Part shown: piece after piece, positions 1 to 64,000 of the stretch
Position numbering within the stretch: position 1 is the first letter of the stretch
How the letters are laid out: each line of letters begins with the position of its first letter
Assembly (NCBI RefSeq): GCF_003790525.1
Contig: NZ_CP033635.1
Length of the DNA: 64,000 nt
Source: Escherichia coli
GTDB taxonomy: Bacteria > Pseudomonadota > Gammaproteobacteria > Enterobacterales > Enterobacteriaceae
Direction: 5' to 3' (one strand)
Program-made: the position numbers and the translations under genes
Notes under the pieces: generated by a model
Databases searched by the model: none
The model's input: the letters and a program-made list of their open reading frames with translations, nothing else
What the model was told of the DNA's origin: nothing

Positions 1-10810: not shown

Positions 10811-10868
10811 CTTTTTTTGCCGCAGGCGCTGGTTCGCAGACTACTAAAATAATACGCGGTTTTTCATT

Positions 10869-12101
10869 TTACGGACGGGCAGCCAGAAGACACAGTTGAA
10901 ATGCCACATTATACGATTCCTCAAAGGATTTTAGAGGTAGAAACTCAAATATGGAGTGAAAATTATGTGCGCCAGTAAAAAAATTAGGCGTCAAAATTCC
11001 TCTGGCTGACAGAACTGCACCATCAGTTCCACCACGCATTGGTATCGGTTTTGGTGTAATTCCCAGCATATTCATGGACTCAAAGAGTAGATCTACAGCA
11101 CGTCTGTCTTTGTTTAAAGCATTACTAATATTGCTGTAGATATCAGTGATCGTGAACTCAACCCTGGCTGTCGGATATCGGGAAGATATTTTATGTGCAA
11201 CAGCAGCAATCTGTTGTTTTCTGCGAGTAAAACTGGATTGATCAAAATCACGTATACTTGCCTGTAACACAGCATTACTTTGTCCGGCATTCATACCATT
11301 GAACCAGATATAACCTTCACGACCAGCGGTATTCTCCGGTGTTTCAAGGCGATCAAATTCATTTATGTAATCACAGGCCATCAGTAATGGATTAACTAAT
11401 ACATTTTTTGCAGACATCGGATGTGCCGTTACACCAGTAAAACGGATCTCTGCAGATGCAGCGTTAAAGTTTTCATAAACAATCTCTCCTGACTCGCAAC
11501 AGTCAATTGTCCAGGCAAAGTCAACAGAAAAACGTTGTAAATCAAGAGACTTAGCTCCACGCAAGCCTGTTTCCTCATCAGGGACAAATGCAACCACAAT
11601 ATCACCATGCTGATGTTCTGAGGTCAGATTCTCCAGCATAGTCATCACTACCGAAACAGCGGCTTTATTATCAGCCCCTAGTACACTTGTTCCGTCGCTG
11701 AAAATAATGTCTTCCCCCCGATATTTCAGAATTTCGGGATGCTCTTTGACCCGCAGCCAGATATCTTTTTCTGCATTGAGACACAAATCTTCACCTGTAA
11801 ATTTCAAAATTTGTGGATGAATATCCGGAGATAAACCAACATCTACTGTATCAATATGAGTAATGAAACCAATTCGAGGCGCACCCGGAATATTACCTTT
11901 TTTCACCGCGGTGACCGTTGCATGCTCATCAACAATAATATCGTCCATATCCAGCAACGCCAGTTCATCTGCAAGTGTCCGGGCCATCTCATACTGTCCT
12001 TGTGTGGACGGAAGGGATGCTGAATTTGGGTCACTCTGGCTACTGATTGAAAGGTAGCGAAAGAAACGTTGGATTAATTGACTGCTTAATGGGGAGTACA
12101 T
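10869..12101 (-). CDS. peptidase T-like tripeptidase (M20B family)
   Basis: PepT-like motifs (LGADNKAAV, DEETGLRGAK, NFNAASAEI, RGGTDGA); start taken at MYSPLSS with AAGGAA SD. Confidence 0.75.
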   Translation of the reverse strand: MYSPLSSQLIQRFFRYLSISSQSDPNSASLPSTQGQYEMARTLADELALLDMDDIIVDEHATVTAVKKGNIPGAPRIGFITHIDTVDVGLSPDIHPQILKFTGEDLCLNAEKDIWLRVKEHPEILKYRGEDIIFSDGTSVLGADNKAAVSVVMTMLENLTSEHQHGDIVVAFVPDEETGLRGAKSLDLQRFSVDFAWTIDCCESGEIVYENFNAASAEIRFTGVTAHPMSAKNVLVNPLLMACDYINEFDRLETPENTAGREGYIWFNGMNAGQSNAVLQASIRDFDQSSFTRRKQQIAAVAHKISSRYPTARVEFTITDIYSNISNALNKDRRAVDLLFESMNMLGITPKPIPMRGGTDGAVLSARGILTPNFFTGAHNFHSIFEFLPLKSFEESYNVAFQLCLLAARP

Positions 12102-12219
12102 AACTTTTCCTTCTTTTTTTGTGTTATGAGGTGAATGCAATACGCATTTAATGTTATTTATTAATCTGTAAACGATGCGGATTCATCACTCCATATTGTC
12201 AAAGAAAACAGGAAAAGTC

Positions 12220-13812
12220 ATGGTAAGAAGATTAGCGACTATTGCACCGTTACTGGTTGCGTTGGGTGTAAGCTCAACTGTTTATGCAAAGACACTGGTT
12301 TACTGCTCTGAAGGCTCACCTGAGAGTTTTAATCCTCAGCTTTATACTTCGGGGACCAGTGTTGATGCAAGTGCTGTTCCGGTGTATAACCGACTGGTTG
12401 ATTTTAAGGTGGGCACTACTGTGCTGGTTCCCAGCCTGGCTGAACGATGGGAAATCAGTGGTGACGGGAAAGCATATACTTTTTATCTGCGTAAAGGCGT
12501 TAAATTTCACAGTAATAAATACTTTACTCCAACGCGAGAGTTTAATGCTGATGATGTTATTTTTTCATTTATGCGCCAGAAGGATCCTGGTCATCCATAT
12601 CACCAAGTTTCTGGTGGGACGTATTCTAATTTTGAAAGTCTGGAATTCAGTTCACTCATAACCAGTATCGACAGAGTTGATGATCATACAGTTCGCTTTA
12701 ATCTTTCACATCCGGAGGCTCCCTTTATTGCTGATTTAGCCTGGTATTTTGCTTCTGTTTTATCCGCTGAATATGCTGATGCTATGCTTAAAGCCGGAAC
12801 ACCTGAACGGGTTGATATGAATCCAATTGGGACAGGGCCATATCAACTCAAACAATATCAGAAAGATTCGCGTATTTTATTTACGGCTTTTGATGATTAC
12901 TGGGAGGGGAAAGCAAAACTGGAACGCATTGTTTTCAGTATCACACCAGATTCCTCAGTGCGTCTGGCTAAACTGGAGAAAAATGAGTGTCAGGTGATGC
13001 CGTTTCCTAATCCATCAGATCTTTCCAGAATCAAAAAAAATCCGGCTCTTAAATTGATGAGTAAAGCCGGACTTAATACAGGTTTTCTTGCTTTCAATAC
13101 GCAAAAAGCTCCTCTGGATAATGTAAAAGTTCGTCAGGCACTGGCAACAGCAATTAATAAAAATGCCATTATAGATGCTGTATTTCAGGGGACTGGTAGT
13201 GCTGCTAAAAATCTGCTGCCACCAGGAGTATGGAGTGCAGACAGTGAATTGAAAGATTATGAATATGATCCAGAAAAAGCCAGATCATTGCTAAAAGAAG
13301 CTGGTTTTGATAATGGAATGACTATTGATCTTTGGGCGATGCCAGTTCAACGCCCTTATAACCCAAACGCTAAACGAATGGCCGAAATGATTCAGGCTGA
13401 CTGGGCAAAAGTGGGAGTAAAAACAAACATTATCACTTTTGAATGGGGGGAATATCTTAATCGTATAAAGAACGGAGAGCATCAGGCTGCGTTGATGGGA
13501 TGGACAACCGCAACAGGTGATCCTGATAATTTTTTTGGTCCACTCTTTACCTGCACTTCTGCTAACGGTGGTTCTAATTCCGCGAAGTGGTGCTACAAAC
13601 CTTTCGATGAAATTATTTCTCAGGCTAAAGTAATAACTGATCAGGAAAAACGAGCAGTGCTCTATAAAAAAGCACAACAGATGATGCATGAACAAATACC
13701 AGCGGTGATGATTGCACATTCCACCATTTTTGAACCAATACGCAATGAAGTCACAGGTTATGAAATAGATCCATTTGGTAAACATATTTTTTATCAGGTT
13801 GATATAAAATAA
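12220..13812 (+). CDS. DppA-like periplasmic dipeptide (and possibly heme)-binding ABC substrate-binding protein, orphan
   Basis: About 530 aa after signal peptide; long collinear similarity to E. coli DppA (KTLVYCSEGSPE.FNPQL..., WAMPVQRPYNPNA.RMAEMIQADWAKVGV); no permease or ATPase genes follow. Confidence 0.8.
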   Translation: MVRRLATIAPLLVALGVSSTVYAKTLVYCSEGSPESFNPQLYTSGTSVDASAVPVYNRLVDFKVGTTVLVPSLAERWEISGDGKAYTFYLRKGVKFHSNKYFTPTREFNADDVIFSFMRQKDPGHPYHQVSGGTYSNFESLEFSSLITSIDRVDDHTVRFNLSHPEAPFIADLAWYFASVLSAEYADAMLKAGTPERVDMNPIGTGPYQLKQYQKDSRILFTAFDDYWEGKAKLERIVFSITPDSSVRLAKLEKNECQVMPFPNPSDLSRIKKNPALKLMSKAGLNTGFLAFNTQKAPLDNVKVRQALATAINKNAIIDAVFQGTGSAAKNLLPPGVWSADSELKDYEYDPEKARSLLKEAGFDNGMTIDLWAMPVQRPYNPNAKRMAEMIQADWAKVGVKTNIITFEWGEYLNRIKNGEHQAALMGWTTATGDPDNFFGPLFTCTSANGGSNSAKWCYKPFDEIISQAKVITDQEKRAVLYKKAQQMMHEQIPAVMIAHSTIFEPIRNEVTGYEIDPFGKHIFYQVDIK

Positions 13813-14910
13813 CAGGTGTAAGCTCCGTCTGTGACGTCTGGTGATAGTTGTCCAGTCTGGTAACAATAGCGTCCATCTATACAGATGGACGCGAATGATG
13901 AATTTTCAGACAACAAGATATTGATGGTTTTCGTTTTTATCTGCCCGACGCATTACGTCTAATATTCGAAGAACAATTATCTGTCTAGTTAATCGCTCAT
14001 CAGTCAGGGCTAAGTCATTTCACCATCACGATTTTTTTAACTATTACCCGAATGAGCAAAGTGAGGATGATGCCATGACGCAGGTCAGAGCGACCAGCAC
14101 CGCGACAATTAATAAAACAGGAAGGCTGCGCGTTTCAGACAGTGATGTCAACATAAACTATCAGTAACGTTAACTGCATCAGAAGCACAAGTATGGATTT
14201 TACCATTGTGCAGAACGACTTGCCCATGGGAAATAATAAATTTAATAAAAAAAGAAAGATATGGTTGCAAATATTATAATATCCCGGGCAACGATCCTGA
14301 TTTTCTCAATACATGTTTTCCTCACGTATTTGTTCTTCAAAGAGCAATCAGCATCTGTTACTGAATGGTTGTTATGAGCATTAAAAGAATAACGGGAAGT
14401 CGGTGACGTGGGGATATGTCGCGTGTTGAATTATACAAAGGGCCGACATCTTCATGGTGTCGGCCAGTCATAAGTGCCAGATATTAACCGTCAGTTACAG
14501 GGGGTAACCGCAGGAAACAGGCTACGCTCCGGGTAACGGGTTATCAATAGTTATTTATTTACTTAAATTCAGTGATTTTGTTCTGTATCATTGCGCTTTC
14601 TTACTGGTATAAATAATGATCGATTGATTTTCGCATGAGCATCAGAATTTGTCGTAATTTGAGGTCCAGGTGCTGTACATACAGGAATATGGTTCTGTCA
14701 GCGGTAGATTGCCGTTGCTGAGCAGAATGTTCAGGCTGGATGGTGAGATTACAGCTGATATTGCTGTGCTGATGGCAGAATGGTAAACGTTAAGTGCGCG
14801 TTCCCGGCAATGAAGGCAAACACGTCATGACAGCAACGCAAAATAAACCAGGAACGCGCGGTATTTTTTATCCCGAATGAAAGCGATTGTCCATATCCGG
14901 TAATAAATAT

Positions 14911-15162
14911 TCAGCAGTATGTAAAGTGCGGTTTGCCCGGTTCTGGTGGAAGGGGCTCCAGATACACATCATCAACAAACACACACGGGAATTTATCCAC
15001 CGGGCAGCCTGCACGGTCAGCCATATCCTGCAGCGTCACACTGTGCTTCGCGACATCAATAAACACAACATCCGGTTCCATTTCATCGGGGATTCGGGTT
15101 GCGTGATGCATAATGCGATGGACTGAAGGGCAGTGACGGTAACCAAAAACACGTATACGCAT
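14911..15162 (-). CDS. small hypothetical protein (83 aa), possibly thioredoxin/glutaredoxin-fold
   Basis: Strong AGGAGG SD 7 nt upstream of ATG; fold assignment speculative (MRIRVFGYRHCP...). Confidence 0.4.
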   Translation of the reverse strand: MRIRVFGYRHCPSVHRIMHHATRIPDEMEPDVVFIDVAKHSVTLQDMADRAGCPVDKFPCVFVDDVYLEPLPPEPGKPHFTYC

Positions 15163-15485
15163 GATGTACCTCCTGGTTGCAGGGTGACTGTATCATCAGA
15201 CCTTATCATGCGTTTAAAAAATGTACTGTAACTCACATTTTTTGGTAAGACGGTGGCTATTACTGCAAATGATGATGGCTCAGTTTTTATTTTTTATTCA
15301 ATATTTTCATGTTGTTATTGTTATTTTGTTTGTTCATACCCTGTGTGGTTCCCCGTTCTTTACATTCAGGCACTTCCGTTTCCTTTAACGTTTTCGTTAC
15401 TCTCTGAAGCTTGTGGTATCTGTGATTACTGATGCCTGCCGTCATACTGCGAAATACCGGATATCAGACCGTGGAGGATTCTGCC

Positions 15486-16058
15486 ATGCAACGCTGGTTT
15501 CTGCCTTTTCTTGCGTCTCTGTTGCTGTTACAGGGTTGTGTTGCCGCTGCGCTGGTCGGTACGGCTGCTGTGGGTACTAAAGTGTCAGTGGATCCCCGAA
15601 GTGCGGGAACGCAGATTGATGATGAAATTCTGGAAGCAAGGGTCAGCCGTGCGCTGTCGAAGGACTCACAACTCAGGGGTGATGCGCGAATTATCGTCAC
15701 AGCATACCAGGGCACTGTACTGCTGACAGGGCAGGTACCAGACCGTAGTGCAGGTGAAAGAGCCCGTCAGATTGCAGATGGTGTTGAGGGGACTGTGCAG
15801 GTATGGAATGAAATAAGGACGGGAAAACCACTCCGTGCTGATAAAACAACCACTGATGCCTGGCTGACCACAAAAATCCGGGCACAGTTACTGAAGAGCA
15901 GCCGGGTGAAACTGTCAGATGTAAAGGTACTGACGGAGAATGGTGAAGTCTTTCTTATGGGGAGAGTTACAGAGAAGGAAGGACAGGCTGCTGCAGATAT
16001 CGCCAGTCGCGTGGCGGGGGTGAAACACGTCATCACCGCATTCAGTTATATACGATGA
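15486..16058 (+). CDS. BON-domain lipoprotein, paralogue of DolP (YraP)
   Basis: Lipobox LLLLQGC, two BON-like segments, strong resemblance to YraP (LQGCVAAA.VGTAAVGTK...DPRS.GTQ.DD); GGAGGA SD before the internal ATG at 15486. Confidence 0.75.
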   Translation: MQRWFLPFLASLLLLQGCVAAALVGTAAVGTKVSVDPRSAGTQIDDEILEARVSRALSKDSQLRGDARIIVTAYQGTVLLTGQVPDRSAGERARQIADGVEGTVQVWNEIRTGKPLRADKTTTDAWLTTKIRAQLLKSSRVKLSDVKVLTENGEVFLMGRVTEKEGQAAADIASRVAGVKHVITAFSYIR

Positions 16059-16105
16059 GTATGGAGAGCCCGTTCGTTCGGGCTCTGTATTTATCTTCCC
16101 CCCGT

Positions 16106-16459
16106 TCATCCCTGGCGTTGCCAGGTGGCACTTCCGTTCTTACAGTCAACGCGCACACGATACTGAATATCTGCTTTCTTTCCACGGGCAGTGAGATGCA
16201 CAGTGATGACATTATCACCTTTATTTACCGGCTCACGAAGATTCACCCAGACAACGGGACGCTGCTGACCGAGAATTTCCTGGTCATCTTTCCACTGAAA
16301 CACCTGTTTCTGGAGATAGTCCCGTTTGACGCTGGCTGCAACAGTCGATGCTTCCTGTCCTTCACATCGTGGAAAACTGACGGTTCTGTTTTTTTCAGCG
16401 GCCAGTGATGATGCACAGATACCGAAGATGAGCAGAATGGAAGAGAGTGCTTTGTTCAT
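16106..16459 (-). CDS. secreted hypothetical protein (117 aa, signal peptide)
   Basis: N-terminal signal peptide MNKALSSILLIFGICASSLAA; GGAGGA SD upstream. Confidence 0.45.
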   Translation of the reverse strand: MNKALSSILLIFGICASSLAAEKNRTVSFPRCEGQEASTVAASVKRDYLQKQVFQWKDDQEILGQQRPVVWVNLREPVNKGDNVITVHLTARGKKADIQYRVRVDCKNGSATWQRQG

Positions 16460-16773
16460 TTACAGGTCCTCCACAGGGGATAGTTTCATTGAGGAGTTAC
16501 ATCTTAACAACATAAAACAGCATTTCCTGTAACAATCCTCACATAACTTCTTATCCCGTCACTTCCCGTTTCACATGGGCAGCATAGCCTGTTTTTTAAC
16601 CCGTTTTTCAGTCATTTCCATAAACAAATCTTCGCTGACGATAAATCTTTTTTCTGTTTAACGATCGATTTTGTCGATCGATATGATATGTATAATTCAT
16701 TTTACCAATGAGAAATCCATCTTAAAATTGGACAAATTCATATGTCTGAAGGAAACATCAGGAGAGGTGGATT

Positions 16774-17523
16774 GTGAAAAAGTTACTGGCACTCACTGCG
16801 GTAGCTGCGCTTACCGGCACGTTTTCAACGCTGGCGCTGGCAGATGCGGATAAAACCGGGTTCTATATCACGGGTAAGGCTGGTGCATCTGTTATCACTC
16901 AGGATAATCAGCGTTTTAGTCAGGACTTTGGTGATGTTGTTTATAAGTATAAAGGCGGTGACAAGAGCGATACGGTTTTTGGCGCCGGCCTTGCGGTGGG
17001 ATATGACTTTTATCAGCACTACAATGTACCTGTTCGCACGGAAGTTGAATTCTATGGTCGCGGCTCTGCGAATTCCCGCTATACACTGGATACATGGGAG
17101 TCCCCGTCTGGAGATAATGGTTGGAAGGAAGACACACAAAACAGGCTCAGCGTGAATACCCTGATGGTGAGCACGTATTATGATTTCAGAAACAGCAGTG
17201 CTTTCACTCCGTGGGTATCAGCCGGACTGGGTTATGCGCGGGTACATCATAAGGCAACATACACCGATACCACCTGGCATAAATCAGGTGAAGTAAGTGA
17301 TGCTTCTTCATTACATTACTCGGGATATGATAACAATTTCGCATGGAGCCTTGGTGTTGGCGTGAAATATGATGTCACCCCGGATTTCAGTCTTGACCTT
17401 GCTTATCGCTATCTTGATGCAGGTGATTCAACCCTGACGTATAAAGACGGGCAGGATACATATAAATCCTCTGTTGATGTCAGAAGTAACGAATTTACGT
17501 TAGGCGCTACATACAGCTTCTGA
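16774..17523 (+). CDS. outer-membrane beta-barrel protein (249 aa)
   Basis: Signal peptide ending ALA-DA, alternating aromatic/hydrophilic strands, C-terminal ...TYSF; GTG start with GGAGAGG SD. Confidence 0.6.
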   Translation: MKKLLALTAVAALTGTFSTLALADADKTGFYITGKAGASVITQDNQRFSQDFGDVVYKYKGGDKSDTVFGAGLAVGYDFYQHYNVPVRTEVEFYGRGSANSRYTLDTWESPSGDNGWKEDTQNRLSVNTLMVSTYYDFRNSSAFTPWVSAGLGYARVHHKATYTDTTWHKSGEVSDASSLHYSGYDNNFAWSLGVGVKYDVTPDFSLDLAYRYLDAGDSTLTYKDGQDTYKSSVDVRSNEFTLGATYSF

Positions 17524-17534
17524 ATGTAATATCT

Positions 17535-17573
17535 GACTACACGTTGTTAAATTCAAAATCGCAGCGTGTAGTC
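17535..17573 (+). terminator. hairpin after the OMP gene (9-bp stem GACTACACG/CGTGTAGTC)
   Basis: Inverted repeat followed by a T-containing tract. Confidence 0.4.
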
Positions 17574-17735
17574 TGATTTGATAGTTTAATACAACAGACA
17601 CGTACCTTCATGGCACTTCCTTAGCCCCCGGTTACGTTCATTTGTACCAGATGTAAGTGGCGTAAAACCATTGTCCAAATAGTGGCTCTAAAAGATTAGA
17701 TACTCATTTAGATATTATATAGCATAAGGTGATAT

Positions 17736-18089
17736 ATGGGATTTTGGGATGCTATAATGGGATTCGGTAAGCTTGCTTCTAATGCTGCTGCTGAAACGAT
17801 GAAAAAAGTCAATTTCAATGTGTGGGATAAAATAAAATCATCTCCGGTAGAAAGAATTAACGATTTTTATAACCAAAATAATACATCTGAGTATAATCGG
17901 CCAGCATACAGAGGATTGGCTATTGCTGCTCTATGTTTTAGGGGGGATTGGAGCGGGGAGCGTTTATGGCGTGAAGATCAGGAGGCTGCTAATTGGTTAA
18001 AGAATTTTAGAATAAAAATTTCACTGGATACATGTGATTCTGCAGATGAACTACGTAAAATAATCGATCGTCTTACAGAACTGAATTGA
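17736..18089 (+). CDS. hypothetical protein A (117 aa, soluble, no recognised domain)
   Basis: ORF with AAGGTGA SD; AT-rich; first of three co-oriented genes. Confidence 0.5.
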   Translation: MGFWDAIMGFGKLASNAAAETMKKVNFNVWDKIKSSPVERINDFYNQNNTSEYNRPAYRGLAIAALCFRGDWSGERLWREDQEAANWLKNFRIKISLDTCDSADELRKIIDRLTELN

Positions 18090-18178
18090 TTACTGGAGGT
18101 GAAGTTATTTTTATAGGGATAAGTTGAAAATATTTATATGCCCTGTAAGTGTTATTTATATATCGAGAGCGTGAGCCA

Positions 18179-18379
18179 ATGGTCTTTCTTCGACCACCTA
18201 CTACATTTATCTGTATGAATTGTCAATGGAGTAAAACTATTATTCATGTGAACTGTACAACAGGATTTTATGAATGTCCTGTGTGTGGAGAGAAAGTTAT
18301 TTATAAACGTAAGGCTACGATTACAGAAAATCTGTTTTCCAGAGTAATGCAATTCTTTCTTAAAAATCATAATATTTGA
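18179..18379 (+). CDS. hypothetical small zinc-ribbon protein B (66 aa from internal ATG; ORF opens at 18149)
   Basis: C-x2-C ... C-x2-C arrangement (CMNC ... CPVC). Confidence 0.45.
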   Translation: MVFLRPPTTFICMNCQWSKTIIHVNCTTGFYECPVCGEKVIYKRKATITENLFSRVMQFFLKNHNI

Positions 18380-18460
18380 TTGATAATAATAATTGTGTCC
18401 CGATGTCTGGCGGAGATAGTTTTTGGAAAGTGATTGTGAAATTTTTAGGTTTTTTGTTGT

Positions 18461-19117
18461 ATGACTGATAATGAAAATATTCTCACACCATCAAAAATCA
18501 TAAAATTTCTGGATTACGCTTATGAAAAATCCATCGATGGTATTGGTATCCCGGGGATAGATACGGCACATAGTCTTGCGGAAAGTTATCTGAAAACGGG
18601 TAGTAGTTTAAAAGAACAGATAAATAGCCTTATTCGATGGCAGAATACCAAGTCTGCCACATCAGGTTTTCTTACTGGTCTTGGAGGAATTATTACATTA
18701 CCAGTAACTATACCGACCAATATTTCAAGTGTCCTTTTCATTCAGGTCAGGATGGTAGCATCTATTGCGATCATGTGTGGTCAGGATATTCGTGATGATA
18801 AAGTCAGAACTATTGTTTATACCTGTCTTGTAGGTAATGCTGCGAAAGATATTTTGAAGGAAGCAGGAATTCAGATAGGACAAAGGTTGACAACAAATGC
18901 AATTAGATGTATTAGCAAAGAAATTATTGTAAAGATAAATAAGGCTGTCGGTTTCAGACTGCTTACAAAAACAGGTGCTACTGGTGTTATTAATATGTCA
19001 AAGCTTGTTCCTGTTGTAGGAGGAATCGTTGGTGGTAGTTTTGATGCGATAACAACCAACATCGTTGGTAATTATGCCAGAGATACATTCCTGAGTTTGA
19101 TTGATAATGATTTATAA
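18461..19117 (+). CDS. hypothetical protein C (218 aa) with C-terminal glycine-zipper-like segment; possibly EcsC-family-like
   Basis: ORF; Gly-rich segment VVGGIVGGSFDAITTNIVGNYA; EcsC resemblance is from memory and unverified. Confidence 0.5.
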   Translation: MTDNENILTPSKIIKFLDYAYEKSIDGIGIPGIDTAHSLAESYLKTGSSLKEQINSLIRWQNTKSATSGFLTGLGGIITLPVTIPTNISSVLFIQVRMVASIAIMCGQDIRDDKVRTIVYTCLVGNAAKDILKEAGIQIGQRLTTNAIRCISKEIIVKINKAVGFRLLTKTGATGVINMSKLVPVVGGIVGGSFDAITTNIVGNYARDTFLSLIDNDL

Positions 19118-19459
19118 AATAAAAGTTTCATAAAAAATAGTATTTTAGGTGTGCTGACGATAGTGGATACTTTAGTATTATTGCTTCAAGTTGCATAATT
19201 TTTAACTAACATTAGGTATGAAATTATCCTGACTGGCGGGTAATACTGCCGCTCAATATGGCAAGGTTGTATTACACTGCAAGGAGAAATTCATCGCATA
19301 TCCTTACCCACAAATTTGGAGGCTATTTTATTTGCCAGTAATAATCATGTTAATCCTGAGAATATAGTTTGATATCATATGGTTAATCATTTATCTTGAT
19401 AGATATCTTCTGGTTTGTATAGGAATTAACTATTGAATATGTCGCCTGAAATCAGAAAT

Positions 19460-19513
19460 CAAAAAATACAAATGACAGTTAACTCCCCACCAACCACTGC
19501 GGTTGGTGGGGAG
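19460..19513 (-). terminator. rho-independent terminator of the integrase gene
   Basis: Perfect 13-bp stem CTCCCCACCAACC / GGTTGGTGGGGAG with 5-nt loop, followed on the minus strand by a T-rich tract. Confidence 0.65.
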
Positions 19514-19516
19514 GAC

Positions 19517-20710
19517 TTATTTCGTTTTTACGTTTTTCTCCATAAGTGAATCAATGTAATCAGCGTACCACTGCATCATTTCACGACGTCCATCCAGATA
19601 TTGCGCATGGTTATAAGTGCCACGCATGACGTTTTTATCAACATGAGCAAGCTGGAGTTCAATCCAGGCTGAGCTGAAATCATGGTCATGGAGAATGGTG
19701 CTGAAGGTATGACGAAATCCGTGGGCTGTTGTCAGGGCATGCCAGCCTGACTGCTCAAGGAATTCATTGATACACTTGCGGTTTCGCGGGAGATCTTTTC
19801 TGAATGCACCAGGAATAATAAAGGCGGAATTACGCGATTCAGTGCGTGTTTTTATCTCCTCCAGTAACGCCAGTACCTGGCGTGAAAGCGGCACAACGTG
19901 CGGTCGTCGCATTTTCATTCTTTCTTTCGGAATAACCCACAGGGCCTCCGTGAAATTAATTTCGTCCCAGGTTGCCAGTCGCAGTTCTCCGGTGCGAACA
20001 GCAGTCAGAACCAGCATCTGCGTTGCCAGCGACATCAGATTTTCGGATGCCGTTATCTGATGCATGAAAGCTCCCATCTGTTCTTCAGAAAGCGTCCTGC
20101 GCTGTTGTTTTTCAGGAGGAAGCAGTACCCCGCTGAGTGTCGATGCCGGATTAACGGTAGCACGTCCTGTTGCTATGGCATAATCAAAAACCTGCGCACA
20201 GAGCTGGCGTGTTTTACGCAGTGCTTCAAGTTTTCCCTGTTCTTCTATAGTCCTCAGAACGTTCAGTATTTCCATGGGGCGGATCCCGGTCACAGGACGG
20301 TTTCCAAGAGCAGGGAAAACATGATTTTCAAGTCTTGCACGCTGATCTGCCTGGTAACCTGTTGTCCATCGACGTGCCATATGGGTAAGCAGCTCCTCTG
20401 CAATGGTGCGAAATGTGCAGGCCATACTTTCCCTGATGGCAAGTTTTCGCGCCTGTTTTTCATACGACGGATCTTTACCTTCAGCCAGAAGTTTCCGTGC
20501 TTCATCCCGCTTCTGACGAGCCTGAGCCAGTGATATGTCAGGATAGACACCAATCACCAGTTTCTTTTCCTTACCGGCAAAGCGGTACTTCAGATTCCAG
20601 TAACGGGCACCGGATTTTTTGACAAGAAGATAAAGGCCCTGACCGTCAGAAAGTTTGTAATCCCTGTCAGCAGGTTTAGCCGACTCAATTTGTCGAACAG
20701 TAAGTGGCAT
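19517..20710 (-). CDS. tyrosine recombinase, P4-type phage/island integrase (397 aa)
   Basis: Full-length ORF with typical P4-family N-terminus (MPLTVRQIESAKPADRDYKLSDGQGLYLLV) and catalytic C-terminal region (HGFRHTFST...). Confidence 0.9.
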   Translation of the reverse strand: MPLTVRQIESAKPADRDYKLSDGQGLYLLVKKSGARYWNLKYRFAGKEKKLVIGVYPDISLAQARQKRDEARKLLAEGKDPSYEKQARKLAIRESMACTFRTIAEELLTHMARRWTTGYQADQRARLENHVFPALGNRPVTGIRPMEILNVLRTIEEQGKLEALRKTRQLCAQVFDYAIATGRATVNPASTLSGVLLPPEKQQRRTLSEEQMGAFMHQITASENLMSLATQMLVLTAVRTGELRLATWDEINFTEALWVIPKERMKMRRPHVVPLSRQVLALLEEIKTRTESRNSAFIIPGAFRKDLPRNRKCINEFLEQSGWHALTTAHGFRHTFSTILHDHDFSSAWIELQLAHVDKNVMRGTYNHAQYLDGRREMMQWYADYIDSLMEKNVKTK

Positions 20711-20924
20711 GATGTTACCCCTGCAATGTAGCCCCCATAATAGCCCCCAAAATCATCTTGATGTTCATGGAATATGATTTACCCCCAGAGAGAAGGAATT
20801 TCTTATGATACCTTATTTCAAAGGGGGTTAAAGGGGGAGGGGTTATCTCTGTTGAAATCAGTTGATATCAATAGATCCTCCCCAGAGGGGCGAGGGGACC
20901 GTTCGAACTCGTATTTGACTTTGT

Positions 20925-20953
20925 CAACAATAATAAAGGGAGCTTTCGCTCCC
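20925..20953 (-). terminator. rho-independent terminator of lptG
   Basis: GGGAGCGAAAGCTCCC hairpin followed on the minus strand by TTTATTATT. Confidence 0.6.
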
Positions 20954-20961
20954 TTGTTAGA

Positions 20962-22044
20962 TTACGATTTTCTCATTAACAGCCACAGGCTGATTAAGAA
21001 GAAGCTGGCGCTTGGCAACAGTGCGCCGATGATCGGCGGGATGCCATAAACCAACGTCAGCGGGCCGAAGATCTGGTCCAGTACGTAGAAGACAAAACCG
21101 AAGCTGATACCGGTGACCACACGCACGCCCATCGGTACGCTACGCAGTGGGCCAAAGATAAACGACAGCGCCATCAGCATCATCACCGCCACGGATAGCG
21201 GCTGGAAGATTTTGCTCCACATGTTGAGCTGATAACGTCCGGCATCCTGACCGCTCGACTTCAGATACTTCACATAGTTGTGCAAACCACTGATGGAGAG
21301 TGCATCCGGGTCCAGCGCCACCACGCCCAGTTTGTCTGGCGTGAGGTTGGTTTTCCAGGTGCCGCTCACCGTCTGCGAACCGGTGATCTGTTTCGGATTG
21401 GTCAGATCAGATTCATCAACCTGCGACAGACGCCAGACTTTATGTTCCGGGTCAAACTTCGCGGTAGCGGCATAACGTACGGATTGCAGACGACGATTCT
21501 CGTTAAAGGCATAAATACTGATGCCACCTAACTCTTCGTCACCTTTAACCCGCTCAATGTAGACGAAGTTGTTGCCATCTTTCGCCCATAAGCCTTGCTG
21601 AGTGGAGAGCAACGAGCCGCCGTACATCGCCTGCGCACGGTAGTTACGCGCCATCTGCTCGCCCTGCGGCGCGACCCATTCACCAATCGCCATCGTCAGC
21701 AAGACCAGCGGAATGGCGGTTTTCATCACCGACAGCGCCACCTGCATACGGGTAAAACCAGAAGCCTGCATGACTACCAGTTCGCTGCGCTGCGCCAGCA
21801 TCCCAAGACCAAGCAACGCCCCAAGCAGAGCCGCCATCGGGAAGAAGATTTGCACATCTTTCGGCACGCTCAGCAAGGTATACATTCCTGCGCCTAACGC
21901 GTCGTAACTCCCCTGCCCGGCTTTTTTCAGCTGATCGACAAACTTGATAATGCCCGACAGCGACACCAGCATGAACAGCGTCATCATGATGGTGGTGAAA
22001 ATAGTTTTACCGATATAGCGGTCAAGTACGCCAAAAGGTTGCAT
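20962..22044 (-). CDS. lptG: LPS export ABC transporter permease LptG
   Basis: ORF matches LptG; start overlaps lptF stop (TGATG). Confidence 0.9.
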   Translation of the reverse strand: MQPFGVLDRYIGKTIFTTIMMTLFMLVSLSGIIKFVDQLKKAGQGSYDALGAGMYTLLSVPKDVQIFFPMAALLGALLGLGMLAQRSELVVMQASGFTRMQVALSVMKTAIPLVLLTMAIGEWVAPQGEQMARNYRAQAMYGGSLLSTQQGLWAKDGNNFVYIERVKGDEELGGISIYAFNENRRLQSVRYAATAKFDPEHKVWRLSQVDESDLTNPKQITGSQTVSGTWKTNLTPDKLGVVALDPDALSISGLHNYVKYLKSSGQDAGRYQLNMWSKIFQPLSVAVMMLMALSFIFGPLRSVPMGVRVVTGISFGFVFYVLDQIFGPLTLVYGIPPIIGALLPSASFFLISLWLLMRKS

Positions 22045-23144
22045 CACACCGCTCCTTTACGCGAAAAACTGGCGCGCAGGCGGCGGACCGGCACGGTGTC
22101 CCAAAGGTTGAGAACAATCGCCAAAGCCAGATAAATCAGGTTAACGGTCCACATCCACAGCGTCGGGTCCAGCTTACCTTTACCGCCGTTCGATTTCAGG
22201 GAGGTCTGGATCAGGAAGAACAACAGATACAGCAGCATGGCTGGCAGCATCGATAGTACGCGTCCCTGACGCGGGTTAACCACGCTCAGCGGTACGACCA
22301 TAAGTGCCATCATAAACACGGTGAACACCAACGTGATACGCCAGTTCAGTTCTGCGCGAGCACGATCGGTGTCAGTGTTCCACAATGTGCGCATGTCCAT
22401 CTGGTCGGTATCGTTCGGGTCGAGCGCCACCGCCTGGTGACCAATGATCGCCTGATAATCCTGGAAATCCGTAATGCGGAAATCACGTAACAGTGCAGTG
22501 CCTTCGAAGCGCGTTCCCTGGTTGAGAGTGACGACCTGGGAGCCGTCGCGCAGCTGGGTTAAATGTCCGGAATCGGCCACCACCACAGAAGGTCGTGCAT
22601 TACCTTTTGGTCGAATTTGCGCGAGGAACACATCTTTGAAATCGCTGCCGTCAACGCTTTCGATGAACAGCACCGAGCTGCCATTAGTCGCTTGCTGGAA
22701 TTGCCCTTGCGCAAGCGCCGCCATGCCAGGGTTCGCTTTCGCTTCTGCTAACACTTCATCCTGATGACGCGATGACCACGGTCCCGCCCACATCACGTTA
22801 ACCGCCGCGACGATTGCCGTGAATACCGCAAGGATCATTGCCGCTTTCACCAGCACCGCTTTGCTCAGGCCGCAGGCATGCATTACCGTAATTTCACTTT
22901 CGGTATACAGTTTGCCCAGCGTCATCAGCAGCCCGAGGAACAGGCTTAATGGCAGGATAAGCTGCGCCATTTCCGGCACGCCCAACCCGAGAAGGGAGAG
23001 CACCAGATTCGCCGGAATATCGCCGTCAACCGCTGCGCCGAGGATCCTCACTAACTTTTGACAGAAGAAGATCAAAAGCAAGATGAAGAGTATCGCCAGC
23101 TGGCTTTTGAGCGTCTCCCGCACCAGATATCTTATGATTATCAC
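22044..23144 (-). CDS. lptF: LPS export ABC transporter permease LptF
   Basis: 366-aa ORF, LptF sequence and synteny. Confidence 0.9.
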   Translation of the reverse strand: MIIIRYLVRETLKSQLAILFILLLIFFCQKLVRILGAAVDGDIPANLVLSLLGLGVPEMAQLILPLSLFLGLLMTLGKLYTESEITVMHACGLSKAVLVKAAMILAVFTAIVAAVNVMWAGPWSSRHQDEVLAEAKANPGMAALAQGQFQQATNGSSVLFIESVDGSDFKDVFLAQIRPKGNARPSVVVADSGHLTQLRDGSQVVTLNQGTRFEGTALLRDFRITDFQDYQAIIGHQAVALDPNDTDQMDMRTLWNTDTDRARAELNWRITLVFTVFMMALMVVPLSVVNPRQGRVLSMLPAMLLYLLFFLIQTSLKSNGGKGKLDPTLWMWTVNLIYLALAIVLNLWDTVPVRRLRASFSRKGAV

Positions 23145-23407
23145 TTTAAATACGCCCGTAAAAACTCGTCTTTTGCAGGATTTTAGCTTGTTTCATGGCT
23201 TAAACGTCATTTATTCTCTTGAGTCGTCGAAATCGTCGCTAAGATAATTATACTCAACGGATTCACCTCTCAGATTTTGTTCTGACGTGCCAATGCCGTA
23301 ATAACGTTAAGATTAACACGAAGTCATCGCAACAGCGGACATGAGTTACGAAAGCTTGCAATTCTATCTGTAGCCACCGCCGTTGTCTTTAAGATTCAGG
23401 AGCGTAG

Positions 23408-24922
<1,515 letters not shown>

Positions 24923-24934
24923 GTTTGCGTTTTA

Positions 24935-24972
24935 CCCTCACCCTAACCCTCTCCCTAAGGGAGGGGGAACCG
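24935..24972. repeat. C-rich palindromic intergenic repeat (CCCTCACCCTAACCCTCTCCCT-AAGGGAGGGGGAACCG)
   Basis: Near-identical copy at 48575-48616; partial related motif near 20880-20910. Confidence 0.6.
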
Positions 24973-25055
24973 ATCGAGCGCAATAGAAATTCATTGCTCA
25001 TCTTTCAGGGTGAGGAATGCAGCAATATTTAAATCCACCACAAGAAGCCCCATAT

Positions 25056-25499
25056 ATGAAAAACGCAACGTTCTACCTTCTGGACAATGACACCACCGTC
25101 GATGGCTTAAGCGCCGTTGAGCAACTGGTGTGTGAAATTGCCGCAGAACGTTGGCGCAGCGGTAAGCGCGTACTCATCGCCTGTGAAGATGAAAAGCAGG
25201 CTTACCGGCTGGATGAAGCCCTGTGGGCGCGTCCGGCAGAAAGCTTTGTCCCGCATAATTTAGCGGGAGAAGGACCGCGCGGCGGTGCGCCGGTGGAGAT
25301 CGCCTGGCCGCAAAAACGCAGCAGCAGCCCGCGCGATATATTGATTAGTCTGCGAACAAGCTTTGCAGATTTTGCCACCGCTTTCACAGAAGTGGTAGAC
25401 TTCGTTCCTTATGAAGATTCTCTGAAACAACTGGCGCGCGAACGCTATAAAGCCTACCGCGTGGCTGGTTTCAACCTGAATACGGCAACCTGGAAATAA
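25056..25499 (+). CDS. holC: DNA polymerase III chi subunit
   Basis: 147-aa protein from internal ATG ([13 protein letters not shown]...); stop overlaps valS start. Confidence 0.9.
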
Positions 25500-28354
25500 T
25501 GGAAAAGACATATAACCCACAAGATATCGAACAGCCGCTTTACGAGCACTGGGAAAAGCAGGGCTACTTTAAGCCTAATGGCGATGAAAGCCAGGAAAGT
25601 TTCTGCATCATGATCCCGCCGCCGAACGTCACCGGCAGTTTGCATATGGGTCACGCCTTCCAGCAAACCATCATGGATACCATGATCCGCTATCAGCGTA
25701 TGCAGGGTAAAAACACCCTGTGGCAGGTCGGTACTGACCACGCCGGGATCGCTACCCAGATGGTCGTTGAGCGCAAGATTGCCGCAGAAGAAGGTAAAAC
25801 CCGTCACGATTACGGCCGCGAAGCTTTCATCGACAAAATCTGGGAATGGAAAGCGGAATCCGGCGGCACCATTACCCGTCAGATGCGTCGTCTCGGCAAC
25901 TCCGTGGACTGGGAGCGTGAACGCTTCACGATGGACGAAGGCCTGTCCAATGCAGTGAAAGAAGTTTTCGTTCGTCTGTATAAAGAAGACCTGATTTACC
26001 GTGGCAAACGCCTGGTAAACTGGGACCCGAAACTGCGCACCGCTATCTCCGACCTGGAAGTGGAAAACCGCGAATCGAAAGGTTCGATGTGGCACATCCG
26101 CTATCCGCTGGCTGACGGCGCGAAAACCGCAGACGGTAAAGATTATCTGGTGGTTGCGACTACCCGTCCGGAAACCCTGCTGGGCGATACCGGCGTGGCC
26201 GTTAACCCGGAAGATCCGCGTTATAAAGATCTGATTGGCAAATATGTCATTCTGCCGCTGGTTAACCGTCGTATTCCGATCGTTGGCGACGAACACGCCG
26301 ACATGGAAAAAGGCACTGGCTGCGTGAAGATCACCCCAGCGCACGACTTTAACGACTATGAAGTCGGTAAACGTCACGCCCTGCCGATGATCAACATCCT
26401 GACCTTTGACGGTGATATCCGTGAAAGCGCCCAGGTGTTCGATACCAAAGGTAACGAATCTGACGTTTATTCCAGCGAAATCCCGGCAGAGTTCCAGAAA
26501 CTCGAGCGTTTTGCTGCACGTAAAGCCGTCGTTGCTGCGGTTGACGCGCTCGGCCTGCTGGAAGAAATTAAACCGCACGACCTGACCGTTCCTTACGGCG
26601 ACCGTGGCGGCGTGGTTATCGAACCGATGCTGACCGACCAGTGGTACGTGCGTGCCGATGTACTGGCGAAACCGGCAGTTGAAGCGGTTGAGAACGGCGA
26701 CATTCAGTTCGTACCGAAGCAGTACGAAAACATGTACTTCTCCTGGATGCGCGATATTCAGGACTGGTGTATCTCTCGTCAGCTATGGTGGGGTCACCGT
26801 ATCCCGGCATGGTATGACGAAGCGGGTAACGTTTATGTTGGCCGCAACGAAGACGAAGTGCGTAAAGAAAATAACCTCGGTGCTGATGTTGTCCTGCGTC
26901 AGGACGAAGACGTTCTCGACACCTGGTTCTCTTCTGCGCTGTGGACCTTCTCTACCCTTGGCTGGCCGGAAAATACCGACGCCCTGCGTCAGTTCCACCC
27001 AACCAGCGTGATGGTATCTGGTTTCGACATCATCTTCTTCTGGATTGCCCGCATGATCATGATGACCATGCACTTCATCAAAGATGAAAATGGCAAACCG
27101 CAGGTGCCGTTCCACACTGTTTACATGACCGGTCTGATTCGTGACGACGAAGGCCAGAAGATGTCCAAATCCAAGGGTAACGTTATCGACCCGCTGGATA
27201 TGGTTGACGGTATTTCGCTGCCAGAACTGCTGGAAAAACGTACCGGCAATATGATGCAGCCGCAGCTGGCGGACAAAATCCGTAAGCGCACCGAGAAACA
27301 GTTCCCGAACGGCATTGAGCCGCACGGCACCGATGCCCTGCGCTTCACCCTGGCGGCGCTGGCTTCTACCGGTCGTGACATCAACTGGGATATGAAGCGT
27401 CTGGAAGGCTACCGTAACTTCTGTAACAAGCTGTGGAACGCCAGCCGCTTTGTGCTGATGAACACAGAAGGTCAGGATTGCGGCTTCAACGGCGGTGAAA
27501 TGACGCTGTCGCTGGCGGACCGCTGGATTCTGGCGGAGTTCAACCAGACCATCAAAGCGTACCGCGAAGCGCTGGACAGCTTCCGTTTCGATATTGCCGC
27601 AGGCATTCTGTATGAATTCACCTGGAACCAGTTCTGTGACTGGTATCTGGAGCTGACCAAGCCGGTAATGAACGGTGGCACCGAAGCCGAACTGCGCGGT
27701 ACTCGCCATACGCTGGTGACTGTACTGGAAGGTCTGCTGCGCCTCGCGCATCCGATCATTCCGTTCATCACCGAAACCATCTGGCAGCGTGTGAAAGTAC
27801 TTTGCGGTATCACTGCCGACACCATCATGCTGCAACCGTTCCCGCAGTACGATGCGTCTCAGGTCGATGAAGCCGCACTGGCCGACACCGAGTGGCTGAA
27901 GCAGGCGATCGTTGCGGTACGTAACATCCGTGCAGAAATGAACATCGCACCGGGTAAACCGCTGGAGCTGCTGCTGCGTGGTTGCAGCGCGGATGCAGAA
28001 CGTCGCGTAAATGAAAACCGTGGCTTCCTGCAAACGCTGGCGCGTCTGGAAAGTATCACCGTGCTGCCTGCCGATGACAAAGGTCCGGTTTCCGTTACCA
28101 AGATCATCGACGGCGCAGAGCTGCTGATCCCGATGGCTGGCCTCATCAACAAAGAAGATGAGCTGGCGCGTCTGGCGAAAGAAGTGGCGAAGATTGAAGG
28201 TGAAATCAGCCGTATCGAGAACAAACTGGCGAACGAAGGCTTTGTCGCCCGCGCACCGGAAGCGGTCATCGCGAAAGAGCGTGAGAAGCTGGAAGGCTAT
28301 GCAGAAGCGAAAGCGAAGCTGATTGAACAGCAGGCTGTTATCGCCGCGCTGTAA
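25499..28354 (+). CDS. valS: valine--tRNA ligase
   Basis: 951-aa ORF with HMGH and KMSKS motifs. Confidence 0.95.
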
Positions 28355-28366
28355 TCAACACCGTGA

Positions 28367-28392
28367 TGAAAACGAAGGCCGGAGCATGCGCC
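28367..28392 (+). terminator. valS terminator (GGCCGG-agcatgcg-CCGGCC + T6)
   Basis: Hairpin and T-run immediately after the valS stop. Confidence 0.65.
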
Positions 28393-28407
28393 GGCCTTTT
28401 TTATCTC

Positions 28408-29604
28408 TTACAGAAATGGTAAAGAAGGCATAACTCCCCGTGAAATACTGGCTAAGAAGCCTTTATCTGGTTGTTCTTCTTTATTGATTAAAGGAAGGTC
28501 ATCCAAATCGCCCAGCAAATACGTATTTTTTGCCTGCCAGTCAATCATCCATATTTTCAGCAGTGGGTAAGCCAGACCACCCGTAATCCCGGATATCACC
28601 ACCAACGCACACATGCGATAAAGCATACCGTGGTACGTTAAAGTTGAGCGAAAACGAATACGCCCATCATTCAGTGACAGGTTGCTCATAAAATGATTTC
28701 GCAACGACACCGTTAAATAACTGGTGCTAACAGCAATCCCAAAATAATAGATTAACTGCGCGATTATCATTTTACGTTGCATTTCCATAAATTGCTGTAA
28801 ATTCTCAATATTATCATTTGCATACCCAGAACTATCATACTCATTTAATATTTGATCGAAGATAATATAACCAGCAACAGCGAGAAAAGGTAATAAAGCT
28901 AAAAATGCGAGAATGGCATATTTTATACAATATGTAGTATCTAATTTCACCTTGAAACGGTGTATACCGAAACTGGTATTACTCCAGAGAAAACTCATTA
29001 CCAGACTATATAAAGTGCCATTAAAAATACCAATGGAAACAATACCAACTATTGTCATCAGAACCACAGATATAATAACGCTACTTGAACTATTGGCATG
29101 TAGCATCTTTGTCGAGATAAAGAAAACAGTCCCCATCCCAAGGGCCATTAAAATCGGCAAGAAAAAGGTCACCCACCAGAACCCTTTCATAGAGCAATTA
29201 AAACTAAATCTTACGCCGTTGAGACTGGTCATCAAGGCCTGATAACGCAGTCCTTTTGCTGCCATAAATATAAGCAAAACCAACAGTGACAAAGTCAAAA
29301 CACAGCCAATAAGCGGCATATCTGCTGACACTGTCATTAAGATTGCGAAATAGAAAAAAACAAAAACAAGACAACTAACAAAAACATTCCCACCGGTAAT
29401 CCCATAAGAAAATCGTTGTCCGTTAACTTCCATATTAGCATAGAGATAACGCTTACATTTCATTAATGCCCATGGTAAATAGATACCTAGCGTTATAATC
29501 GTTAACAACACATTCACCACACAAATAAGAAAATATCTCTCACCTGTACCATGAAAAACAAACGAATGGGACGGAACATCCATATCATTAATAACTTGAG
29601 CCAT
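28408..29604 (-). CDS. yjgN: inner-membrane protein YjgN (DUF898)
   Basis: Multi-TM ORF, AT-rich, K-12 synteny next to valS. Confidence 0.8.
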   Translation of the reverse strand: MAQVINDMDVPSHSFVFHGTGERYFLICVVNVLLTIITLGIYLPWALMKCKRYLYANMEVNGQRFSYGITGGNVFVSCLVFVFFYFAILMTVSADMPLIGCVLTLSLLVLLIFMAAKGLRYQALMTSLNGVRFSFNCSMKGFWWVTFFLPILMALGMGTVFFISTKMLHANSSSSVIISVVLMTIVGIVSIGIFNGTLYSLVMSFLWSNTSFGIHRFKVKLDTTYCIKYAILAFLALLPFLAVAGYIIFDQILNEYDSSGYANDNIENLQQFMEMQRKMIIAQLIYYFGIAVSTSYLTVSLRNHFMSNLSLNDGRIRFRSTLTYHGMLYRMCALVVISGITGGLAYPLLKIWMIDWQAKNTYLLGDLDDLPLINKEEQPDKGFLASISRGVMPSLPFL

Positions 29605-29796
29605 AAAAATTCCCTGAATTAAAAAATCCATTGATATAATTTATATATACAGACAGTAAAATGTTCTGCCACGTTACAATACTCTTATCAGTAATAGGCT
29701 GGCAAAAACTTTATTGCTTTATAAGATGCTTGCGCACGTAAGAAGAGAGTGGTATTAAACAAATGTATAATTACTTTATTTTTATTGGGTTAAACT

Positions 29797-30300
29797 ATGA
29801 ATAACATTGCGCCGCAATCACCTGTAATGCGTCGCCTGACGCTGCAGGATAATCCTGCTATCGCCCGCGTCATTCGTCAGGTATCCGCCGAATACGGTCT
29901 TACCGCTGATAAAGGCTACACCGTCGCCGATCCGAATCTTGACGAGCTGTATCAAGTGTATAGTCAGCCTGGCCATGCATATTGGGTGGTTGAGTACGAG
30001 GGTGAAGTGGTCGGCGGCGGTGGGATTGCGCCATTAACCGGGAGTGAGTCGGACATTTGCGAACTGCAAAAGATGTATTTTCTTCCGGCTATTCGCGGTA
30101 AAGGGCTAGCGAAAAAACTGGCCTTAATGGCGATGGAGCAGGCACGAGAGATGGGCTTCAAACGCTGCTATCTGGAAACGACCGCTTTTTTAAAGGAAGC
30201 CATTGCGCTTTATGAGCATTTGGGCTTTGAGCATATCGACTATGCGCTTGGCTGCACGGGCCATGTCGATTGTGAAGTGCGGATGCTACGCGAACTCTAA
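29797..30300 (+). CDS. yjgM: GNAT-family acetyltransferase YjgM
   Basis: 167-aa ORF, synteny. Confidence 0.8.
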
Positions 30301-30345
30301 AAAAATGCCCGCTAGTATGTGCTATCGGGCATTTTAATCAATTAA

Positions 30346-30762
30346 TTAGTGGCGAACCCCGTCATCGTCTTCATCGACAAAATCTTCATCGTCGCCATCT
30401 TCGCCGTTAGGATCTTCAAAGTAAGTGCCCCAACCGTCGTACTCAACGTCAAATTTCTCCGCCAGCGTCATCAGTTGTTCAACCTGGGCATCGATCAGAT
30501 CGGCATTCAACGCGCACTCGCTGAGGATGTCGCAGCAAATCACGATATCACCATCTTCAACTTCCAGCTCTTCTGGATCGGTCACTTCGTAACCGAGTTT
30601 AAACGCTTCAACTGCCGCTTTTTCCAGAGTTTCCAGATCGTCTGCGGAAAGATGGTGTTCGATGGTGTACAGCGCGTCCGGATCGCTGCCATCTTCCAGT
30701 AATTCTTCAATAATCAAACGTGTTTCTTCACGCTGTTCTTCCAGTTGTTCCGGGTTTGCCAT
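30346..30762 (-). CDS. rraB: RNase E regulator RraB
   Basis: 138-aa highly acidic protein, recognised sequence. Confidence 0.9.
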
Positions 30763-30859
30763 GGCTCATTCCTCTTAATGTCCTGCCGATACTCTTATTG
30801 TCACACACCACTGACATTGCCTCCACCTTTGTGATAAAGATTTATGCTTTAGACTTGCA

Positions 30860-30898
30860 AATGAATAATAATTCATATAAATTGAATTTTAATTCATT
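30860..30898 (+). promoter_or_regulatory. tandem ARG boxes (ArgR operator) upstream of argI
   Basis: AATGAATAATAATTCATA and AATTGAATTTTAATTCATT match the TGAAT-n-ATTCA ARG-box pattern. Confidence 0.65.
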
Positions 30899-30923
30899 AA
30901 GGCGTTAGCCACAGGAGGGATCT

Positions 30924-31928
30924 ATGTCCGGGTTTTATCATAAGCATTTCCTGAAATTACTCGATTTCACGCCAGCTGAACTCAACAGCCTGCTGCAGTT
31001 AGCCGCGAAGCTGAAAGCCGATAAGAAAAGCGGTAAAGAAGAAGCCAAACTCACTGGTAAAAACATCGCGCTCATCTTCGAAAAAGACTCGACCCGTACC
31101 CGATGCTCTTTCGAAGTTGCCGCATATGACCAGGGTGCTCGTGTTACTTATCTCGGCCCAAGCGGCAGCCAAATTGGTCATAAAGAGTCGATTAAAGACA
31201 CTGCCCGCGTGCTTGGTCGCATGTATGACGGTATTCAGTATCGCGGCTATGGTCAGGAGATTGTCGAAACACTGGCGGAATACGCTGGCGTGCCGGTATG
31301 GAACGGCCTGACCAATGAGTTTCACCCCACGCAGCTGCTGGCGGATCTCCTCACCATGCAGGAGCATTTGCCCGGCAAAACGTTCAACGAAATGACGCTG
31401 GTCTATGCAGGTGACGCACGTAACAACATGGGCAATTCGATGCTCGAAGCTGCAGCGCTTACCGGTCTGGATTTGCGTCTGGTCGCGCCACAGGCATGCT
31501 GGCCGGAAGCTGCGCTGGTTACGGAATGCCGCGCCCTGGCACAACAAAATGGCGGGAATATTACGCTGACGGAAGATGTAGCTAAAGGAGTTGAAGGTGC
31601 TGACTTTATCTATACCGATGTATGGGTGTCGATGGGTGAAGCAAAAGAGAAATGGGCTGAACGCATTGCATTGCTGCGTGATTATCAAGTGAACAGCAAG
31701 ATGATGCAGTTGACCGGTAACCCGGAGGTCAAATTCCTCCACTGCCTGCCCGCGTTTCATGACGACCAAACGACGCTTGGCAAAAAAATGGCGGAAGAGT
31801 TTGGCCTACATGGCGGAATGGAAGTGACTGATGAGGTCTTCGAATCTGCCGCCAGCATTGTATTTGATCAGGCGGAAAACCGCATGCATACCATCAAAGC
31901 GGTGATGGTCGCGACGCTCAGTAAATAA
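30924..31928 (+). CDS. argI: ornithine carbamoyltransferase
   Basis: 334-aa ORF with STRTR and HCLP motifs. Confidence 0.95.
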
Positions 31929-31999
31929 TTGATATCGCTATAAAGATGCCGGGAAATACAAAAACATCCCGGCGTCACATTATTTTATGCAGTGATAGT

Positions 32000-42910: not shown

Positions 42911-44332
42911 ATGATGAGCAAAATAAACCAAACGGATATCGATCGGTTGATTGAACTGGTCGGCGGGCGCGGCAATATTGCGACGGTGAGCCACTGTATT
43001 ACTCGTCTGCGCTTTGTCCTCAACCAACCGGCCAATGCCAGACCGAAAGAAATTGAGCAACTCCCCATGGTGAAAGGCTGTTTCACCAATGCCGGGCAAT
43101 TTCAGGTGGTGATTGGCACCAACGTGGGTGATTACTATCAAGCACTGATTGCGTCAACCGGACAGGCGCAGGTTGATAAAGAGCAGGTAAAAAAAGCCGC
43201 CCGGCAGAATATGAAATGGCATGAGCAGTTGATCTCTCATTTCGCGGAGATCTTCTTCCCGTTGCTGCCCGCGTTGATTAGTGGTGGTTTGATCCTCGGT
43301 TTTCGCAATGTGATCGGCGATTTGCCCATGAGCAACGGTCAAACGCTGGCGCAAATGTACCCTTCCCTGCAAACGATCTACGATTTTCTATGGTTGATCG
43401 GTGAAGCGATCTTCTTCTACTTGCCGGTCGGGATTTGCTGGTCAGCGGTGAAAAAAATGGGCGGTACACCGATCCTCGGTATCGTGCTTGGCGTGACACT
43501 GGTTTCTCCACAGCTGATGAACGCTTATCTGCTCGGGCAGCAGCTGCCGGAAGTGTGGGACTTTGGCATGTTCAGCATCGCTAAAGTGGGCTATCAGGCG
43601 CAGGTGATCCCGGCACTGTTAGCCGGGTTGGCGCTGGGCGTTATTGAAACTCGCCTTAAACGCATCGTACCGGATTACCTCTATCTGGTGGTGGTGCCCG
43701 TCTGTTCGCTGATCCTCGCGGTGTTCCTCGCCCATGCGCTGATTGGTCCGTTTGGTCGCATGATTGGCGATGGCGTTGCCTTTGCGGTACGTCACCTGAT
43801 GACCGGCAGCTTTGCTCCGATTGGCGCGGCATTGTTTGGCTTCCTGTACGCCCCGCTGGTGATCACCGGCGTACACCAGACCACGCTTGCTATTGATTTG
43901 CAGATGATTCAAAGCATGGGTGGCACGCCAGTGTGGCCGCTGATTGCGCTGTCGAATATCGCTCAGGGCTCCGCTGTGATAGGTATTATCATTTCCAGCC
44001 GCAAGCACAATGAACGCGAGATCTCCGTGCCTGCGGCGATCTCCGCCTGGCTTGGGGTCACTGAGCCTGCAATGTACGGCATCAACCTGAAATATCGCTT
44101 CCCGATGCTGTGCGCGATGATTGGTTCTGGTCTGGCAGGATTGCTATGCGGCCTGAACGGCGTTATGGCGAATGGCATCGGCGTAGGCGGCCTGCCGGGA
44201 ATTCTCTCGATTCAACCGAGCTACTGGCAGGTGTTTGCGCTGGCAATGGCTATCGCCATCATCATCCCGATTGTACTCACCTCGTTTATCTATCAGCGGA
44301 AATACCGCCTGGGCACGCTGGACATTGTTTAA
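42911..44332 (+). CDS. treB: PTS trehalose-specific EIIBC
   Basis: 473-aa ORF with EIIB cysteine motif and multi-TM EIIC. Confidence 0.9.
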   Translation: MMSKINQTDIDRLIELVGGRGNIATVSHCITRLRFVLNQPANARPKEIEQLPMVKGCFTNAGQFQVVIGTNVGDYYQALIASTGQAQVDKEQVKKAARQNMKWHEQLISHFAEIFFPLLPALISGGLILGFRNVIGDLPMSNGQTLAQMYPSLQTIYDFLWLIGEAIFFYLPVGICWSAVKKMGGTPILGIVLGVTLVSPQLMNAYLLGQQLPEVWDFGMFSIAKVGYQAQVIPALLAGLALGVIETRLKRIVPDYLYLVVVPVCSLILAVFLAHALIGPFGRMIGDGVAFAVRHLMTGSFAPIGAALFGFLYAPLVITGVHQTTLAIDLQMIQSMGGTPVWPLIALSNIAQGSAVIGIIISSRKHNEREISVPAAISAWLGVTEPAMYGINLKYRFPMLCAMIGSGLAGLLCGLNGVMANGIGVGGLPGILSIQPSYWQVFALAMAIAIIIPIVLTSFIYQRKYRLGTLDIV

Positions 44333-44381
44333 TTTTCTTCGGGGCGCAATTGCGCCCCCTCGCATTTGCAGGAATAACGTA

Positions 44382-46037
44382 ATGACTCATCTTCCCCACT
44401 GGTGGCAAAACGGCGTTATCTACCAGATTTATCCAAAGAGTTTTCAGGACACCACGGGTAGCGGCACCGGCGATTTACGTGGCGTTATCCAGCGCCTGGA
44501 CTATCTGCATAAACTGGGCGTTGATGCCATCTGGCTAACCCCCTTTTATGTCTCTCCCCAGGTCGATAACGGTTACGACGTAGCAAATTATACGGCGATT
44601 GATCCCACCTATGGCACGCTGGACGATTTTGACGAACTGGTGACACAGGCAAAATCGCGTGGGATTCGTATCATTCTCGATATGGTGTTTAACCATACCT
44701 CTACCCAACATGCCTGGTTTCGCGAGGCGCTGAACAAAGAAAGCCCTTACCGCCAGTTTTATATCTGGCGCGATGGAGAACCAGAAACGCCACCGAACAA
44801 CTGGCGTTCAAAATTCGGTGGTAGTGCGTGGCGCTGGCATGCGGAAAGCGAACAGTACTATTTGCATCTCTTTGCACCAGAACAGGCGGATCTCAACTGG
44901 GAGAATCCAGCGGTACGCGCAGAGCTGAAAAAAGTCTGTGAGTTCTGGGCCAATCGTGGGGTCGACGGGTTGCGCCTGGATGTGGTGAATCTGATCTCCA
45001 AAGATCCGCGTTACCCTGAAGACCTGGATGGCGACGGGCGTCGCTTCTACACCGACGGGCCACGAGCACACGAGTTTTTGCACGAGATGAACCGCGATGT
45101 GTTTACGCCACACGGGTTAATGACCGTAGGTGAAATGTCCTCCACCAGCCTTGAGCATTGCCAGCGATACGCGGCACTGACAGGCAGTGAATTGTCGATG
45201 ACCTTTAATTTTCATCACCTGAAGGTCGATTATCCCGGTGGTGAGAAATGGACGCTGGCTAAACCTGACTTTGTGGCGTTGAAAACATTGTTCCGCCACT
45301 GGCAACAAGGAATGCACAACGTGGCATGGAATGCCTTGTTCTGGTGTAACCACGATCAGCCGCGCATTGTTTCTCGCTTTGGTGATGAAGGTGAATACCG
45401 CGTGCCTGCGGCAAAAATGCTGGCGATGGTGCTGCATGGCATGCAGGGAACGCCGTATATCTACCAGGGCGAAGAGATTGGCATGACCAACCCACATTTC
45501 ACGCGCATTACTGACTATCGCGACGTGGAGAGCCTCAATATGTTTGCCGAGCTGCGCAACGATGGTCGTGATGCCGACGAGTTATTGGCAATCCTCGCCA
45601 GTAAATCCCGTGACAACAGTCGCACACCCATGCAATGGACCAACGGCGATAATGCCGGGTTTACGGCTGGCGAACCGTGGATTGGCCTGGGCGATAACTA
45701 TCAGGAAATCAACGTAGAAGCAGCGCTGGCCGATGAGTCCTCGGTGTTTTACACCTACCAAAAGTTAATCGCACTGCGTAAGCAAGAAGCCGTCCTGACA
45801 TGGGGCGATTACCAGGATCTGCTGCCAAACAGCCCTGTATTGTGGTGCTATCGCCGTGAGTGGAAGGGGCAAACCTTGCTGGTCATTGCCAACCTTAGCC
45901 GTGAGACCCAACCCTGGCAGCCAGGGAAAATGCTCGGCAACTGGCAGCTTGTGATGCATAACTACGAAGAAGCCTCACCACAACCCTGTGCCATGACTTT
46001 ACGGCCTTTTGAGGCTGTCTGGTGGTTACAGAAGTAA
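44382..46037 (+). CDS. treC: trehalose-6-phosphate hydrolase
   Basis: GH13 motifs; start trimmed to MTHLPHWWQNG. Confidence 0.9.
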   Translation: MTHLPHWWQNGVIYQIYPKSFQDTTGSGTGDLRGVIQRLDYLHKLGVDAIWLTPFYVSPQVDNGYDVANYTAIDPTYGTLDDFDELVTQAKSRGIRIILDMVFNHTSTQHAWFREALNKESPYRQFYIWRDGEPETPPNNWRSKFGGSAWRWHAESEQYYLHLFAPEQADLNWENPAVRAELKKVCEFWANRGVDGLRLDVVNLISKDPRYPEDLDGDGRRFYTDGPRAHEFLHEMNRDVFTPHGLMTVGEMSSTSLEHCQRYAALTGSELSMTFNFHHLKVDYPGGEKWTLAKPDFVALKTLFRHWQQGMHNVAWNALFWCNHDQPRIVSRFGDEGEYRVPAAKMLAMVLHGMQGTPYIYQGEEIGMTNPHFTRITDYRDVESLNMFAELRNDGRDADELLAILASKSRDNSRTPMQWTNGDNAGFTAGEPWIGLGDNYQEINVEAALADESSVFYTYQKLIALRKQEAVLTWGDYQDLLPNSPVLWCYRREWKGQTLLVIANLSRETQPWQPGKMLGNWQLVMHNYEEASPQPCAMTLRPFEAVWWLQK

Positions 46038-46049
46038 ATCTTCGCTAAG

Positions 46050-46079
46050 CCCCGGTAATGCCTGTCATTCCGGGGTTTT
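46050..46079 (+). terminator. treC terminator
   Basis: CCCCGG..CATTCCGGGG hairpin followed by TTTT. Confidence 0.5.
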
Positions 46080-46430
46080 GCCTGTCAGCATGTTGTTTTT
46101 GTTGATTTTATAATCAAAAAATTCATTAAAAAATTTACATATCGCTGTAGCGCCCGTCATCCGTACGCTCTGCTTTTTACTTTGAGCTACATCAAAAAAA
46201 GTTCAAACATCCTTGATGCAAAGCACTATATATAGACTTTAAAATGCGTCCCAACCCAATATGTTGTATTAATCGACTATAATTGCTACTACAGCTCCCC
46301 ACGAAAAAGGTGCGGCGTTGTGGATAAGCGGATGGCGATTGCGGAAAGCACCGGAAAACGAAACGAAAAAACCGGAAAACGCCTTTCCCAATTTCTGTGG
46401 ATAACCTGTTCTTAAAAATATGGAGCGATC

Positions 46431-48569
46431 ATGACACCGCATGTGATGAAACGAGACGGCTGCAAAGTGCCGTTTAAATCAGAGCGCATCAAAGAAGCGA
46501 TTCTGCGTGCAGCTAAAGCAGCGGAAGTCGATGATGCCGATTATTGCGCCACTGTTGCTGCGGTTGTCAGCGAGCAGATGCAGGGCCGCAACCAGGTGGA
46601 TATCAATGAGATCCAGACCGCAGTTGAAAACCAGCTGATGTCGGGGCCATACAAACAACTGGCTCGTGCTTACATCGAGTACCGTCACGATCGCGACATT
46701 GAACGTGAAAAACGCGGTCGCCTGAACCAGGAGATCCGTGGTCTGGTCGAGCAGACCAACTCCTCGTTACTCAACGAAAACGCCAACAAAGACAGCAAGG
46801 TGATTCCAACCCAGCGCGACCTGCTGGCCGGGATCGTGGCTAAACACTATGCACGCCAGCACTTGCTGCCGCGTGACGTGGTGCAGGCACATGAGCGTGG
46901 CGATATTCACTATCACGATCTCGATTACTCGCCGTTCTTCCCGATGTTCAACTGCATGTTGATCGACCTGAAAGGCATGCTGACCCAGGGCTTTAAGATG
47001 GGGAACGCCGAGATTGAACCGCCGAAGTCGATCTCTACGGCAACCGCGGTAACTGCGCAGATTATTGCTCAGGTCGCCAGCCATATTTATGGCGGCACCA
47101 CCATTAACCGTATCGATGAAGTGCTGGCACCGTTTGTCACCGCCAGCTACAACAAACATCGCAAGACCGCGGAAGAGTGGAACATCCCGGACGCCGAAGG
47201 CTACGCTAACTCTCGTACCATCAAAGAGTGCTACGATGCCTTCCAGTCGCTGGAGTACGAAGTAAACACCCTGCATACCGCCAACGGTCAAACGCCGTTT
47301 GTAACCTTTGGTTTTGGTCTGGGCACCAGCTGGGAATCGCGCCTGATTCAGGAATCGATCCTGCGTAACCGTATCGCAGGCCTCGGTAAAAACCGTAAAA
47401 CGGCGGTGTTCCCGAAACTGGTGTTTGCGATTCGCGATGGCCTGAACCATAAAAAAGGCGATCCGAACTACGACATCAAACAGCTGGCGCTGGAGTGCGC
47501 AAGCAAGCGCATGTATCCGGATATCCTGAACTACGATCAGGTAGTGAAAGTCACCGGTTCGTTTAAAACCCCGATGGGCTGCCGCAGCTTCCTCGGCGTG
47601 TGGGAAAATGAAAACGGCGAGCAGATCCACGATGGTCGTAACAACCTCGGCGTGATCAGCCTGAACCTGCCGCGTATTGCTCTGGAGGCAAAAGGCGATG
47701 AAGCCACCTTCTGGAAGCTGCTGGATGAACGTCTGGTGCTGGCACGTAAGGCGCTGATGACCCGTATCGCTCGTCTCGAAGGCGTGAAAGCGCGCGTAGC
47801 CCCGATCCTCTATATGGAAGGTGCTTGTGGCGTGCGTCTGAATGCTGACGATGATGTTTCTGAAATCTTCAAAAACGGTCGTGCGTCTATTTCGCTGGGT
47901 TACATCGGCATCCACGAAACCATTAACGCGCTGTTTGGCGGCGAGCATGTGTATGACAACGAGCAGCTGCGCGCGAAAGGTATCGCCATTGTTGAACGTC
48001 TGCGTCAGGCGGTGGATCAGTGGAAAGAAGAAACGGGTTACGGTTTTAGCCTTTACAGCACGCCAAGTGAAAACCTGTGCGACCGCTTCTGCCGTCTCGA
48101 TACCGCTGAGTTTGGCGTGGTGCCGGGCGTGACTGATAAAGGTTACTACACCAACAGTTTCCACCTCGATGTGGAGAAGAAGGTGAACCCGTACGACAAG
48201 ATCGACTTTGAAGCGCCTTACCCGCCGCTGGCGAACGGTGGTTTCATTTGCTACGGCGAATATCCAAACATTCAGCACAACCTGAAGGCGCTGGAAGATG
48301 TCTGGGATTACAGCTATCAGCATGTACCGTATTACGGCACCAATACGCCGATTGATGAGTGTTACGAGTGTGGTTTTACCGGTGAGTTTGAGTGCACCAG
48401 TAAAGGCTTCACCTGCCCGAAATGTGGTAACCATGACGCCTCCCGTGTGTCGGTGACTCGCCGCGTGTGCGGATATTTAGGTAGCCCGGATGCGCGTCCG
48501 TTTAACGCTGGTAAGCAGGAAGAAGTTAAGCGCCGCGTTAAACATTTGGGGAATGGGCAGATAGGTTAA
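46431..48569 (+). CDS. nrdD: anaerobic ribonucleoside-triphosphate reductase
   Basis: 712-aa ORF with C-terminal glycyl-radical and Zn-ribbon region. Confidence 0.95.
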   Translation: MTPHVMKRDGCKVPFKSERIKEAILRAAKAAEVDDADYCATVAAVVSEQMQGRNQVDINEIQTAVENQLMSGPYKQLARAYIEYRHDRDIEREKRGRLNQEIRGLVEQTNSSLLNENANKDSKVIPTQRDLLAGIVAKHYARQHLLPRDVVQAHERGDIHYHDLDYSPFFPMFNCMLIDLKGMLTQGFKMGNAEIEPPKSISTATAVTAQIIAQVASHIYGGTTINRIDEVLAPFVTASYNKHRKTAEEWNIPDAEGYANSRTIKECYDAFQSLEYEVNTLHTANGQTPFVTFGFGLGTSWESRLIQESILRNRIAGLGKNRKTAVFPKLVFAIRDGLNHKKGDPNYDIKQLALECASKRMYPDILNYDQVVKVTGSFKTPMGCRSFLGVWENENGEQIHDGRNNLGVISLNLPRIALEAKGDEATFWKLLDERLVLARKALMTRIARLEGVKARVAPILYMEGACGVRLNADDDVSEIFKNGRASISLGYIGIHETINALFGGEHVYDNEQLRAKGIAIVERLRQAVDQWKEETGYGFSLYSTPSENLCDRFCRLDTAEFGVVPGVTDKGYYTNSFHLDVEKKVNPYDKIDFEAPYPPLANGGFICYGEYPNIQHNLKALEDVWDYSYQHVPYYGTNTPIDECYECGFTGEFECTSKGFTCPKCGNHDASRVSVTRRVCGYLGSPDARPFNAGKQEEVKRRVKHLGNGQIG

Positions 48570-48574
48570 TCCTT

Positions 48575-48616
48575 CCCCCTCACCCTAACCCTCTCCCTCA
48601 AGGGAGAGGGGACCGT
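48575..48616. repeat. C-rich palindromic intergenic repeat (second copy)
   Basis: CCCTCACCCTAACCCTCTCCCTCAAGGGAGAGGGGACCG, near-identical to 24935-24972. Confidence 0.6.
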
Positions 48617-48753
48617 TCCGTGCCCCTTCCTGATTCCCGACATAATGAATTGCCTCTGGCCAGTTTTTGTCGTCGCAAGGAGGCAAATGCGTAGCATCGG
48701 GGGACTTCGCCCGTACGCACCAGAGCATTCATGGCGTCAATTGAGAAGCGAAA

Positions 48754-49218
48754 ATGAACTTTCATCAGTACTATCCTGTCGACATCGTCAACGGTCCCGG
48801 CACTCGCTGCACCCTGTTTGTCTCCGGGTGTGTTCATGAATGCCCCGGTTGCTATAACAAAAGCACATGGCGGGTAAATTCCGGTCAGCCATTTACCAAA
48901 GCAATGGAAGACCAGATCATTAACGATCTGAATGACACTCGTATCAAACGCCAGGGGATTTCCCTCTCCGGCGGCGATCCGCTGCATCCGCAAAACGTGC
49001 CGGATATTCTGAAACTGGTACAACGCATCCGCGCCGAGTGTCCGGGTAAAGACATCTGGGTGTGGACAGGCTATAAACTCGACGAACTCAACGCTGCGCA
49101 AATGCAGGTTGTTGATTTGATTAACGTGCTGGTCGACGGCAAATTTATGCAGGATCTAAAAGACCCTTCCCTGATCTGGCGCGGCAGCAGCAATCAGGTG
49201 GTGCATCATTTACGTTAG
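48754..49218 (+). CDS. nrdG: anaerobic RNR activating enzyme
   Basis: 154-aa ORF with radical-SAM cysteine motif. Confidence 0.9.
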   Translation: MNFHQYYPVDIVNGPGTRCTLFVSGCVHECPGCYNKSTWRVNSGQPFTKAMEDQIINDLNDTRIKRQGISLSGGDPLHPQNVPDILKLVQRIRAECPGKDIWVWTGYKLDELNAAQMQVVDLINVLVDGKFMQDLKDPSLIWRGSSNQVVHHLR

Positions 49219-49509
49219 TCACTCATCCAGCCGTTTTGTCGCGTCTTCATAAACGGCTGAGTTTTCTCTCTTACCAATAGCTATCACCAACACGAGTAAC
49301 TCTTTATCATTGACGGAATAGACCAGGCGATATCCCAGTGTGCGCAGCTTAATTTTGTAGCAGTCCGGTAAATCCCGCAGTTTAGCCGATGGATTGCGCG
49401 GCCTTTTCAGCACATCCTCAAGCTTTTTTTTAAATTGTTCCCGGACTGTCACGCCCAGTTTTTGCCACTCTTTCAGCGCCCGCGGATCAAACGCCAGCTC
49501 ATAGTTCAT
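49219..49509 (-). CDS. RelE-family mRNA interferase toxin (96 aa from MNYELAFDPR)
   Basis: Strong resemblance to RelE (ALKEWQKLG, KLRDLPDCYKIKLR, GYRLVY); overlaps the antitoxin stop by 11 bp. Confidence 0.8.
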   Translation of the reverse strand: MNYELAFDPRALKEWQKLGVTVREQFKKKLEDVLKRPRNPSAKLRDLPDCYKIKLRTLGYRLVYSVNDKELLVLVIAIGKRENSAVYEDATKRLDE

Positions 49510-49741
49510 CCAGTCGGACCTTAATGGCCTCTTGTGGGTTGGCCAGTCGTTCCCTGACAGTGCGTAACAAGGCTTCTTCACTATCACTGACAGTGAGCGT
49601 TTTTACCGGCATTCGTCCATTTTCCGCAACGTACTGAAACAGCAGCCGCACTGCTTCAGTAGGCGTAATATTTAATTTTTCCAGCACCGCATAAGCCTCA
49701 TTTTTCAGTTTGTCATCCAGGCGGACGTTAAGTGTGGCCAT
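49499..49741 (-). CDS. RelB-family antitoxin (80 aa)
   Basis: Resembles RelB (LNVRLDDKLK..AYAVLEK); GGAGG SD upstream. Confidence 0.8.
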   Translation of the reverse strand: MATLNVRLDDKLKNEAYAVLEKLNITPTEAVRLLFQYVAENGRMPVKTLTVSDSEEALLRTVRERLANPQEAIKVRLDEL

Positions 49742-49764
49742 TATGCCTCCGGTAATTATGAAAA

Positions 49765-49800
49765 GTGTAATGCATTATAGCATTACATATGCATTACATT
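49765..49800. promoter_or_regulatory. repeated TGCATTA / TAATGCATTA palindromes upstream of the relBE-like operon; candidate autoregulatory operator
   Basis: Perfect palindrome TAATGCATTA plus two further TGCATTAC repeats. Confidence 0.4.
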
Positions 49801-49932
49801 CATTTCTGGAAAACGCCTCGCAAAAATGAGGACGACACGCAGGAATATGCCGTGGTGAAGATAGATATTGCGGTGATTTTACGAAGGGAGAAGAAAGCGT
49901 TGGGCGGTAACGTTTCACCGCCCAATAAGGAA

Positions 49933-50322
<390 letters not shown>

Positions 50323-50374
50323 TCACTTCCTTTTTTATTATGGAGATTTGGCGCGGCAGGTCGCGCCAGTTTTT

Positions 50375-51727
50375 TTACTGCCCGGCGATTTTCATCTCCG
50401 GCAACAGCACTGAACCACACTGTATGTTACTGCGTGTTTCAATATCATTACCAACAGCAACGATATTACGCCACATATCTTTTAAATTACCTGCGATGGT
50501 GATTTCGCTCACCGGATACTGAATTTCGCCATTCTCTACCCAGAAGCCCGCTGCACCACGGGAATAATCACCGGTAATGGCACTCACGCCCTGGCCCATC
50601 AGCTCCGTCACCACCAGCCCGGTGCCCATCTCTTTGAGCATTTGTTCGAAGCTTAGCCCTTGTCCGGCAATCCGCCAGTTGTGAATACCGCCCGCATGTC
50701 CGGTGCTTTTCAGCCCCAGTTTTCGCGCCGAATAGCTGGTCAGCAGCCACTGAGTCAGGATGCCATCTTTGACGATATCGCGGCGCTCGGTGCGCACACC
50801 TTCGCTGTCGAATGGTGTAGATGCCAGCCCTTTCAGCAGATGCGGATGTTCTTCAATAGTCAGCCAGTCCGGCAGAATTTGTTTACCCAGCGAATCCAGC
50901 AAGAAGGTCGATTTACGGTAGACCGCACCACCCGCTATCGCCCCCACCAAATGACCAAACAACCCTGTTGCCACTTCATTGGCAAAAATGACCGGCGCTT
51001 TCATGGTGGAGAGTTTACGCGGTGACAGACGCGATAAAGTGCGGCGAGCACAGTCGGCCCCAACCCACTCTGGCGTTTGTAGATCGCTCATCGCACGCCC
51101 AATGGTGTAGGCATAATCGCGCTCCATATCGCCATTTTCTTCGGCGATTACACAACTGGAGAGCGAATGACGCGTTGAGCAGTAACCCTGCAACATGCCG
51201 TGGCTGTTGCCAAAAACTTTGACACCGTAGTGGCTGTTAAAGCTACCGCCTTCGGTATTGGTGATGCGTTTGTCCGCCTGCAATGCCGCCTGTTCCGCGC
51301 GGGCCGCCAGTTCAATGGCTTCATCCGGGGAAACTTCCGCAGGGTGGAACAAGTCGAGATCCGGTGCGTCAAAGGCCAGCAGCTCTTTGTCTGCCACGCC
51401 GGCACAGGGATCTGGCGAGGTATAACGGGCAATATCCAGCGCCGCCTGTACGGTGCGGGCAATGGCCTGCGGGCTTAAATCGGTAGACGATGCGCTCCCT
51501 TTGCGGTTCTGGTGATAAACAGTGATCCCCAGCGCGCCATCGCTATTGAATTCAACATTCTCCACTTCACCATAACGCGTGCTTACGCTAATGCCGGTGG
51601 TCTTGCTGACGGCAACTTCTGCACCGTCCGATTTGCCTGAGGCCAACTCCAGCGCAGTCGAAACTGCTTCTTCCAGAATCTTGCGCTGCGCTTCAACTTG
51701 AGAGATTACTTTCATTGCAAGTGCCAT
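50375..51727 (-). CDS. pmbA: metalloprotease PmbA (TldE)
   Basis: 450-aa ORF, recognised sequence. Confidence 0.9.
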
Positions 51728-51820
51728 AATGTAGAGAGTTTCTCTGAAGTCTAACAGAGAACCGTTTTTCAGTGCGCATCTTAACTGGTAACATTAGCCT
51801 CTTTTTTTAAGGAGCCTGAG

Positions 51821-52372
51821 ATGACTAAGCAGCCCGAAGACTGGCTCGACGACGTTCCCGGTGATGACATCGAAGACGAAGACGATGAAATTATCTGGGT
51901 CAGTAAAAGTGAAATTAAACGTGACGCCGAGGAGCTAAAACGCCTGGGCGCAGAAATTGTTGATCTGGGGAAAAACGCGCTGGATAAGATCCCGTTAGAT
52001 GCGGATCTGCGTGCGGCTATTGAGTTAGCCCAGCGTATTAAGATGGAAGGTCGCCGCCGCCAGTTGCAGCTCATCGGCAAGATGCTGCGCCAGCGCGACG
52101 TAGAGCCTATTCGTCAGGCGCTGGATAAGCTGAAAAACCGCCACAACCAGCAGGTGGTGCTGTTCCATAAACTGGAAAACCTGCGCGATCGTCTGATCGA
52201 CCAGGGTGATGATGCCATCGCTGAAGTATTGAATCTGTGGCCCGATGCCGATCGTCAGCAACTGCGTACTCTGATCCGTAACGCGAAGAAAGAGAAAGAA
52301 GGGAATAAGCCGCCGAAATCCGCGCGCCAGATTTTCCAGTATCTGCGTGAGTTAGCGGAAAACGAAGGGTAA
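51821..52372 (+). CDS. yjgA: ribosome-associated protein YjgA (DarP)
   Basis: 183-aa ORF, recognised sequence. Confidence 0.85.
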
Positions 52373-52398
52373 TTTTCGTTGTTGATGTGAGTATGGTT

Positions 52399-52430
52399 TG
52401 CCGGATGCGGCGTGAACGCCTTATCCGGCA
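52399..52430. repeat. REP element
   Basis: TGCCGGATGCGGCGTGAACGCCTTATCCGGCA. Confidence 0.7.
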
Positions 52431-52454
52431 ATACTATATCAGGCTGAGGCCGAA

Positions 52455-53828
52455 TTACTGCGCGGCTTCCGCTTTCTTCGCCAGCCCATCCAGCAGTTTC
52501 TGATGGATCCCACCAAAACCGCCGTTGCTCATCACCAAAATATGGTCGCCAGGCTGAGCGGTTTTCACCACCATATCTGCCAGCGTATCCACATCGCCGC
52601 TCCAGTGTGCAGGCTGAACGCAGGCTTCTGCCACTTCTGCCACCTGCCACGGAATATGCGCCGGTTGCAGCAGGAAGACTTCATCGGCACGACCTAATGA
52701 AGGTGCCAGATCGTCTTTGCAGATCCCCATTTTCATGGTATTCGAACGCGGCTCCAGCACGGCAATAATGCGCGCCGTACCGCCAACTTTGCCACGCAGC
52801 GCCGCCAGCGTTGCCAGAATCGCCGTCGGGTGATGGGCAAAATCGTCATATACCGTGACGCCATTCGCTTCACCACGCAACTCCAGGCGGCGACGAGCGT
52901 TAATAAACGAACCCAGCGCGTTAGCAGCATCTGCTGGCGCTACGCCAACATGACGGGCCGCCGCAATCGCCATCAGGCCGTTGTGCATATTATGTTCGCC
53001 CACCAGCGACCATTTCACTTCGCCCACTTTTTCGCCATCCAGCAAGACTTCCCATTCGGAAGCGTCAGTGGTCAGCTTTTTCGCCTGCCAGTGCCCCTGC
53101 TCGCCCACCAGCTCCTGCTCGCTCCAGCAGCCCATCGCCATGGTCTGTTTCAGGTTGATGTCGTTTTCCGGCCAGATAATACGGCCCTGCCCCGGAACGA
53201 TACGCACCAGATGGTGGAACTGTTTCTGGATCGCTTTCAGGTCGTCAAAGATATCGGCGTGATCGAACTCAAGGTTGTTGAGGATCAGCGTACGCGGGCA
53301 GTAATGGACAAATTTAGAGCGTTTGTCGAAGAAGGCGCAGTCGTACTCATCCGCTTCGATAACAAAGAAATCGCTTTCGCCCAGACACGCCGAGACCTCA
53401 AAGTTCCCCGGCACACCGCCGATCACAAATCCTGGTTTGTAACCACACTGTTCCAGAATCCAGGTCGCCATTCCCGCCGTGGTGGTTTTGCCGTGTGTAC
53501 CGGCAACGGCCAGCACCCAGCGGTCACGCAGCACAAAATCGTGCAGCCACTGCGGACCTGACATATAAGGGATGTTTTTTTCCAGTACCGCTTCCACACA
53601 CGGATTTCCACGGGTCATGGCGTTGCCAATAATCACCAGATCCGGCTGCGGGTCGAGCTGGCTGGCATCGTAACCCTGAATCAGTTCAATGCCTTGCTTC
53701 TCAAGTAAGGTGCTCATCGGCGGATACACATTGGCGTCCGAACCCGTTACTTCATGGCCTAACTGGCGCGCCAGCATCGCCAGACCGCCCATAAACGTGC
53801 CACAAATTCCTAAAATATGAATGCGCAT
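52455..53828 (-). CDS. mpl: UDP-N-acetylmuramate:L-alanyl-gamma-D-glutamyl-meso-DAP ligase
   Basis: 457-aa Mur-ligase-family ORF. Confidence 0.9.
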
Positions 53829-54003
53829 ACGTCACTATCCTTTTTTAATCTGCCGCTCATTTTACGCATATGTCGGGCAAGTGAGAAACGCATTTCAGGA
53901 TAATCCGCAATTTGCTGGCGCGATTCACCTGAGCGCAACATTGAGATTATTTGTTAAGATTGTTGCGGTCGCTTTACTCCATAAACATTGCAGGGAAAGT
54001 TTT

Positions 54004-64000: not shown

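What the first reader, a model, noticed from the sequence alone, without database searches (positions are those of the whole stretch)
10869..13812. Divergent pair of PepT-like peptidase and orphan DppA paralogue next to the heme receptor
The 530-aa binding protein is collinear with, and by my recollection highly similar to, E. coli DppA, but no dppBCDF-like genes follow; about 1.1 kb of non-coding DNA does. DppA and MppA are known to deliver heme as well as dipeptides to the DppBCDF permease. An extra DppA copy beside a heme receptor suggests a heme or peptide-scavenging module that borrows the core Dpp permease, with the PepT-like tripeptidase processing imported peptides. The functional linkage is inference.
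Basis: partly seen in the sequence, partly recalled or inferred. Interest (0 to 1): 0.5.

Follow-up and report, generated by a model that had tools for sequence, protein, structure and literature searches.

The report
Orphan DppA-like binding protein with PepT-like peptidase
This is a real two-gene unit, a periplasmic DppA-like binding protein plus a cytoplasmic PepT-like peptidase, that is conserved across many enterobacteria, reached this E. coli between insertion-sequence remnants, has lost the residue DppA uses to hold dipeptides, and sits next to the heme receptor only by accident.

Summary
A 410-aa M20B peptidase gene (10869-12101, minus) and a 530-aa DppA paralogue gene (12220-13812, plus) face away from each other across 118 bp. 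No permease genes follow.

The binding protein is 64% identical to E. coli DppA without gaps. Its Gly-Asp-Asn pocket motif is Thr-Ala-Thr. The lost Asp408 is the residue that salt-bridges the dipeptide N-terminus. This change is present in all 80 species representatives examined.

The same divergent pair occurs in 75 of those 80 Enterobacterales genomes, 72 of them within 300 bp. None has DppB/C-like genes or a heme-receptor homologue within 7 kb. In Enterobacteriaceae the pair lies between tehB and ydcL, a site that is empty in E. coli K-12.

In this window the pair is a low-GC cassette (41-42%) bounded by IS66 remnants. An IS2 fragment separates it from the heme receptor. Other E. coli carry different genes at that junction.

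Best reading: an orphan binding protein feeds a non-standard peptide-like ligand to a permease encoded elsewhere, probably DppBCDF, and the PepT paralogue cleaves it. The ligand and the permease are inferred. The heme link is not supported.

The parts
10869..12101 (-). PepT-like M20B metallopeptidase gene (410 aa, cytoplasmic, no signal peptide)
   Evidence: NCBIfam NF009920 gives 667 bits, NF003976 467 bits and TIGR01882 322 bits, all above their cut-offs. It is 36% identical to K-12 PepT. The residues aligned with PepT H78, D140, E173/E174, D196 and H379 are conserved as H82, D144, E176/E177, D200 and H382. Those PepT residue roles are from my memory of the 1FNO structure paper. PDB hits to PepT 3ife, 1fno and 1vix score about 260 bits.
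12102..12219 (.). 118-bp divergent intergenic region shared by both genes, with the conserved core TTTAATGTTATTTAT(T/G)A at 12147-12163
   Evidence: Intergenic regions of 75 loci were aligned. The core is nearly invariant in 59 distinct sequences. An AGGA Shine-Dalgarno sequence lies before the ATG at 12220. No Fur, FNR, CRP or sigma-54 enrichment was found. An ArcA-like direct repeat reaches at least 13 of 16 matches in 19 of 75 regions against 16 of 1500 shuffles, but the window copy reaches only 11 of 16.
12220..13812 (+). Orphan DppA-paralogue periplasmic substrate-binding protein gene (530 aa; the signal peptide is predicted to be cut after VYA, before KTLVYC)
   Evidence: It is 64% identical to K-12 DppA without gaps. 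NCBIfam DppA_dipep gives 883 bits, below the curated cut-off of 1005. Pfam PF00496 is precomputed for its homologues. About 120 close homologues at 76-84% identity form a distinct clade across Enterobacterales.
13507..13515 (+). Codons for Thr430-Ala431-Thr432, which replace the Gly-Asp-Asn pocket motif of DppA (G407-D408-N409 in mature numbering, D436 in precursor numbering)
   Evidence: Alignments are. Ala replaces Asp in 80 of 80 species representatives. The role of this Asp in binding the dipeptide N-terminus is described in PMC3295651, PMC12136057, PMC8519434 and PMC12728205. Arg355 (window 13351-13353) and Tyr357 are kept in 80 of 80.
13816..14026 (.). IS66-family end remnant immediately after the binding-protein stop codon; right-hand boundary of the cassette
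   Evidence: It shows 81% identity over about 210 bp to the tnpA-proximal ends of IS66-like elements on many E. coli plasmids.
10414..10781 (-). IS66 transposase C-terminal remnant just after the peptidase stop codon; in the window an IS2 fragment runs into its left part up to about 10605. Left-hand boundary of the cassette
   Evidence: GF60 annotates an incomplete, frameshifted transposase here. Pfam DDE_Tnp_IS66 and DDE_Tnp_IS66_C hit the 100-aa ORF at the same place in L098. Homology between the window and GF60 starts at 10606.
9734..10605 (-). Truncated IS2 (IS3 family) that joins the pair cassette to the heme-receptor segment; a junction, not part of the module
   Evidence: NF006918 (IS2 TnpB) covers residues 53-301 at 572 bits and residues 9-41. 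It is absent at this place in GF60.

Best explanation
The two genes form a self-contained module that is widespread in Enterobacterales. A Sec-exported, DppA-derived binding protein captures a peptide-like compound in the periplasm. It hands the compound to an ABC permease encoded elsewhere, most probably the housekeeping DppBCDF. The divergently transcribed cytoplasmic PepT paralogue, a di-zinc M20B aminopeptidase, then hydrolyses the imported compound.

The ligand is probably not an ordinary dipeptide. The pocket keeps the Arg and Tyr that hold the C-terminal carboxylate. It has lost the Asp that holds the free N-terminal ammonium, so Gly-Asp-Asn has become Thr-Ala-Thr. A second acidic residue is also lost (D153Y). 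Aromatic residues are swapped around the cleft (Y114N, M152W, Y317A, L496F).

My best guess is a tripeptide or an N-terminally unusual peptide, because the partner enzyme belongs to the tripeptidase family.

In this E. coli the module is a horizontally acquired, low-GC cassette bracketed by IS66 remnants inside a mosaic island. Its position beside the heme receptor comes from IS-mediated shuffling.

- **Shown:** gene identities, the motif change, the conservation of the pairing, the absence of linked permease genes, and the mosaic junctions.
- **Inferred:** the permease partner, the ligand class, and the hydrolysis step.
For: **Conserved pairing**
- Of 80 species-representative genomes, 72 have the PepT-like gene divergent and within 300 bp, and 3 more have it within 1.2 kb.
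- One of the five exceptions is a truncated locus (L024). In Raoultella ornithinolytica L067 a prophage has split the pair, and an intact pair exists in the same species. L064 (Raoultella sp.) was not examined.
- Percent identities of the two proteins co-vary across loci (r = 0.85).
- The pair sits in unrelated surroundings in different families: tehB-ydcL in Enterobacteriaceae, hisP-yfcH in Rahnella, and other sites in Serratia.

**No permease of its own**
- No DppB/C homologue lies within 7 kb in any locus.
- No flanking protein is shared between the window and other species.

**Pocket change**
- D408A, G407T, Y114N and D153Y occur in 80 of 80, M152W and L496F in 79 of 80, and R355 and Y357 are kept in 80 of 80.
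- True DppA orthologues from Escherichia, Klebsiella, Yersinia, Proteus, Azospirillum and Burkholderia all keep GDN.
- Published work shows Asp436/Arg383 bind the dipeptide termini and that the R383D+D436R protein binds no dipeptide (PMC12136057). GDN is conserved in E. coli DppA and in P. aeruginosa DppA1-5 (PMC12728205).

**Peptidase competence**
- All metal ligands and the catalytic Glu are conserved, and family cut-offs are passed.

**Permease availability and precedent**
- dppBCDF is present in 5421 of 5426 complete E. coli genomes.
- GbpA (54% identical to DppA) and MppA (29%) use Dpp translocators (PMC3295651, PMC12136057).

**Acquisition**
- GC content is 41-42%, against 54% for the core genes of the window and 47-59% for homologues in other species.
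- IS66 remnants lie on both sides.
- The pair is present in 1 of 5426 complete E. coli genomes.
Against: - No experiment or structure is available for this clade. I found no paper on it in four targeted searches.
- Loss of D436 also removes one of the two salt bridges that DppA makes with the DppB scoop loop. However, the DppB E41A+R42A mutant still transports (PMC12136057).
- PepT-family enzymes, as far as I recall, need a free N-terminus on a tripeptide. That fits poorly with a pocket lacking the ammonium-binding Asp, unless the amine is held elsewhere.
- I could not map the clade-specific substitutions onto coordinates. Their placement in the cleft rests on a numbering-offset comparison with the cavity loops of NTHi SapA (PMC8519434, Table 2).
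- In some E. coli the module is damaged: IS1 sits in the intergenic region in L101, and the binding protein is frameshifted in L105. It may therefore be dispensable in this host.
Confidence: 0.55

Rival explanations
1. One reading: the extra DppA copy is a periplasmic heme carrier serving the adjacent TonB-dependent heme receptor. It delivers heme to DppBCDF, and the peptidase is an accessory.
For: The receptor is a genuine heme/hemoglobin-type TonB receptor, and it recurs next to the pair in 3 of 9 E. coli contexts. E. coli DppA binds hemin at about 10 uM, and DppA or MppA support heme uptake through Dpp (as cited in PMC3295651 and PMC12136057). A related solo binding protein in Serratia proteamaculans abuts a TonB siderophore receptor and fes cluster.
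Against: - IS2 and IS66 remnants separate the receptor from the pair.
- The junction carries other genes in 6 of 9 E. coli contexts.
- The receptor cluster is common in E. coli without the pair.
- No receptor homologue lies within 7 kb in any of the 80 other species.
- The conserved partner is a peptidase, not a heme-handling protein.
- There is no Fur-box signal in the intergenic region.
- DppA-family proteins once annotated as heme-binding turned out not to be heme carriers (PMC3295651).
Confidence: 0.06
2. The binding protein does not use DppBCDF. It docks on another family-5 permease (Opp, Sap, Gsi, Ddp or Yej), or it acts without transport as a chemoreceptor or sensor ligand or as a periplasmic chaperone.
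For: No permease is linked in any genome, so the partner is open. Loss of D436 removes a contact with the DppB scoop loop (PMC12136057). SBPs of this family are known to signal (title of PMC8050422, seen, not read). P. aeruginosa DppA5 binds none of 281 peptides and may not belong to Dpp (PMC12728205).
Against: The protein is far closer to DppA (64%) than to SapA, GsiB, NikA or OppA (NCBIfam scores 883 against 481, 204, 215 and 111 bits). Arg383, which pairs with DppB Glu41, is invariant. The strict pairing with a cytoplasmic peptidase implies that the ligand reaches the cytoplasm.
Confidence: 0.15
3. It is simply a redundant second DppA and second PepT for ordinary di- and tripeptide nutrition.
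For: Similarity to DppA is high, the PepT family cut-offs are passed, and databases annotate the genes generically.
Against: The DppA equivalog cut-off is missed (883 against 1005). GDN is TAT, and six further cleft-region residues are fixed differently in the whole clade while staying conserved in true DppA orthologues. Genomes with the pair also keep a canonical dppA. One example is Klebsiella oxytoca, where dppA is and the PepT-like protein is P0207.
Confidence: 0.08
4. In this E. coli the cassette is a passenger with no role: it was carried in by IS66 activity and is decaying.
For: It is IS-bounded and very rare in E. coli (1 of 5426 complete genomes). Disrupted copies exist (IS1 in L101, frameshift in L105). 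The upstream half of the ArcA-like repeat is degenerate in the window copy.
Against: Both ORFs and the Shine-Dalgarno sequence are intact in the window. The E. coli protein is nearly invariant across several hundred assemblies (P0121 is listed in 580 blocks; variants are 99-100% identical). This reading concerns fitness in one host and does not contradict the mechanism.
Confidence: 0.15

Closest known systems
E. coli DppA with DppBCDF (dipeptide permease; PDB 1DPP, 8Z1Y)
   Same: Family-5 (cluster C) fold. 64% identity without gaps. The four cysteines, Arg355/Tyr357 and the Sec signal peptide are the same.
   Different: It is not in a dpp operon. It scores below the NCBIfam DppA cut-off. The Gly-Asp-Asn motif is Thr-Ala-Thr, and Y114N, M152W, D153Y, Y317A and L496F are fixed in the clade.
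GbpA (formerly HbpA) of Pasteurellaceae, a DppA paralogue that primes glutathione import through DppBCDF (PMC3295651; PDB 3M8U)
   Same: A DppA-derived paralogue encoded apart from the permease it uses, with a few pocket mutations that switch ligand preference. It was once wrongly linked to heme.
   Different: GbpA keeps the N-terminus-binding Asp (Asp432), is often a lipoprotein, and is restricted to Pasteurellaceae. It scores 587 bits to the query against about 820 for DppA. No fixed peptidase partner is described.
HbpA2 of Pasteurellaceae (PDB 3TPA; PMC3295651)
   Same: A DppA-like protein in which Asp408 is replaced. It binds neither dipeptides, glutathione nor heme, and its ligand is unknown.
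   Different: The replacement there is Arg, not Ala. It is a different clade (540 bits) with no PepT partner reported.
MppA of E. coli (orphan murein-tripeptide binding protein using OppBCDF, and DppBCDF for heme; PMC3173086, PMC12136057)
   Same: A stand-alone family-5 binding protein that borrows a permease encoded elsewhere.
   Different: MppA is an OppA relative (29% identical to DppA). By the title of PMC3173086 it accommodates its ligand in a conventional peptide-binding protein.
P. aeruginosa DppA1-5 sharing one DppBCDF, with the metallopeptidase MdpA in the operon (PMC12728205)
   Same: Several DppA paralogues widen the substrate range of one permease, and a peptidase gene is co-located. 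Some paralogues prefer tripeptides.
   Different: All five keep Gly-Asp-Asn, and four are encoded within the dpp locus. MdpA belongs to another peptidase family as far as I know; this was not tested.
PepT (tripeptide aminopeptidase, M20B) of Salmonella and E. coli (PDB 1FNO, 1VIX)
   Same: It passes the TIGR01882 equivalog cut-off, and all metal ligands and the catalytic Glu are conserved.
   Different: It is only 36% identical and falls in the separate NF009920 (PRK13381) subfamily. The loop after the Asp196 ligand differs (DGGGVGE in PepT, DCCESGE here). It is encoded next to a binding protein instead of next to potABCD.

Membership tests
DppA (dipeptide-binding protein, NCBIfam NF043070 equivalog) | Whole-protein score at or above the curated cut-off of 1005 bits | tested here: not met
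   882.9 bits. GF60 annotates the protein only as 'ABC transporter substrate-binding protein'.
DppA (dipeptide-binding protein) | Family-5 SBP domain (PF00496), collinear with DppA | tested here: met
   PF00496 is precomputed for homologues. The alignment to K-12 DppA is 64% identical without gaps.
DppA (dipeptide-binding protein) | Asp408 (precursor Asp436) in a Gly-Asp-Asn motif that binds the ligand alpha-ammonium | tested here: not met
   The motif is Thr-Ala-Thr in the query. Ala is found in 80 of 80 clade members. The role of the Asp is described in PMC3295651, PMC12136057 and PMC12728205.
DppA (dipeptide-binding protein) | Arg355 (precursor Arg383) that binds the ligand carboxylate | tested here: met
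   Conserved in the query and in 80 of 80 clade members.
DppA (dipeptide-binding protein) | Encoded as the first gene of a dppABCDF operon | tested here: not met
   No DppB-F homologue lies near it in the window or in 80 other genomes. The K-12 operon served as a control.
DppA (dipeptide-binding protein) | Binds dipeptides and delivers them to DppBCDF | not testable with these tools
   Needs purified protein and transport assays.
Peptidase T (M20B tripeptide aminopeptidase) | Scores above the curated cut-offs of the PepT models | tested here: met
   TIGR01882 gives 322.1 bits (cut-off 285.75). NF003976 gives 467 (cut-off 255). NF009920 gives 667 (cut-off 293).
Peptidase T (M20B tripeptide aminopeptidase) | Di-zinc ligands His78, Asp140, Glu174, Asp196 and His379 plus catalytic Glu173 (residue roles from memory of the 1FNO paper) | tested here: met
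   All are aligned and identical: H82, D144, E176/E177, D200 and H382. The same motifs are visible against 3ife.
Peptidase T (M20B tripeptide aminopeptidase) | Hydrolyses tripeptides with free termini only | not testable with these tools
   Enzymology is required.
Orphan family-5 binding proteins that share a permease (MppA, GbpA, P. aeruginosa DppA paralogues) | Binding-protein gene without adjacent permease genes, while a related permease is present in the genome | tested here: inconclusive
   Absence of linked permease genes is shown. dppBCDF is near-universal in E. coli, but the genome of the window itself and the 80 other genomes were not checked as whole genomes.
Orphan family-5 binding proteins that share a permease | Demonstrated dependence of uptake on the borrowed permease | not testable with these tools
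   A genetic test is needed.
Heme-uptake locus (TonB receptor with its periplasmic carrier and permease) | Receptor and carrier genes conserved together and co-regulated by iron | tested here: not met
   The two are separated by IS remnants. The linkage is variable within E. coli and absent from 80 other species. There is no Fur-box enrichment.

The most novel reading that the evidence does not exclude
The Thr-Ala-Thr clade is a previously unrecognised specificity class of DppA-type binding proteins in Enterobacterales. It imports, through DppBCDF, a ligand that lacks a conventional free alpha-amino terminus or is bound in a shifted register. Examples would be an N-modified, beta- or gamma-linked, or otherwise unusual peptide. 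A dedicated PepT paralogue would be its cognate hydrolase. Together they would be a new peptide-salvage pathway present in Enterobacter, Klebsiella, Raoultella, Serratia, Pantoea, Erwinia and Dickeya, and mobile into E. coli.
Probability: 0.3. Interest if true: 0.55.

Novelty: new variant of a known kind. Interest (0 to 1): 0.35.

Why it matters
Peptide permeases are nutrient gateways and Trojan-horse entry routes for antibiotics, and their range is set by their binding proteins. A DppA paralogue that is widely conserved, fixed to its own peptidase and missing the canonical amine-binding Asp would extend the known substrate range of Dpp-type uptake. The genera involved include clinically and agriculturally important Enterobacterales. 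The clade is directly testable with one purified protein and a peptide library. For this window, the practical point is that the apparent heme-scavenging module comes from island mosaicism.

Tried and rejected
- **Permease remnants.** I looked for dppB-F pseudogene remnants and any conserved flanking protein around the pair. tblastn with all ORFs of 50 aa or more from the other loci against window 9401-15500 found nothing beyond the two genes.
- **RNA families.** An Rfam scan of 10400-15500 gave only chance-level hits.
- **Regulator sites.** Fur, FNR, CRP and sigma-54 consensus scans of 75 intergenic regions were no better than shuffles. The TTGAT-GTT-ATCAA sequence in one species has 3-bp spacing, not the 4 bp of an FNR box, so I rejected it.
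- **GcvB sRNA.** Pairing to the 5' UTRs had z-scores of only -1 to -3 in some Enterobacteriaceae. It was absent in Pantoea, Rahnella and Dickeya, and was -0.6 (binding-protein UTR) and -1.2 (peptidase UTR) in the window. The dppA control gave -2.9. Not claimed.
- **A possible cognate permease in Rahnella.** The ABC genes next to the peptidase gene there are the ordinary hisJQMP operon.
- **Plasmids.** The plasmid search found no copy of the pair, only dppA and sapA relatives.
- **Literature.** Searches for a described function found nothing on this clade. One search, for 'pepT2'/'dppA2', returned only eukaryotic genes. The Letoffe 2006 heme/Dpp paper is not held.
- **Sigma-70 promoters.** The scan gave no site in the intergenic region.
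- **Structure prediction.** I did not run it, because the tool returns no coordinates. It could not place the substituted residues in the pocket.


Full report
**What is in the sequence**

The window is E. coli. Its lptG-lptF-pepA-holC-valS stretch is 100% identical to strain SMS-3-5 and others. Bases 1 to about 20,700 are a mosaic island full of IS fragments.

Two long ORFs face away from each other at the reported coordinates.

- The minus-strand ORF is best started at the ATG at 12101, giving 410 aa and coordinates 10869-12101.
- The plus-strand ORF is best started at 12220, giving 530 aa and coordinates 12220-13812. An AGGA Shine-Dalgarno sequence precedes that ATG, and NCBI annotates the same starts in the one complete E. 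coli genome that carries the genes.
- The intergenic region is 118 bp.

**The two proteins**

The peptidase passes all three NCBIfam peptidase T models and scores best on the NF009920 (PRK13381) subfamily. It is 36% identical to K-12 PepT. The residues aligned with PepT His78, Asp140, Glu173/Glu174, Asp196 and His379 are all conserved. The roles of those PepT residues are from my memory of the 1FNO structure paper. It has no signal peptide.

The binding protein is 64% identical and 82% similar to K-12 DppA over 519 residues without a single gap. Its best solved relatives are DppA of Yersinia pestis and E. coli, ahead of GbpA, HbpA2 and SapA. It has a Sec signal peptide ending VYA before KTLVYC, as in DppA. 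It nevertheless misses the curated DppA cut-off (883 against 1005 bits).

**The pocket is changed**

In E. coli DppA, Arg355 and Asp408 (precursor Arg383 and Asp436) form the two salt bridges to the carboxylate and the ammonium of the dipeptide. The double charge-reversal mutant binds no dipeptide (PMC12136057). The Asp is described as a family signature in PMC3295651 and PMC8519434. A Gly-Asp-Asn motif is conserved in E. coli DppA and all five P. aeruginosa DppA paralogues (PMC12728205).

- In the query this motif is Thr-Ala-Thr (GWTTATGDPDNFF against GWTGDNGDPDNFF).
- Among 120 close database homologues, 119 have Ala. Among 80 species-representative genomes, 80 do.
- Arg355 and Tyr357 are kept in all.
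- I compared the clade with DppA orthologues from Escherichia, Klebsiella, Yersinia and Proteus, with Azospirillum and Burkholderia as outgroups. The residues fixed differently are Y114N, M152W, D153Y, Y317A, G407T, D408A and L496F, among 37 such positions in the mature protein.
- By a numbering-offset comparison with the cavity loops listed for NTHi SapA (PMC8519434, Table 2), residues 114, 152/153, 405-410 and 496 fall in cleft-lining loops. This mapping is an inference, because I had no coordinates.
- Two acidic residues are lost and aromatic residues are rearranged.
- Among 124 more distant family representatives, 65% keep the Asp. Its loss is therefore normal for family-5 proteins with other ligands but exceptional this close to DppA.

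**The pairing is conserved and no permease is linked**

A scan of one genome per species returned 80 loci, all Enterobacterales. They include Enterobacter, Kosakonia, Lelliottia, Leclercia, Klebsiella, Raoultella, Buttiauxella, Cedecea, Phytobacter, Siccibacter, Serratia, Rahnella, Erwinia, Pantoea, Dickeya and others.

- The PepT-like gene lies divergently upstream within 300 bp in 72 loci and within 1.2 kb in 3 more.
- Five loci lack it. One is cut at a contig edge. In the Raoultella ornithinolytica type strain (L067) a prophage has split the pair, and another strain of that species has it intact. A second Raoultella locus (L064) was not examined. Edaphovirga (L051) and Serratia oryzae (L086) lack the peptidase gene.
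- Identities of the two proteins fall in parallel across the loci (r = 0.85).
- No DppB/C-like gene lies within 7 kb in any locus.
- Nothing but the two genes is shared between the window and the other species.
- In Enterobacteriaceae the pair sits between tehB and ydcL/ydcO. In K-12 that interval is empty. In Rahnella the pair lies between hisP and yfcH, and in Serratia fonticola it is elsewhere.

The conserved unit is therefore exactly these two genes and their shared intergenic region.

**How it came to lie here**

- The pair is in 1 of 5426 complete E. coli genomes (GF60), although the exact peptidase sequence is recorded in several hundred assemblies.
- Its GC content is 41-42%, against 54% for the core of the window and 47-59% for the homologues. 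The nearest relatives are only 82-84% identical. The donor is therefore unsampled.
- An IS66 transposase remnant follows the peptidase gene. An IS66 end remnant follows the binding-protein gene at 13816-14026.
- Homology with GF60 begins at 10606. To the left of that point the window has a truncated IS2 and then the heme receptor.
- In nine E. coli contexts the binding-protein side is constant: an 83-aa GrxA-like fragment, a dolP paralogue, a yebF-like gene and an outer-membrane beta-barrel.
- The peptidase side varies. It carries IS66 plus PTS and sitA genes in four contexts, the IS3-family fragment plus the TonB receptor and DUF4198 in three, and a serine-protease autotransporter in two.
- The receptor cluster is found in many E. 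coli without the pair.
- No homologue of the receptor occurs in the 80 other loci.

The receptor adjacency is thus a product of island shuffling.

**Mechanism**

The anatomy is a periplasmic binder, a cytoplasmic hydrolase and no transporter, conserved for the whole order. It implies uptake through a permease encoded elsewhere, followed by hydrolysis. DppBCDF is the obvious candidate for three reasons.

- The protein is much closer to DppA than to any other family-5 binder.
- Arg383, which pairs with Glu41 of the DppB scoop loop, is invariant. The lost Asp436-Arg42 contact is dispensable for transport (PMC12136057).
- More distant binders such as GbpA and MppA already use Dpp translocators (PMC3295651, PMC12136057). 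dppBCDF is near-universal in E. coli.

The ligand is unlikely to be a standard dipeptide. The partner enzyme belongs to the tripeptidase family, so I favour a tripeptide or an N-terminally unusual peptide, with low confidence. Similar peptidase-plus-binder pairings are known from my own knowledge (ddpX with ddpA, iaaA with gsiABCD) and from P. aeruginosa MdpA in the dpp locus (PMC12728205).

**Regulation (weak)**

The intergenic region has a nearly invariant core, TTTAATGTTATTTAT(G/T)A. Fur, FNR, CRP and sigma-54 consensus matches do not exceed shuffles. An ArcA-like direct repeat (consensus from memory) reaches at least 13 of 16 matches in 19 of 75 regions against 16 of 1500 shuffles, but the window copy has only one good half. 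GcvB pairing is unconvincing.

**Verdict**

An orphan DppA paralogue with a functionally linked PepT-like peptidase, plausibly borrowing Dpp, stands. The heme link and the assumption of ordinary dipeptide binding do not.

The module is annotated only generically, and I found no study of it. It is best filed as a new variant within the known kind 'orphan binding-protein paralogues that share a peptide permease'. Interest is moderate.

Noticed in passing
window 12147-12163 (and the intergenic regions of L008-L087): A nearly invariant 17-bp core, TTTAATGTTATTTAT(G/T)A, lies in the divergent intergenic region across genera. It partly resembles an ArcA-P direct repeat: 19 of 75 regions reach at least 13 of 16 matches, against 16 of 1500 shuffles. 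No regulator could be assigned.
   Followed up: partly
L095 5935-7530 (Serratia proteamaculans) and L086 7001-8590 (Serratia oryzae): A sister subclade of solo DppA-like binding proteins (GWTTANG, N114, Y153, but M152 kept) has no PepT partner. In S. proteamaculans it abuts a TonB-dependent siderophore receptor, fes and entF.
   Followed up: partly
L051 6941-11128 (Edaphovirga cremea): A clade member lacks the PepT-like gene. It is followed on the opposite strand by an MFS metabolite/H+ symporter and an M20D amidohydrolase (TIGR01891).
   Followed up: partly
window 19517-20961: A tyrosine integrase (397 aa; partial match to the NF007246 integrase-domain model, below its cut-off) lies directly downstream of lptG. 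The yjgR-idn-ahr-tRNA-Leu block present at this place in SMS-3-5 is missing, and no tRNA gene is found anywhere in the window. The same-length integrase lies next to other genes in other E. coli (L099, L106).
   Followed up: no
window 14911-17523: A constant island backbone lies beside the binding-protein gene in all nine E. coli contexts. It comprises an 83-aa GrxA-like fragment, a dolP (BON-domain lipoprotein) paralogue at 15432-16058, a yebF-like gene and an Adr/OmpW-like outer-membrane beta-barrel at 16774-17523. In some strains leoA-type dynamin-like GTPase genes follow.
   Followed up: partly
L108 5157-5457 (E. coli K-12 tehB-ydcL intergenic region), compared with L002, L006 and L090: The ancestral chromosomal site of the pair in Enterobacteriaceae, between tehB and ydcL, is a bare 301-bp spacer in K-12. 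E. coli therefore lacks the pair at its native site, and this lineage regained a diverged copy elsewhere.
   Followed up: partly
L101 9184-9880 and L105 8288-9882: In other E. coli carriers the module is damaged. IS1 is inserted in the intergenic region in L101, and the binding-protein gene is broken into three ORFs in L105.
   Followed up: no
window 6707-9487: The heme-type TonB receptor is followed by a DUF4198 protein (263 aa). This two-gene unit recurs in many E. coli flanked by IS66 elements, without classical chu/shu-type transport genes beside it.
   Followed up: no

What the first reader, a model, noticed from the sequence alone, without database searches (positions are those of the whole stretch)
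13813..14910. About 1.1 kb gap without long ORFs downstream of the DppA paralogue, containing an antisense pair of small ORFs and a hairpin
No ORF of 60 codons or more exists on either strand. Within it, a 36-codon minus-strand ORF (14044-14154) encodes a hydrophobic peptide (MLTSLSETRSLPVLLIVAVLVALTCVMASSSLCSFG) but has a weak SD. It is almost completely overlapped in antisense by a 30-codon plus-strand ORF (14075-14167) with a good GAGGA SD. A GC-rich hairpin (GGCCGACA-loop-TGTCGGCC, about 14440-14465) also lies here. Small hydrophobic peptide plus antisense transcript is the layout of type I toxin-antitoxin loci, but this could equally be decayed sequence.
Basis: inference. Interest (0 to 1): 0.35.

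Follow-up and report, generated by a model that had tools for sequence, protein, structure and literature searches.

The report
Decayed island DNA, not a toxin–antitoxin
The 1.1-kb gene-free gap is a patchwork of a broken insertion-sequence end, orphan non-coding DNA and leftover transcription terminators inside a rearranged E. coli genomic island, and the two small overlapping reading frames in it show no sign of being real genes.

Summary
The type I toxin-antitoxin reading fails every test I could run.

The gap is five joined pieces:
- 13817-~14050: left end of an IS66-family element, with a frameshifted 5' part of tnpA.
- ~14042-14430: orphan non-coding DNA that holds the ORF pair.
- 14441-14624: a 185-bp unit that starts with the hairpin.
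- 14641-14791: a second orphan piece.
- 14792-14910: the spacer and terminator of a DoxX gene that other versions of this island still carry.

The orphan module occurs in 9 of 5,426 complete E. coli genomes. I found it in no plasmid, phage, viral contig or GTDB species representative.

In the two diverged versions (~80% identity), the 36-aa frame stops after 14 or 16 codons. The start of the 30-aa frame is CTG or ATC. All six frames are equally conserved.

No Pfam, NCBIfam or Rfam family matches, and none of 1.84 billion protein representatives is a real relative.

A diverged second copy indicates the hairpin is a leftward (minus-strand) intrinsic terminator.

Ordinary; low interest.

The parts
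13817..13836 (+). Outer end (terminal inverted-repeat region, TGTAAGCTCCGTCTGTGACG) of an IS66-family insertion sequence. It starts 5 nt after the stop codon of the DppA-like gene.
   Evidence: Aligns with the left ends of many annotated IS66-like elements at 75-82%. It is unique in the window at up to 3 mismatches. A second IS66 left end lies at 6330-6543 (-) at 74%.
13869..13892 (.). Subterminal palindrome of the IS66 left end (GCGTCCATCT-ATAC-AGATGGACGC).
   Evidence: Flagged as terminator-like on the minus strand. It is conserved in the JML285 IS66 copy, so it belongs to the IS, not to a local gene.
13898..14050 (+). 5' fragment (about 45-50 codons) of IS66-family tnpA. It is a pseudogene, with a 2-nt deletion, an in-frame stop, and truncation.
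   Evidence: tblastn shows TnpA residues 7-44 at 74% identity with an internal stop at 13914-14027. No tnpB, tnpC or right end follows.
14051..14430 (.). Orphan non-coding segment (segment C). It holds the small-ORF pair. It is 75-85% identical, with indels, to the two other known variants.
   Evidence: Alignments and identity profile are. Six-frame Pfam search finds nothing. tblastx shows all six frames equally conserved. There is no significant similarity to the rest of IS66 tnpA.
14044..14154 (-). Best read as a chance ORF.
   Evidence: The frame is broken in relatives, giving 14 and 16 codons, and there is no SD. No family or homologue was found.
14075..14167 (+). 30-codon antisense ORF with a GAGGA. 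Best read as a chance ORF.
   Evidence: The start codon is CTG in the AR_0085 type and ATC in the 23CRST013 type, and the frames differ. No family was found.
14135..14227 (-). 30-codon ORF. It is the truncated counterpart of a 54-61-aa ORF (MDKSFCT...) that PGAP calls 'hypothetical protein' in strain 23CRST013.
   Evidence: The 61-aa version has no homologue in the 5.8-billion-cluster protein collection.
14441..14465 (-). GC-rich hairpin. It is probably a relict Rho-independent terminator for leftward (minus-strand) transcription.
   Evidence: Folds are. In the diverged second copy in strain 23CRST013, the two stem substitutions give G-U pairs on the minus strand but A-C mismatches on the plus strand. 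That copy is followed by TTTTTTAT on the minus strand and is called a terminator by the scan. It folds at -20.2 kcal/mol on minus against -8.9 on plus.
14441..14624 (-). 185-bp unit: terminator hairpin, invariant 24-mer CAGTTACAGGGGGTAACCGCAGGA (14492-14515), and an AT-rich stretch. It is present twice, 695 bp apart, in the 23CRST013-type island.
   Evidence: Local alignment z = 30 against shuffles. Direct repeat and alignment A3. It is 95-100% identical across the three variants, which matches the island baseline.
14641..14791 (.). Second orphan segment (segment E), shared only with strain GF60 and the 23CRST013 type. It contains a 38-codon ORF, 14670-14786 (+).
   Evidence: Homology to the AR_0085 type ends at 14641. 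All substitutions in the ORF between the window and GF60 change the amino acid, and 23CRST013 is frameshifted. No family was found.
14792..14910 (+). Spacer between a (lost) DoxX gene and the convergent glutaredoxin-like gene. It includes the DoxX terminator relic: inverted repeat 14796-14807/14848-14859 and T-run 14864-14869.
   Evidence: In strains CM2 and AR_0085, homology (96-98%) resumes exactly at 14792, 49 nt after an intact or frameshifted DoxX gene. The inverted repeat is and the fold.

Best explanation
The gap is a rearrangement scar in a mosaic E. coli genomic island. The island has an integrase at 19517-20710 next to lptG. The gap is not a functional locus.

Reading left to right:
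1. An IS66-family element inserted 5 nt past the stop of the DppA-like gene and was later truncated. Only its inverted-repeat end, its subterminal palindrome and about 50 frameshifted codons of tnpA remain.
2. About 380 bp of orphan, unconstrained DNA follows. The 36-aa and 30-aa ORFs sit here and are chance open frames in AT-rich sequence.
3. Next is a 185-bp unit whose hairpin is a leftover leftward terminator.
4. About 150 bp of further orphan DNA follows.
5. Last is the spacer and terminator of a DoxX gene. Together with sitABCD, that gene occupies this position in other versions of the island and has been lost here.

What is shown: the identity of pieces 1 and 5, the breakpoints, and the lack of frame conservation. 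What is inferred: the order of events, and that nothing in pieces 2-4 is expressed to any purpose.
For: - IS66 end: 413 E. coli records and 135 plasmids match only window 13817-14038, under annotated IS66 tnpA genes. Alignment to the JML285 copy shows the terminal repeat, the palindrome, the tnpA start and a 2-nt deletion. tblastn gives 74% identity over TnpA residues 7-44 with an in-frame stop.
- DoxX relic: homology to CM2 and AR_0085 resumes exactly at 14792, after an intact or frameshifted DoxX gene. AR_0085 carries about 5.5 kb, including sitABCD, between the equivalents of 14641 and 14792.
- Distribution: the middle module is in 9 of 5,426 complete E. coli genomes. It is in no plasmid and no phage. 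Its two best-conserved 20-mers are absent from 100,044 GTDB species representatives, and one was also absent from IMG/VR. The two metagenome contigs found are the same variants.
- No coding signal: frames are broken in relatives. Six-frame Pfam search is empty. No NCBIfam or Pfam hit was found for any small ORF. All six tblastx frames are equally conserved. Every substitution in the 38-aa ORF is non-synonymous.
- No RNA family: the Rfam E-value scan of 12000-17000 gives nothing credible.
- Mosaic ancestry: between the window and AR_0085, third codon positions are 95-99% identical over most of the island, but the integrase gene is only 82% identical overall. Segment C is about 80% identical.
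Against: - The 36-aa peptide is the most hydrophobic of 144 comparable ORFs in the window, and its neighbour ranks third. That is more than expected for random ORFs, although T-rich strands produce this.
- A promoter-like site on the minus strand (14226 to 14197, TGGGCA-18-TAAAAT) could drive a transcript across the 36-aa ORF.
- The 185-bp unit is duplicated and contains a 24-nt block identical between copies that are otherwise 80% alike. This could reflect function.
- No expression data could be consulted.
- Only three sequence variants exist, so conservation tests have little power.
Confidence: 0.8

Rival explanations
1. Type I toxin-antitoxin locus. The 36-aa hydrophobic peptide (14154 to 14044, minus strand) would be a membrane toxin. 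A plus-strand RNA overlapping it, carrying the 30-codon ORF, would be the antisense antitoxin.
For: - The peptide meets the generic protein criteria used by Fozo et al. 2010 (PMC2887945). It is under 70 aa. Fourteen of 15 residues in VLLIVAVLVALTCVM are hydrophobic. The C-terminus SSSLCSFG is Ser-rich with one Phe.
- It has the top hydropathy window of 144 ORFs.
- It is 757 nt from the upstream gene.
- A promoter-like site lies at 14226 to 14197 on the minus strand.
Against: - There is no SD before the ATG.
- The frame is interrupted after 14 or 16 codons in both diverged relatives, and the start of the antisense ORF is lost in both.
- The -10 of the promoter-like site is CAAAAT in the relatives. 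One promoter-like site is fewer than the 4.8 expected in shuffles.
- No plus-strand promoter or terminator brackets an antisense RNA.
- Nothing in NCBIfam, Pfam or Rfam matched, so no known type I toxin or antitoxin-RNA family in those libraries was hit.
- The only hit among 1.84 billion representatives is an artefact of a 13-fold repeat.
- There is no tandem duplication of the ORF.
- It lies 232 nt from the downstream gene, under the 250 nt used by Fozo et al.
Confidence: 0.04
2. The 185-bp unit (14441-14624) is a functional non-coding element read on the minus strand. It could be a small RNA, or a shared 3'-UTR module, that ends at the hairpin terminator. It also carries an invariant inner hairpin, CAGUUAC-CCCCU-GUAACUG.
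For: - There are two copies in direct orientation in the 23CRST013-type island.
- The stem substitutions in copy 2 are G-U-compatible only on the minus strand. Copy 2 has a canonical U-tract and is called a terminator.
- A 24-nt block is identical between copies that are 80% alike.
- The window copy is nearly invariant across three island variants.
Against: - No promoter-like site lies upstream on the minus strand.
- The near-invariance equals the island's baseline divergence of 1-5%, so it needs no selection.
- The consensus fold gains almost nothing from covariation: the term is +2.5 on plus and -0.87 on minus, and most other predicted pairs are broken in copy 2.
- The whole-unit fold z-score is only about -2.2 to -2.4.
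- There is no Rfam match.
- It is absent from all GTDB species representatives.
- A terminator plus 3' flank of a lost gene explains it equally well.
Confidence: 0.1
3. Segment C (14051-14430) is the wreck of a protein-coding gene of an unknown family. One candidate is a small membrane protein on the minus strand, of which MDKSFCT...LLIVYV and the 36-aa ORF are frame-shifted pieces.
For: - Relatives have a longer 54-61-aa ORF starting at the position homologous to 14227, and PGAP annotates one as a hypothetical protein.
- Two adjacent minus-strand ORFs are among the three most hydrophobic in the window.
Against: - No homologue of the 61-aa ORF exists in the 5.8-billion-cluster collection.
- Six-frame Pfam search is empty.
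- All six frames are equally conserved.
- The three variants have three different frame structures.
Confidence: 0.15

Closest known systems
IS66-family insertion sequences (ISEc8 / ISEc22-like elements with a 224-aa HTH-type TnpA)
   Same: Window 13817-~14050 has the GTAAGC-type terminal repeat, the subterminal palindrome, and the tnpA start and first ~50 codons. It is 75-82% identical in DNA to many annotated copies.
   Different: It is only a fragment. tnpA is frameshifted and truncated, and there is no tnpB, tnpC or right inverted repeat. It cannot transpose.
Type I toxin-antitoxin loci of enterobacteria (hok/sok, ldr/rdl, ibs/sib, tisB/istR, shoB/ohsC, zorO/orzO, dinQ/agrB)
   Same: A short ORF encoding a single hydrophobic helix, overlapped by sequence on the opposite strand, in a long gene-free region.
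   Different: There is no sequence or RNA-family match. There is no SD, no conserved frame, no defined antisense transcription unit and no tandem copies.
Rho-independent (intrinsic) terminators
   Same: The hairpin at 14441-14465 read on the minus strand is a GC-rich 8-10-bp stem followed by CUUUGUAU. Its diverged copy has a full U6 tract. The inverted repeat at 14796-14859 followed by T6 is the terminator of the DoxX gene present in related islands.
   Different: The window copy of the hairpin has a weak U-tract and was not called by the scan. The DoxX relic has a 40-nt loop and no gene left to terminate.

Membership tests
Type I toxin-antitoxin system | Toxin ORF under ~70 aa with a predicted transmembrane stretch (Fozo et al. 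2010: at least 10 of 15 residues from I, V, L, F, C, M, A) | tested here: met
   VLLIVAVLVALTCVM has 14 of 15 hydrophobic residues. It is the highest 19-aa hydropathy window of 144 ORFs. Criteria are from PMC2887945.
Type I toxin-antitoxin system | C-terminus rich in polar, charged or aromatic residues | tested here: inconclusive
   The C-terminus is SSSLCSFG, with four Ser and one Phe but no charged residue. It is nominally polar but unlike known enterobacterial toxins.
Type I toxin-antitoxin system | Translatable toxin mRNA: a ribosome-binding site and a promoter for the toxin strand | tested here: not met
   The 20 nt before the ATG are GTTAACGTTACTGATAGTTT, with no SD. There is one weak promoter-like site, against 4.8 expected by chance. 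Its -10 is CAAAAT in relatives.
Type I toxin-antitoxin system | A discrete antisense or trans-acting antitoxin RNA with its own promoter and terminator | tested here: not met
   No plus-strand promoter-like or terminator-like site lies between 13990 and 14300. No antitoxin RNA family is hit in Rfam at E up to 1. Transcription itself cannot be tested here.
Type I toxin-antitoxin system | Toxin reading frame conserved among related loci | tested here: not met
   The frame stops after 14 codons (AR_0085 type) and 16 codons (23CRST013 type). It is identical only in the near-clonal GF60. All six frames are equally conserved.
Type I toxin-antitoxin system | Homology to a known toxin family | tested here: not met
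   No NCBIfam or Pfam hit at E up to 10. phmmer against 1.84 billion representatives gave one artefactual hit to a 13-fold repeat protein.
Type I toxin-antitoxin system | Toxicity on overexpression, neutralised by the RNA | not testable with these tools
   This needs an experiment.
IS66-family insertion sequence | Terminal inverted repeat of the GTAAGC type at the element end | tested here: met
   TGTAAGCTCCGTCTGTGACG at 13817-13836 aligns with the left end of annotated IS66-like elements.
IS66-family insertion sequence | tnpA (accessory HTH protein) following the left end | tested here: met
   74% identity to TnpA residues 7-44, but with a 2-nt deletion, an in-frame stop and truncation at about codon 50.
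IS66-family insertion sequence | tnpB, tnpC (DDE transposase) and a right inverted repeat, i.e. an intact element | tested here: not met
   No such ORFs or matching repeat follow. It is therefore filed as a remnant, not as an IS copy.
Rho-independent terminator (hairpin 14441-14465, minus strand) | GC-rich stem-loop followed directly by a U-tract on the transcribed strand | tested here: inconclusive
   The stem is strong. The window copy's tail, CUUUGUAU, was not called by the scan. The diverged copy in L002, with tail UUUUUUAU, was called on the minus strand, and its substitutions keep pairing only on that strand.

The most novel reading that the evidence does not exclude
The 185-bp unit (14441-14624) may be an undescribed, island-borne small RNA or 3'-end module transcribed leftward. 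It would consist of the terminator hairpin, the invariant CAGUUAC-CCCCU-GUAACUG stem-loop and an AU-rich linker, and it has been duplicated within this rare island family. Less likely, the 36-aa hydrophobic ORF is a very young, lineage-specific toxic peptide.
Probability: 0.07. Interest if true: 0.35.

Novelty: already known. Interest (0 to 1): 0.08.

Why it matters
It matters mainly as a negative result. [quoted passage not shown] It illustrates that a small hydrophobic ORF with an antisense ORF in AT-rich island DNA is not evidence for a toxin unless the frame is kept in diverged relatives. For annotation, 13817-14050 should be marked as an IS66-family remnant. The 'hypothetical proteins' that PGAP calls in the homologous region of other strains are probably not genes.

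Tried and rejected
- Hok-like toxin. The peptide's 'SLC' and the overlapping upstream ORF recalled hok/mok. It was rejected because there is no NCBIfam, Pfam or Rfam hit and the frames are not conserved.
- Segment C as the continuation of IS66 tnpA. By eye some motifs seemed to align. Local DNA alignment against shuffles gave z between -1.1 and +0.2, and tblastn found nothing beyond residue ~58.
- The core unit as a second, diverged IS66 end. An eyeballed match of TACGCTCCG...ATAGTT to the inverted repeat was not significant, with z from -1.5 to 0.4.
- An 'ultra-conserved' core at 14430-14535 as a strongly constrained element. It looked striking against the ~80% flank. The island baseline between the same strains is 95-99% at third codon positions. 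So the core is ordinary, and the flank is the old-divergence patch, like the 82% integrase.
- Wider homologues for a covariation test. The 20-mers TTACAGGGGGTAACCGCAGG and CCTCACGTATTTGTTCTTCA were absent from GTDB representatives, and the first was absent from IMG/VR. Two metagenome contigs were the same variants. Plasmids and phages had no match.
- The 38-aa plus-strand ORF (14670-14786) with an extended -10-like TGGTATAAAT and a downstream terminator as a small gene. It was rejected because all substitutions against GF60 are non-synonymous, 23CRST013 is frameshifted, and the terminator belongs to the lost DoxX gene.
- Paralogy between the bodies upstream of the two unit copies. tblastx found none.

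Full report
**Observation.** The stretch 13813-14910 has no ORF of 60 codons or more lying inside it. Two longer ORFs touch its edges, 13291-13866 (-) and 14887-15126 (+). Both are antisense shadows of the flanking genes. The 36-codon minus-strand ORF (14044-14154) and the 30-codon plus-strand ORF (14075-14167) exist exactly as quoted, and so does the GAGGA 7 nt before the ATG. The hairpin is at 14441-14465 and is strong: -19.8 kcal/mol on plus and -15.8 on minus, with no shuffle out of 200 folding as well. The 36-aa ORF has no Shine-Dalgarno at all; its upstream 20 nt are GTTAACGTTACTGATAGTTT. The gap holds about 25 ORFs of 25 aa or more, so an antisense pair is expected by chance. The only unusual feature is hydrophobicity, where the 36-aa ORF ranks 1 of 144 comparable ORFs in the window.

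**Context.** The window is an E. coli-type genomic island beside lptG, lptF and pepA, with a tyrosine integrase at 19517-20710. Upstream of the gap are a peptidase T-like gene and a DppA-like substrate-binding protein. Downstream, on the minus strand, is an 83-aa GrxA-like glutaredoxin. It is followed by island paralogues of dolP and yebF, an outer-membrane protein and an EcsC protein. Only one of 5,426 complete E. coli genomes, strain GF60, has the same arrangement, at 96.9-99.9% identity.

**Anatomy of the gap.** Comparison with other genomes splits it into five pieces.

1. *13817-~14050, IS66-family left end.* Hundreds of E. coli chromosomes and plasmids match only this part, under annotated 'IS66-like element accessory protein TnpA' genes.
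   - Alignment with a copy from strain JML285 shows the terminal repeat (TGTAAGCTCCG...), the subterminal palindrome at 13869-13892, the tnpA start at 13898 and a 2-nt deletion.
   - tblastn gives 74% identity to TnpA residues 7-44, with an in-frame stop.
   - Nothing of tnpB, tnpC or a right end follows.
2. *~14042-14430, segment C.* This piece carries the ORF pair.
3. *14441-14624, a 185-bp unit.* It begins with the hairpin.
4. *14641-14791, segment E.*
5. *14792-14910, DoxX spacer.* In strains CM2 and AR_0085, homology at 96-98% resumes exactly at 14792. That point is 49 nt after an intact (CM2) or frameshifted (AR_0085) DoxX gene, at the first base of an inverted repeat followed by T6. This piece is therefore the DoxX terminator and the spacer to the convergent glutaredoxin-like gene. 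AR_0085 has about 5.5 kb, including sitABCD, between the equivalents of 14641 and 14792.

**Distribution of pieces 2-4.**
- They occur in 9 of 5,426 complete E. coli genomes, in three sequence variants and three different contexts.
- They are in no plasmid and no phage.
- The best-conserved 20-mers are absent from 100,044 GTDB species representatives, and one was also absent from IMG/VR.
- The two metagenome contigs that carry it are the already known variants.
- The breakpoints differ between contexts: 13992 or 14042 on the left, and 14641 or 14835 on the right. This is what repeated rearrangement of island DNA produces.

**Tests of the toxin-antitoxin idea.**
- *Frames.* In the two diverged variants, about 80% identical in this part, the 36-aa frame stops after 14 and 16 codons. 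The ATG of the 30-aa frame is CTG or ATC. A different minus-strand ORF, starting at the homologue of 14227, is 54-61 aa there but 30 aa here. Three variants thus have three frame structures.
- *Coding signal.* tblastx shows all six frames equally conserved, the signature of non-coding DNA.
- *Families.* No small ORF, and no six-frame translation of the gap, hits Pfam or NCBIfam at E up to 10. The Rfam E-value scan finds no antitoxin RNA or any other credible family.
- *Homologues.* phmmer of the 36-aa peptide against 1.84 billion representatives gave one hit. It is a 1,367-aa protein with 13 copies of a weakly similar 24-residue repeat, so it is an artefact of summed scores. The 61-aa ORF of the AR_0085 type has no homologue either.
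- *Signals.* The promoter scan finds one site on the minus strand (14226 to 14197), against 4.8 expected in shuffles. Its -10 is CAAAAT in the relatives. There is no plus-strand promoter or terminator to define an antisense RNA.
- *Generic features.* The peptide does meet the generic features used by Fozo et al. 2010 (PMC2887945): it is short, has one hydrophobic helix and has a polar C-terminus. These features are not specific.

**The apparently ultra-conserved core.** In a four-way alignment, 14430-14535 is nearly invariant while the left flank is about 80% identical. I first took this for strong constraint. The same strains are 95-99% identical at third codon positions and 90-97% in intergenic DNA across most of the island. 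The integrase gene, by contrast, is only 82% identical. So the core is at the island's baseline, and segment C, like the integrase, is a patch of older divergence. This is mosaicism, not selection.

**The hairpin.** The 23CRST013-type island has a second, 80% identical copy of the 185-bp unit 695 bp upstream.
- In that copy, the two stem substitutions give G-U pairs when read on the minus strand and A-C mismatches on the plus strand. One further pair changed on both sides.
- The copy folds at -20.2 kcal/mol on minus against -8.9 on plus.
- It is followed by TTTTTTAT on the minus strand and is called a terminator by the scan.
- The window copy has the weaker tail CUUUGUAU and was not called.

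I infer that the hairpin is a relict intrinsic terminator for leftward transcription. In the present arrangement it could at most stop read-through from the glutaredoxin-like gene. Whether the whole unit is more than a terminator with its flank is open: there is no promoter, almost no covariation support, and only four sequences.

**Other small ORFs.** The 38-codon plus-strand ORF (14670-14786) looked tidy, with an extended -10-like TGGTATAAAT upstream and a terminator downstream. Every substitution against GF60 changes the amino acid, 23CRST013 is frameshifted, and the terminator is the DoxX one.

**Verdict.** This is ordinary for a rearranged genomic island. The residual uncertainty is the lack of expression data and the very small number of sequence variants.

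Noticed in passing
window 16660-16694: Two CGATCGAT motifs (each with a Dam GATC site) lie 8 bp apart, directly upstream of a TATAAT. They sit in the divergent region between the yebF-like gene and the outer-membrane-protein gene. Weak, sub-threshold Rfam 'IS102 RNA' hits fall here (E 0.079 and 0.9). This could be a methylation-dependent switch.
   Followed up: partly
window 14911-15162 (-): An 83-aa GrxA-like glutaredoxin (NCBIfam NF008401 at E 4e-8, below the cut-off) carries CPSV where GrxA has the CPYC active site, so it would have a single-cysteine site. RefSeq calls it 'hypothetical' or 'thioredoxin domain-containing'.
   Followed up: partly
window 10869-13812: The peptidase T-like and DppA-like gene pair is present in only 1 of 5,426 complete E. 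coli genomes (GF60). The binding protein has no permease or ATPase genes next to it. The IS66 stump starts 5 nt after its stop codon.
   Followed up: partly
window 14641-14792, compared with L005 12903-18381 and L008 6480-9000: Other versions of this island carry sitABCD (complete or truncated) and a DoxX gene at this position. The window lineage has lost them.
   Followed up: yes
window 19517-20710, compared with L005 23104-24297: The integrase is only 82% identical (65% at third codon positions) to that of strain AR_0085, while the rest of the island is 95-99% identical. The AR_0085 island sits next to ulaD instead of lptG. This suggests an integrase and attachment-site swap on a shared cargo.
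   Followed up: partly
window 15432-17523: The island carries extra copies of the core-genome genes dolP and yebF plus an outer-membrane protein gene, as a conserved block in all island variants.
   Followed up: no
L002 4506-4595: A 90-bp non-coding piece just upstream of the second copy of the 185-bp unit matches 655 E. coli genomes at 75-80% identity. Most matches are unannotated, and one of two contexts examined was beside an integrative-element gene (inovirus Gp2 family).
   Followed up: partly
window 6330-6543 (-): A second IS66-family left end is 74% identical to the stump in the gap. It belongs to another IS66-type element further left in the island.
   Followed up: no

What the first reader, a model, noticed from the sequence alone, without database searches (positions are those of the whole stretch)
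14911..17523. Cluster of four small envelope proteins, including an extra DolP (YraP) paralogue
Four alternating-strand genes with strong SD sequences encode a small possibly thioredoxin-fold protein, a BON-domain lipoprotein strongly resembling the core protein DolP, a secreted 117-aa protein and a 249-aa outer-membrane beta-barrel. A second DolP-like lipoprotein carried on an island next to an OMP is unusual and could indicate an accessory outer-membrane maintenance or stress function. A direct repeat of the palindromic octamer TCGATCGA (16662-16682) lies in the divergent promoter region between the secreted-protein and OMP genes and could be a shared operator.
Basis: partly seen in the sequence, partly recalled or inferred. 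Interest (0 to 1): 0.4.

Follow-up and report, generated by a model that had tools for sequence, protein, structure and literature searches.

The report
Mosaic island cargo: spare DolP, YebF, adhesin
Four real genes on an E. coli genomic island are diverged spare copies of the core genes grxA, dolP and yebF plus a Tia-like adhesin; they are separable cargo rather than one machine, and the flagged repeat is a conserved GATC box typical of this adhesin family's promoters.

Summary
The four ORFs exist as described, on alternating strands with good Shine-Dalgarno sites. They lie at the integrase end of an E. coli genomic island inserted beside lptG.

- **14911-15162(-)**: an 83-aa cytoplasmic, monothiol (CPSV) glutaredoxin-1-like protein, so not an envelope protein.
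- **15486-16058(+)**: a genuine extra DolP lipoprotein, 63% identical to core DolP. The lipobox, both BON domains and the lipid-binding Trp are kept.
- **16106-16459(-)**: a YebF paralogue, 51% identical to core YebF.
- **16774-17523(+)**: a Tia/Hra-family adhesin barrel, 76% identical to Tia.

The full cluster occurs in only 14 of 5426 complete E. coli genomes, mostly from birds. It is not a fixed unit. grx'+dolP' is a 1.2-kb indel. yebF' elsewhere lies next to a dead Hra remnant without dolP'. Hra genes occur in about 1800 genomes without either. Related DolP and Grx-like paralogues sit separately on ICE-like elements.

The "TCGATCGA repeat" is really CGATCGAT twice. It belongs to the adhesin promoter and is not a shared operator. 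The same 20-mer lies upstream of Hra-family genes of 55-99.6% identity. It has the GATCG-N7-CGATC layout of the agn43 and gtr OxyR/Dam switch sites. That is the most interesting lead, and it is untested.

Verdict: ordinary mosaic cargo, new members of known families.

The parts
14911..15162 (-). grx': an 83-aa cytoplasmic glutaredoxin-1-like protein with a monothiol active site C11-P-S-V, a retained cis-Pro (F58-P59) and a Pro-rich C-terminal tail ending in Cys83. The window copy is intact.
   Evidence: It matches E. coli Grx1 (1EGO/1GRX) at E=1.4e-5, aligning CPSV to CPYC. Pfam Glutaredoxin scores 19.6 against a cutoff of 22.9, and NCBIfam GrxA scores 33 against 84. The AF2 model has pLDDT 67 and its top Foldseek hit is 1GRX at probability 0.99. 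83-aa homologues of 61-70% identity keep C11 and the PLPPxPG..TYC tail. The CM2/HCM/LH50-c copies are frameshifted to 97 aa.
15163..15485 (.). AT-rich divergent intergenic region between grx' and dolP'.
   Evidence: Read from the sequence. Neither the consensus sigma-70 scan nor a crude sigma-E scan found a promoter-like site here.
15486..16058 (+). dolP': a 190-aa accessory DolP (YraP) outer-membrane lipoprotein with lipobox LLLLQG-C, two BON domains and the BON2 alpha-1 residues W126/K130/R132/L136 retained.
   Evidence: NF008247 scores 279 bits against a cutoff of 184, and Pfam BON matches in two stretches. It is 63% identical to core DolP. 90 of 114 columns that are at least 95% conserved in core DolPs are kept; residues 120-126 have diverged. 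pN/pS is 0.14-0.19. It forms a neighbour-joining clade with ICE-borne E. coli DolP paralogues.
16065..16086 (.). G+C-rich hairpin between the convergent dolP' and yebF' genes; a likely shared terminator.
   Evidence: Terminator-like site with 8 pairs, 6 of them G-C.
16106..16459 (-). yebF': a 117-aa YebF paralogue with a Sec signal peptide (…SSLA/AEKN, my reading of the sequence) and both conserved cysteines.
   Evidence: PF13995 at 1.3e-27 and NF041240 at 117.7 bits against a cutoff of 110. PDB YebF 2LQV matches at 1.2e-27, while the colicin M immunity protein matches only at 0.012. It is 51% identical to K-12 YebF. pN/pS is 0.12-0.30.
16389..16395 (-). A7 tract (T7 on the + strand) at yebF' codons 22-24. 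The window copy is in frame.
   Evidence: Relatives carry A6 (L009/L010, which also have a TAG stop) or A8 (L012). Both lengths are out of frame.
16597..16676 (.). Segment absent from the yebF' lineages that have lost the OMP. It marks where similarity to those lineages breaks.
   Evidence: Similarity of the window to L009 and L012 stops at 16596 and resumes at 16677.
16639..16644 (+). Conserved CGATAA (family consensus TTCGATAAGAAA). It resembles the H-NS high-affinity motif TCGATAAATT.
   Evidence: It is invariant in five divergent Hra-family upstream regions and conserved in 45 promoter haplotypes. The H-NS motif comparison is from my own knowledge.
16663..16682 (+). GATC box GATCGATTTTGTCGATCGAT: two Dam sites 13 bp apart inside an OxyR-half-site-like dyad ATCGnTnnnnnCGAT. 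A third GATC found in relatives is GATA here (16684-16687).
   Evidence: 18 of 20 positions are invariant, against 56 of 306 in the rest of the upstream region. The exact 20-mer lies 92-151 nt upstream of Hra-family OMPs of 55-99.6% identity in 78 of 120 metagenome loci. It shares 21 of 26 nt with agn43 GATC-II/III and has the same GATCG-N7-CGATC layout as both gtr P22 pairs.
16701..16728 (+). Conserved candidate promoter of the adhesin gene: -35 TTTACC, a 16-nt spacer, and -10 TAAAAT.
   Evidence: Found by the consensus scan at 9 of 12 matches. It is conserved across Hra-family upstream regions, including L018, which lacks the GATC box. The transcription start is inferred, not shown.
16774..17523 (+). 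A 249-aa Hra/Tia-family outer-membrane beta-barrel adhesin/invasin with a GTG start and a signal peptide.
   Evidence: It is 76% identical to Tia over its full length, with differences concentrated in short blocks that I take to be surface loops. Pfam OMP_b-brl matches at 4.8e-17. pN/pS is 0.24.
17736..18089 (+). 117-aa hypothetical protein conserved in the same block.
   Evidence: It has no Pfam, PADLOC or PHROG hit. It is present in CM2, HCM-27C-1 and CFSAN061770.
18461..19117 (+). EcsC-family protein that matches the phage-defence candidate PDC-S29.
   Evidence: Pfam EcsC at 8e-12 and PADLOC PDC-S29 at 2.4e-86.
19517..20710 (-). Tyrosine integrase with an Arm-binding domain at the island/core junction. 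Core sequence (lptG) starts near 20878.
   Evidence: Pfam Arm-DNA-bind_3, Phage_int_M and Phage_integrase. Identity to SMS-3-5 is 100% from window position 20878 onward. The window contains no tRNA gene.

Best explanation
This is the integrase-proximal cargo end of a mosaic E. coli genomic island inserted beside lptG. It is made of separable pieces rather than one system.

Piece 1 (14870-16054) carries two genes. grx' is a cytoplasmic Grx1-like thiol protein that has lost the second active-site cysteine. dolP' is an accessory DolP.

Inferred mechanism for dolP': it is lipidated at Cys18 and sorted to the inner leaflet of the outer membrane. There it binds anionic phospholipid through the BON2 alpha-1 helix (W126), as core DolP does, and adds DolP-type buffering of outer-membrane and BAM stress. 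It belongs to a small clade of DolP copies that travel on mobile elements.

Piece 2 is an older divergent pair, yebF' and an Hra/Tia-family adhesin gene. YebF' is exported by Sec and probably released through porins like YebF. The barrel is inferred to act as a surface adhesin, invasin or autoaggregation factor, like Tia, Hra1, Hek and Hes.

Each gene appears to have its own promoter. The adhesin promoter carries the family's conserved GATC box, so adhesin expression is probably sensitive to Dam methylation.

Shown here: gene identities, intactness, purifying selection, modularity and conservation of the box. Inferred: localisation, lipid binding, adhesion and regulation.
For: - **Identities:**
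- **Island setting:** the flank from 20878 is 100% E. coli core and an integrase sits at the junction. The same block lies next to zntA in another strain.
- **Rarity:** 14 of 5426 genomes carry the full cluster and 19 carry this dolP'.
- **Modularity:** grx'+dolP' is precisely absent in the ynjA-island lineage, where the flanks abut. LH50-c carries grx'-dolP'-yebF' followed by LPS-modification genes. GF4 keeps a truncated dolP' without yebF' or the OMP. ICE-borne DolP and Grx-like homologues are not adjacent to each other or to yebF' or an Hra OMP.
- **The yebF'/Hra pairing is older:** a 75%-identical remnant of an Hra 5' end sits next to yebF' in both diverged lineages.
- **Functionality:** pN/pS is 0.12-0.30 for dolP', yebF', the OMP and grx'. 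DolP key residues are retained.
- **GATC box:**
Against: - No expression, localisation or phenotype data exist for any of these genes.
- Intact yebF' was seen only in the window-type block: with an intact OMP, or in one genome an OMP cut by IS21. The three copies examined beside an old OMP remnant (L009, L010, L012) are frameshifted or stopped. That pattern could hint at functional coupling of yebF' and the OMP.
- Among the 19 genomes with this dolP', one search finds yebF' beside it in 18. The exception, GF4, has dolP' cut by IS1414. Physical linkage within this lineage is therefore strong, although it may only reflect recent common descent at 95-99% identity.
- The N-terminal part of the DolP lipid-binding helix (G120, E121, S123, N124, T126) has changed, so lipid binding may differ.
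- pN/pS values rest on only 2-18 substitutions per gene.
Confidence: 0.7

Rival explanations
1. One reading: the four genes form one accessory outer-membrane maintenance or stress module. DolP' assists assembly of the island's own barrel, and the CGATCGAT repeat acts as a shared operator for yebF' and the OMP.
For: All four are tightly packed, intact and under purifying selection in the window. They stay together at 97% identity in 14 genomes and at two chromosomal sites. Core DolP is known to support BamA folding (PMC8081527).
Against: The genes are separable in other genomes. One of the four is cytoplasmic. The repeat is a general feature of Hra-family promoters that have no yebF' nearby. 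No sigma-E-like promoter was found. About 1800 genomes carry Hra-family barrels without any extra DolP.
Confidence: 0.08
2. yebF' and the Hra-family barrel are a functional pair, for example a secreted YebF-like protein that needs or modulates the small barrel. grx'+dolP' would then be a later insertion.
For: Divergent adjacency is kept in both yebF' lineages, with yebF' at 84-89% and the OMP 5' remnant at 75% identity. Intact yebF' was found only in the window-type block, where the barrel is intact or only recently cut by IS21. Where only an old remnant survives, yebF' is frameshifted or stopped. From my own knowledge (Prehna et al., Structure 2012), YebF export involves OmpF/OmpC and was reported to depend on OmpX, another small barrel. 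PMC8619257 repeats the porin part.
Against: The association is one-sided: 1817 genomes have Hra genes and only 51 have yebF'. The L009 island is decaying generally, and its neighbours are also pseudogenes. The A6/A8 frameshifts could be homopolymer sequencing errors.
Confidence: 0.15
3. The GATC box is an H-NS nucleation site or another transcription-factor site, and the GATC motifs are incidental. There would then be no methylation-dependent switching.
For: TCGAT is the core of the H-NS high-affinity motif TCGATAAATT (my own knowledge). A second conserved TTCGATAAGAAA lies 24 nt upstream. The region is AT-rich, horizontally acquired DNA. A convincing, conserved second OxyR half-site was not found.
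Against: The GATCG-N7-CGATC layout and 13-bp spacing are exactly those of the proven OxyR/Dam sites of agn43 and gtr. A third and often a fourth GATC follow: 41 of 45 haplotypes have at least three. An exact 20-mer is kept while the proteins diverge to 55% identity.
Confidence: 0.3
4. dolP' and/or yebF' are mobile-element self-defence or exclusion factors, for example blocking a BamA- or porin-dependent toxin, phage or conjugation step, by analogy with Cmi, which has a YebF fold.
For: DolP paralogues recur on ICE-like elements, in one case near a CBASS locus. The EcsC-like neighbour matches defence candidate PDC-S29. The YebF fold is shared with colicin M immunity.
Against: PADLOC and PHROG give no hit for either protein. 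The Cmi match is only E=0.012, against 1e-27 for YebF. No toxin gene is adjacent. DolP faces the periplasm.
Confidence: 0.05

Closest known systems
DolP (YraP), the core dual-BON outer-membrane lipoprotein of E. coli (structure and function: PMC7806268, PMC8081527)
   Same: It passes the NCBIfam equivalog model and has the same length. The lipobox, two BON domains, W127, K131, R133 and L137 equivalents, and 79% of the strongly conserved columns are retained.
   Different: It is only 63% identical and lies on an island instead of in lpoA-yraN-diaA-dolP. The start of the lipid-binding helix has changed from GEASNDT to DKTTTDA. It shares 8 derived residues with ICE-borne paralogues. It is present in 0.35% of genomes and always in addition to the core copy.
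YebF (PDB 2LQV), the small protein secreted through OmpF/OmpC
   Same: It shares the Pfam YebF family, length, signal peptide and the two disulfide cysteines, and is 51% identical.
   Different: It is an island-borne second copy, divergently paired with an adhesin gene. It misses the PRK13680 cutoff (124 against 147) and only just passes YebF_not_Cmi.
Hra family of adhesins: Tia, Hra1, Hek, Hes, Hra2 (PMC5539235)
   Same: It is 76% identical to Tia, with the same size, barrel family and upstream GATC box and promoter.
   Different: It is a distinct allele found in only 16 complete genomes at 95% identity or more. It uses a GTG start and has two rather than three GATC sites. It lacks the phosphoethanolamine-transferase gene that follows many family members. 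Identity to Hra2 could not be checked.
E. coli glutaredoxin 1 (GrxA, PDB 1EGO/1GRX)
   Same: Residues 2-68 align. The nucleophilic Cys and cis-Pro are kept, and the predicted beta-alpha-beta-alpha-beta core matches.
   Different: The active site is CPSV, not CPYC. The C-terminal beta4-alpha3 with the GG..D glutathione-binding region is replaced by a Pro-rich tail ending in Cys. It scores below both curated cutoffs.
OxyR/Dam epigenetic phase-variation switches: agn43 (Ag43), gtr of phage P22, opvAB (PMC2909390, PMC4856963)
   Same: A pair of GATC sites 13 bp apart sits inside ATCGnTnnnAnCGAT, with 21 of 26 nt identical to agn43 GATC-II/III. Further GATC sites lie nearby, and the box sits upstream of a surface or autoaggregation factor gene.
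   Different: No well-conserved second half-site was found. If the conserved promoter is the real one, the box is centred near -64 rather than over or downstream of the start as in agn43. No experimental evidence was found in the searched literature.

Membership tests
DolP (NCBIfam NF008247 equivalog) | Whole-protein HMM score above the curated cutoff | tested here: met
   279.2 bits against a cutoff of 184. OsmY scores only 63.7 against 174.
DolP | Lipoprotein signal with lipobox Cys, and no Asp at +2 (outer-membrane sorting) | tested here: met
   The sequence reads LLLLQG-C-VAA, aligned to the core LLLQGCVAA. This is a reading of the sequence; no predictor was run.
DolP | Two BON domains | tested here: met
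   Pfam BON at 2.8e-34 in two stretches.
DolP | BON2 alpha-1 phospholipid-binding determinants (W127 and L137 critical; G120, S123, T130, S134 intercalating; PMC7806268) | tested here: inconclusive
   The W127, T130, K131, R133 and L137 equivalents are kept. G120 becomes D, E121 K, S123 T, N124 T, T126 A and S134 A.
DolP | Function: restores SDS/vancomycin tolerance of a dolP mutant, localises to the division site, interacts with BamA | not testable with these tools
   Requires experiments.
YebF (Pfam PF13995 / NF041240) | HMM score above the curated cutoffs | tested here: met
   PF13995 scores 96 against 27 and NF041240 scores 117.7 against 110. PRK13680 at 124 is below its cutoff of 147.
YebF | Cleavable signal peptide and the conserved cysteine pair | tested here: met
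   The alignment to K-12 YebF keeps FP(K/R)CE and VDCK. The signal peptide was read from the sequence.
Colicin M immunity protein (Cmi) | Close sequence similarity to Cmi and an adjacent colicin M gene | tested here: not met
   E=0.012 to 4AEQ/2XGL against 1.2e-27 to YebF. No cma-like gene appears among the neighbours.
Hra family adhesins (Tia/Hra1/Hek/Hes/Hra2) | Full-length sequence similarity to a named member (members share about 65-90% identity; PMC5539235) | tested here: met
   76% identity and 88% positives to RefSeq-annotated Tia over 249 aa.
Hra family adhesins | Adhesion, haemagglutination, autoaggregation or invasion phenotype | not testable with these tools
   Requires expression in a non-adherent strain.
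Glutaredoxin (GrxA) | Curated HMM cutoffs and the CPYC dithiol active site | tested here: not met
   Pfam scores 19.6 against 22.9 and GrxA 33.4 against 84. The motif is CPSV.
Thioredoxin/glutaredoxin fold | beta-alpha-beta-alpha-beta core with an N-terminal active-site Cys and a cis-Pro | tested here: met
   phmmer to 1EGO gives 1.4e-5. The AF2 topology is E-H-E-H-H-E at pLDDT 67. Foldseek's top hit is 1GRX at probability 0.99 and TM 0.51. Confidence is modest.
OxyR/Dam phase-variation switch (agn43/gtr type) | GATC pair 13 bp apart within an OxyR half-site-like dyad in the regulatory region | tested here: met
   GATCGATTTTGTCGATC compares with agn43 GATCGTTTATATCGATC and gtr GATCGCTTGTATCGATC. 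It matches 7 of 10 positions of the half-site consensus, and 8 of 10 in the alleles that have A in place of G at window position 16673.
OxyR/Dam phase-variation switch | Complete OxyR tetramer site (two half-sites about 22 bp apart), conserved | tested here: inconclusive
   The window has a 7-of-10 half-site 22 bp downstream, but it is not conserved in D8 tia (and my own reading).
OxyR/Dam phase-variation switch | Differential GATC methylation and heritable ON/OFF expression dependent on dam and oxyR | not testable with these tools
   Needs methylome data or reporter assays.
Single co-functional gene cluster or operon | Conserved co-occurrence of the components across lineages | tested here: not met
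   The full set occurs in one 97-99%-identical lineage only. The components are found apart elsewhere.

The most novel reading that the evidence does not exclude
The conserved box GATCGATTTTRYCGATCGAT, together with one or two further GATCs, is a previously undescribed Dam-methylation-sensitive switch. It would most likely be read by OxyR or another LysR-type factor, as at agn43 and gtr. It would make Hra-family adhesins (Tia, Hra1, Hek, Hes and this allele, present in about a third of E. coli genomes) phase-variable. The window allele, with only two GATCs and a new TATAAT, would be a variant with altered switching. A separate and less likely reading is that DolP copies carried on islands and ICEs form a mobile 'DolP2' lineage with its own role in envelope resilience.
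Probability: 0.35. Interest if true: 0.55.

Novelty: new member of a known kind. Interest (0 to 1): 0.33.

Why it matters
- **Annotation:** RefSeq names the island copies plainly as "dolP" and "yebF". That hides the fact that they are diverged second copies.
- **DolP biology:** a mobile-element-borne DolP lineage in about 1% of E. coli genomes gives a natural variant set for probing which DolP residues matter. The lipid-binding helix is partly rewritten while W127 is kept.
- **Ecology:** 15 of the 19 carrier genomes come from poultry or wild birds, which may interest people working on avian E. coli.
- **Regulation:** the most useful product is the GATC box. If Hra-family adhesins are Dam/OxyR phase-variable like Ag43, that would explain variable adhesion and autoaggregation phenotypes. 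It can be tested directly with existing methylome data.

Tried and rejected
- **Plasmid carriage of dolP':** the tblastn hits in the plasmid collection are core dolP on mis-labelled chromosome fragments. For example, the Enterobacter "plasmid" shows lpoA-yraN-diaA-dolP.
- **Cmi identity for the 117-aa protein:** rejected.
- **Defence or phage origin of the four genes:** PADLOC and PHROG give no hits, apart from a weak Lom-like match for the barrel.
- **Sigma-E promoter upstream of dolP':** core dolP is sigma-E regulated (my own knowledge). A crude GGAACTT-N15-17-TCAAA/TCTGA scan found none upstream of any of the four genes, although the pattern occurs 73 times in the window overall.
- **tRNA integration site:** the window contains no tRNA gene.
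- **Other species:** the protein searches found this dolP' (97% identity), yebF' and the Grx-like protein only in records named E. coli or left unnamed. The one-genome-per-species scan for the box gave 17 hits. Only 2 of them were upstream of an Hra OMP, and several were chance hits in unrelated phyla.
- **Literature:** searches for DolP paralogues and for hra/tia with GATC, OxyR or Dam found nothing relevant. The original YebF export paper and the Hra2 paper were not in the library.
- **TATAAT at 16692-16697:** it is not conserved (TACAAT in CM2, absent in tia). I therefore prefer the conserved TTTACC/TAAAAT pair as the promoter.


Full report
**Observation.** The window is E. coli chromosome. 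From position 20878 onward it is 100% identical to strain SMS-3-5 (lptG, lptF, pepA, valS). Positions 1 to about 20877 are a mosaic island containing IS66 and IS3 elements, a TonB-dependent receptor, and an M20 peptidase with a family-5 solute-binding protein.

The four ORFs of the finding are all present on alternating strands. Each has a GGAGG-type box 6-8 nt before its start. For the BON gene the sensible start is ATG 15486, giving 190 aa, as in the RefSeq models of relatives. A G+C-rich hairpin at 16065-16086 separates the convergent second and third genes.

**Gene identities.**
1. **14911-15162(-), grx'.** This 83-aa protein has no signal peptide. It aligns to E. coli glutaredoxin 1 over residues 2-68 at E=1.4e-5 against the PDB, with CPSV in place of CPYC and the cis-proline kept. 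It falls below the Pfam and GrxA cutoffs. An AlphaFold model (pLDDT 67) gives a Grx-like core, and its best Foldseek hit is 1GRX at probability 0.99. The C-terminal helix is replaced by a Pro-rich tail ending in Cys. That tail is conserved in 83-aa homologues of 61-70% identity.
2. **15486-16058(+), dolP'.** It passes the DolP equivalog model at 279 bits against a cutoff of 184 and is 63% identical to core DolP. It keeps the lipobox, both BON domains and the W127, K131, R133 and L137 equivalents that PMC7806268 showed to matter for phospholipid binding. The first turn of that helix has changed.
3. **16106-16459(-), yebF'.** It belongs to Pfam YebF at 1e-27, matches the YebF structure 2LQV at 1e-27, and is 51% identical to K-12 YebF with both cysteines kept. 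Similarity to colicin M immunity protein is marginal.

Three adjacent genes are therefore diverged second copies of the core genes grxA, dolP and yebF.

**Are the genes alive?** Comparing the window with the 97%-identical alleles gives pN/pS of 0.14-0.19 for dolP', 0.12-0.30 for yebF', 0.24 for the barrel and 0.29 for grx' (counts are small). The window's grx' is the intact form. The CM2, HCM and LH50-c alleles carry a frameshift that produces a 97-aa product.

**Distribution and context.** The whole cluster at about 97% identity is found in 14 of 5426 complete E. coli genomes, always on chromosomes. Nineteen genomes carry this dolP', while all but two of the 5426 carry a dolP match. Fifteen of the 19 come from chickens, chicken meat or black kites.

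The block integrase-(TPR/ISAs1)-EcsC-hyp117-OMP-yebF'-dolP'-grx'-DoxX-sit lies beside lptG in CM2, as in the window, but beside zntA in HCM-27C-1. Compared with those relatives, the window lacks the TPR/ISAs1 segment and the DoxX-sit segment. The apparent plasmid hits were chromosome fragments.

**Is it one unit?** It is not. Six observations point the same way:
- E. coli DolP paralogues of 65-69% identity to the window copy lie on ICE-like elements carrying a TraI_2 relaxase, PilI and an integrase. They sit next to a DUF465 gene, with no yebF or Hra gene nearby. They form a neighbour-joining clade with the window protein and share eight derived residues with it.
- Grx-like homologues lie elsewhere on ICE-like contigs (TraU, DUF1525), or next to a catalase-peroxidase and sodC.
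- yebF' occurs in 51 genomes. In 33 of them it is an 88.7% variant in an island at ynjA that has no dolP'.
- Direct comparison shows that in that lineage window 14784-14869 abuts 16055 onward. grx'+dolP' (14870-16054) is therefore a discrete 1.18-kb indel, flanked by a short RATGAR microhomology.
- In LH50-c the trio grx'-dolP'-yebF' is followed by a polysaccharide deacetylase, a GT4 glycosyltransferase, cptA and a second lpxM, not by the barrel. In GF4 a truncated dolP' remains, with no yebF' or barrel beside it.
- Hra-family genes occur in 1817 genomes, almost all without yebF' or dolP'.

One link is older than it first appeared. Both diverged yebF' lineages keep a 75%-identical remnant of an Hra gene's promoter and first 40 codons next to yebF'. 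Intact yebF' was seen only in the window-type block, where the barrel is intact or has only recently been cut by IS21. The L009-type copy has an A6 frameshift plus a stop codon. The L012 copy has an A8 tract where the window has A7. This could reflect coupling between the two genes, or simply general decay of that island.

**The repeat.** The repeated unit is CGATCGAT, at 16662-16669 and 16675-16682. Aligning the upstream regions of seven Hra-family genes shows the 20-mer GATCGATTTTRYCGATCGAT to be the one strongly conserved block. Among five divergent genes, 18 of 20 box positions are invariant, against 56 of 306 positions in the rest of the upstream region. Most alleles carry a third GATC 9 bp further on; the window has GATA there.

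In 78 of them the box lies 92-151 nt upstream of an Hra-family barrel whose identity to the window protein ranges from 55% to 99.6%. Among 45 distinct promoter haplotypes, 29 have three GATCs, 12 have four and 4 have two. The box is deleted in the lineage that kept yebF' but lost the barrel. It therefore belongs to the adhesin gene and is not a shared operator.

Conserved along with the box are TTCGATAAGAAA about 24 nt upstream and a promoter-like TTTACC-N16-TAAAAT at 16701-16728. That promoter would place the box near -64.

The box has exactly the GATCG-N7-CGATC layout and 13-bp spacing of the OxyR half-sites that carry the Dam sites of agn43 (21 of 26 nt identical) and of both GATC pairs of phage P22 gtr (PMC2909390). 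I did not find a conserved second half-site. TCGAT is also the core of the H-NS high-affinity motif (my own knowledge). Methylation-dependent switching is therefore a good hypothesis, not a result. No paper in the searched library connects Hra-family genes with GATC, Dam or OxyR. The same box also occurs in Yokenella, Kluyvera, Buttiauxella and an unnamed enterobacterial genome, upstream of unrelated genes.

**Mechanism, with status.**
- *Shown:* identities, intactness, purifying selection, island setting, modular structure and box conservation.
- *Inferred from family knowledge:* DolP' is lipidated, sorted to the outer membrane and binds anionic phospholipid through BON2 alpha-1, adding DolP-type support of the outer membrane and BAM under stress (PMC7806268, PMC8081527). 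YebF' is Sec-exported and probably released through porins (PMC8619257 citing Prehna et al.). The barrel acts as an adhesin, invasin or autoaggregation factor (PMC5539235). Grx' acts as a monothiol redox protein.
- *Recurring neighbours:* sodC, a catalase-peroxidase, DoxX, cytochrome b562, sit genes and LPS-modifying enzymes appear around these genes in related islands. This suggests a loose theme of envelope and oxidative-stress resilience, not a machine.

**Verdict.** The extra DolP is a new member of a known family and belongs to a small mobile lineage. The repeat is the most interesting element, because it is a conserved candidate epigenetic switch site for a widespread adhesin family.

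Noticed in passing
window 18461-19117 (+): The EcsC-family protein two genes downstream of the adhesin matches PADLOC phage-defence candidate PDC-S29 almost end to end (E=2.4e-86). It is conserved next to the integrase in all relatives of the block.
   Followed up: partly
window 16389-16395; L009 9000-9353; L012 8313-8667: A homopolymeric A tract just after the YebF' signal peptide is A7 (in frame) in the window, A6 in the ynjA-island copies and A8 in LH50-c. It could be slipped-strand switching, decay, or homopolymer sequencing error. The A6 copies also carry a stop codon.
   Followed up: partly
L002 7603-8576, L003 6289-7262, L005 7396-8576: A second type of E. coli DolP paralogue (71-75% identical to core DolP) lies on ICE-like elements with a TraI_2 relaxase, UvrD helicase, PilI and integrase. 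It is always just downstream of a 75-aa DUF465 gene, and in L005 it lies near a CBASS-like locus (SMODS, ThiF, JAB, SAVED).
   Followed up: partly
the 19 E. coli genomes (H1-H19): 15 of the 19 genomes that carry this dolP' come from chickens, chicken meat or black kites. One is human and three have no host or a food source recorded. Enrichment against the collection's overall host mix was not computed.
   Followed up: no
L038 4785-4804 (Yokenella regensburgei); also L031, L040, L041: The identical three-GATC box occurs in other Enterobacteriaceae upstream of unrelated genes. In Yokenella these encode two small secreted proteins with no Pfam match. This suggests a portable regulatory site with a wider regulon.
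   Followed up: partly
L012 9516-14309 (E. coli LH50-c): In this relative the adhesin block is replaced by a polysaccharide deacetylase, a GT4 glycosyltransferase, a (pseudo) CptA and a second lpxM. The arrangement resembles the shf-capU-virK-msbB2 locus of virulence plasmids (resemblance recalled from memory). A decayed copy lies next to yebF' in the ynjA island (L009, L010).
   Followed up: no
L007 7877-9379, L015 4876-5244, L017 4879-6378, L018 4849-5376: Hra/Tia-family adhesin genes are very often followed directly by a phosphoethanolamine-transferase gene. The window allele is not.
   Followed up: no
window 19517-20877: The island's tyrosine integrase (Arm-binding type) abuts lptG, and there is no tRNA gene anywhere in the window. 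The same block with a 98%-identical integrase lies next to zntA in strain HCM-27C-1, so the element uses non-tRNA sites or was moved by recombination.
   Followed up: partly
window 14129-14641 and 14792: Compared with CFSAN061770 and CM2, the window has lost sitABCD and DoxX. Window 14129-14641 matches DNA beyond sitD in L014, and similarity to the cluster relatives begins only at 14792.
   Followed up: partly
16 metagenome loci (e.g. L056, L079, L096): In a subset of contigs the best Hra-like match lies about 780-800 nt downstream of the box instead of about 136 nt. This may mean two tandem barrel genes or an inserted gene.
   Followed up: no

What the first reader, a model, noticed from the sequence alone, without database searches (positions are those of the whole stretch)
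17524..19516. Three co-oriented AT-rich hypothetical genes convergent on the island integrase: best candidate for an uncharacterised accessory module
Genes A (17736-18089, 117 aa, soluble), B (18179-18379, about 66 aa, C-x2-C...C-x2-C zinc ribbon) and C (18461-19117, 218 aa, glycine-zipper-like C-terminus) sit in a visibly AT-rich block, unlike the flanking integrase and core genes. They are spaced 60-90 bp apart on one strand, bracketed by the OMP-gene hairpin and the integrase terminator, and convergent with the P4-type integrase. None resembles a protein I can assign a function to. Integrase-proximal, AT-rich, convergently oriented cargo is the typical layout of variable anti-phage or toxin cargo in P4-like satellites and tRNA-type islands, but that is inference only.
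Basis: partly seen in the sequence, partly recalled or inferred. Interest (0 to 1): 0.7.

Follow-up and report, generated by a model that had tools for sequence, protein, structure and literature searches.

The report
EcsC-type defence-candidate cassette in an island
The three AT-rich genes are real and are inherited together in E. coli. The largest one belongs to a catalogued but untested family of candidate anti-phage proteins, so the locus is a useful lead rather than a new kind of system.

Summary
Three co-oriented ORFs lie in a 31-39% GC block between two strong hairpins and converge on a P4-type integrase: A (17736-18089), B (18179-18379) and C (18461-19117).

Gene C is not unassignable. 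It is an EcsC-family protein (Pfam PF12787) and a full-length match to PADLOC PDC-S29 (E 2e-86). PDC-S29 is a single-gene "phage defence candidate" that has never been tested. The C family is about 60% identical across bacterial phyla and has no fixed neighbour. It is often next to defence genes, in one case in an operon with jukA. It also occurs on prophages and as the only cargo of a 2.1-kb plasmid.

Gene A belongs to an uncharacterised family of about 110 aa with an invariant MGF(W/F)D N-terminus. A-like genes sit beside EcsC-like genes in 3-4 lineages. Elsewhere they sit beside JukAB, WYL regulators and dynamin-like PDC-M09 candidates.

Gene B is a fast-evolving Zn-ribbon-like micro-ORF found only in E. 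coli.

A-B-C is co-inherited in two diverged E. coli cassette types under purifying selection. It is most likely a membrane-proximal anti-phage cassette with C as effector and A as accessory. No phenotype has been shown. There is no tRNA and no P4-satellite backbone.

The parts
17535..17573 (+). Hairpin after the OMP gene (13-bp stem). It marks the left edge of the AT-rich block.
   Evidence: RNA fold -21.7 kcal/mol, z -4.97, 0 of 200 shuffles as good.
17610..17681 (+). Degenerate B-like fragment upstream of A (MALP*PPVTFICTRCKWRKTIVQI). It has an in-frame stop and only the first CxxC.
   Evidence: tblastn of B against the window: 12/24 identical, E 4e-5.
17736..18089 (+). Gene A, 117 aa. It is soluble, with a flexible invariant N-terminus (MGFWD) followed by a helical bundle. 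It belongs to an uncharacterised family that associates with defence islands.
   Evidence: ORF. No Pfam, NCBIfam, PADLOC or PHROG hit. Only 10-14 related clusters in 5.8 G / 1.84 G proteins. AF2 pLDDT 81. No solved or annotated fold relative. dN/dS 0.17. Good SD (AAGGTG) visible in the sequence.
18179..18379 (+). Gene B, 66 aa. It is a CxxC-x17-CxxC Zn-ribbon-like micro-ORF with a C-terminal amphipathic helix, restricted to E. coli and fast-evolving.
   Evidence: The ORF is intact in L001 and L003 and in the type-2 cassette (34% aa identity, one Cys lost). Only 3 clusters, all E. coli or unnamed. dN/dS 0.33-0.35, and locally much higher dS than A or C. Weak PHROG Zn-ribbon hits only. PGAP does not annotate it.
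18461..19117 (+). Gene C, 218 aa. EcsC-family protein of PADLOC type PDC-S29. It is all-helical, with a hydrophobic hairpin-like centre (residues 66-107) and a C-terminal GxxxG segment.
   Evidence: PDC-S29 E 2.4e-86, covering 205/220 of the model. Pfam EcsC 1.4e-11. Family alignment A1 has 54 invariant columns. KD19 up to 1.93. AF2 model is all-helical, pLDDT 56. dN/dS 0.12.
19118..19482 (.). AT-rich spacer between C and the integrase with no ORF of 40 aa or more. In sister islands this position holds ISAs1 remnants and a TPR-protein gene.
   Evidence: No Rfam match.
19483..19513 (.). Bidirectional terminator-like hairpin (13-bp stem, 9 GC pairs) at the integrase stop codon.
   Evidence: z -5.9 on + and -5.7 on -.
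19517..20710 (-). P4-type tyrosine integrase of the island, convergent with A-B-C.
   Evidence: NCBIfam PRK09692 1.3e-80 and PHROG integrase 3e-62.
20711..20895 (.). Right end of the island. The sequence is shared by copies next to lptG, ulaD and ypfG, and homology stops at ...CCTCCCCAGAGGGGCGAGGGGAC.
   Evidence: Junction alignment. lptG follows at 20962-22047.

Best explanation
The block is a horizontally mobile accessory cassette built around gene C.

Gene C is an EcsC-family protein of the PADLOC PDC-S29 type. In most bacteria it works as a self-contained single gene. I infer that C is a membrane-associated helical protein. Its N-terminal ~65 residues would be cytosolic. The invariant hydrophobic hairpin (residues 66-107) and the GxxxG-rich C-terminal helix would mediate membrane insertion or oligomerisation. 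I infer that it acts as an anti-phage effector at the inner membrane, early in infection. It could do this alone or when recruited by a sensor such as JukA/YaaW. The effect could be a block on phage genome entry or establishment, or a collapse of membrane integrity (abortive infection).

In E. coli the cassette has gained two lineage-specific partners. Gene A is a soluble helical-bundle protein with an invariant, flexible MGF(W/F)D N-terminal peptide. Its family also rides with JukAB, with WYL-regulated TerB/dynamin-like PDC-M09 clusters and with other EcsC-like genes. I read A as an adaptor, sensor or regulator that docks through its N-terminal peptide. Gene B is a rapidly diverging Zn-ribbon-like micro-protein that may tune specificity or expression.

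Shown: the family memberships, the co-inheritance, the purifying selection and the genomic associations. Inferred: membrane location, the A-C interaction, and any anti-phage activity.
For: Family membership of C:
- PDC-S29 at E 2.4e-86 over the full length, and Pfam EcsC.
- The PDC set was derived from genes embedded in BREX, DISARM and type I R-M systems.

Distribution of the C family:
- More than 2381 proteins. Relatives occur in 348 of about 100,000 species genomes, at 52-63% identity from Proteobacteria to Bacillaceae, Bacteroidales, Campylobacterales and a Nanosynbacter MAG.
- No recurrent neighbour family: at most 5 of 65 loci share one.
- 5 of 40 nearest neighbours in 20 species hit PADLOC models: OLD/GajA-like, JukA, two type I MTases and BovA.
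- One locus is an EcsC-JukA operon with a 32-bp gap. This matches the Juk preprint's remark that EcsC-like genes form putative operons with jukA.
- An EcsC homologue is a predicted CASP-sigma target in a type III-E CRISPR locus.
- Relatives occur in 41 IMG/VR contigs, as the only cargo of a 2131-bp plasmid, and beside WYL, GmrSD or type I R-M genes.

The cassette in E. coli:
- A-B-C is kept in two E. coli cassette types. Between them only the A and C coding sequences remain alignable at the DNA level. dN/dS is 0.17 (A), 0.35 (B) and 0.12 (C).
- Every chromosomal E. coli copy of C has A: 24 genomes.

The A family elsewhere:
- 33 bp downstream of a divergent EcsC-like gene.
- Probably upstream of EcsC in Vibrio crassostreae.
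- Directly after JukA-JukB.
- Inside a WYL / A / TerB-like / PDC-M09A-like / PDC-M09B-like operon.
- Beside BrxR plus PDC-M09.

Structure and hydropathy:
- C has a hydrophobic centre, KD19 1.93.
- A is soluble, AF2 pLDDT 81, with a low-confidence N-terminal 20 residues.
Against: - No EcsC-family or PDC-S29 protein has a demonstrated anti-phage phenotype in the searchable literature.
- The Juk study tested nine operons with non-JukB partners. Only two protected, and those needed JukA alone.
- 35 of 40 sampled neighbours of C homologues hit no defence model. That sample was small and partly hand-picked.
- The A-C link is facultative. 80 of 80 species loci with C lack A, and most A-like loci lack an EcsC-like gene.
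- The AF2 model of C is poor (pLDDT 56), so the membrane topology rests on hydropathy only.
- Neighbours in this island are envelope proteins (DolP and YebF paralogues and an OMP), which could point to a non-defence envelope role.
- No promoter or operon structure was established.
Confidence: 0.5

Rival explanations
1. The three genes are independent passengers with no joint function. They happen to lie together in a variable, AT-rich arm of the island. C may act alone, A is a separate small accessory or moron gene, and B is a decaying or spurious ORF.
For: C is solitary in 80 of 80 species loci and in 41 viral contigs. A-like genes occur without any EcsC-like gene in most non-E. coli loci, and as a lone moron-like gene in a prophage early region. 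B is confined to E. coli, is not annotated by PGAP, has lost one Cys in type 2, and has a degenerate second copy upstream of A.
Against: A-B-C order and spacing persist across two cassette types whose intergenic DNA and flanks have diverged beyond blastn recognition. All three ORFs remain intact with dN/dS below 1. All 24 chromosomal E. coli copies of C carry A. A-like and EcsC-like genes are adjacent in at least three independent lineages, although each family is rare.
Confidence: 0.2
2. The cassette is a toxin-antitoxin or addiction-type module that stabilises the island. C would be a membrane-damaging toxin held in check by A or B.
For: The genes are small, adjacent and co-oriented on a mobile element. 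C has hydrophobic and GxxxG segments typical of membrane-active proteins. An EcsC gene is the sole cargo of a 2.1-kb plasmid. C has a weak Shine-Dalgarno sequence (visible).
Against: C lacks any conserved partner in more than 100 loci, including the 2.1-kb plasmid. It therefore cannot depend on a cognate antitoxin. The 81-89 bp gaps and the lack of overlap are atypical for type II TA pairs. No PADLOC, NCBIfam or Pfam toxin-antitoxin model hits A or B.
Confidence: 0.1
3. C has a non-immune envelope or membrane-homeostasis role, by analogy with the ecsABC operon of Bacillus subtilis. It would be grouped here with other envelope genes of the island (DolP and YebF paralogues and the OMP).
For: C is a Pfam EcsC member. 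The neighbouring island genes encode envelope proteins. TerB-EcsC and DjlA_N-EcsC fusions exist. An EcsC gene lies beside the TerD/TerY cluster on large plasmids.
Against: No ecsA/ecsB-type ABC transporter is adjacent here or in any sampled locus. The distribution is sporadic: 0.35% of species and 0.6% of complete E. coli genomes. The type-2 cassette has quite different neighbours, and the OMP/DolP/YebF genes do not travel with A-B-C. The family also has prophage and small-plasmid carriage.
Confidence: 0.12
4. A and/or B are counter-defence or regulatory proteins that serve the mobile element, for example inhibitors of host Juk- or PDC-type systems, rather than parts of a defence system.
For: They are small and fast-evolving (B) or have a conserved N-terminal peptide (A). 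A-like sits in a prophage early region on the opposite strand to the replication and recombination genes. B gives weak PHROG hits that include a Lar-like restriction-alleviation family, E 3e-3.
Against: In chromosomes, A-like genes lie inside or at the ends of candidate defence operons, on the same strand and only 11-50 bp away. This looks like a component rather than an inhibitor. The PHROG hits for B are at the level expected for any CxxC...CxxC ribbon.
Confidence: 0.06

Closest known systems
PADLOC PDC-S29 (single-gene 'phage defence candidate', EcsC-family; Payne et al., bioRxiv 10.1101/2024.01.29.577857)
   Same: Gene C matches the PDC-S29 model end to end (E 2.4e-86). Like the candidate set, its relatives are found embedded in or next to R-M and other defence genes.
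   Different: PDC-S29 is defined as a single gene and is untested. Here, and in all chromosomal E. coli copies, it comes with two extra upstream genes (A and B) that are not part of any PADLOC model.
Juk (jumbo-phage killer) systems: JukA/YaaW sensor plus a variable effector (bioRxiv 10.1101/2022.09.17.508391)
   Same: EcsC-like genes are reported as putative operon partners of jukA. I found one PDC-S29-type gene 32 bp upstream of jukA. An A-like gene lies directly after jukA-jukB. This fits a sensor plus variable, membrane-proximal effector logic.
   Different: No jukA or jukB is in the cassette or anywhere in the 64-kb window. Any use of the chromosomal yaaW in trans is speculation. EcsC-like partners were not shown to protect.
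Bacillus subtilis EcsC of the ecsABC operon (founder of Pfam PF12787)
   Same: Same Pfam family.
   Different: No adjacent ABC-transporter genes. C is mobile, sporadic and AT-rich, and is carried on islands, prophages and plasmids. The Pfam hit covers only model positions 82-235, so the N-terminal part differs.
WYL-regulated PDC-M09 (dynamin/LeoBC-like) candidate clusters
   Same: Homologues of gene A are built into or flank these clusters. Like EcsC and JukA, these are predicted membrane-proximal modules.
   Different: The window has no WYL regulator, TerB-like gene or PDC-M09 gene next to A.
Defence hotspots of P4-like satellites / integrase-proximal cargo of tRNA islands
   Same: A P4-type integrase convergent with AT-rich variable cargo.
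   Different: There is no tRNA in the window. No P4 satellite genes appear in the annotated sister islands. The island lies at lptG, ulaD or ypfG.

Membership tests
PADLOC PDC-S29 | Full-length match to HMM PDLC04988 | tested here: met
   E 2.4e-86, 286.8 bits, residues 6-212 against model positions 10-214 of 220.
PADLOC PDC-S29 | Protects against phage (the reason for the class) | not testable with these tools
   The PDC set is described as 145 untested candidates. No functional paper was found.
Pfam EcsC (PF12787) | Significant match to the Pfam HMM | tested here: met
   i-E 1.4e-11, residues 49-210 against model positions 82-235 of 240. All 120 listed homologues carry PF12787.
ecsABC-type operon (B. 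subtilis Ecs) | ecsC adjacent to ecsA (ATPase) and ecsB (permease) | tested here: not met
   The neighbours are the OMP, A, B and the integrase. No ABC-transporter neighbour appears in the sampled loci.
Juk system | A jukA (YaaW/DUF3944) gene in the same operon | tested here: not met
   A, B, C, the OMP and the integrase give no JukA or JukB hit. tblastn with two JukA sequences and one JukB finds nothing in the window at E<=1.
Juk system | Effector recruited by JukA to the infection site | not testable with these tools
   Only genomic adjacency of relatives is available plus the literature remark.
Type II toxin-antitoxin pair | Toxin always accompanied by a cognate, tightly linked antitoxin gene | tested here: not met
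   C has no conserved neighbour in 65 species loci and no A in 80. It is the sole cargo of a 2.1-kb plasmid. The gaps are 81-89 bp.
P4-like satellite defence hotspot | P4 backbone genes and tRNA-site integration | tested here: not met
   No tRNA in the window. Annotated sister islands carry sit genes, IS elements and dolP/yebF paralogues but no satellite genes.
Zinc-ribbon protein (gene B) | Four conserved Cys (CxxC...CxxC) | tested here: inconclusive
   Present in type-1 copies. The type-2 orthologue has CPVYG, so one Cys is lost. Only weak ribbon-family hits were found.

The most novel reading that the evidence does not exclude
A and the PDC-S29-type EcsC protein, with B as a variable third part, form a previously unrecognised membrane-proximal anti-phage system related in logic to Juk. 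The A family would be a shared adaptor or sensor module. It would plug through its invariant MGF(W/F)D peptide into several otherwise unrelated effectors: EcsC-like proteins, JukAB and TerB/dynamin-like PDC-M09. It might work with the chromosomal YaaW/JukA in trans.
Probability: 0.25. Interest if true: 0.7.

Novelty: new variant of a known kind. Interest (0 to 1): 0.45.

Why it matters
EcsC-family proteins are widespread and have no assigned function. The PDC-S29 clade is unusually conserved across phyla and clearly mobile. It has been flagged as a defence candidate only by its genomic position.

This E. coli cassette gives a native, compact (1.4-kb) version in a tractable host. It also brings a newly recognised partner family (A) that links three separate sets of candidate or known membrane-proximal defences: EcsC, JukAB and PDC-M09/WYL.

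Testing it could validate PDC-S29, assign a role to the A family, and show whether EcsC proteins are alternative Juk-type effectors. If nothing protects, the cassette is ordinary island cargo.

Tried and rejected
- Fold of A: Pfam, NCBIfam, PADLOC and PHROG give nothing. Foldseek against the PDB has best E 0.6 and TM below 0.4. AFDB50 returns only uncharacterised family members.
- Structure of C: the AF2 model from 40 close homologues is poor (pLDDT 56). The fold search returned only EcsC-family models plus TerB/DjlA_N fusions. There is no PDB sequence relative.
- JukA-like proteins as distant EcsC homologues: rejected. hhalign probability is 0.3%.
- A universal A-C pair: rejected. There is no A-like gene in 80 species loci or in 41 viral loci that carry C.
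- A conserved neighbour of C: none.
- RNA elements in the intergenic regions: no Rfam match above noise. The B-C spacer folds no better than shuffles.
- Promoters: the consensus scan is no better than shuffles (12 found against 13.2 expected). The best site overlaps the start of A.
- att repeat of the island end within the window: none.
My first DNA pattern was mistyped. The corrected pattern worked.
- Literature: no functional study of EcsC-family or PDC-S29 proteins in defence. The Juk supplements hold no EcsC test result.
Full report
**1. What is there**

- A, 17736-18089, 117 aa.
- B, 18179-18379, 66 aa from the ATG.
- C, 18461-19117, 218 aa.

The gaps are 89 bp and 81 bp. GC falls to 0.31-0.39 between about 17.4 and 19.6 kb. 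It is about 0.5 in the integrase gene and 0.52-0.58 in lptG/lptF.

The block is bracketed by two strong hairpins:
- About 17535-17573, after an Adr/OmpW/Lom-like outer-membrane-protein gene.
- 19483-19513, at the stop codon of a P4-type integrase (19517-20710, - strand; PRK09692 1e-80).
- Their z-scores are -5.0 and -5.9, and none of 200 shuffles folded as well.

lptG and lptF follow at 20962-23144. No tRNA gene is predicted anywhere in the 64 kb.

**2. The host element**

The window is E. coli-like. The same block (DoxX, dolP paralogue, yebF paralogue, OMP, A, B, EcsC, integrase) occurs in 16 of 5426 complete E. coli genomes at 91-97% identity. Most of these are poultry isolates.

The island lies at three different chromosomal sites: next to lptG, next to ulaD and next to ypfG. 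All three share the same ~190 bp beyond the integrase start. Homology stops at ...CCTCCCCAGAGGGGCGAGG.

Some copies carry ISAs1 remnants and a TPR-protein gene between C and the integrase. The window lacks these. None of the annotated sister islands shows P4-satellite genes. The 'P4-like satellite / tRNA island' frame is therefore not supported.

**3. Gene C**

C is not unassignable. It matches Pfam EcsC (PF12787, 1.4e-11). It also matches the PADLOC model PDC-S29 over its full length (E 2.4e-86).

PDC systems are 145 'phage defence candidates'. They were derived from genes embedded in BREX, DISARM and type I R-M systems and are explicitly untested. I found no functional study of PDC-S29 or of EcsC-family proteins in defence.

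The family is large and unusually conserved:
- More than 2381 proteins.
- 52-63% identity to C in Gamma- and Betaproteobacteria, Bacillaceae, Paenibacillaceae, Bacteroidales, Flavobacteria, Campylobacterales and a Nanosynbacter MAG.
- Present in only 348 of about 100,000 species genomes.
- 54 invariant columns in a 40-sequence alignment.

There is no recurrent neighbour family: at most 5 of 65 loci share one. C therefore behaves as a self-contained, horizontally mobile gene. Supporting observations:
- It occurs in 41 IMG/VR viral contigs.
- It is the only cargo gene of a 2131-bp ColE1-type plasmid.
- It sits beside the TerD/TerY cluster on large plasmids.
- TerB- and DjlA_N-EcsC fusions exist.

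Neighbourhoods often hold defence genes:
- Type I R-M plus an AAA_15 ATPase (L006).
- GmrSD.
- A WYL regulator plus a helicase system.
- 5 of 40 nearest neighbours in 20 species hit PADLOC models: OLD/GajA-like, JukA, two type I MTases and BovA. The sample is small, the ORF calling was crude and the choice was partly by hand, so this is only indicative.

In a Silvanigrella MAG, a PDC-S29-type gene (57% identical to C) lies 32 bp upstream of jukA. The Juk preprint notes that EcsC-like genes form putative operons with jukA. An EcsC homologue is a predicted target of the Csx30-controlled sigma factor in a type III-E CRISPR locus.

C is predicted to be all-helical, but with low confidence (pLDDT 56). 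It has a hydrophobic centre at residues 66-107, with KD19 up to 1.93 and an invariant LP..IP.N turn. It also has an invariant GxxxG segment in the C-terminal helix. Membrane association is therefore inferred, not shown.

**4. Gene A**

A has no hit in Pfam, NCBIfam, PADLOC or PHROGs. It has only 10 related clusters in the 5.8-billion-protein search and 14 in an exhaustive phmmer of 1.84 billion representatives. All are 108-128 aa and begin MGF(W/F/L)D.

AF2 gives a confident helical bundle (pLDDT 81) behind a low-confidence N-terminal 20 residues. No solved or annotated structure resembles it.

Contexts of A-like genes:
- (i) Upstream of C in both E. coli cassette types.
- (ii) Probably upstream of a PDC-S29-type gene in Vibrio crassostreae. 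There, a 126-aa ORF beginning MGFFD lies inside an over-called 224-aa gene.
- (iii) 33 bp downstream of a divergent EcsC-like gene in two metagenome contigs (PDC-S30 2e-14).
- (iv) Directly after jukA-jukB (PADLOC 5e-80 and 1e-65).
- (v) Inside a same-strand cluster of WYL, A-like, TerB-like, PDC-M09A-like and PDC-M09B-like genes, or just upstream of such a cluster.
- (vi) Beside BrxR and PDC-M09A/B.
- (vii) After an HTH-WYL gene and a 995-aa protein.
- (viii) As a lone opposite-strand gene in the early region of a Pseudomonas-type prophage.

A is thus a small protein associated with defence islands. It has a specific but facultative link to EcsC-like genes. None of 80 species loci or 41 viral loci with C has an A-like gene.

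**5. Gene B**

B is a CxxC-x17-CxxC micro-ORF found only in E. coli (3 clusters). RefSeq does not annotate it. The ORF is intact in all copies examined.

The type-2 cassette keeps a 69-aa orthologue (34% identity, E 3e-10) whose second motif is CPVYG, so one Cys is lost. dN/dS is 0.33-0.35.

Between the window and strain CM2, the B segment has dS 0.27, against 0.014 for A and 0.069 for C. That marks a recombined or fast-evolving patch.

A degenerate B-like fragment with an in-frame stop lies upstream of A at 17610-17681. Family hits are only weak zinc-ribbon matches.

**6. Is the trio a unit?**

Within E. coli, yes. A second cassette type (A 68-70% and C 83-84% identical at the protein level) has the same order and spacing but quite different flanks. 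Upstream are a sulfatase and an MFS transporter, or type I R-M. Downstream are GGDEF, TPR and AraC genes and another P4-type integrase.

Between the two types, only the A and C coding sequences still align at the DNA level (76% and 82%). The intergenic DNA and B do not. dN/dS is 0.17 for A and 0.12 for C.

33 of 5426 complete E. coli genomes carry a relative. All 24 chromosomal copies have A with C. The 9 plasmid-borne EcsC genes are more distant and lack A.

Outside E. coli the trio does not exist, and C stands alone.

**7. Interpretation**

The best reading is a mobile accessory cassette centred on a PDC-S29-type EcsC protein. C most likely acts as a membrane-proximal anti-phage effector, alone or with a sensor. 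A would be a lineage-specific adaptor or regulator, and B a rapidly evolving small modulator.

The triangle of adjacencies is the strongest argument that these modules belong to one functional neighbourhood:
- EcsC with JukA.
- A with JukAB.
- A with EcsC.
- In addition, A with WYL/TerB/dynamin-like candidates.

However, every step from 'candidate' to 'defence', and from hydropathy to 'membrane effector', is inference. The rivals are listed with their tests: independent passengers, a TA/addiction module, a non-immune envelope function, and a counter-defence role for A or B. The TA reading is weakened most, because C is solitary in more than 100 loci and on a 2.1-kb plasmid.

**8. Verdict**

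Novelty is a new variant of a known (candidate) kind. PDC-S29 comes here with two extra co-inherited genes, and there is a newly noticed A family that bridges EcsC, Juk and PDC-M09 loci. Interest is moderate (0.45). It is a well-defined, testable lead in E. coli, not a categorical surprise.

Noticed in passing
window 20711-20895, compared with L001 15311-15500, L002 13381-13570 and L003 17104-17290: The same integrase-bearing island sits next to lptG, ulaD or ypfG in different E. coli strains. The right end is identical in all three and stops at a short palindromic GC-rich motif (CCTCCCCAGAGGGGCGAGG). There is no tRNA gene in the window. This is unusual for a P4-type integrase.
   Followed up: partly
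window 17610-17681 (+): A degenerate copy of the N-terminal half of gene B (MALP*PPVTFICTRCKWRKTIVQI, 12/24 identical, in-frame stop) lies upstream of gene A. This suggests a past duplication of the B element.
   Followed up: partly
window 18090-18460, compared with L003: The B gene and its flanks differ by 11-12% between the window and strain CM2, while A and C differ by 1-2%. This is a local mosaic or recombination patch inside the cassette.
   Followed up: partly
window 15432-17523: The island carries extra paralogues of the envelope genes dolP (15432-16058) and yebF (16106-16459, - strand), plus an Adr/OmpW/Lom-like outer-membrane protein (16774-17523). In sister strains sitABCD remnants and IS elements lie upstream.
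   Followed up: no
window 19118-19516, compared with L002 9721-12186 and L003 13444-15909: There is an insertion/deletion polymorphism between C and the integrase. Sister islands hold ISAs1 transposase remnants and a 351-aa TPR protein here. The type-2 cassette also has a TPR protein near its integrase. The window has only a 399-bp AT-rich spacer.
   Followed up: partly
L157 (NZ_CP116985.1, whole plasmid): A 2131-bp ColE1-like E. coli plasmid has an EcsC-family protein as its only cargo gene, 63% identical to gene C.
   Followed up: partly
L158 6865-13980: On large Klebsiella-type plasmids in E. coli, an EcsC-family gene lies between a DUF2971 gene and a cluster of TerY-C, vWA, TerD and PP2C-phosphatase genes.
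   Followed up: no
L169 1646-5913 (- strand); also L110 5001-9857: This is a candidate operon of WYL regulator, A-like, TerB-like, PDC-M09A-like (dynamin/LeoBC-like) and PDC-M09B-like genes. The A-like gene starts 11 bp after the WYL gene. In L110 the A-like gene instead precedes the WYL gene.
   Followed up: partly
L014 6252-6938: In Aeromonas the gene just upstream of the PDC-S29-type gene encodes a 228-aa protein with an HSHPYDS motif. It has a weak SAVED_TIR_JAB hit (E 2.5e-3), so it may be JAB/MPN-like.
   Followed up: no
NZ_AP045773.1 (strain 23CRST013): One E. coli genome carries two copies of the A-B-C cassette, at 606 kb (98.2% identity) and 3.78 Mb (95.9% identity).
   Followed up: no
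window 16615-16829: Two sub-threshold Rfam hits to IS102 RNA (28 and 23 bits; the gathering score is 46) lie upstream of the OMP gene. They are probably noise or an IS remnant.
   Followed up: no

What the first reader, a model, noticed from the sequence alone, without database searches (positions are those of the whole stretch)
19517..20961. P4-type integrase abuts lptG with no recognisable tRNA; K-12 genes between lptG and the integrase are missing
The integrase start lies about 230 bp from the lptG terminator. In K-12 as I recall it, lptG is followed by yjgR, the idn genes, ahr and tRNA-Leu (leuX) before intB. I found no leuX-like sequence and no cloverleaf-like segment in 20711-20940, only a C-rich palindromic motif related to repeats at 24935 and 48575. 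Either the island uses a non-tRNA site, or a deletion removed the tRNA and neighbouring core genes, which would leave the island without an intact att site.
Basis: partly seen in the sequence, partly recalled or inferred. Interest (0 to 1): 0.5.

Follow-up and report, generated by a model that had tools for sequence, protein, structure and literature searches.

The report
Island integrase that targets BoxC repeats
The integrase next to lptG belongs to a large genomic island that inserted, not into a tRNA gene, but into the central palindrome of a short intergenic repeat (BoxC) that occurs about 17 times per E. coli genome, which explains why the same island turns up at a dozen different chromosomal places.

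Summary
An intact 397-aa P4-like integrase (19517-20710, minus strand) starts 226 bp from the lptG terminator. ARAGORN and Infernal find no tRNA or tmRNA, and the C-rich motif is half of a BoxC repeat.

The deletion reading is not supported. The island ends exactly at ...ATCAATAGATC|CTCCCCAGAGGGG|CGAGGGGACCG (core 20878-20890). E. coli SMS-3-5 has the empty site, yjgR-BoxC-lptG, identical to the window from 20886 onward.

In strain CM2 a sister island of about 92 kb sits at the same BoxC. Its far end carries the left BoxC half plus the same core, and yjgR-idn-ahr-leuX lie intact beyond it.

Integrases 97.7-100% identical to the window's, with the same island ends, occupy ten BoxC copies: lptG, gcvP, yhfS, ycjD, ypfG, glnH, yraQ, sstT, ytfQ and a DUF1287 gene. 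More distant relatives occupy a look-alike palindrome inside ulaE, in both orientations.

Relatives in other species (at most 58% identical) almost all sit beside tRNA genes.

Published work lists the gln and ula sites but not the BoxC link. The main BoxC paper states that no integrases were found next to these repeats.

Verdict: a new target-class variant of a known integrase kind. The window's own far end lies outside it.

The parts
1..19516 (.). Integrase-proximal part of the genomic island. The island continues past the left edge of the window. Cargo includes an EcsC-family protein, an Adr/OmpW-like outer membrane protein, YebF and DolP paralogues, DppA-like and PepT-like proteins, a TonB-dependent haem receptor, a DsbD-like protein and IS66/IS3 fragments.
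   Evidence: ORF list; NCBIfam hits; mosaic matches to islands in other E. coli. No attL-type arm is present in the window: TAGCCCCCA occurs only at 20729 and 20741.
19517..20710 (-). P4-like tyrosine integrase gene, 397 aa, apparently intact. Catalytic residues are R239, K266, H330, R333, H356 and Y366.
   Evidence: Pfam Arm-DNA-bind_3, Phage_int_M and Phage_integrase; NCBIfam PRK09692 at 271 bits, below the cutoff of 434; translation and motif positions. The exact protein is listed in 257 blocks of the public assembly collection; the contigs read show it at glnH and yraQ.
20711..20877 (.). Island-side arm of attR (the P' arm). It ends in ...TCAATAGATC.
   Evidence: This stretch is conserved in all relatives down to 79% DNA identity, and its end point is the same in every locus.
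20729..20749 (+). Two tandem TAGCCCCCA repeats at 20729-20737 and 20741-20749, candidate arm-type integrase binding sites.
   Evidence: The repeats are conserved in all relatives. A second pair sits in the attL arm of CM2 and four other genomes. That integrase binds them is inferred, not shown.
20878..20890 (+). Recombination core CTCCCCAGAGGGG, shared by island and target. The crossover lies within it.
   Evidence: There is a single occurrence in the window against 0.07 expected. The same 13 bp, with a variable central triplet, lies at every attR and attL examined and in the empty sites.
20891..20905 (+). Chromosomal right half of the BoxC/TMECO repeat (CGAGGGGACCGTTCG).
   Evidence: Identity with the uninterrupted yjgR-lptG spacer of SMS-3-5 runs from 20886 onward. 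The stretch matches the right halves of the BoxC copies at 24934 and 48575.
20936..20955 (-). lptG intrinsic terminator hairpin (AAGGGAGC/GCTCCCTT).
   Evidence: inverted repeat I7; also present in K-12 and SMS-3-5.
20962..22047 (-). lptG, followed by lptF (22044-23144, minus strand) and pepA (23411-24922, plus strand). This is normal core synteny.
   Evidence: annotation of the homologous region in CM2, SMS-3-5 and K-12.
24934..24972 (+). Complete BoxC copy between pepA and holC. It is the other subtype (core CTCCCTAAGGGAG) and is unoccupied.
48575..48615 (+). Complete BoxC copy of the other subtype (core CTCCCTCAAGGGAG), unoccupied.

Best explanation
A large genomic island of the pathogenicity-island type inserted between lptG and yjgR by site-specific recombination. 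Sister copies are 76-116 kb. The recombination was catalysed by the island's own P4-like tyrosine integrase. The chromosomal attachment site is the central palindrome of a BoxC repeat (also called PIT or TMECO), not a tRNA gene. This repeat is present in the lptG-yjgR spacer of some E. coli lineages but not in K-12. Island attP and chromosomal attB share only about 13 bp, CTCCCC-nnn-GGGG. After integration the integrase end (attR, in the window) reads island arm, then core, then right BoxC half. The far end (attL, outside the window) should read left BoxC half, then core, then AATGGTGAAA... Because this BoxC subtype is dispersed, the same element can occupy many loci. Thirteen of the 23 published K-12 copies carry the core. 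Shown here: the junction anatomy, the empty site, both ends in five other genomes, multi-site occupancy, and the contrast with tRNA-linked relatives. Inferred: that the integrase binds the TAGCCCCCA arm repeats, that cleavage flanks the central triplet (overlap roughly CC-nnn-GG), that the element is still mobile, and that yjgR through leuX are intact in this particular genome.
For: (1) There is no tRNA or tmRNA in the window. (2) The integrase is intact and P4-like. (3) The empty site yjgR-CCCCTCACCCTAACCCTCTCCCCAAAGGGGCGAGGGGACCG-lptG in SMS-3-5 is 100% identical to window 20886-21200. (4) CM2 has an island of about 92 kb at the same BoxC, with attL = left BoxC half + CTCCCCATAGGGG + island, and yjgR-idn-ahr-leuX intact beyond it. 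(5) The CM2 integrase is 98.7% identical in protein, and a TPR gene and an ISAs1 fragment lie beside it that the window lacks. The two therefore look like independent insertions at one site. (6) About 50 integrase-side junctions from 11 loci all break at the same nucleotide. (7) Four further genomes have matching attL junctions next to ygfF, fabI, frlR and glnP. (8) K-12 empty sites hold complete BoxC copies. Three of them are the published TMECO #9, #11 and #15. (9) The ulaE site is not a BoxC and shares only CTCCCCGCCGGGGAG. The same element, with an identical integrase protein, lies there in both orientations. (10) In other species, 64 of 74 relatives (34-58% identical) with at least 397 nt of upstream sequence have a tRNA or tmRNA gene within the 800 bp scanned upstream of the integrase start, most ending about 160-270 bp from it. 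None of the 80 loci scanned has the core.
Against: The far end of the island is outside the window, so the second core copy and the fate of yjgR through leuX in this genome are unseen. No excisionase was identified. No circular form or experimental integration is available. The central triplet differs between some attL, attR and attB sets. In the window attR has AGA, while the SMS-3-5 attB has AAA. This requires tolerance of a mismatch in the overlap, or an unsampled attB variant. The source genome was not found among 5,426 complete E. coli genomes; the best match was 97.8%.
Confidence: 0.85

Rival explanations
1. The island originally sat at leuX, like K-12 intB elements. A deletion then removed leuX, ahr, the idn genes and yjgR, fusing the integrase end to lptG and destroying the att site.
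For: The K-12 gene order places leuX and a P4-like integrase 8 kb beyond lptG. The window shows none of these genes.
Against: The fusion point falls exactly at the 13-bp core used at ten other loci. The chromosomal side is identical to an uninterrupted BoxC spacer. The integrase is only 34% identical to K-12 IntB. In CM2 the same site is occupied, and yjgR through leuX plus a separate leuX-linked integrase remnant are all present. A random deletion end would not reproduce this junction.
Confidence: 0.03
2. The island moves between BoxC copies, or was placed here, by RecA-dependent homologous recombination between repeats. The integrase is a passenger.
For: BoxC copies are 35-55 bp long and highly similar, with a median of 17 per genome. 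They have been reported as loci of elevated variability (PMC4666352).
Against: The island carries only the 13-bp core, not a BoxC, at its ends. That is too little homology for this route. The ulaE site is not a BoxC and shares about 15 bp. Both orientations occur at the symmetric ulaE site, while BoxC insertions keep one orientation. Conserved arm repeats flank the core on both sides.
Confidence: 0.05
3. The arrangement is ancestral for this lineage, vertically inherited and now immobile. The integrase is a relic with no current function.
For: The island is riddled with IS fragments. The 91% and 79% alleles are seen only at glnH and ulaE respectively, consistent with clonal inheritance. In Br_112_kylling an inversion has split an island.
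Against: This does not contradict insertion at BoxC as the origin. Identical integrase proteins at several different loci argue for recent movement in the 97-100% clade. Of the 5,426 complete genomes, only CM2 holds an island at lptG, and the window's own genome is not among them. Close relatives have the empty site.
Confidence: 0.25

Closest known systems
P4-like (CP4-57/PRK09692-type) integrases of pathogenicity islands at tRNA genes (pheV, pheU, selC, leuX, asn tRNAs)
   Same: Both have the same three-domain architecture and catalytic residues. In both, the integrase sits at one island end and reads away from the target, about 170-250 bp from it. Both have short direct repeats at the two ends. 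The far-end module is the same: GTPase, DUF932, antirestriction, RadC, CbtA/YeeU and DUF4942 genes.
   Different: The target here is a non-coding dispersed repeat rather than the 3' part of a tRNA or tmRNA gene. The protein is at most 58% identical to any relative found in other species, and most of those are tRNA-linked. It is 34% identical to K-12 IntB.
[quoted passage not shown] 2020, PMC7686366; also Royer et al. 2021, PMC8097792)
   Same: These are the same two loci, glnP-glnH and ulaD-ulaE, where relatives of this integrase sit. The ST69 island at ulaE carries iha and hlyCABD.
   Different: Those papers treat gln and ula as two separate sites with site-specific integrases. In the passages retrieved they describe neither BoxC nor a shared core, and they list only the gln and ula non-tRNA sites. 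The lptG site of the window is not among their sites.
BoxC / PIT / TMECO intergenic repeats of E. coli (Bachellier et al. 1999, cited from memory and via PMC4666352; Holder et al. 2015, PMC4666352)
   Same: The attB sequence is identical to published TMECO type 'A mm' copies. K-12 TMECO #9, #11 and #15 are three of the occupied loci.
   Different: Holder et al. report that they 'never found' transposase or integrase remnants near these motifs, and they attribute local variability to triplex DNA. Here a subset of the repeats acts as integrase attachment sites.
Insertion sequences that target repeated extragenic palindromes (IS1397/ISKpn1 into BIMEs; IS110-family elements such as IS621 into REP), from my own knowledge and not tested here
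   Same: In both cases a mobile element uses a dispersed intergenic palindromic repeat as a safe, multi-copy landing site.
   Different: Those elements use DDE or DEDD transposases and are about 1-2 kb. Here the enzyme is a tyrosine integrase with arm-type sites, and it carries islands of 76-116 kb.
HPI and pks islands that can use any of several identical asn tRNA genes (PMC8209727)
   Same: Both achieve multi-site integration through a multi-copy identical target.
   Different: Their targets are tRNA genes, three or four copies per genome. Here there are a dozen or more non-coding repeats and a coding-sequence pseudo-site.

Membership tests
P4-like tyrosine integrases (Arm-DNA-bind_3 type) | N-terminal arm-type DNA-binding domain (PF13356) | tested here: met
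   Residues 3-87, E = 8.5e-28.
P4-like tyrosine integrases (Arm-DNA-bind_3 type) | Central core-binding domain plus C-terminal catalytic domain (PF22022 and PF00589) | tested here: met
   Residues 100-194 (E = 3.7e-28) and 206-371 (E = 1.6e-20).
P4-like tyrosine integrases (Arm-DNA-bind_3 type) | Catalytic R-K-H-R-H-Y residues | tested here: met
   R239 (VRTGELR), K266, H330 and R333 (HGFRHT), H356 (LAH) and Y366 (RGTY), read from the translation. The assignment is by motif inspection, not by structural alignment.
P4-like tyrosine integrases (Arm-DNA-bind_3 type) | Integration into the 3' part of a tRNA or tmRNA gene (usual, not universal) | tested here: not met
   No tRNA or tmRNA in the window. 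By contrast, 64 of 74 relatives in other species have one within 800 bp upstream of the integrase start.
P4-like tyrosine integrases (Arm-DNA-bind_3 type) | NCBIfam PRK09692 curated whole-protein cutoff | tested here: not met
   271 bits against a cutoff of 434. The protein is related but outside the curated family.
BoxC / PIT / TMECO repeat | Consensus CCCTCNCCC-N3-6-GGGNGAGGG-N3-GGGNGAGGG (PMC4666352) | tested here: met
   The uninterrupted attB of SMS-3-5 is identical to published TMECO #7, #11 and #15 in reverse complement. The window keeps only the right half, 20878-20905.
BoxC / PIT / TMECO repeat | Intergenic and multi-copy in E. coli | tested here: met
   Median 17 places per genome across 5,425 genomes. 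There are two further complete copies in the window.
Integrase-bounded genomic island | Integrase at one end, and absence from closely related genomes at the same locus | tested here: met
Integrase-bounded genomic island | Direct repeat of the att core at both ends | tested here: inconclusive
   The window starts inside the island, so only attR is visible. Both ends were seen in CM2, TUM9803, PK-F-10122, GPEC1040 and GF60.
Integrase-bounded genomic island | Excision and integration activity, and a recombination directionality factor | not testable with these tools
No excisionase gene was sought beyond the annotation of CM2, which lists a small HTH regulator inside the island.

The most novel reading that the evidence does not exclude
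BoxC/TMECO repeats have had no assigned function since the 1990s and were reported as triplex-forming 'instability' motifs. On this reading they are the natural, dispersed attachment sites of a clade of pathogenicity-island integrases that is still active. One island could then land at any of a dozen or more loci per genome, and in either orientation at symmetric look-alike sites such as ulaE. Part of the variability reported at BoxC loci would be integrase traffic rather than non-B DNA damage. Recognition might also depend on the hairpin that the repeat can extrude, by analogy with the stem-loops of tRNA genes. As far as the searchable literature shows, this link has not been described.
Probability: 0.5. 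Interest if true: 0.7.

Novelty: new variant of a known kind. Interest (0 to 1): 0.6.

Why it matters
First, it resolves the puzzle in the window. The island is properly integrated and nothing need have been deleted.

Second, it gives a concrete biological role to a subset of BoxC/TMECO repeats. It also offers a simpler explanation for some of the variability reported around them.

Third, it shows that islands carrying virulence cargo are not tied to one locus. Their cargo includes sit, haem receptors, iha, hly and papGII. Typing schemes that identify such islands by insertion site (gln, ula) will miss copies at lptG, gcvP, yhfS, ycjD, ypfG, yraQ, sstT, ytfQ and elsewhere.

Fourth, a compact integrase with a 13-bp symmetric core and many natural chromosomal landing sites could be a useful tool for multi-copy chromosomal integration in E. 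coli.

Tried and rejected
- **tRNA or tmRNA at the junction.** ARAGORN on the whole window and Infernal/Rfam at E<=1 on 15-26 kb both found nothing.
- **K-12 as the reference for the empty site.** Its lptG-yjgR spacer has a REP-like palindrome and no BoxC. SMS-3-5 was the right comparison.
- **Deletion of leuX and its neighbours.** Rejected; see the rival explanations.
- **Homologous recombination between repeats.** Rejected because of the non-BoxC ulaE site and the 13-bp ends.
- **Close relatives in other species.** One genome-contig scan found nothing above 58% identity. In that collection of one genome per species, no close relative turned up outside E. coli.
- **Locating the window's own genome.** The best complete genome matches at only 97.8% across the junction. 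The exact-protein look-up returned other loci, not lptG.
- **Br_112_kylling.** I suspected integrase-mediated recombination between distant BoxC copies, because attR and attL are 1.6 Mb apart. attL is next to glnP as expected, so this is an inversion with a breakpoint inside the island.
- **Literature.** Nine searches found no paper linking BoxC, PIT or TMECO to an integrase. Subscription-only papers are not covered, so prior description cannot be excluded.

Full report
**1. What is in the window**

The ORF at 19517-20710 (minus strand) encodes a 397-aa protein. It has an N-terminal Arm-DNA-bind_3 domain, a Phage_int_M central domain and a Phage_integrase catalytic domain. The best NCBIfam match is PRK09692, at 271 bits and below the curated cutoff of 434. 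The catalytic set R239, K266, H330, R333, H356 and Y366 is readable in the translation. The label 'P4-type integrase' is therefore justified by architecture.

lptG ends at 20962, and its terminator hairpin is at 20936-20955. lptF, pepA, holC and valS follow in normal order. ARAGORN finds no tRNA or tmRNA in the whole 64 kb. Infernal against all 4,227 Rfam families at E<=1 finds nothing tRNA-like between 15 and 26 kb.

**2. The junction**

I compared window 19400-21100 with 5,426 complete E. coli genomes. Only one, strain CM2, has this integrase next to lptG, at 97.8% identity. Other genomes carry an integrase about 97% identical, with the same neighbouring cargo, beside quite different genes:

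- gcvP in TUM9803
- yhfS in GPEC1040
- ycjD in PK-F-10122
- ypfG in 23CRST013
- glnH in GF60 and many others

Look-ups by exact protein sequence added yraQ, a DUF1287 gene, the sstT/ygjV spacer and ytfQ.

In every case the island sequence stops at the same nucleotide...TCAATAGATC. It is followed by CTCCCC-nnn-GGGG and then [A/C/T]GAGGGRAC.... In the window the core is CTCCCCAGAGGGG at 20878-20890. This is its only occurrence, against 0.07 expected by chance.

**3. The empty site and the other end**

Window 20886-21200 is 100% identical to SMS-3-5 and at least 35 other genomes. In SMS-3-5 the yjgR stop codon is followed by gtgCCCCTCACCCTAACCCTCTCCCCAAAGGGGCGAGGGGACCGTTCG and then the lptG terminator. 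That is a complete repeat with no island, with yjgR, idnRTOD, idnK, ahr and tRNA-Leu in K-12 order. K-12 itself has no such repeat in this spacer.

In CM2 the island is about 92 kb. Its far end reads yjgR...CCCCTCACCCTAACCCT-CTCCCCATAGGGG-AATGGTGAAAATTC... Beyond it, yjgR through leuX are intact.

The attL arm of CM2 was found in exactly the 16 genomes that carry the 97% or 84% integrases. Four more attL junctions lie next to ygfF, fabI, frlR and glnP. These are precisely the partners of the gcvP, ycjD, yhfS and glnH junctions. Each reads left repeat half, then core, then AATGGTGAAA. These islands span 76-116 kb (coordinates).

Both arms carry a pair of TAGCCCCCA repeats. I take these to be arm-type binding sites, which is an inference.

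**4. Identity of the target**

Holder et al. 2015 (PMC4666352) describe this element, earlier named BoxC and PIT, as 'TMECO'. Their consensus is CCCTCNCCC-N3-6-GGGNGAGGG-N3-GGGNGAGGG, and they list 23 copies in K-12.

The attB sequence here is identical to their type 'A mm' copies. TMECO #11 is the gcvP/ygfF site, and the coordinates match exactly. TMECO #9 lies in the fabI-ycjD spacer and #15 in the frlR-yhfS spacer.

Thirteen of the 23 K-12 copies carry the CTCCCC-N3-GGGG core. The sstT junction shows that a four-base spacer, as in TMECO #13, is also used. The K-12 glnP-glnH spacer holds a slightly divergent complete copy. BoxC-like sequences occur a median of 17 times per E. coli genome.

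The two complete copies in the window have the other core, CTCCCT..AGGGAG, and are unoccupied.

**5. A pseudo-site that separates sequence recognition from repeat homology**

Relatives at 84% and 79% DNA identity sit inside ulaE. I sampled two of roughly 59 genomes in the 79% class, plus ten exact-protein contexts. K-12 ulaE reads ...AAAAAGCG-CTCCCCGCCGGGGAG-TGCTGG... at codons 14-19. This is a perfect 6+3+6 palindrome and is not a BoxC.

The same element, with an identical integrase protein, is found there in both orientations. In PKF11 the integrase lies next to the ulaE 3' part. In AR_0085 it lies next to ulaD, with attL abutting the ulaE 3' part.

This argues for recognition of a short symmetric core. 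It argues against homologous recombination between repeats.

The central triplet varies (AGA, AAA, ATA, GGC, GCC, GCT). It sometimes differs between attL, attR and the presumed attB. In CM2, for example, attL is ATA and attR is AAA. This is what a heteroduplex overlap would produce after replication. That interpretation is inferred.

**6. Phylogenetic context**

A scan of one genome per species (GTDB) found no relative above 58% identity. Of the 74 loci with at least 397 nt of upstream sequence, 64 have a tRNA or tmRNA gene within the 800 bp scanned upstream of the integrase start. Most end about 160-270 bp from it. The tRNAs include Phe, Arg, SeC, Gly, Thr and Ser. None of the 80 loci scanned has the core motif. 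The BoxC-targeting clade therefore looks like a derived lineage, so far seen only in E. coli, within ordinary tRNA-targeting P4-like integrases.

Among complete E. coli genomes, 117 of 5,426 carry a relative. Ninety have a near full-length copy.

**7. Comparison with the literature**

Biggel et al. 2020 (PMC7686366) list 'gln' (glnP-glnH) and 'ula' (ulaE-ulaD) as two of six integration loci of papGII pathogenicity islands. They describe the integrases as site-specific. Royer et al. 2021 mention the glnH-glnP site. Neither mentions BoxC or a common core in the passages retrieved.

Nine full-text searches found no paper making the link. The library does not cover most subscription journals, so I cannot exclude a prior description.

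**8. Verdict**

The finding is real and its first alternative is right: the island uses a non-tRNA site. The deletion alternative is not supported. The K-12 genes are most probably displaced beyond the island's far end, which lies outside the window. This last point is shown for CM2 and inferred for the window's genome.

The window's insertion appears independent of CM2's. The integrase allele differs (98.7% protein identity), the central triplet differs (AGA against AAA), and the TPR and ISAs1 genes next to the integrase are absent. This makes the lptG BoxC a recurrent attachment site.

What is new is the target class and the resulting multi-site behaviour. The enzyme type and the island type are not new.

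Noticed in passing
window 23969-24163 (minus strand): There is a strong Rfam match to Ysr276, 'Yersinia sRNA 276' (182.9 bits; gathering score 100). It lies antisense inside the pepA coding region. It may simply reflect conservation of pepA rather than a real sRNA.
   Followed up: no
window 24934-24972 and 48575-48615: Two complete BoxC/TMECO copies have the alternative core (CTCCCT-AA/CAA-GGGAG) and are unoccupied. None of the occupied sites examined has this core, which suggests subtype specificity of the integrase.
   Followed up: partly
L007, L031, L032, L120, L138-L147 (ulaD/ulaE of other E. coli): Relatives of the integrase are inserted inside ulaE at a CTCCCCGCCGGGGAG palindrome, which truncates the first 13 or so codons. 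The ST69 island there carries iha and hlyCABD. The same element occurs in both orientations. Carriers may have lost ascorbate utilisation.
   Followed up: partly
L033 and L123 (E. coli Br_112_kylling, NZ_CP182371.1); also 23CRST013: attR (glnH side, 2.567 Mb) and attL (glnP side, 4.195 Mb, opposite strand) are 1.6 Mb apart. This implies a large chromosomal inversion with one breakpoint inside the island. 23CRST013 shows a similar separation (3.788 against 1.760 Mb) that I did not examine.
   Followed up: partly
L027 (GCA_964252025.1): A CbtA/CbeA-DUF5983 module, typical of the far end of such islands, lies only three genes upstream of another copy of this integrase. This suggests neighbouring or tandem islands.
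   Followed up: no
L036, L044, L057, L060, L063, L065, L068, L070, L106, L107: Ten P4-like relatives in other species have no tRNA within 800 bp upstream. They include Mixta tenebrionis, Serratia oryzae and Salmonella diarizonae. They may use other non-tRNA targets.
   Followed up: no
window 1-19500: The island cargo includes paralogues of the core genes dolP, yebF, pepT and dppA. It also includes a TonB-dependent haem receptor and a DsbD-like protein, interspersed with IS66 and IS3 fragments. There is a weak IS102 RNA hit at 16615-16700 (28 bits, below the gathering score).
   Followed up: partly
L029 (K-12 ygfF-gcvP spacer): Two BoxC copies lie in inverted orientation 27 bp apart (TMECO #10 and #11). 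Only the target-type copy, #11, is used by the island in TUM9803.
   Followed up: yes

What the first reader, a model, noticed from the sequence alone, without database searches (positions are those of the whole stretch)
48575..48616. Family of C-rich palindromic intergenic repeats, with a partial copy at the island junction
Near-identical roughly 40-bp elements (CCCTCACCCTAACCCTCTCCCT..AAGGGAG.GGG.ACCG) follow pepA (24935-24972) and nrdD (48575-48616). A related GAGGGGACCGTTCG motif occurs at 20880-20910 between the integrase and lptG. They differ from the canonical REP elements also present in the window. The copy at the island junction raises the possibility that the island boundary or deletion involved this repeat.
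Basis: seen in the sequence. Interest (0 to 1): 0.25.

Follow-up and report, generated by a model that had tools for sequence, protein, structure and literature searches.

The report
BoxC repeat used as island landing site
The C-rich repeats are the known E. coli BoxC (PIT/TMECO) elements, and the half copy next to lptG is the scar left where a large integrase-carrying genomic island inserted into the tip of one such repeat, a target the same integrase also uses at six or more other BoxC copies in other strains.

Summary
There are two full copies (24934-24972 after pepA, 48575-48616 between nrdD and nrdG) and one right-hand half copy (20878-20908). The family is the known BoxC = PIT = TMECO repeat (Holder 2015, PMC4666352); the nrdD copy matches K-12 TMECO#2 34/34.

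The half copy is the attR junction of a site-specific insertion. Island-free CFSAN018748 has an intact BoxC between yjgR and lptG. Strain CM2, which shares the window's junction, has a ~92 kb island there and keeps yjgR to leuX beyond it, so this is an insertion, not a deletion. In CM2 and GPEC1040, attL, attR and the empty site share a 13-bp core, CTCCCC-NNN-GGGG, which is the BoxC hairpin tip.

The same island end, with integrases at least 96.4% identical in protein sequence, sits at seven BoxC loci: lptG, yhfS, zntA, ycjD, glnH, gcvP and gabT. It is always in the same orientation. A sister clade (82-84%) uses a natural CTCCCCGCCGGGGAG palindrome inside ulaE. Relatives in other genera (34-58%) mostly sit beside tRNA genes.

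The gln and ula loci were already known as island sites (Biggel 2020). I found no paper linking them to BoxC, and Holder et al. reported finding no integrases at these repeats.

The repeat is known; its use as a multi-copy attachment site looks like a new variant. No recombination was tested experimentally.

The parts
48575..48616 (+). Full BoxC/PIT/TMECO element (type A, TAA second loop) in the nrdD-nrdG spacer. The hairpin stem is 48589-48597 / 48602-48610 and the inner stem is CTCCCT..AGGGAG.
   Evidence: 34/34 identical to K-12 TMECO#2. Fold -19.2 kcal/mol. Present in 408 of 5426 E. coli genomes, with alignments breaking at 48575. K-12 has REP elements in this spacer instead.
24934..24972 (+). 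Full BoxC/PIT/TMECO element (type A) in the pepA-holC spacer.
   Evidence: 33/35 identical to TMECO#2. Fold -17.6 kcal/mol. Present in 1404 of 5426 genomes. K-12 has REP/BIME here.
20878..20890 (+). attR core CTCCCCAGAGGGG, the 13-bp crossover segment. It is the inner stem plus loop of the BoxC copy that used to lie between yjgR and lptG.
   Evidence: It is the only CTCCCCnnnGGGG in the window. It is directly repeated at the far island end in CM2 and GPEC1040. The same junction occurs at 7 BoxC loci and at ulaE.
20891..20908 (+). Chromosomal right arm of the interrupted BoxC copy (CGAGGGGACCGTTCG...) running into the lptG downstream region.
   Evidence: Identical to island-free CFSAN018748 from the core onward. 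4,000+ genomes align with the window only from about 20878 or about 20918 onward.
20711..20877 (+). Island-derived arm of the attachment site (attP-derived), between the integrase start codon and the core.
   Evidence: 96-97% conserved in 16 genomes whatever the chromosomal site.
20729..20749 (+). Pair of TAGCCCCCA motifs 12 bp apart. These are putative arm-type integrase binding sites (inferred).
   Evidence: They are the only two occurrences in 64 kb, with 0.46 expected. The offsets are fixed at -149/-137 from the core, or -159/-147 in two subfamilies with a longer island end. A matching pair lies at +74/+86 on the far island end. All are conserved in diverged subfamilies.
19517..20710 (-). 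P4-type tyrosine integrase (397 aa) of the island.
   Evidence: Pfam Arm-DNA-bind_3, Phage_int_M and Phage_integrase domains. At least 96.4% aa identical to integrases at six other BoxC loci.
1..20877 (.). Right-hand part of the genomic island. Its other end lies outside the window. Cargo includes a TonB-dependent haem receptor, PepT-like and DppA-like proteins, a DolP paralogue, an outer-membrane protein and IS remnants.
   Evidence: 14792-20877 is colinear with the CM2 and GPEC1040 islands and the rest is mosaic. Families.
20962..22047 (-). lptG, the chromosomal gene flanking the insertion site.

Best explanation
The repeats are BoxC (PIT/TMECO) elements. These are roughly 40-bp intergenic units made of three G/C-rich blocks (CCCTCACCC - TAA - CCCTCTCCC(C/T) - 3-4 nt loop - (G/A)GGGAGAGGG). 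The copies after pepA and nrdD are intact, passive copies of the CTCCCT subtype. They are transcribed at the end of pepA and inside the nrdDG operon, and their presence varies between strains. The half copy at 20878-20908 is attR. A large island carrying a P4-type tyrosine integrase recombined its attP with the BoxC copy that lay between yjgR and lptG. Strand exchange took place inside the 13-bp CTCCCC-NNN-GGGG apex of the BoxC hairpin. As a result, the long left arm of the repeat now lies at the far end of the island, outside the window, and the short right arm lies next to the integrase. Shown: the intact empty site, precise attL/attR/attB triads at two loci, and the same island end with identical integrase proteins at seven BoxC loci. 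Inferred: that the integrase catalyses the event, that the inverted CTCCCC/GGGGAG half-sites are its core-type sites, that the paired TAGCCCCC motifs are arm-type sites, and that the asymmetric A-N-A loop sets the orientation.
For: Family identity: Holder et al. Table 1 compared with the window copies. Empty site: CFSAN018748 has the intact CCCCTCACCCTAACCCTCTCCCCAAAGGGGCGAGGGGACCGTTCG between yjgR and lptG, and is identical to the window from the core rightward. Insertion, not deletion: CM2 has the window's junction (98.6% over 701 bp) and a ~92 kb island, with yjgR, idnR to ahr and leuX intact beyond it. Its attL is left arm + CTCCCCATAGGGG + island. Second triad: GPEC1040 has an 83 kb island between frlR and yhfS, and attL, attR and the K-12 attB differ only by the swap at the 13-bp core. 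Multi-site use: the same island end lies at lptG, yhfS, zntA, ycjD, glnH, gcvP and gabT, and in every case the right arm and flank match the local chromosome. The integrases are at least 96.4% aa identical. WP_072648864.1 occurs at four different loci and WP_001131672.1 at three. Orientation relative to BoxC is constant in all 14 clade-1 junctions. Core specificity: a sister clade (82-84% aa) inserts into a non-BoxC palindrome, CTCCCCGCCGGGGAG, inside ulaE, in both orientations. Contrast: 36 of 44 of the nearest relatives in other genera (47-58% aa) lie 160-400 bp downstream of a tRNA gene. None of the 80 relatives fetched (34-58% aa) has the palindrome upstream. Conserved paired TAGCCCCC motifs flank both island ends.
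Against: No experiment shows that this integrase recombines these sites, and no excised circle or restored attB was observed. The far end of the island in the window's own genome lies outside the window, so attL there is inferred from CM2. The 3-nt loop differs between attL, attR and attB. In MS20645 the loop is GGC at a site whose K-12 attB has ATA, which is awkward if strict overlap homology is needed. Site occupancy was read in only 21 genomes and 10 metagenome contigs. The folding energies of the repeats are no better than those of shuffled sequence.
Confidence: 0.85

Rival explanations
1. The junction was made by a deletion. A classical leuX-associated island lost leuX, ahr, the idn genes and yjgR through recombination or illegitimate joining, and the deletion happened to end in the BoxC copy.
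For: leuX normally lies a few kb from lptG with a P4-type integrase beside it. No tRNA gene is present in the window.
Against: CM2 has the identical junction and retains yjgR to leuX on the other side of the island. The same island end joins six other BoxC loci far from leuX. Both ends carry the 13-bp core.
Confidence: 0.03
2. RecA-dependent homologous recombination, or recombination between dispersed BoxC copies, moved the island. The integrase would be incidental.
For: BoxC copies are near-identical dispersed repeats. The island end contains a G-rich stretch (20823-20850) that resembles the complement of the BoxC long arm.
Against: Shared identity at each junction is only 13 bp. The island sequence next to the core is not BoxC. 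The crossover falls at the same position at every locus and also at a non-BoxC palindrome in ulaE. Integrase adjacency, constant orientation and paired arm-like motifs fit site-specific recombination.
Confidence: 0.06
3. Structure-induced fragility. The hairpin or intrastrand triplex of BoxC causes breaks, and foreign DNA is captured at the broken repeat. This is the general instability idea of Holder et al.
For: Holder et al. report higher variability around TMECO loci and triplex formation in vitro. Both full copies in the window vary between strains.
Against: Break repair would not give the same island end, the same 13-bp duplication and the same orientation at seven loci with no loss of flanking bases. 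Fragility may still explain the REP/BoxC spacer replacements.
Confidence: 0.05

Closest known systems
BoxC / PIT element / TMECO repeat of E. coli (Bergler 1992; Bachellier 1999; Hoyne & Maher 2000; Holder et al. 2015, PMC4666352)
   Same: Same three-block sequence, intergenic position and strain-to-strain variability. The nrdD copy is identical to TMECO#2. The yhfS and zntA target sites are TMECO#15 and #16 by coordinate. The ycjD and gcvP sites are assigned to #9 and #11 from my own recollection of K-12 gene coordinates plus Table 1, with loops that agree.
   Different: Nothing differs in the elements themselves. What is added is a use: Holder et al. state they never found integrases or transposases at these loci and that the mechanism of instability was unclear.
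P4-type (Arm-DNA-bind_3 / DUF4102) integrase genomic islands at tRNA genes, e.g. pheV, pheU, selC and leuX pathogenicity islands
   Same: Same integrase domain architecture. The integrase sits at one island end about 170 bp from the junction. There is a short direct repeat at both ends. The islands are large, mosaic and carry virulence or fitness cargo.
   Different: The target is not a tRNA gene. It is a 13-bp palindrome present in many copies, so one integrase occupies at least 7 loci. The nearest tRNA-associated relatives are only 47-58% identical.
[quoted passage not shown] 2020, PMC7686366; also PMC8097792)
   Same: Same two loci (glnP-glnH, ulaD-ulaE) and the observation that they carry their own integrase types.
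   Different: Those papers describe the sites at gene level only. I found no att sequence, no palindrome and no link to BoxC or to the other five loci in the text or supplements.
Mobile elements that target dispersed palindromic repeats: IS1397/ISKpn1 in BIME loops and IS110/IS621-family elements in REP (from my own knowledge, not checked here)
   Same: It works alike: a dispersed structured repeat supplies many equivalent landing sites outside genes.
   Different: Those are small DDE or DEDD transposase elements. Here an 80-90 kb island uses a tyrosine recombinase with a classical attP x attB exchange.

Membership tests
BoxC / PIT / TMECO repeat | Three G/C-rich blocks (GGGTGAGGG / GGGAGAGGG / CCCTCTCCC on the G-rich strand) separated by a TTA or CCG loop and a 3-4 nt loop | tested here: met
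   Window copies aligned to the 23 published K-12 sequences: 34/34 and 33/35 to TMECO#2. The half copy is 19/19 to #16/19/22.
BoxC / PIT / TMECO repeat | Strictly intergenic, multi-copy, with presence varying between strains | tested here: met
   All three lie between genes. Present in 408 and 1404 of 5426 genomes. 23 copies in K-12 according to PMC4666352.
BoxC / PIT / TMECO repeat | Forms an intrastrand triplex | not testable with these tools
   Only Watson-Crick hairpins can be predicted here. Triplex formation in vitro is reported by Holder et al.
REP / BIME | GCCGGATGCGGCGT..-type 35-40 bp palindromic unit | tested here: not met
   The repeat shares no sequence with REP. REP units occur elsewhere in the window and occupy these same spacers in K-12.
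Integrase-mediated genomic island (P4-type) | Tyrosine integrase with arm-binding, SAM-like and catalytic domains at the island edge | tested here: met
   Pfam PF13356, PF22022 and PF00589. The start codon is 168 bp from the core.
Integrase-mediated genomic island (P4-type) | Direct repeat of the att core at both ends, and an intact empty site in other strains | tested here: met
   CM2 and GPEC1040 triads. Empty sites in K-12 and CFSAN018748. The far end in the window's own genome was not available.
Integrase-mediated genomic island (P4-type) | Integration at the 3' end of a tRNA or tmRNA gene | tested here: not met
   No tRNA in the window. The target is BoxC or the ulaE palindrome. Relatives in other genera do sit by tRNAs.
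Integrase-mediated genomic island (P4-type) | Integrase-dependent excision and integration | not testable with these tools
   Needs an experiment or read-level data. Indirect support: identical integrase proteins at 3-4 different loci.

The most novel reading that the evidence does not exclude
A lineage of P4-type integrases restricted to E. coli has switched from tRNA genes to the hairpin apex of BoxC/PIT repeats. This turns a dispersed repeat of unknown function into about a dozen interchangeable landing pads per genome for 80-90 kb virulence or fitness islands. It would also account for part of the unexplained 'genomic instability' reported at these repeats. The islands may still hop between BoxC copies, carrying the loop sequence of the previous site with them.
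Probability: 0.5. Interest if true: 0.7.

Novelty: new variant of a known kind. Interest (0 to 1): 0.55.

Why it matters
BoxC/PIT elements have been catalogued since the 1990s with no demonstrated role. The one study that linked them to genome variability found no mobility genes nearby and left the mechanism open. If these repeats are the attachment sites of a family of large integrase-borne islands, three things follow. It gives BoxC its first concrete biological interaction. It explains why islands with the same integrase turn up at unrelated loci, including the 'gln' site noted in uropathogenic E. coli. And it predicts which sites in any genome can receive such islands: 13 of the 23 catalogued K-12 copies carry the core. 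It is also a natural example of a tyrosine integrase with many equivalent chromosomal targets, which is of interest for genome engineering.

Tried and rejected
Rfam at gathering thresholds found no family at any of the three sites. MG1655's RefSeq annotation lists no repeat feature at the comparable loci. RNA folding does not distinguish the elements from shuffled sequence, so I did not argue from structure.

The genome-contig scan with the integrase found no close relative outside E. coli (best 58%). It served only as a contrast set. The metagenome pattern scan gave 17 loci, of which 7 were chance matches and were discarded.

Four literature searches for the repeat's name or for a BoxC-integrase link returned nothing relevant. 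A large review of E. coli islands does not mention these sites. I considered and rejected deletion from a leuX island, RecA recombination between repeat copies, and break-and-capture (see the rival explanations).

Full report
OBSERVATION

CCCTCACCCTAACCCTCTCCCT occurs exactly twice in the window, at 24935 and 48577, against none in 100 shuffles. GAGGGGACCGTTC occurs exactly at 20892 and 48606.

The window is E. coli. Its layout is: island, then lptG(-), lptF(-), pepA(+), holC, valS … nrdD(+), nrdG. One full copy (24934-24972) starts 12 nt after the pepA stop codon. The other (48575-48616) starts 6 nt after the nrdD stop codon, inside the nrdDG operon. The third sequence (20878-20908) is only the right-hand part of an element. 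REP elements are also present elsewhere in the window.

WHAT THE REPEAT IS

It is the BoxC element, later renamed PIT element and then TMECO (Holder et al. 2015, PMC4666352). The nrdD copy is identical over 34 nt to K-12 TMECO#2. The pepA copy matches the same sequence at 33 of 35 positions. The lptG fragment equals the last 19 nt of TMECO#16/19/22, and its first 17 nt are replaced by other DNA.

- Each full copy can form a perfect 9-bp G/C hairpin (-17.6 and -19.2 kcal/mol). That is no better than composition-matched shuffles (z about -1 to -1.5).
- Both full copies vary between strains. The nrdD/nrdG copy is in 408 of 5,426 complete genomes and the pepA/holC copy is in 1,404. The alignments break at the edge of the element.
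- In K-12 both spacers hold REP/BIME elements instead.
- Published work found no promoter, terminator or regulatory activity for these elements. I treat the two full copies as passive members of the family.

THE HALF COPY IS AN ATTACHMENT-SITE JUNCTION

Most E. coli genomes align with the window only from about 20878 or about 20918 rightward. Island-free strain CFSAN018748 has an intact BoxC between yjgR and lptG (…GTGCCCCTCACCCTAACCCTCTCCCCAAAGGGGCGAGGGGACCGTTCGAACTCG…). From CTCCCC onward it is the same as the window. In the window, the 17 nt to the left are replaced by …TCAATAGATC, which is the end of an island. The island's P4-type tyrosine integrase (19517-20710, minus strand; Arm-DNA-bind_3, Phage_int_M and Phage_integrase domains) starts 168 bp from that point.

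Only one genome in the collection, CM2, has the same junction (98.6% over 701 bp). In CM2 the island is about 92 kb long. Beyond it lie yjgR, idnR to ahr and leuX, all intact. The event was therefore an insertion, not a deletion. CM2's far junction reads …CCCCTCACCCTAACCCT-CTCCCCATAGGGG-AATGGTGAAAA(island).

ONE INTEGRASE, MANY BoxC COPIES

The island end plus integrase occurs in other genomes next to different genes. I read every junction I could reach. The form is always the same: island …ATAGATC, then CTCCCC-NNN-GGGG, then the local right arm of a BoxC copy, then the local flank.

Sites for integrases at least 96.4% identical in protein to the window's:

| Locus | Where seen |
|---|---|
| lptG/yjgR | window, CM2 |
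| yhfS/frlR (TMECO#15) | GPEC1040 |
| zntA/tusA (TMECO#16) | HCM-27C-1 |
| ycjD (assigned to TMECO#9) | strains 135, PK-F-10122 |
| glnH/glnP | five genomes, two metagenome contigs |
| gcvP (assigned to TMECO#11) | TUM9803 |
| gabT | one metagenome contig |

The #15 and #16 assignments rest on matching coordinates in the fetched K-12 loci. The #9 and #11 assignments rest on Table 1 positions plus my own recollection of K-12 gene coordinates; the loop sequences agree.

- K-12 has the intact element at the yhfS, zntA and glnH sites.
- One identical integrase protein (WP_072648864.1) is found at four loci, and another (WP_001131672.1) at three.
- In GPEC1040 I found both ends of an 83 kb island. 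attL, attR and the K-12 empty site differ only by the exchange at the 13-bp core, and no chromosomal base is lost.
- Orientation relative to BoxC is the same in all 14 junctions of this clade.

WHAT IS RECOGNISED

A sister clade of integrases (82-84% aa) inserts inside the ulaE coding sequence at a natural palindrome, gcgCTCCCCGCCGGGGAGtgc. That palindrome is not a BoxC element, and it is used in both orientations. So the common requirement is the CTCCCC-NNN-GGGG palindrome.

- Thirteen of the 23 catalogued K-12 BoxC copies carry this palindrome.
- The two full copies in the window have CTCCCT…AGGGAG instead. The attR core is the only CTCCCCnnnGGGG in the 64 kb window.
- Both island ends carry a pair of TAGCCCCC motifs 12 bp apart. 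On the integrase side they lie at -149/-137 from the core, or -159/-147 in two subfamilies with a longer island end. On the far side they lie at +74/+86. They are conserved in diverged subfamilies and are the only two occurrences in the window. I infer that they are arm-type binding sites of an attP of about 250 bp.
- I also infer that the asymmetric A-N-A loop fixes orientation at BoxC, and that the nearly symmetric GCC/GGC loop allows both orientations at ulaE.
- The loop often differs between attL, attR and attB. That fits a loop lying in the overlap region. The GGC loop seen at glnH in MS20645 remains unexplained.

CONTRAST WITH RELATIVES

The closest integrases in other genera are 34-58% identical. 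Of the 44 nearest that I checked (47-58% identical), 36 lie 160-400 bp downstream of a tRNA gene. None of the 80 fetched has the palindrome upstream. The change of target looks specific to this lineage.

WHAT WAS ALREADY KNOWN

BoxC itself is known. [quoted passage not shown] The supplements of PMC7686366 that are held as text do not mention att sequences or palindromes.

Holder et al. wrote that they never found integrase or transposase remnants near these repeats and that the mechanism of the associated variability was unclear. I found no paper connecting the two. The library excludes much subscription literature, so prior description cannot be ruled out.

VERDICT

The repeat is an old acquaintance. 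The partial copy is not debris: it is one half of a BoxC element split by site-specific integration of a large island. The same integrase uses at least seven BoxC copies. All of this rests on comparative sequence evidence, and recombination itself has not been tested.

Noticed in passing
window 24923-25016 and 48570-48753, compared with K-12 loci L004 and L125: In both spacers where the window has a BoxC element (pepA/holC and nrdD/nrdG), K-12 MG1655 has REP/BIME elements and otherwise unrelated spacer sequence. The two repeat families appear to be alternative occupants of the same intergenic slots.
   Followed up: partly
L015 (K-12 ulaE, about 3447-3461); L008, L012, L123, L124: A sister integrase clade inserts inside the ulaE coding sequence at CTCCCCGCCGGGGAG, in either orientation. 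This truncates ulaE (annotated 13 codons short in EF5-18-41), so carriers have probably lost an intact ascorbate operon.
   Followed up: partly
window 20823-20850: The island end contains aaagggggttaaagggggaggggtta, a G-rich stretch that resembles the complement of the BoxC long arm (GGGTTAGGGTGAGGG). It could be a binding site, a mimic of the displaced arm, or chance.
   Followed up: no
L036 about 22230-22270 (CM2 attL) compared with L014 (K-12 glnP/glnH): CM2's far junction has the loop ATA. Among the sites I read, ATA is otherwise seen only in the glnH BoxC copy, and the lptG site has AAA. This may mean the island previously resided at glnH and carried the loop with it.
   Followed up: no
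L013 (MS20645) and L022 (metagenome), glnH junction: These integrases are 96% identical to the BoxC clade and sit at the glnH BoxC copy, but the core loop is GGC, the loop typical of the ulaE site. That would be three mismatches to the K-12 glnH loop ATA, which is hard to square with strict overlap homology.
   Followed up: no
NZ_AP023208.1 (70 kb plasmid) 9914-9955: Seven matches to the nrdD BoxC copy lie on plasmids (for example 97.6% over 41 nt), although the 2015 study reported that the motif was not found on plasmids.
   Followed up: no
window 23969-24163 (-), 41560-41675 (-), 58579-58655 (-): Rfam gathering-level hits: Ysr276 antisense RNA inside pepA, the Mg2+ riboswitch upstream of mgtA, and naRNA4 (a REP-derived nucleoid-associated RNA).
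   Followed up: no
window 1-14800; L003, L010: Only the roughly 6 kb next to the integrase is shared with the CM2 and GPEC1040 islands. The rest is mosaic: in the window a TonB-dependent haem receptor (7517-9487, minus strand), PepT-like and DppA-like genes and IS66 remnants; in other strains tellurite resistance, an S6 autotransporter and sitA.
   Followed up: partly
L036 30145-48000 (CM2, beyond leuX): CM2 also carries a decayed P4-type integrase at leuX, followed by a defence island (Wadjet JetD, type II Zorya, phosphorothioate-dependent restriction). So the classical leuX site and the BoxC site 8 kb away are both occupied.
   Followed up: no

Follow-up and report, generated by a model that had tools for sequence, protein, structure and literature searches.

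A probably ancestral relBE-family toxin-antitoxin operon, convergent with nrdG and decaying in Escherichia coli

The RelBE toxin-antitoxin (TA) system of Escherichia coli K-12 is encoded by relBEF (b1564/b1563) in the Qin cryptic prophage, and its operator carries TGTAA-core hexads over the -10 element and transcription start (PMC2812701). The hexad core, [A/T]TGT[A/C]A, was defined experimentally for K-12 RelB at relO (PMC2812701), and the roles of K52/K54, R81 and Y87 in RelE have been described (PMC5027501; for Tyr87 also PMC3507626). A second relative is found in Salmonella enterica, where relBE lies directly downstream of, and convergent with, nrdG-nrdD. This module is apparently widespread in Salmonella, with one RelB found in 2,292 assembly-collection blocks and on at least 1,000 contigs, whereas it is rare in E. 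coli. In S. Typhimurium LT2, the locus tags STM4449 and STM4450 adjoin nrdG. STM4449-STM4450 has been catalogued as a relBE TA module (PMC8708949), and it also appears in PMC3868539, a retracted paper cited here for its list only. A literature search for the E. coli nrdG-cybC relBE module, by accessions, locus and relBE2-type names, found no paper, while the RelBE family, its mechanism, the annotation and the Salmonella orthologue are already known. Here we describe the module in a 64,000-nucleotide stretch of the E. coli chromosome (GCF_003790525.1, contig NZ_CP033635.1; hereafter the window), and find that it is very probably a chromosomal relBE-family type II TA operon, orthologous to the nrdG-adjacent relBE of Salmonella and other Enterobacteriaceae, with a K-12-like mechanism and a history of ancestral presence followed by decay. 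The new details are an A8 run that is repeatedly frameshifted, a toxin deletion of 283 bp between RLDE-coding repeats, and a conserved hairpin with a T-tract in the 3' end of relE.

In the window, nrdG (48754-49218, plus strand) ends in a stop codon at 49216-49218 that is followed at once by the stop codon (49219-49221) of an intact relE-like toxin gene of 96 codons (49219..49509, minus strand, ATG at 49509), the two genes being convergent with no intergenic space. The relB-like antitoxin gene (80 aa; 49499..49741, minus strand) is directly 5' of the toxin gene and shares 11 bp with it on the same strand (49499-49509), a frame overlap through which the RelB-encoding and toxin frames are predicted to be translationally coupled. 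One Shine-Dalgarno sequence (GGAGG, 49746..49750, minus strand, 4 nt 5' of the relB ATG) and one promoter region serve the pair, both upstream of relB, and GGAGGCATAATGGC at the Shine-Dalgarno site is kept in a 10-species alignment except for a single substitution in one sequence. Beyond the promoter region lies cybC (49933-50319, minus strand), and a terminator scan and inverted-repeat search found a cybC terminator-like hairpin (49900..49925, minus strand; 11 pairs, then CGCTTTCTTC) that falls within the presence/absence block described below and is found in the TA-bearing allele only. RefSeq labels the pair as RelE family toxin (WP_001105432.1) and RelB/DinJ antitoxin. An Rfam scan of 48500-50500 gave nothing relevant, its sole match being a sub-threshold CRISPR-DR57 in a GC-rich repeat. 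As in K-12, the antitoxin gene comes first and the frames overlap; unlike the prophage-borne K-12 RelBE, the window module is flanked by core genes at nrdG, has no hokD/relF downstream, encodes a 96-aa toxin ending in RLDE and converges on nrdG without spacing. An earlier note on this DNA had described an 80-aa and 96-aa RelB/RelE-like pair, an 11-bp overlap and abutting stop codons; the coordinates bear out the latter two, and matches in Pfam, NCBIfam and the PDB bear out the first.

BLASTP aligned the toxin to K-12 RelE without gaps (60/94 identical, 64%), and phmmer matched its residues 1-94 to RelE in the PDB (4V7K, 4FXE and 2KC8, E=2e-34 to 1e-32). The catalytic and substrate-positioning residues K52, K54, R61 (one of RelE's functional residues), R81 and Y87 are all kept in the window toxin and two other E. 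coli alleles, as well as in the Salmonella, Cronobacter and Klebsiella-like orthologues. At codon 65 all other RelE sequences compared have Q; the window toxin carries S through a triple change of CAG to TCC, and this S65 allele could be attenuated. The window allele (S65/L58) differs from the majority E. coli allele (Q65/Q58) at 10 nucleotides, 8 of them in synonymous codon changes, with 2 amino acid changes, and the differences fall mostly at relE nucleotides 173-213. A single gene-conversion tract was considered and dropped, as the differences, polarised with E. albertii, E. marmotae and E69, are split between both lineages; the CAG to TCC change remains odd nonetheless. The antitoxin matched Pfam RelB (6e-16), the NCBIfam RelB equivalog NF008412 (130 bits, cutoff 96), TIGR02384 (73.8 bits, cutoff 45.65), and in the PDB RelB 4FXE_A (1e-20) and the ribbon-helix-helix domain 2K29 (3e-13). 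It is 48% identical to K-12 RelB, with the same ribbon-helix-helix N-terminus and C-terminal toxin-binding region, and these matches assign the 80-aa protein to the RelB family with a predicted ribbon-helix-helix DNA-binding domain. No PADLOC-DB anti-phage defence model matched either protein at E<=1e-3.

Upstream of relB, repeat search and cross-genus conservation identified three operator-like copies of TGTAATGC (49764..49799), one on the plus strand at 49766-49773 and two on the minus strand at 49780-49787 and 49791-49798. Read on the relBE coding strand, two of the copies are direct, at a distance of 11 nt, and the third is inverted, and the trio brackets a putative extended -10 element, TGCTATAAT (49774..49782, minus strand). 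ATGCATTA also recurs at 49770-49777 and 49789-49796, and a larger unit, TGTAATGC/GCATTACA, occurs three times in 49766-49798. The window contains 8 matches to TGTAATGC compared to 2.7 expected by chance, and 3 of the 8 are inside one 34-bp stretch. In the 10-species alignment the repeats are near-constant while adjacent bases drift; they differ at a single base, which lies in the distal repeat of an Enterobacter-labelled sequence. Salmonella has them at identical offsets from the ATG (-57, -46 and -32), and Cronobacter and the Klebsiella-like contig show one substitution in some copies. The repeats contain the relO hexad core [A/T]TGT[A/C]A and, judged from sequence, overlap the promoter as in K-12, but their spacing differs from that of relO, which consists of two abutting 12-bp palindromic half-sites. 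Given their conservation from genus to genus and the TGTAA hexad core that they have in common with K-12 relO, the repeats are almost certainly the autoregulatory operator of relBE, as the earlier note had proposed. The TG and hexamer positions 1, 2, 4 and 6 (TA.A.T) of the -10 element are invariant in 10 species; a consensus promoter scan made no call at relBE, where a good -35 is absent. Further upstream, the alignment revealed a conserved element, TTTTTGCGAGGCGTTTTCCAGAA (49804..49826, minus strand), whose TTTTG.GAG and TCCA.A motifs vary little or not at all among the 10 species and which is possibly a UP-like element or a second regulatory site.

Comparison with other Escherichia revealed three routes of toxin inactivation: frameshift in an A8 homopolymer, insertion of IS100, and a 283-bp microhomology deletion. 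The A8 run (49424..49431, minus strand, toxin codons K27-K29) is a frameshift hotspot: 1-nt deletions have inactivated the E. marmotae toxin and that of E. albertii/SCPM-O-B-7615, with different substitutions nearby in the two. The 283-bp deletion, found in 61 genomes, removes the toxin between two copies of an 11-nt direct repeat, TCATCCAG(C/T)CG, that encode RLDE at the C-termini of the toxin (copy 1, 49223..49233) and of the antitoxin (copy 2, 49506..49516); a third, related copy is at the relB N-terminus (49713-49723). The left end of the deletion is copy 1, an orphan relB is left behind, and the crossover varies either side of a single mismatch at 49514, suggesting that there were probably at least two independent events. 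Orphan relB is also intact in E. marmotae and strain E69, whereas among the loci examined the antitoxin was lost only together with a frameshifted toxin. E. marmotae retains 97.5% identity to the window in relB and 97.7% in the operator, compared to 91.6-93.3% in flanking genes and 90.4% in the dead toxin, and one E. marmotae/Escherichia relB sequence occurs on 271 contigs.

Such persistence of relB beside a dead or missing toxin would also be expected if the module were a relic, its toxin ineffective (at least in the S65 allele) and selection now maintaining just relB with its operator, for instance because the unit gives anti-addiction immunity to incoming plasmids or prophages that encode RelE, or serves as a domesticated repressor. 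This account draws on the orphan genes of the 61 E. coli genomes, E. marmotae and E69, on the E. marmotae identities and the 271-contig sequence, on the substitution of the otherwise invariant Q65, and on the evolutionary rate of the toxin, which exceeds that of the antitoxin in all species pairs compared. However, the window toxin frame is full length with all its catalytic residues, the differences among E. coli toxin alleles are mostly synonymous, and loss of the antitoxin only beside a frameshifted toxin is the order expected of an active toxin. Orphan antitoxins are moreover a transient stage expected under neutral decay, and low relB divergence could reflect recombination. We consider the relic account unlikely, at roughly one chance in five, and prefer that of a relBE operon with a K-12-like mechanism that has been decaying toxin first.

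The 3' end of relE contains a second candidate signal, identified by repeat search, folding and comparative analysis: a hairpin (49228-49259) followed by a T-rich tract (49260-49272), which together span relE codons 79-94 and are read on the nrdG strand (49228..49272, plus strand). The hairpin has a minimum free energy of -13.2 kcal/mol (z=-3.3), and a consensus structure forms in 13 species, where 4 of its 11 pairs show compensatory changes. The consensus pairs 83.9% of cells, compared to 27-57% with slid partners, and its covariation score is 0.304 versus 0.216 for shuffles (0/500 reach 0.304) and at most 0.164 for slid pairings; the count of covarying pairs alone is not significant (4 versus 2.6, reached by 101/500 shuffles), and the stem is under coding constraint. 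In Citrobacter, Enterobacter and the Klebsiella-like locus, a terminator scanner placed its call at precisely this position on the nrdG strand. The same scanner left the hairpin uncalled in the E. coli window, probably because the 9-nt loop of the minimum-energy fold is just above its 8-nt limit. The hairpin and T-tract look like an intrinsic nrdDG terminator, and this apparent dual use of the relE 3' end would be a minor case of a signal embedded in coding sequence, one that could constrain the loss of genes. More speculatively, and in our view improbably, relBE and nrdDG may be entangled physically, and perhaps regulatorily, across Enterobacteriaceae, with the codons of the RelE C-terminal helix serving as a Rho-independent nrdDG terminator in an antisense 3' overlap and the relB-operator portion perhaps selected alone after the toxin's death. 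If so, anaerobic (FNR-driven) nrdDG transcription could shift the RelE:RelB ratio, and entanglement would explain both the module's lasting tie to nrdG and the need for a replacement hairpin when it was lost from E. coli.

Among 5,426 complete E. coli genomes, toxin DNA is present in 393 (7%), the antitoxin only in 61, and neither in about 4,970, making relBE a minority accessory feature of the species, although the exact window proteins are present on thousands of public contigs. Named carriers belong to phylogroups F (IAI39, CE10), E (O145:H28) and D (O102:H6/ST405, O153:H30/ST38). Just 44 nt separate cybC from nrdG in K-12 MG1655 and JM109, and no TA module lies there, as the earlier note had expected for K-12. 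Alignment of carrier and empty alleles delimits a presence/absence block of 709 nt (49215..49923), and the nrdG-cybC interval measures 1351 nt in carriers as against 681 nt in empty genomes. In place of the block, the empty allele has 38 nt of other sequence, which folds into another hairpin (-19.5 kcal/mol, z=-4.5). A relB remnant was considered as the source of this filler, but MAFFT gave about 16/24 matches to a relB stretch, which we took as a forced alignment.

Outside E. coli, the module is consistently tied to nrdG. The arrangement relB-relE><nrdG-nrdD is found in 9 species representatives plus Salmonella, Cronobacter and one Klebsiella-like contig, giving tail-to-tail relBE/nrdG in six or more genera besides Escherichia (Salmonella, Citrobacter, Enterobacter, Kosakonia, Cronobacter and the Klebsiella-like contig). 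Between the window and Citrobacter/Enterobacter, synonymous divergence (pS) is 0.57-0.64 for relB and 0.53-0.64 for nrdG, while relE is far more diverged than relB between genera, with saturated pS and 61-72% amino acid identity. The Salmonella module is at the same site and has an 84% identical RelB, the same operator offsets and catalytic residues and the hairpin in the relE 3' end, but its RelE is 68% identical and 94 aa long, and its other flank carries genes for a PRD/PTS-EIIA regulator and a KDGP-aldolase instead of cybC-pmbA. Within Escherichia, a relE remnant at the nrdG-cybC site of E. albertii is 93.9% identical to the window, compared to 92.7% for nrdG, 90.7% for cybC and 92.0% for pmbA; E. 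marmotae has the order cybC-relB-[dead relE]-nrdG, and an E. fergusonii protein falls in the same 90% relB cluster.

The earlier note had called the module a small accessory insertion. Its accessory status stands, but the sequence comparisons speak against insertion, and the scars that the note proposed to look for are absent: the block ends (49215 and 49923) showed neither repeats, whether direct, inverted or terminal, nor a target-site duplication, no mobility genes were found flanking the block, and the empty allele is a replacement and not a clean site. Plasmid modules of the RelE/StbE type (Edwardsiella, Plesiomonas, Aeromonas, E. coli Nissle pMUT-type and others) are members of this family with a RelB/DinJ partner, and tblastn of the toxin against PLSDB returned thousands of such homologues; the best true plasmid matches were 64-66% identical, the sole 97.9% match being a 4.9-Mb chromosome filed as a plasmid. 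Since the plasmid toxins are no closer to the window toxin than is K-12 RelE, none is a plausible donor. Cross-genus synteny, the equal synonymous divergence of relB and nrdG, the Escherichia remnants, the absence of scars and the absence of a close plasmid relative together indicate that relBE at nrdG is ancestral, has been decaying toxin first and was lost from most E. coli.

A recent horizontal insertion of a small TA cassette into the otherwise core interval between nrdG and cybC in certain E. coli lineages would account for the 7% frequency and the empty K-12 locus, and TA modules are often mobile and found in core intergenic regions (PMC7167474). Such spread between strains by recombination is also consistent with the relB-operator-spacer block, which is 99.6-100% identical within Escherichia although its flanks differ by 2-5%. 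It is much harder to reconcile with a module that is linked to nrdG in other genera and Escherichia species and diverged in step with it, with an E. albertii remnant as diverged as its flanks, with plasmid relatives of no more than 66% identity, with the lack of target-site duplications, terminal repeats and mobility genes, with an empty allele that is a 38-nt hairpin substitution, and with an apparent nrdDG terminator that relE contains in all genera. Recent insertion is largely refuted as the module's origin, and we assign it only a slim chance. Ancestral presence followed by loss nevertheless comes with two qualifications. Low relB-operator divergence within Escherichia fits recent lateral exchange as well, so that vertical descent is not the whole story, and relE may have been replaced by recombination, since the toxins outdiverge relB between genera, which weakens strict relE orthology.

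It is highly improbable that the toxin is a ParE-type gyrase poison and not a RelE-type ribosome-dependent RNase: its best Pfam match is ParE_toxin (PF05016, 2.7e-14), with PF15781 ParE-like_toxin in addition (1.8e-7), but PF05016 models the RelE/ParE superfamily in general, each of the four strong PDB matches (E about 1e-33) is to E. coli RelE, the only other match is weak ('toxin-like protein' 2KHE, 1.3e-6) with no ParE-named chain at E<=1e-3, the 64% identity to RelE extends over the full length and includes the RelE-specific K52, K54, R61, R81 and Y87, and the partner is a RelB equivalog and not ParD, scoring 30.2 bits against the RelB_ParD subfamily model (cutoff 60). The toxin also passes NCBIfam TIGR02385 RelE_StbE marginally (28.0 bits, cutoff 27.9), and its sequence and fold matches and its residues point to a RelE-type member of the RelE/ParE superfamily.

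By homology to K-12 RelBE, we propose that the extended -10 TGCTATAAT drives a relB-relE transcript with overlapping frames, and that RelB dimers, bound through their ribbon-helix-helix to the three TGTAATGC repeats astride the -10, would repress it with RelE as co-repressor under conditional cooperativity. RelE would be neutralised by the RelB C-terminus wrapped around it, and upon depletion of labile RelB it would enter the ribosomal A site and cleave mRNA via K52/K54, R61, R81 and Y87. Toxicity, neutralisation, DNA binding and termination are all functions assigned to the nrdG-adjacent module by homology. The tail-to-tail pairing of the operon with nrdG very probably predates the split of the enterobacterial genera, and the last ~16 relE codons apparently double as a terminator for nrdDG when read on the other strand. 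Within Escherichia the operon is decaying toxin first, through A8 frameshifts, IS100 and the recurrent 283-bp deletion, which leaves orphan relB, and most E. coli, including K-12, carry the replacement allele with its 38-nt hairpin.

As a TA module per se, the nrdG-adjacent relBE adds little to the systems already described. Its value lies in a natural series of chromosomal TA ageing, from the intact operon through three inactivation routes and the orphan antitoxin to the replacement allele, and in correcting the reflex reading of strain-variable TA modules as insertions. Polymorphic TA modules in core intergenic regions are known from ccdO157 in folA-apaH and mazEF in relA-mazG (PMC7167474), and the nrdG locus likewise has a small TA operon between core genes that is elsewhere swapped for an unrelated short sequence. 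Unlike at ccdO157 and mazEF, the evidence at nrdG points to ancestral presence and loss, and one end of the module is apparently entangled with the neighbouring operon.

The genes nrdG (48754-49218, + strand) and cybC (49933-50319, - strand) flank two minus-strand ORFs, an 80-aa antitoxin (49499-49741) and a 96-aa toxin (49219-49509), that overlap by 11 bp, and the nrdG stop (49216-49218) is followed directly by the toxin stop (49219-49221). On re-reading the sequence, we found the earlier note's description of this pair, its overlap, the abutting stops and the upstream repeats to be accurate, and family models, solved structures and RefSeq names agree with its identification of a RelBE-like toxin-antitoxin module. 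The toxin aligns without gaps to the solved E. coli RelE (4V7K/4FXE, E=2e-34), with 60 of 94 residues identical, and retains K52, K54, R81, Y87 and R61, the last of which also has a role in RelE. What K52/K54, R81 and Y87 contribute to catalysis has been summarised (PMC5027501), for Tyr87 also elsewhere (PMC3507626). The toxin's top Pfam match is ParE_toxin, a label not at odds with RelE because the model spans the entire RelE/ParE superfamily, and it barely passes the NCBIfam RelE_StbE model (28.0 bits versus a cutoff of 27.9). The 80-aa protein passes the NCBIfam RelB equivalog model (130 bits versus 96), matches solved RelB, including its isolated ribbon-helix-helix domain, and is 48% identical to K-12 RelB. 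RefSeq already annotates the pair as RelE toxin and RelB/DinJ antitoxin, and each exact protein is found on 1,000 or more public contigs with RelE or RelB/DinJ-type names.

Among 5,426 complete E. coli genomes, Megablast located the nrdG-cybC interval in all but one, with a length of 681 nt in most genomes versus 1,351 nt with the module. Toxin DNA is present in 393 genomes (7.2%) and the antitoxin with its upstream region in 454 (8.4%); 61 genomes (1.1%) carry only the antitoxin, abutting nrdG, and about 4,970 are empty, including K-12 MG1655, JM109, ST131, O157:H7, BL21 and O104:H4. The earlier note's statement that K-12 has no toxin-antitoxin module at this position is thereby borne out, and the module is likewise missing from most strains. 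In the empty allele, a 709-nt block (49215-49923), reaching from the last two nrdG codons (TTACGTTAG versus TTGCGATGA) to ~10 nt past the cybC stop, is swapped for an unrelated 38-nt sequence that forms a strong hairpin (-19.5 kcal/mol, z=-4.5), and there is no clean excision site. Neighboring segments also vary. The cybC-pmbA spacer (50320-50374) measures 55 nt in both the window and ST131 but ~180 nt in K-12, O145, GF4-3 and IAI39 (2313-2488 in compared locus L095), and cybC, intact at 128 aa in the window, is annotated as a pseudogene in K-12 MG1655. The nrdD-nrdG spacer (48570-48753), GC-rich and repeat-containing (CCCTCTCCCTCAAGGGAGAGGG...), has matches in just two of the compared genomes, KTa008 and E69, and is thus also polymorphic; a sub-threshold Rfam CRISPR-DR57 match within it (19.7 bits versus 39) is almost certainly spurious.

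An accessory insertion into a core interval, as the earlier note had proposed, would account for this patchy presence, and it is here that the note's reading is not supported, while its observations, RelBE-like identity and K-12 absence stand. A synteny scan with the toxin as query and one genome per species found relBE directly downstream of and convergent with nrdG in Citrobacter amalonaticus, four Enterobacter-labelled genomes, three Kosakonia species and one MAG. The antitoxin has homologues at 81-91% identity in Salmonella enterica, Citrobacter, Trabulsiella, Enterobacter, Cronobacter, Kluyvera, Klebsiella huaxiensis and Kosakonia. The order relB-relE><nrdG-nrdD recurs, with stop-to-stop gaps of 3-8 nt, in the contexts checked in Salmonella, Cronobacter and a Klebsiella-like contig, although the other flank there is a PRD/PTS regulator rather than the window's cybC; in Salmonella Typhimurium, STM4449-STM4450 presumably adjoin nrdG. 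Synonymous divergence of relB from Citrobacter and Enterobacter (proportion of differences 0.57-0.64) equals that of nrdG (0.53-0.64). In E. albertii a decayed copy occupies the same nrdG-cybC site, with a relE remnant (93.9% identical to the window) that has diverged like nrdG (92.7%), nrdD (93.1%), cybC (90.7%) and pmbA (92.0%); E. marmotae has the order cybC-relB-[dead relE]-nrdG, and an E. fergusonii-named protein falls in the same relB cluster. The block ends carry neither direct nor inverted repeats, and no PLSDB plasmid toxin is closer than 66%. The sole near-identical 'plasmid' match to the toxin, NZ_CP134663.1 (H111), is a 4.9-Mb record that is evidently an E. coli chromosome filed as a plasmid. 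Synteny in other genera, divergence, the Escherichia remnants and the lack of end repeats are best read as marking relBE as an old resident of the nrdDG 3' end that most E. coli have lost.

Decay of the module is seen toxin first. A 1-nt deletion in an A8 run (49424-49431) frameshifts the toxin in E. marmotae, E. albertii and the albertii-like "E. coli" SCPM-O-B-7615, and the differing substitutions beside it suggest that the E. marmotae and E. albertii frameshifts arose independently. SCPM-O-B-7615 (NZ_CP144926.1) shares segment identities to the window (nrdG 92.5%, cybC 90.7%) and decay state with E. albertii NBRC 107761, and may either be an E. albertii with the wrong label or carry an albertii-derived segment. 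In strain E69 the toxin has lost its C-terminus, including Y87, through a 2-nt deletion, and an O158:H23 strain has IS100 inside the toxin gene. All 61 orphan-antitoxin genomes, which include the O145:H28 lineage, IAI39 and CE10, show a deletion of exactly 283 bp between two copies of TCATCCAG(C/T)CG (49223-49233 and 49506-49516), a repeat that exists because toxin and antitoxin both end in ...RLDE. In the four orphan genomes compared, the crossover falls before the single mismatch in some and after it in others, and both spacer haplotypes carry the allele; all four combinations occur, implying at least two independent 283-bp deletions or later recombination. Among the loci examined, antitoxin damage appears only alongside a frameshifted toxin, as an active toxin would lead one to expect. 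A second direct repeat of 19 nt (49506-49524 and 49713-49731, 89% identical, 207 nt apart) encodes the RelB N-terminal LNVRLDD and C-terminal IKVRLDE; recombination between its copies would remove most of relB in frame, and no allele deleted between them was seen.

The two genes have also diverged unevenly. For all syntenic-clade pairs, the toxin has changed faster than the antitoxin (72% identity for RelE versus 91% for RelB against Citrobacter), and relE synonymous sites are saturated between genera. Against compared loci L011 and L013, nucleotide identity dips to 0.53-0.60 only in mid-relE (49281-49460), flanked by relB and nrdG at 80-92%, a pattern that might stem from recombination replacing the toxin, or from selection that is diversifying or relaxed. 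In a comparison of the window with loci L005, L007, L010 and L094, the relB-operator-spacer block (49499-49932) is 99.6-100% identical among several E. coli backgrounds plus E69, and E. marmotae relB (97.5%) and promoter/operator (97.7%) exceed their flanks (about 92%), whereas nrdG, nrdD, cybC and pmbA differ by 2-8% across compared Escherichia loci; this low divergence reflects either recent exchange or an unusual constraint persisting after toxin death. The window's own toxin, an allele common at ≥99% to 74 genomes, has L58 (49337) in place of the Q58 of the majority E. coli allele, and S65 through a triple change from CAG to TCC (49315-49317) at a position that is Q in all other RelEs compared; activity of the S65 toxin cannot be assumed.

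Convergence of nrdG and relE leaves no space for terminators between them, and a consensus terminator scan of the window gave no call on the relevant strands. On the nrdG-sense strand, immediately beyond the nrdG stop, the codons for RelE residues about 84-93 form a hairpin (49228-49259, -13.2 kcal/mol, z=-3.3), with a T-rich run (49260-49272) directly after it. The hairpin's 11-pair consensus is kept across 13 species with compensatory changes at four pairs, and 83.9% of cells are paired versus 27-57% with slid partners. The covariation score (0.304) lies above all 500 shuffles and every slid control; the count of covarying pairs by itself is not significant (4 versus 2.6). At the Citrobacter, Enterobacter and Klebsiella-like loci, the scanner reports precisely the hairpin site, on the nrdG strand, and no other terminator-like element within 600 nt; the hairpin is gone from the orphan-relB allele (z=-0.03). 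From the hairpin and T-run, the 13-species conservation and the scanner calls, we propose with moderate confidence that the relE 3' end doubles as a putative nrdDG terminator, which would fit the long co-residence of relBE and nrdDG and would explain the substitute hairpin in the empty allele.

Upstream of relB on the minus strand, GGAGG lies 4 nt before the ATG and is preceded by an extended -10 (a perfect TATAAT after TGC), around which stand three TGTAATGC repeats (49766-49773, 49780-49787 and 49791-49798), two direct on the coding strand 11 nt apart and one inverted. The octamer occurs 8 times in the window versus 2.7 expected, with three copies in this one 34-bp stretch. In an alignment of ten species of Escherichia, Citrobacter, Enterobacter and Kosakonia, all three repeats, the -10 TG and hexamer positions 1, 2, 4 and 6, and GGAGGCATAATGGC show no or almost no change, whereas adjoining positions vary. 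Salmonella has the repeats at the window's offsets from the ATG (-57, -46 and -32), and some copies in Cronobacter and the Klebsiella-like contig differ by one substitution. Such conservation amounts to a strong phylogenetic footprint for an autoregulatory operator, to which RelB would bind. A further element, TTTTTGCGAGGCGTTTTCCAGAA (49804-49826), lies upstream of the repeats, is partly invariant across the 10 species, and offers no good -35 at the correct spacing.

As a system the module is nothing new, since the family is thoroughly known, the genes are annotated and the S. Typhimurium orthologue STM4449-STM4450 is catalogued (PMC3868539, retracted and used for its list only; PMC8708949). 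Its modest interest lies in evolutionary anatomy: the ancestral nrdDG linkage, recurrent toxin-first decay through built-in mutational hotspots, a persistent orphan antitoxin and a probable dual-use terminator. The K-12 relBE operator, relO, consists of two abutting 12-bp half-sites with an [A/T]TGT[A/C]A hexad core that overlap the -10 and transcription start (PMC2812701); the window's repeats have the ATGTAA/GTGTAA core in common with relO but arrange it differently.
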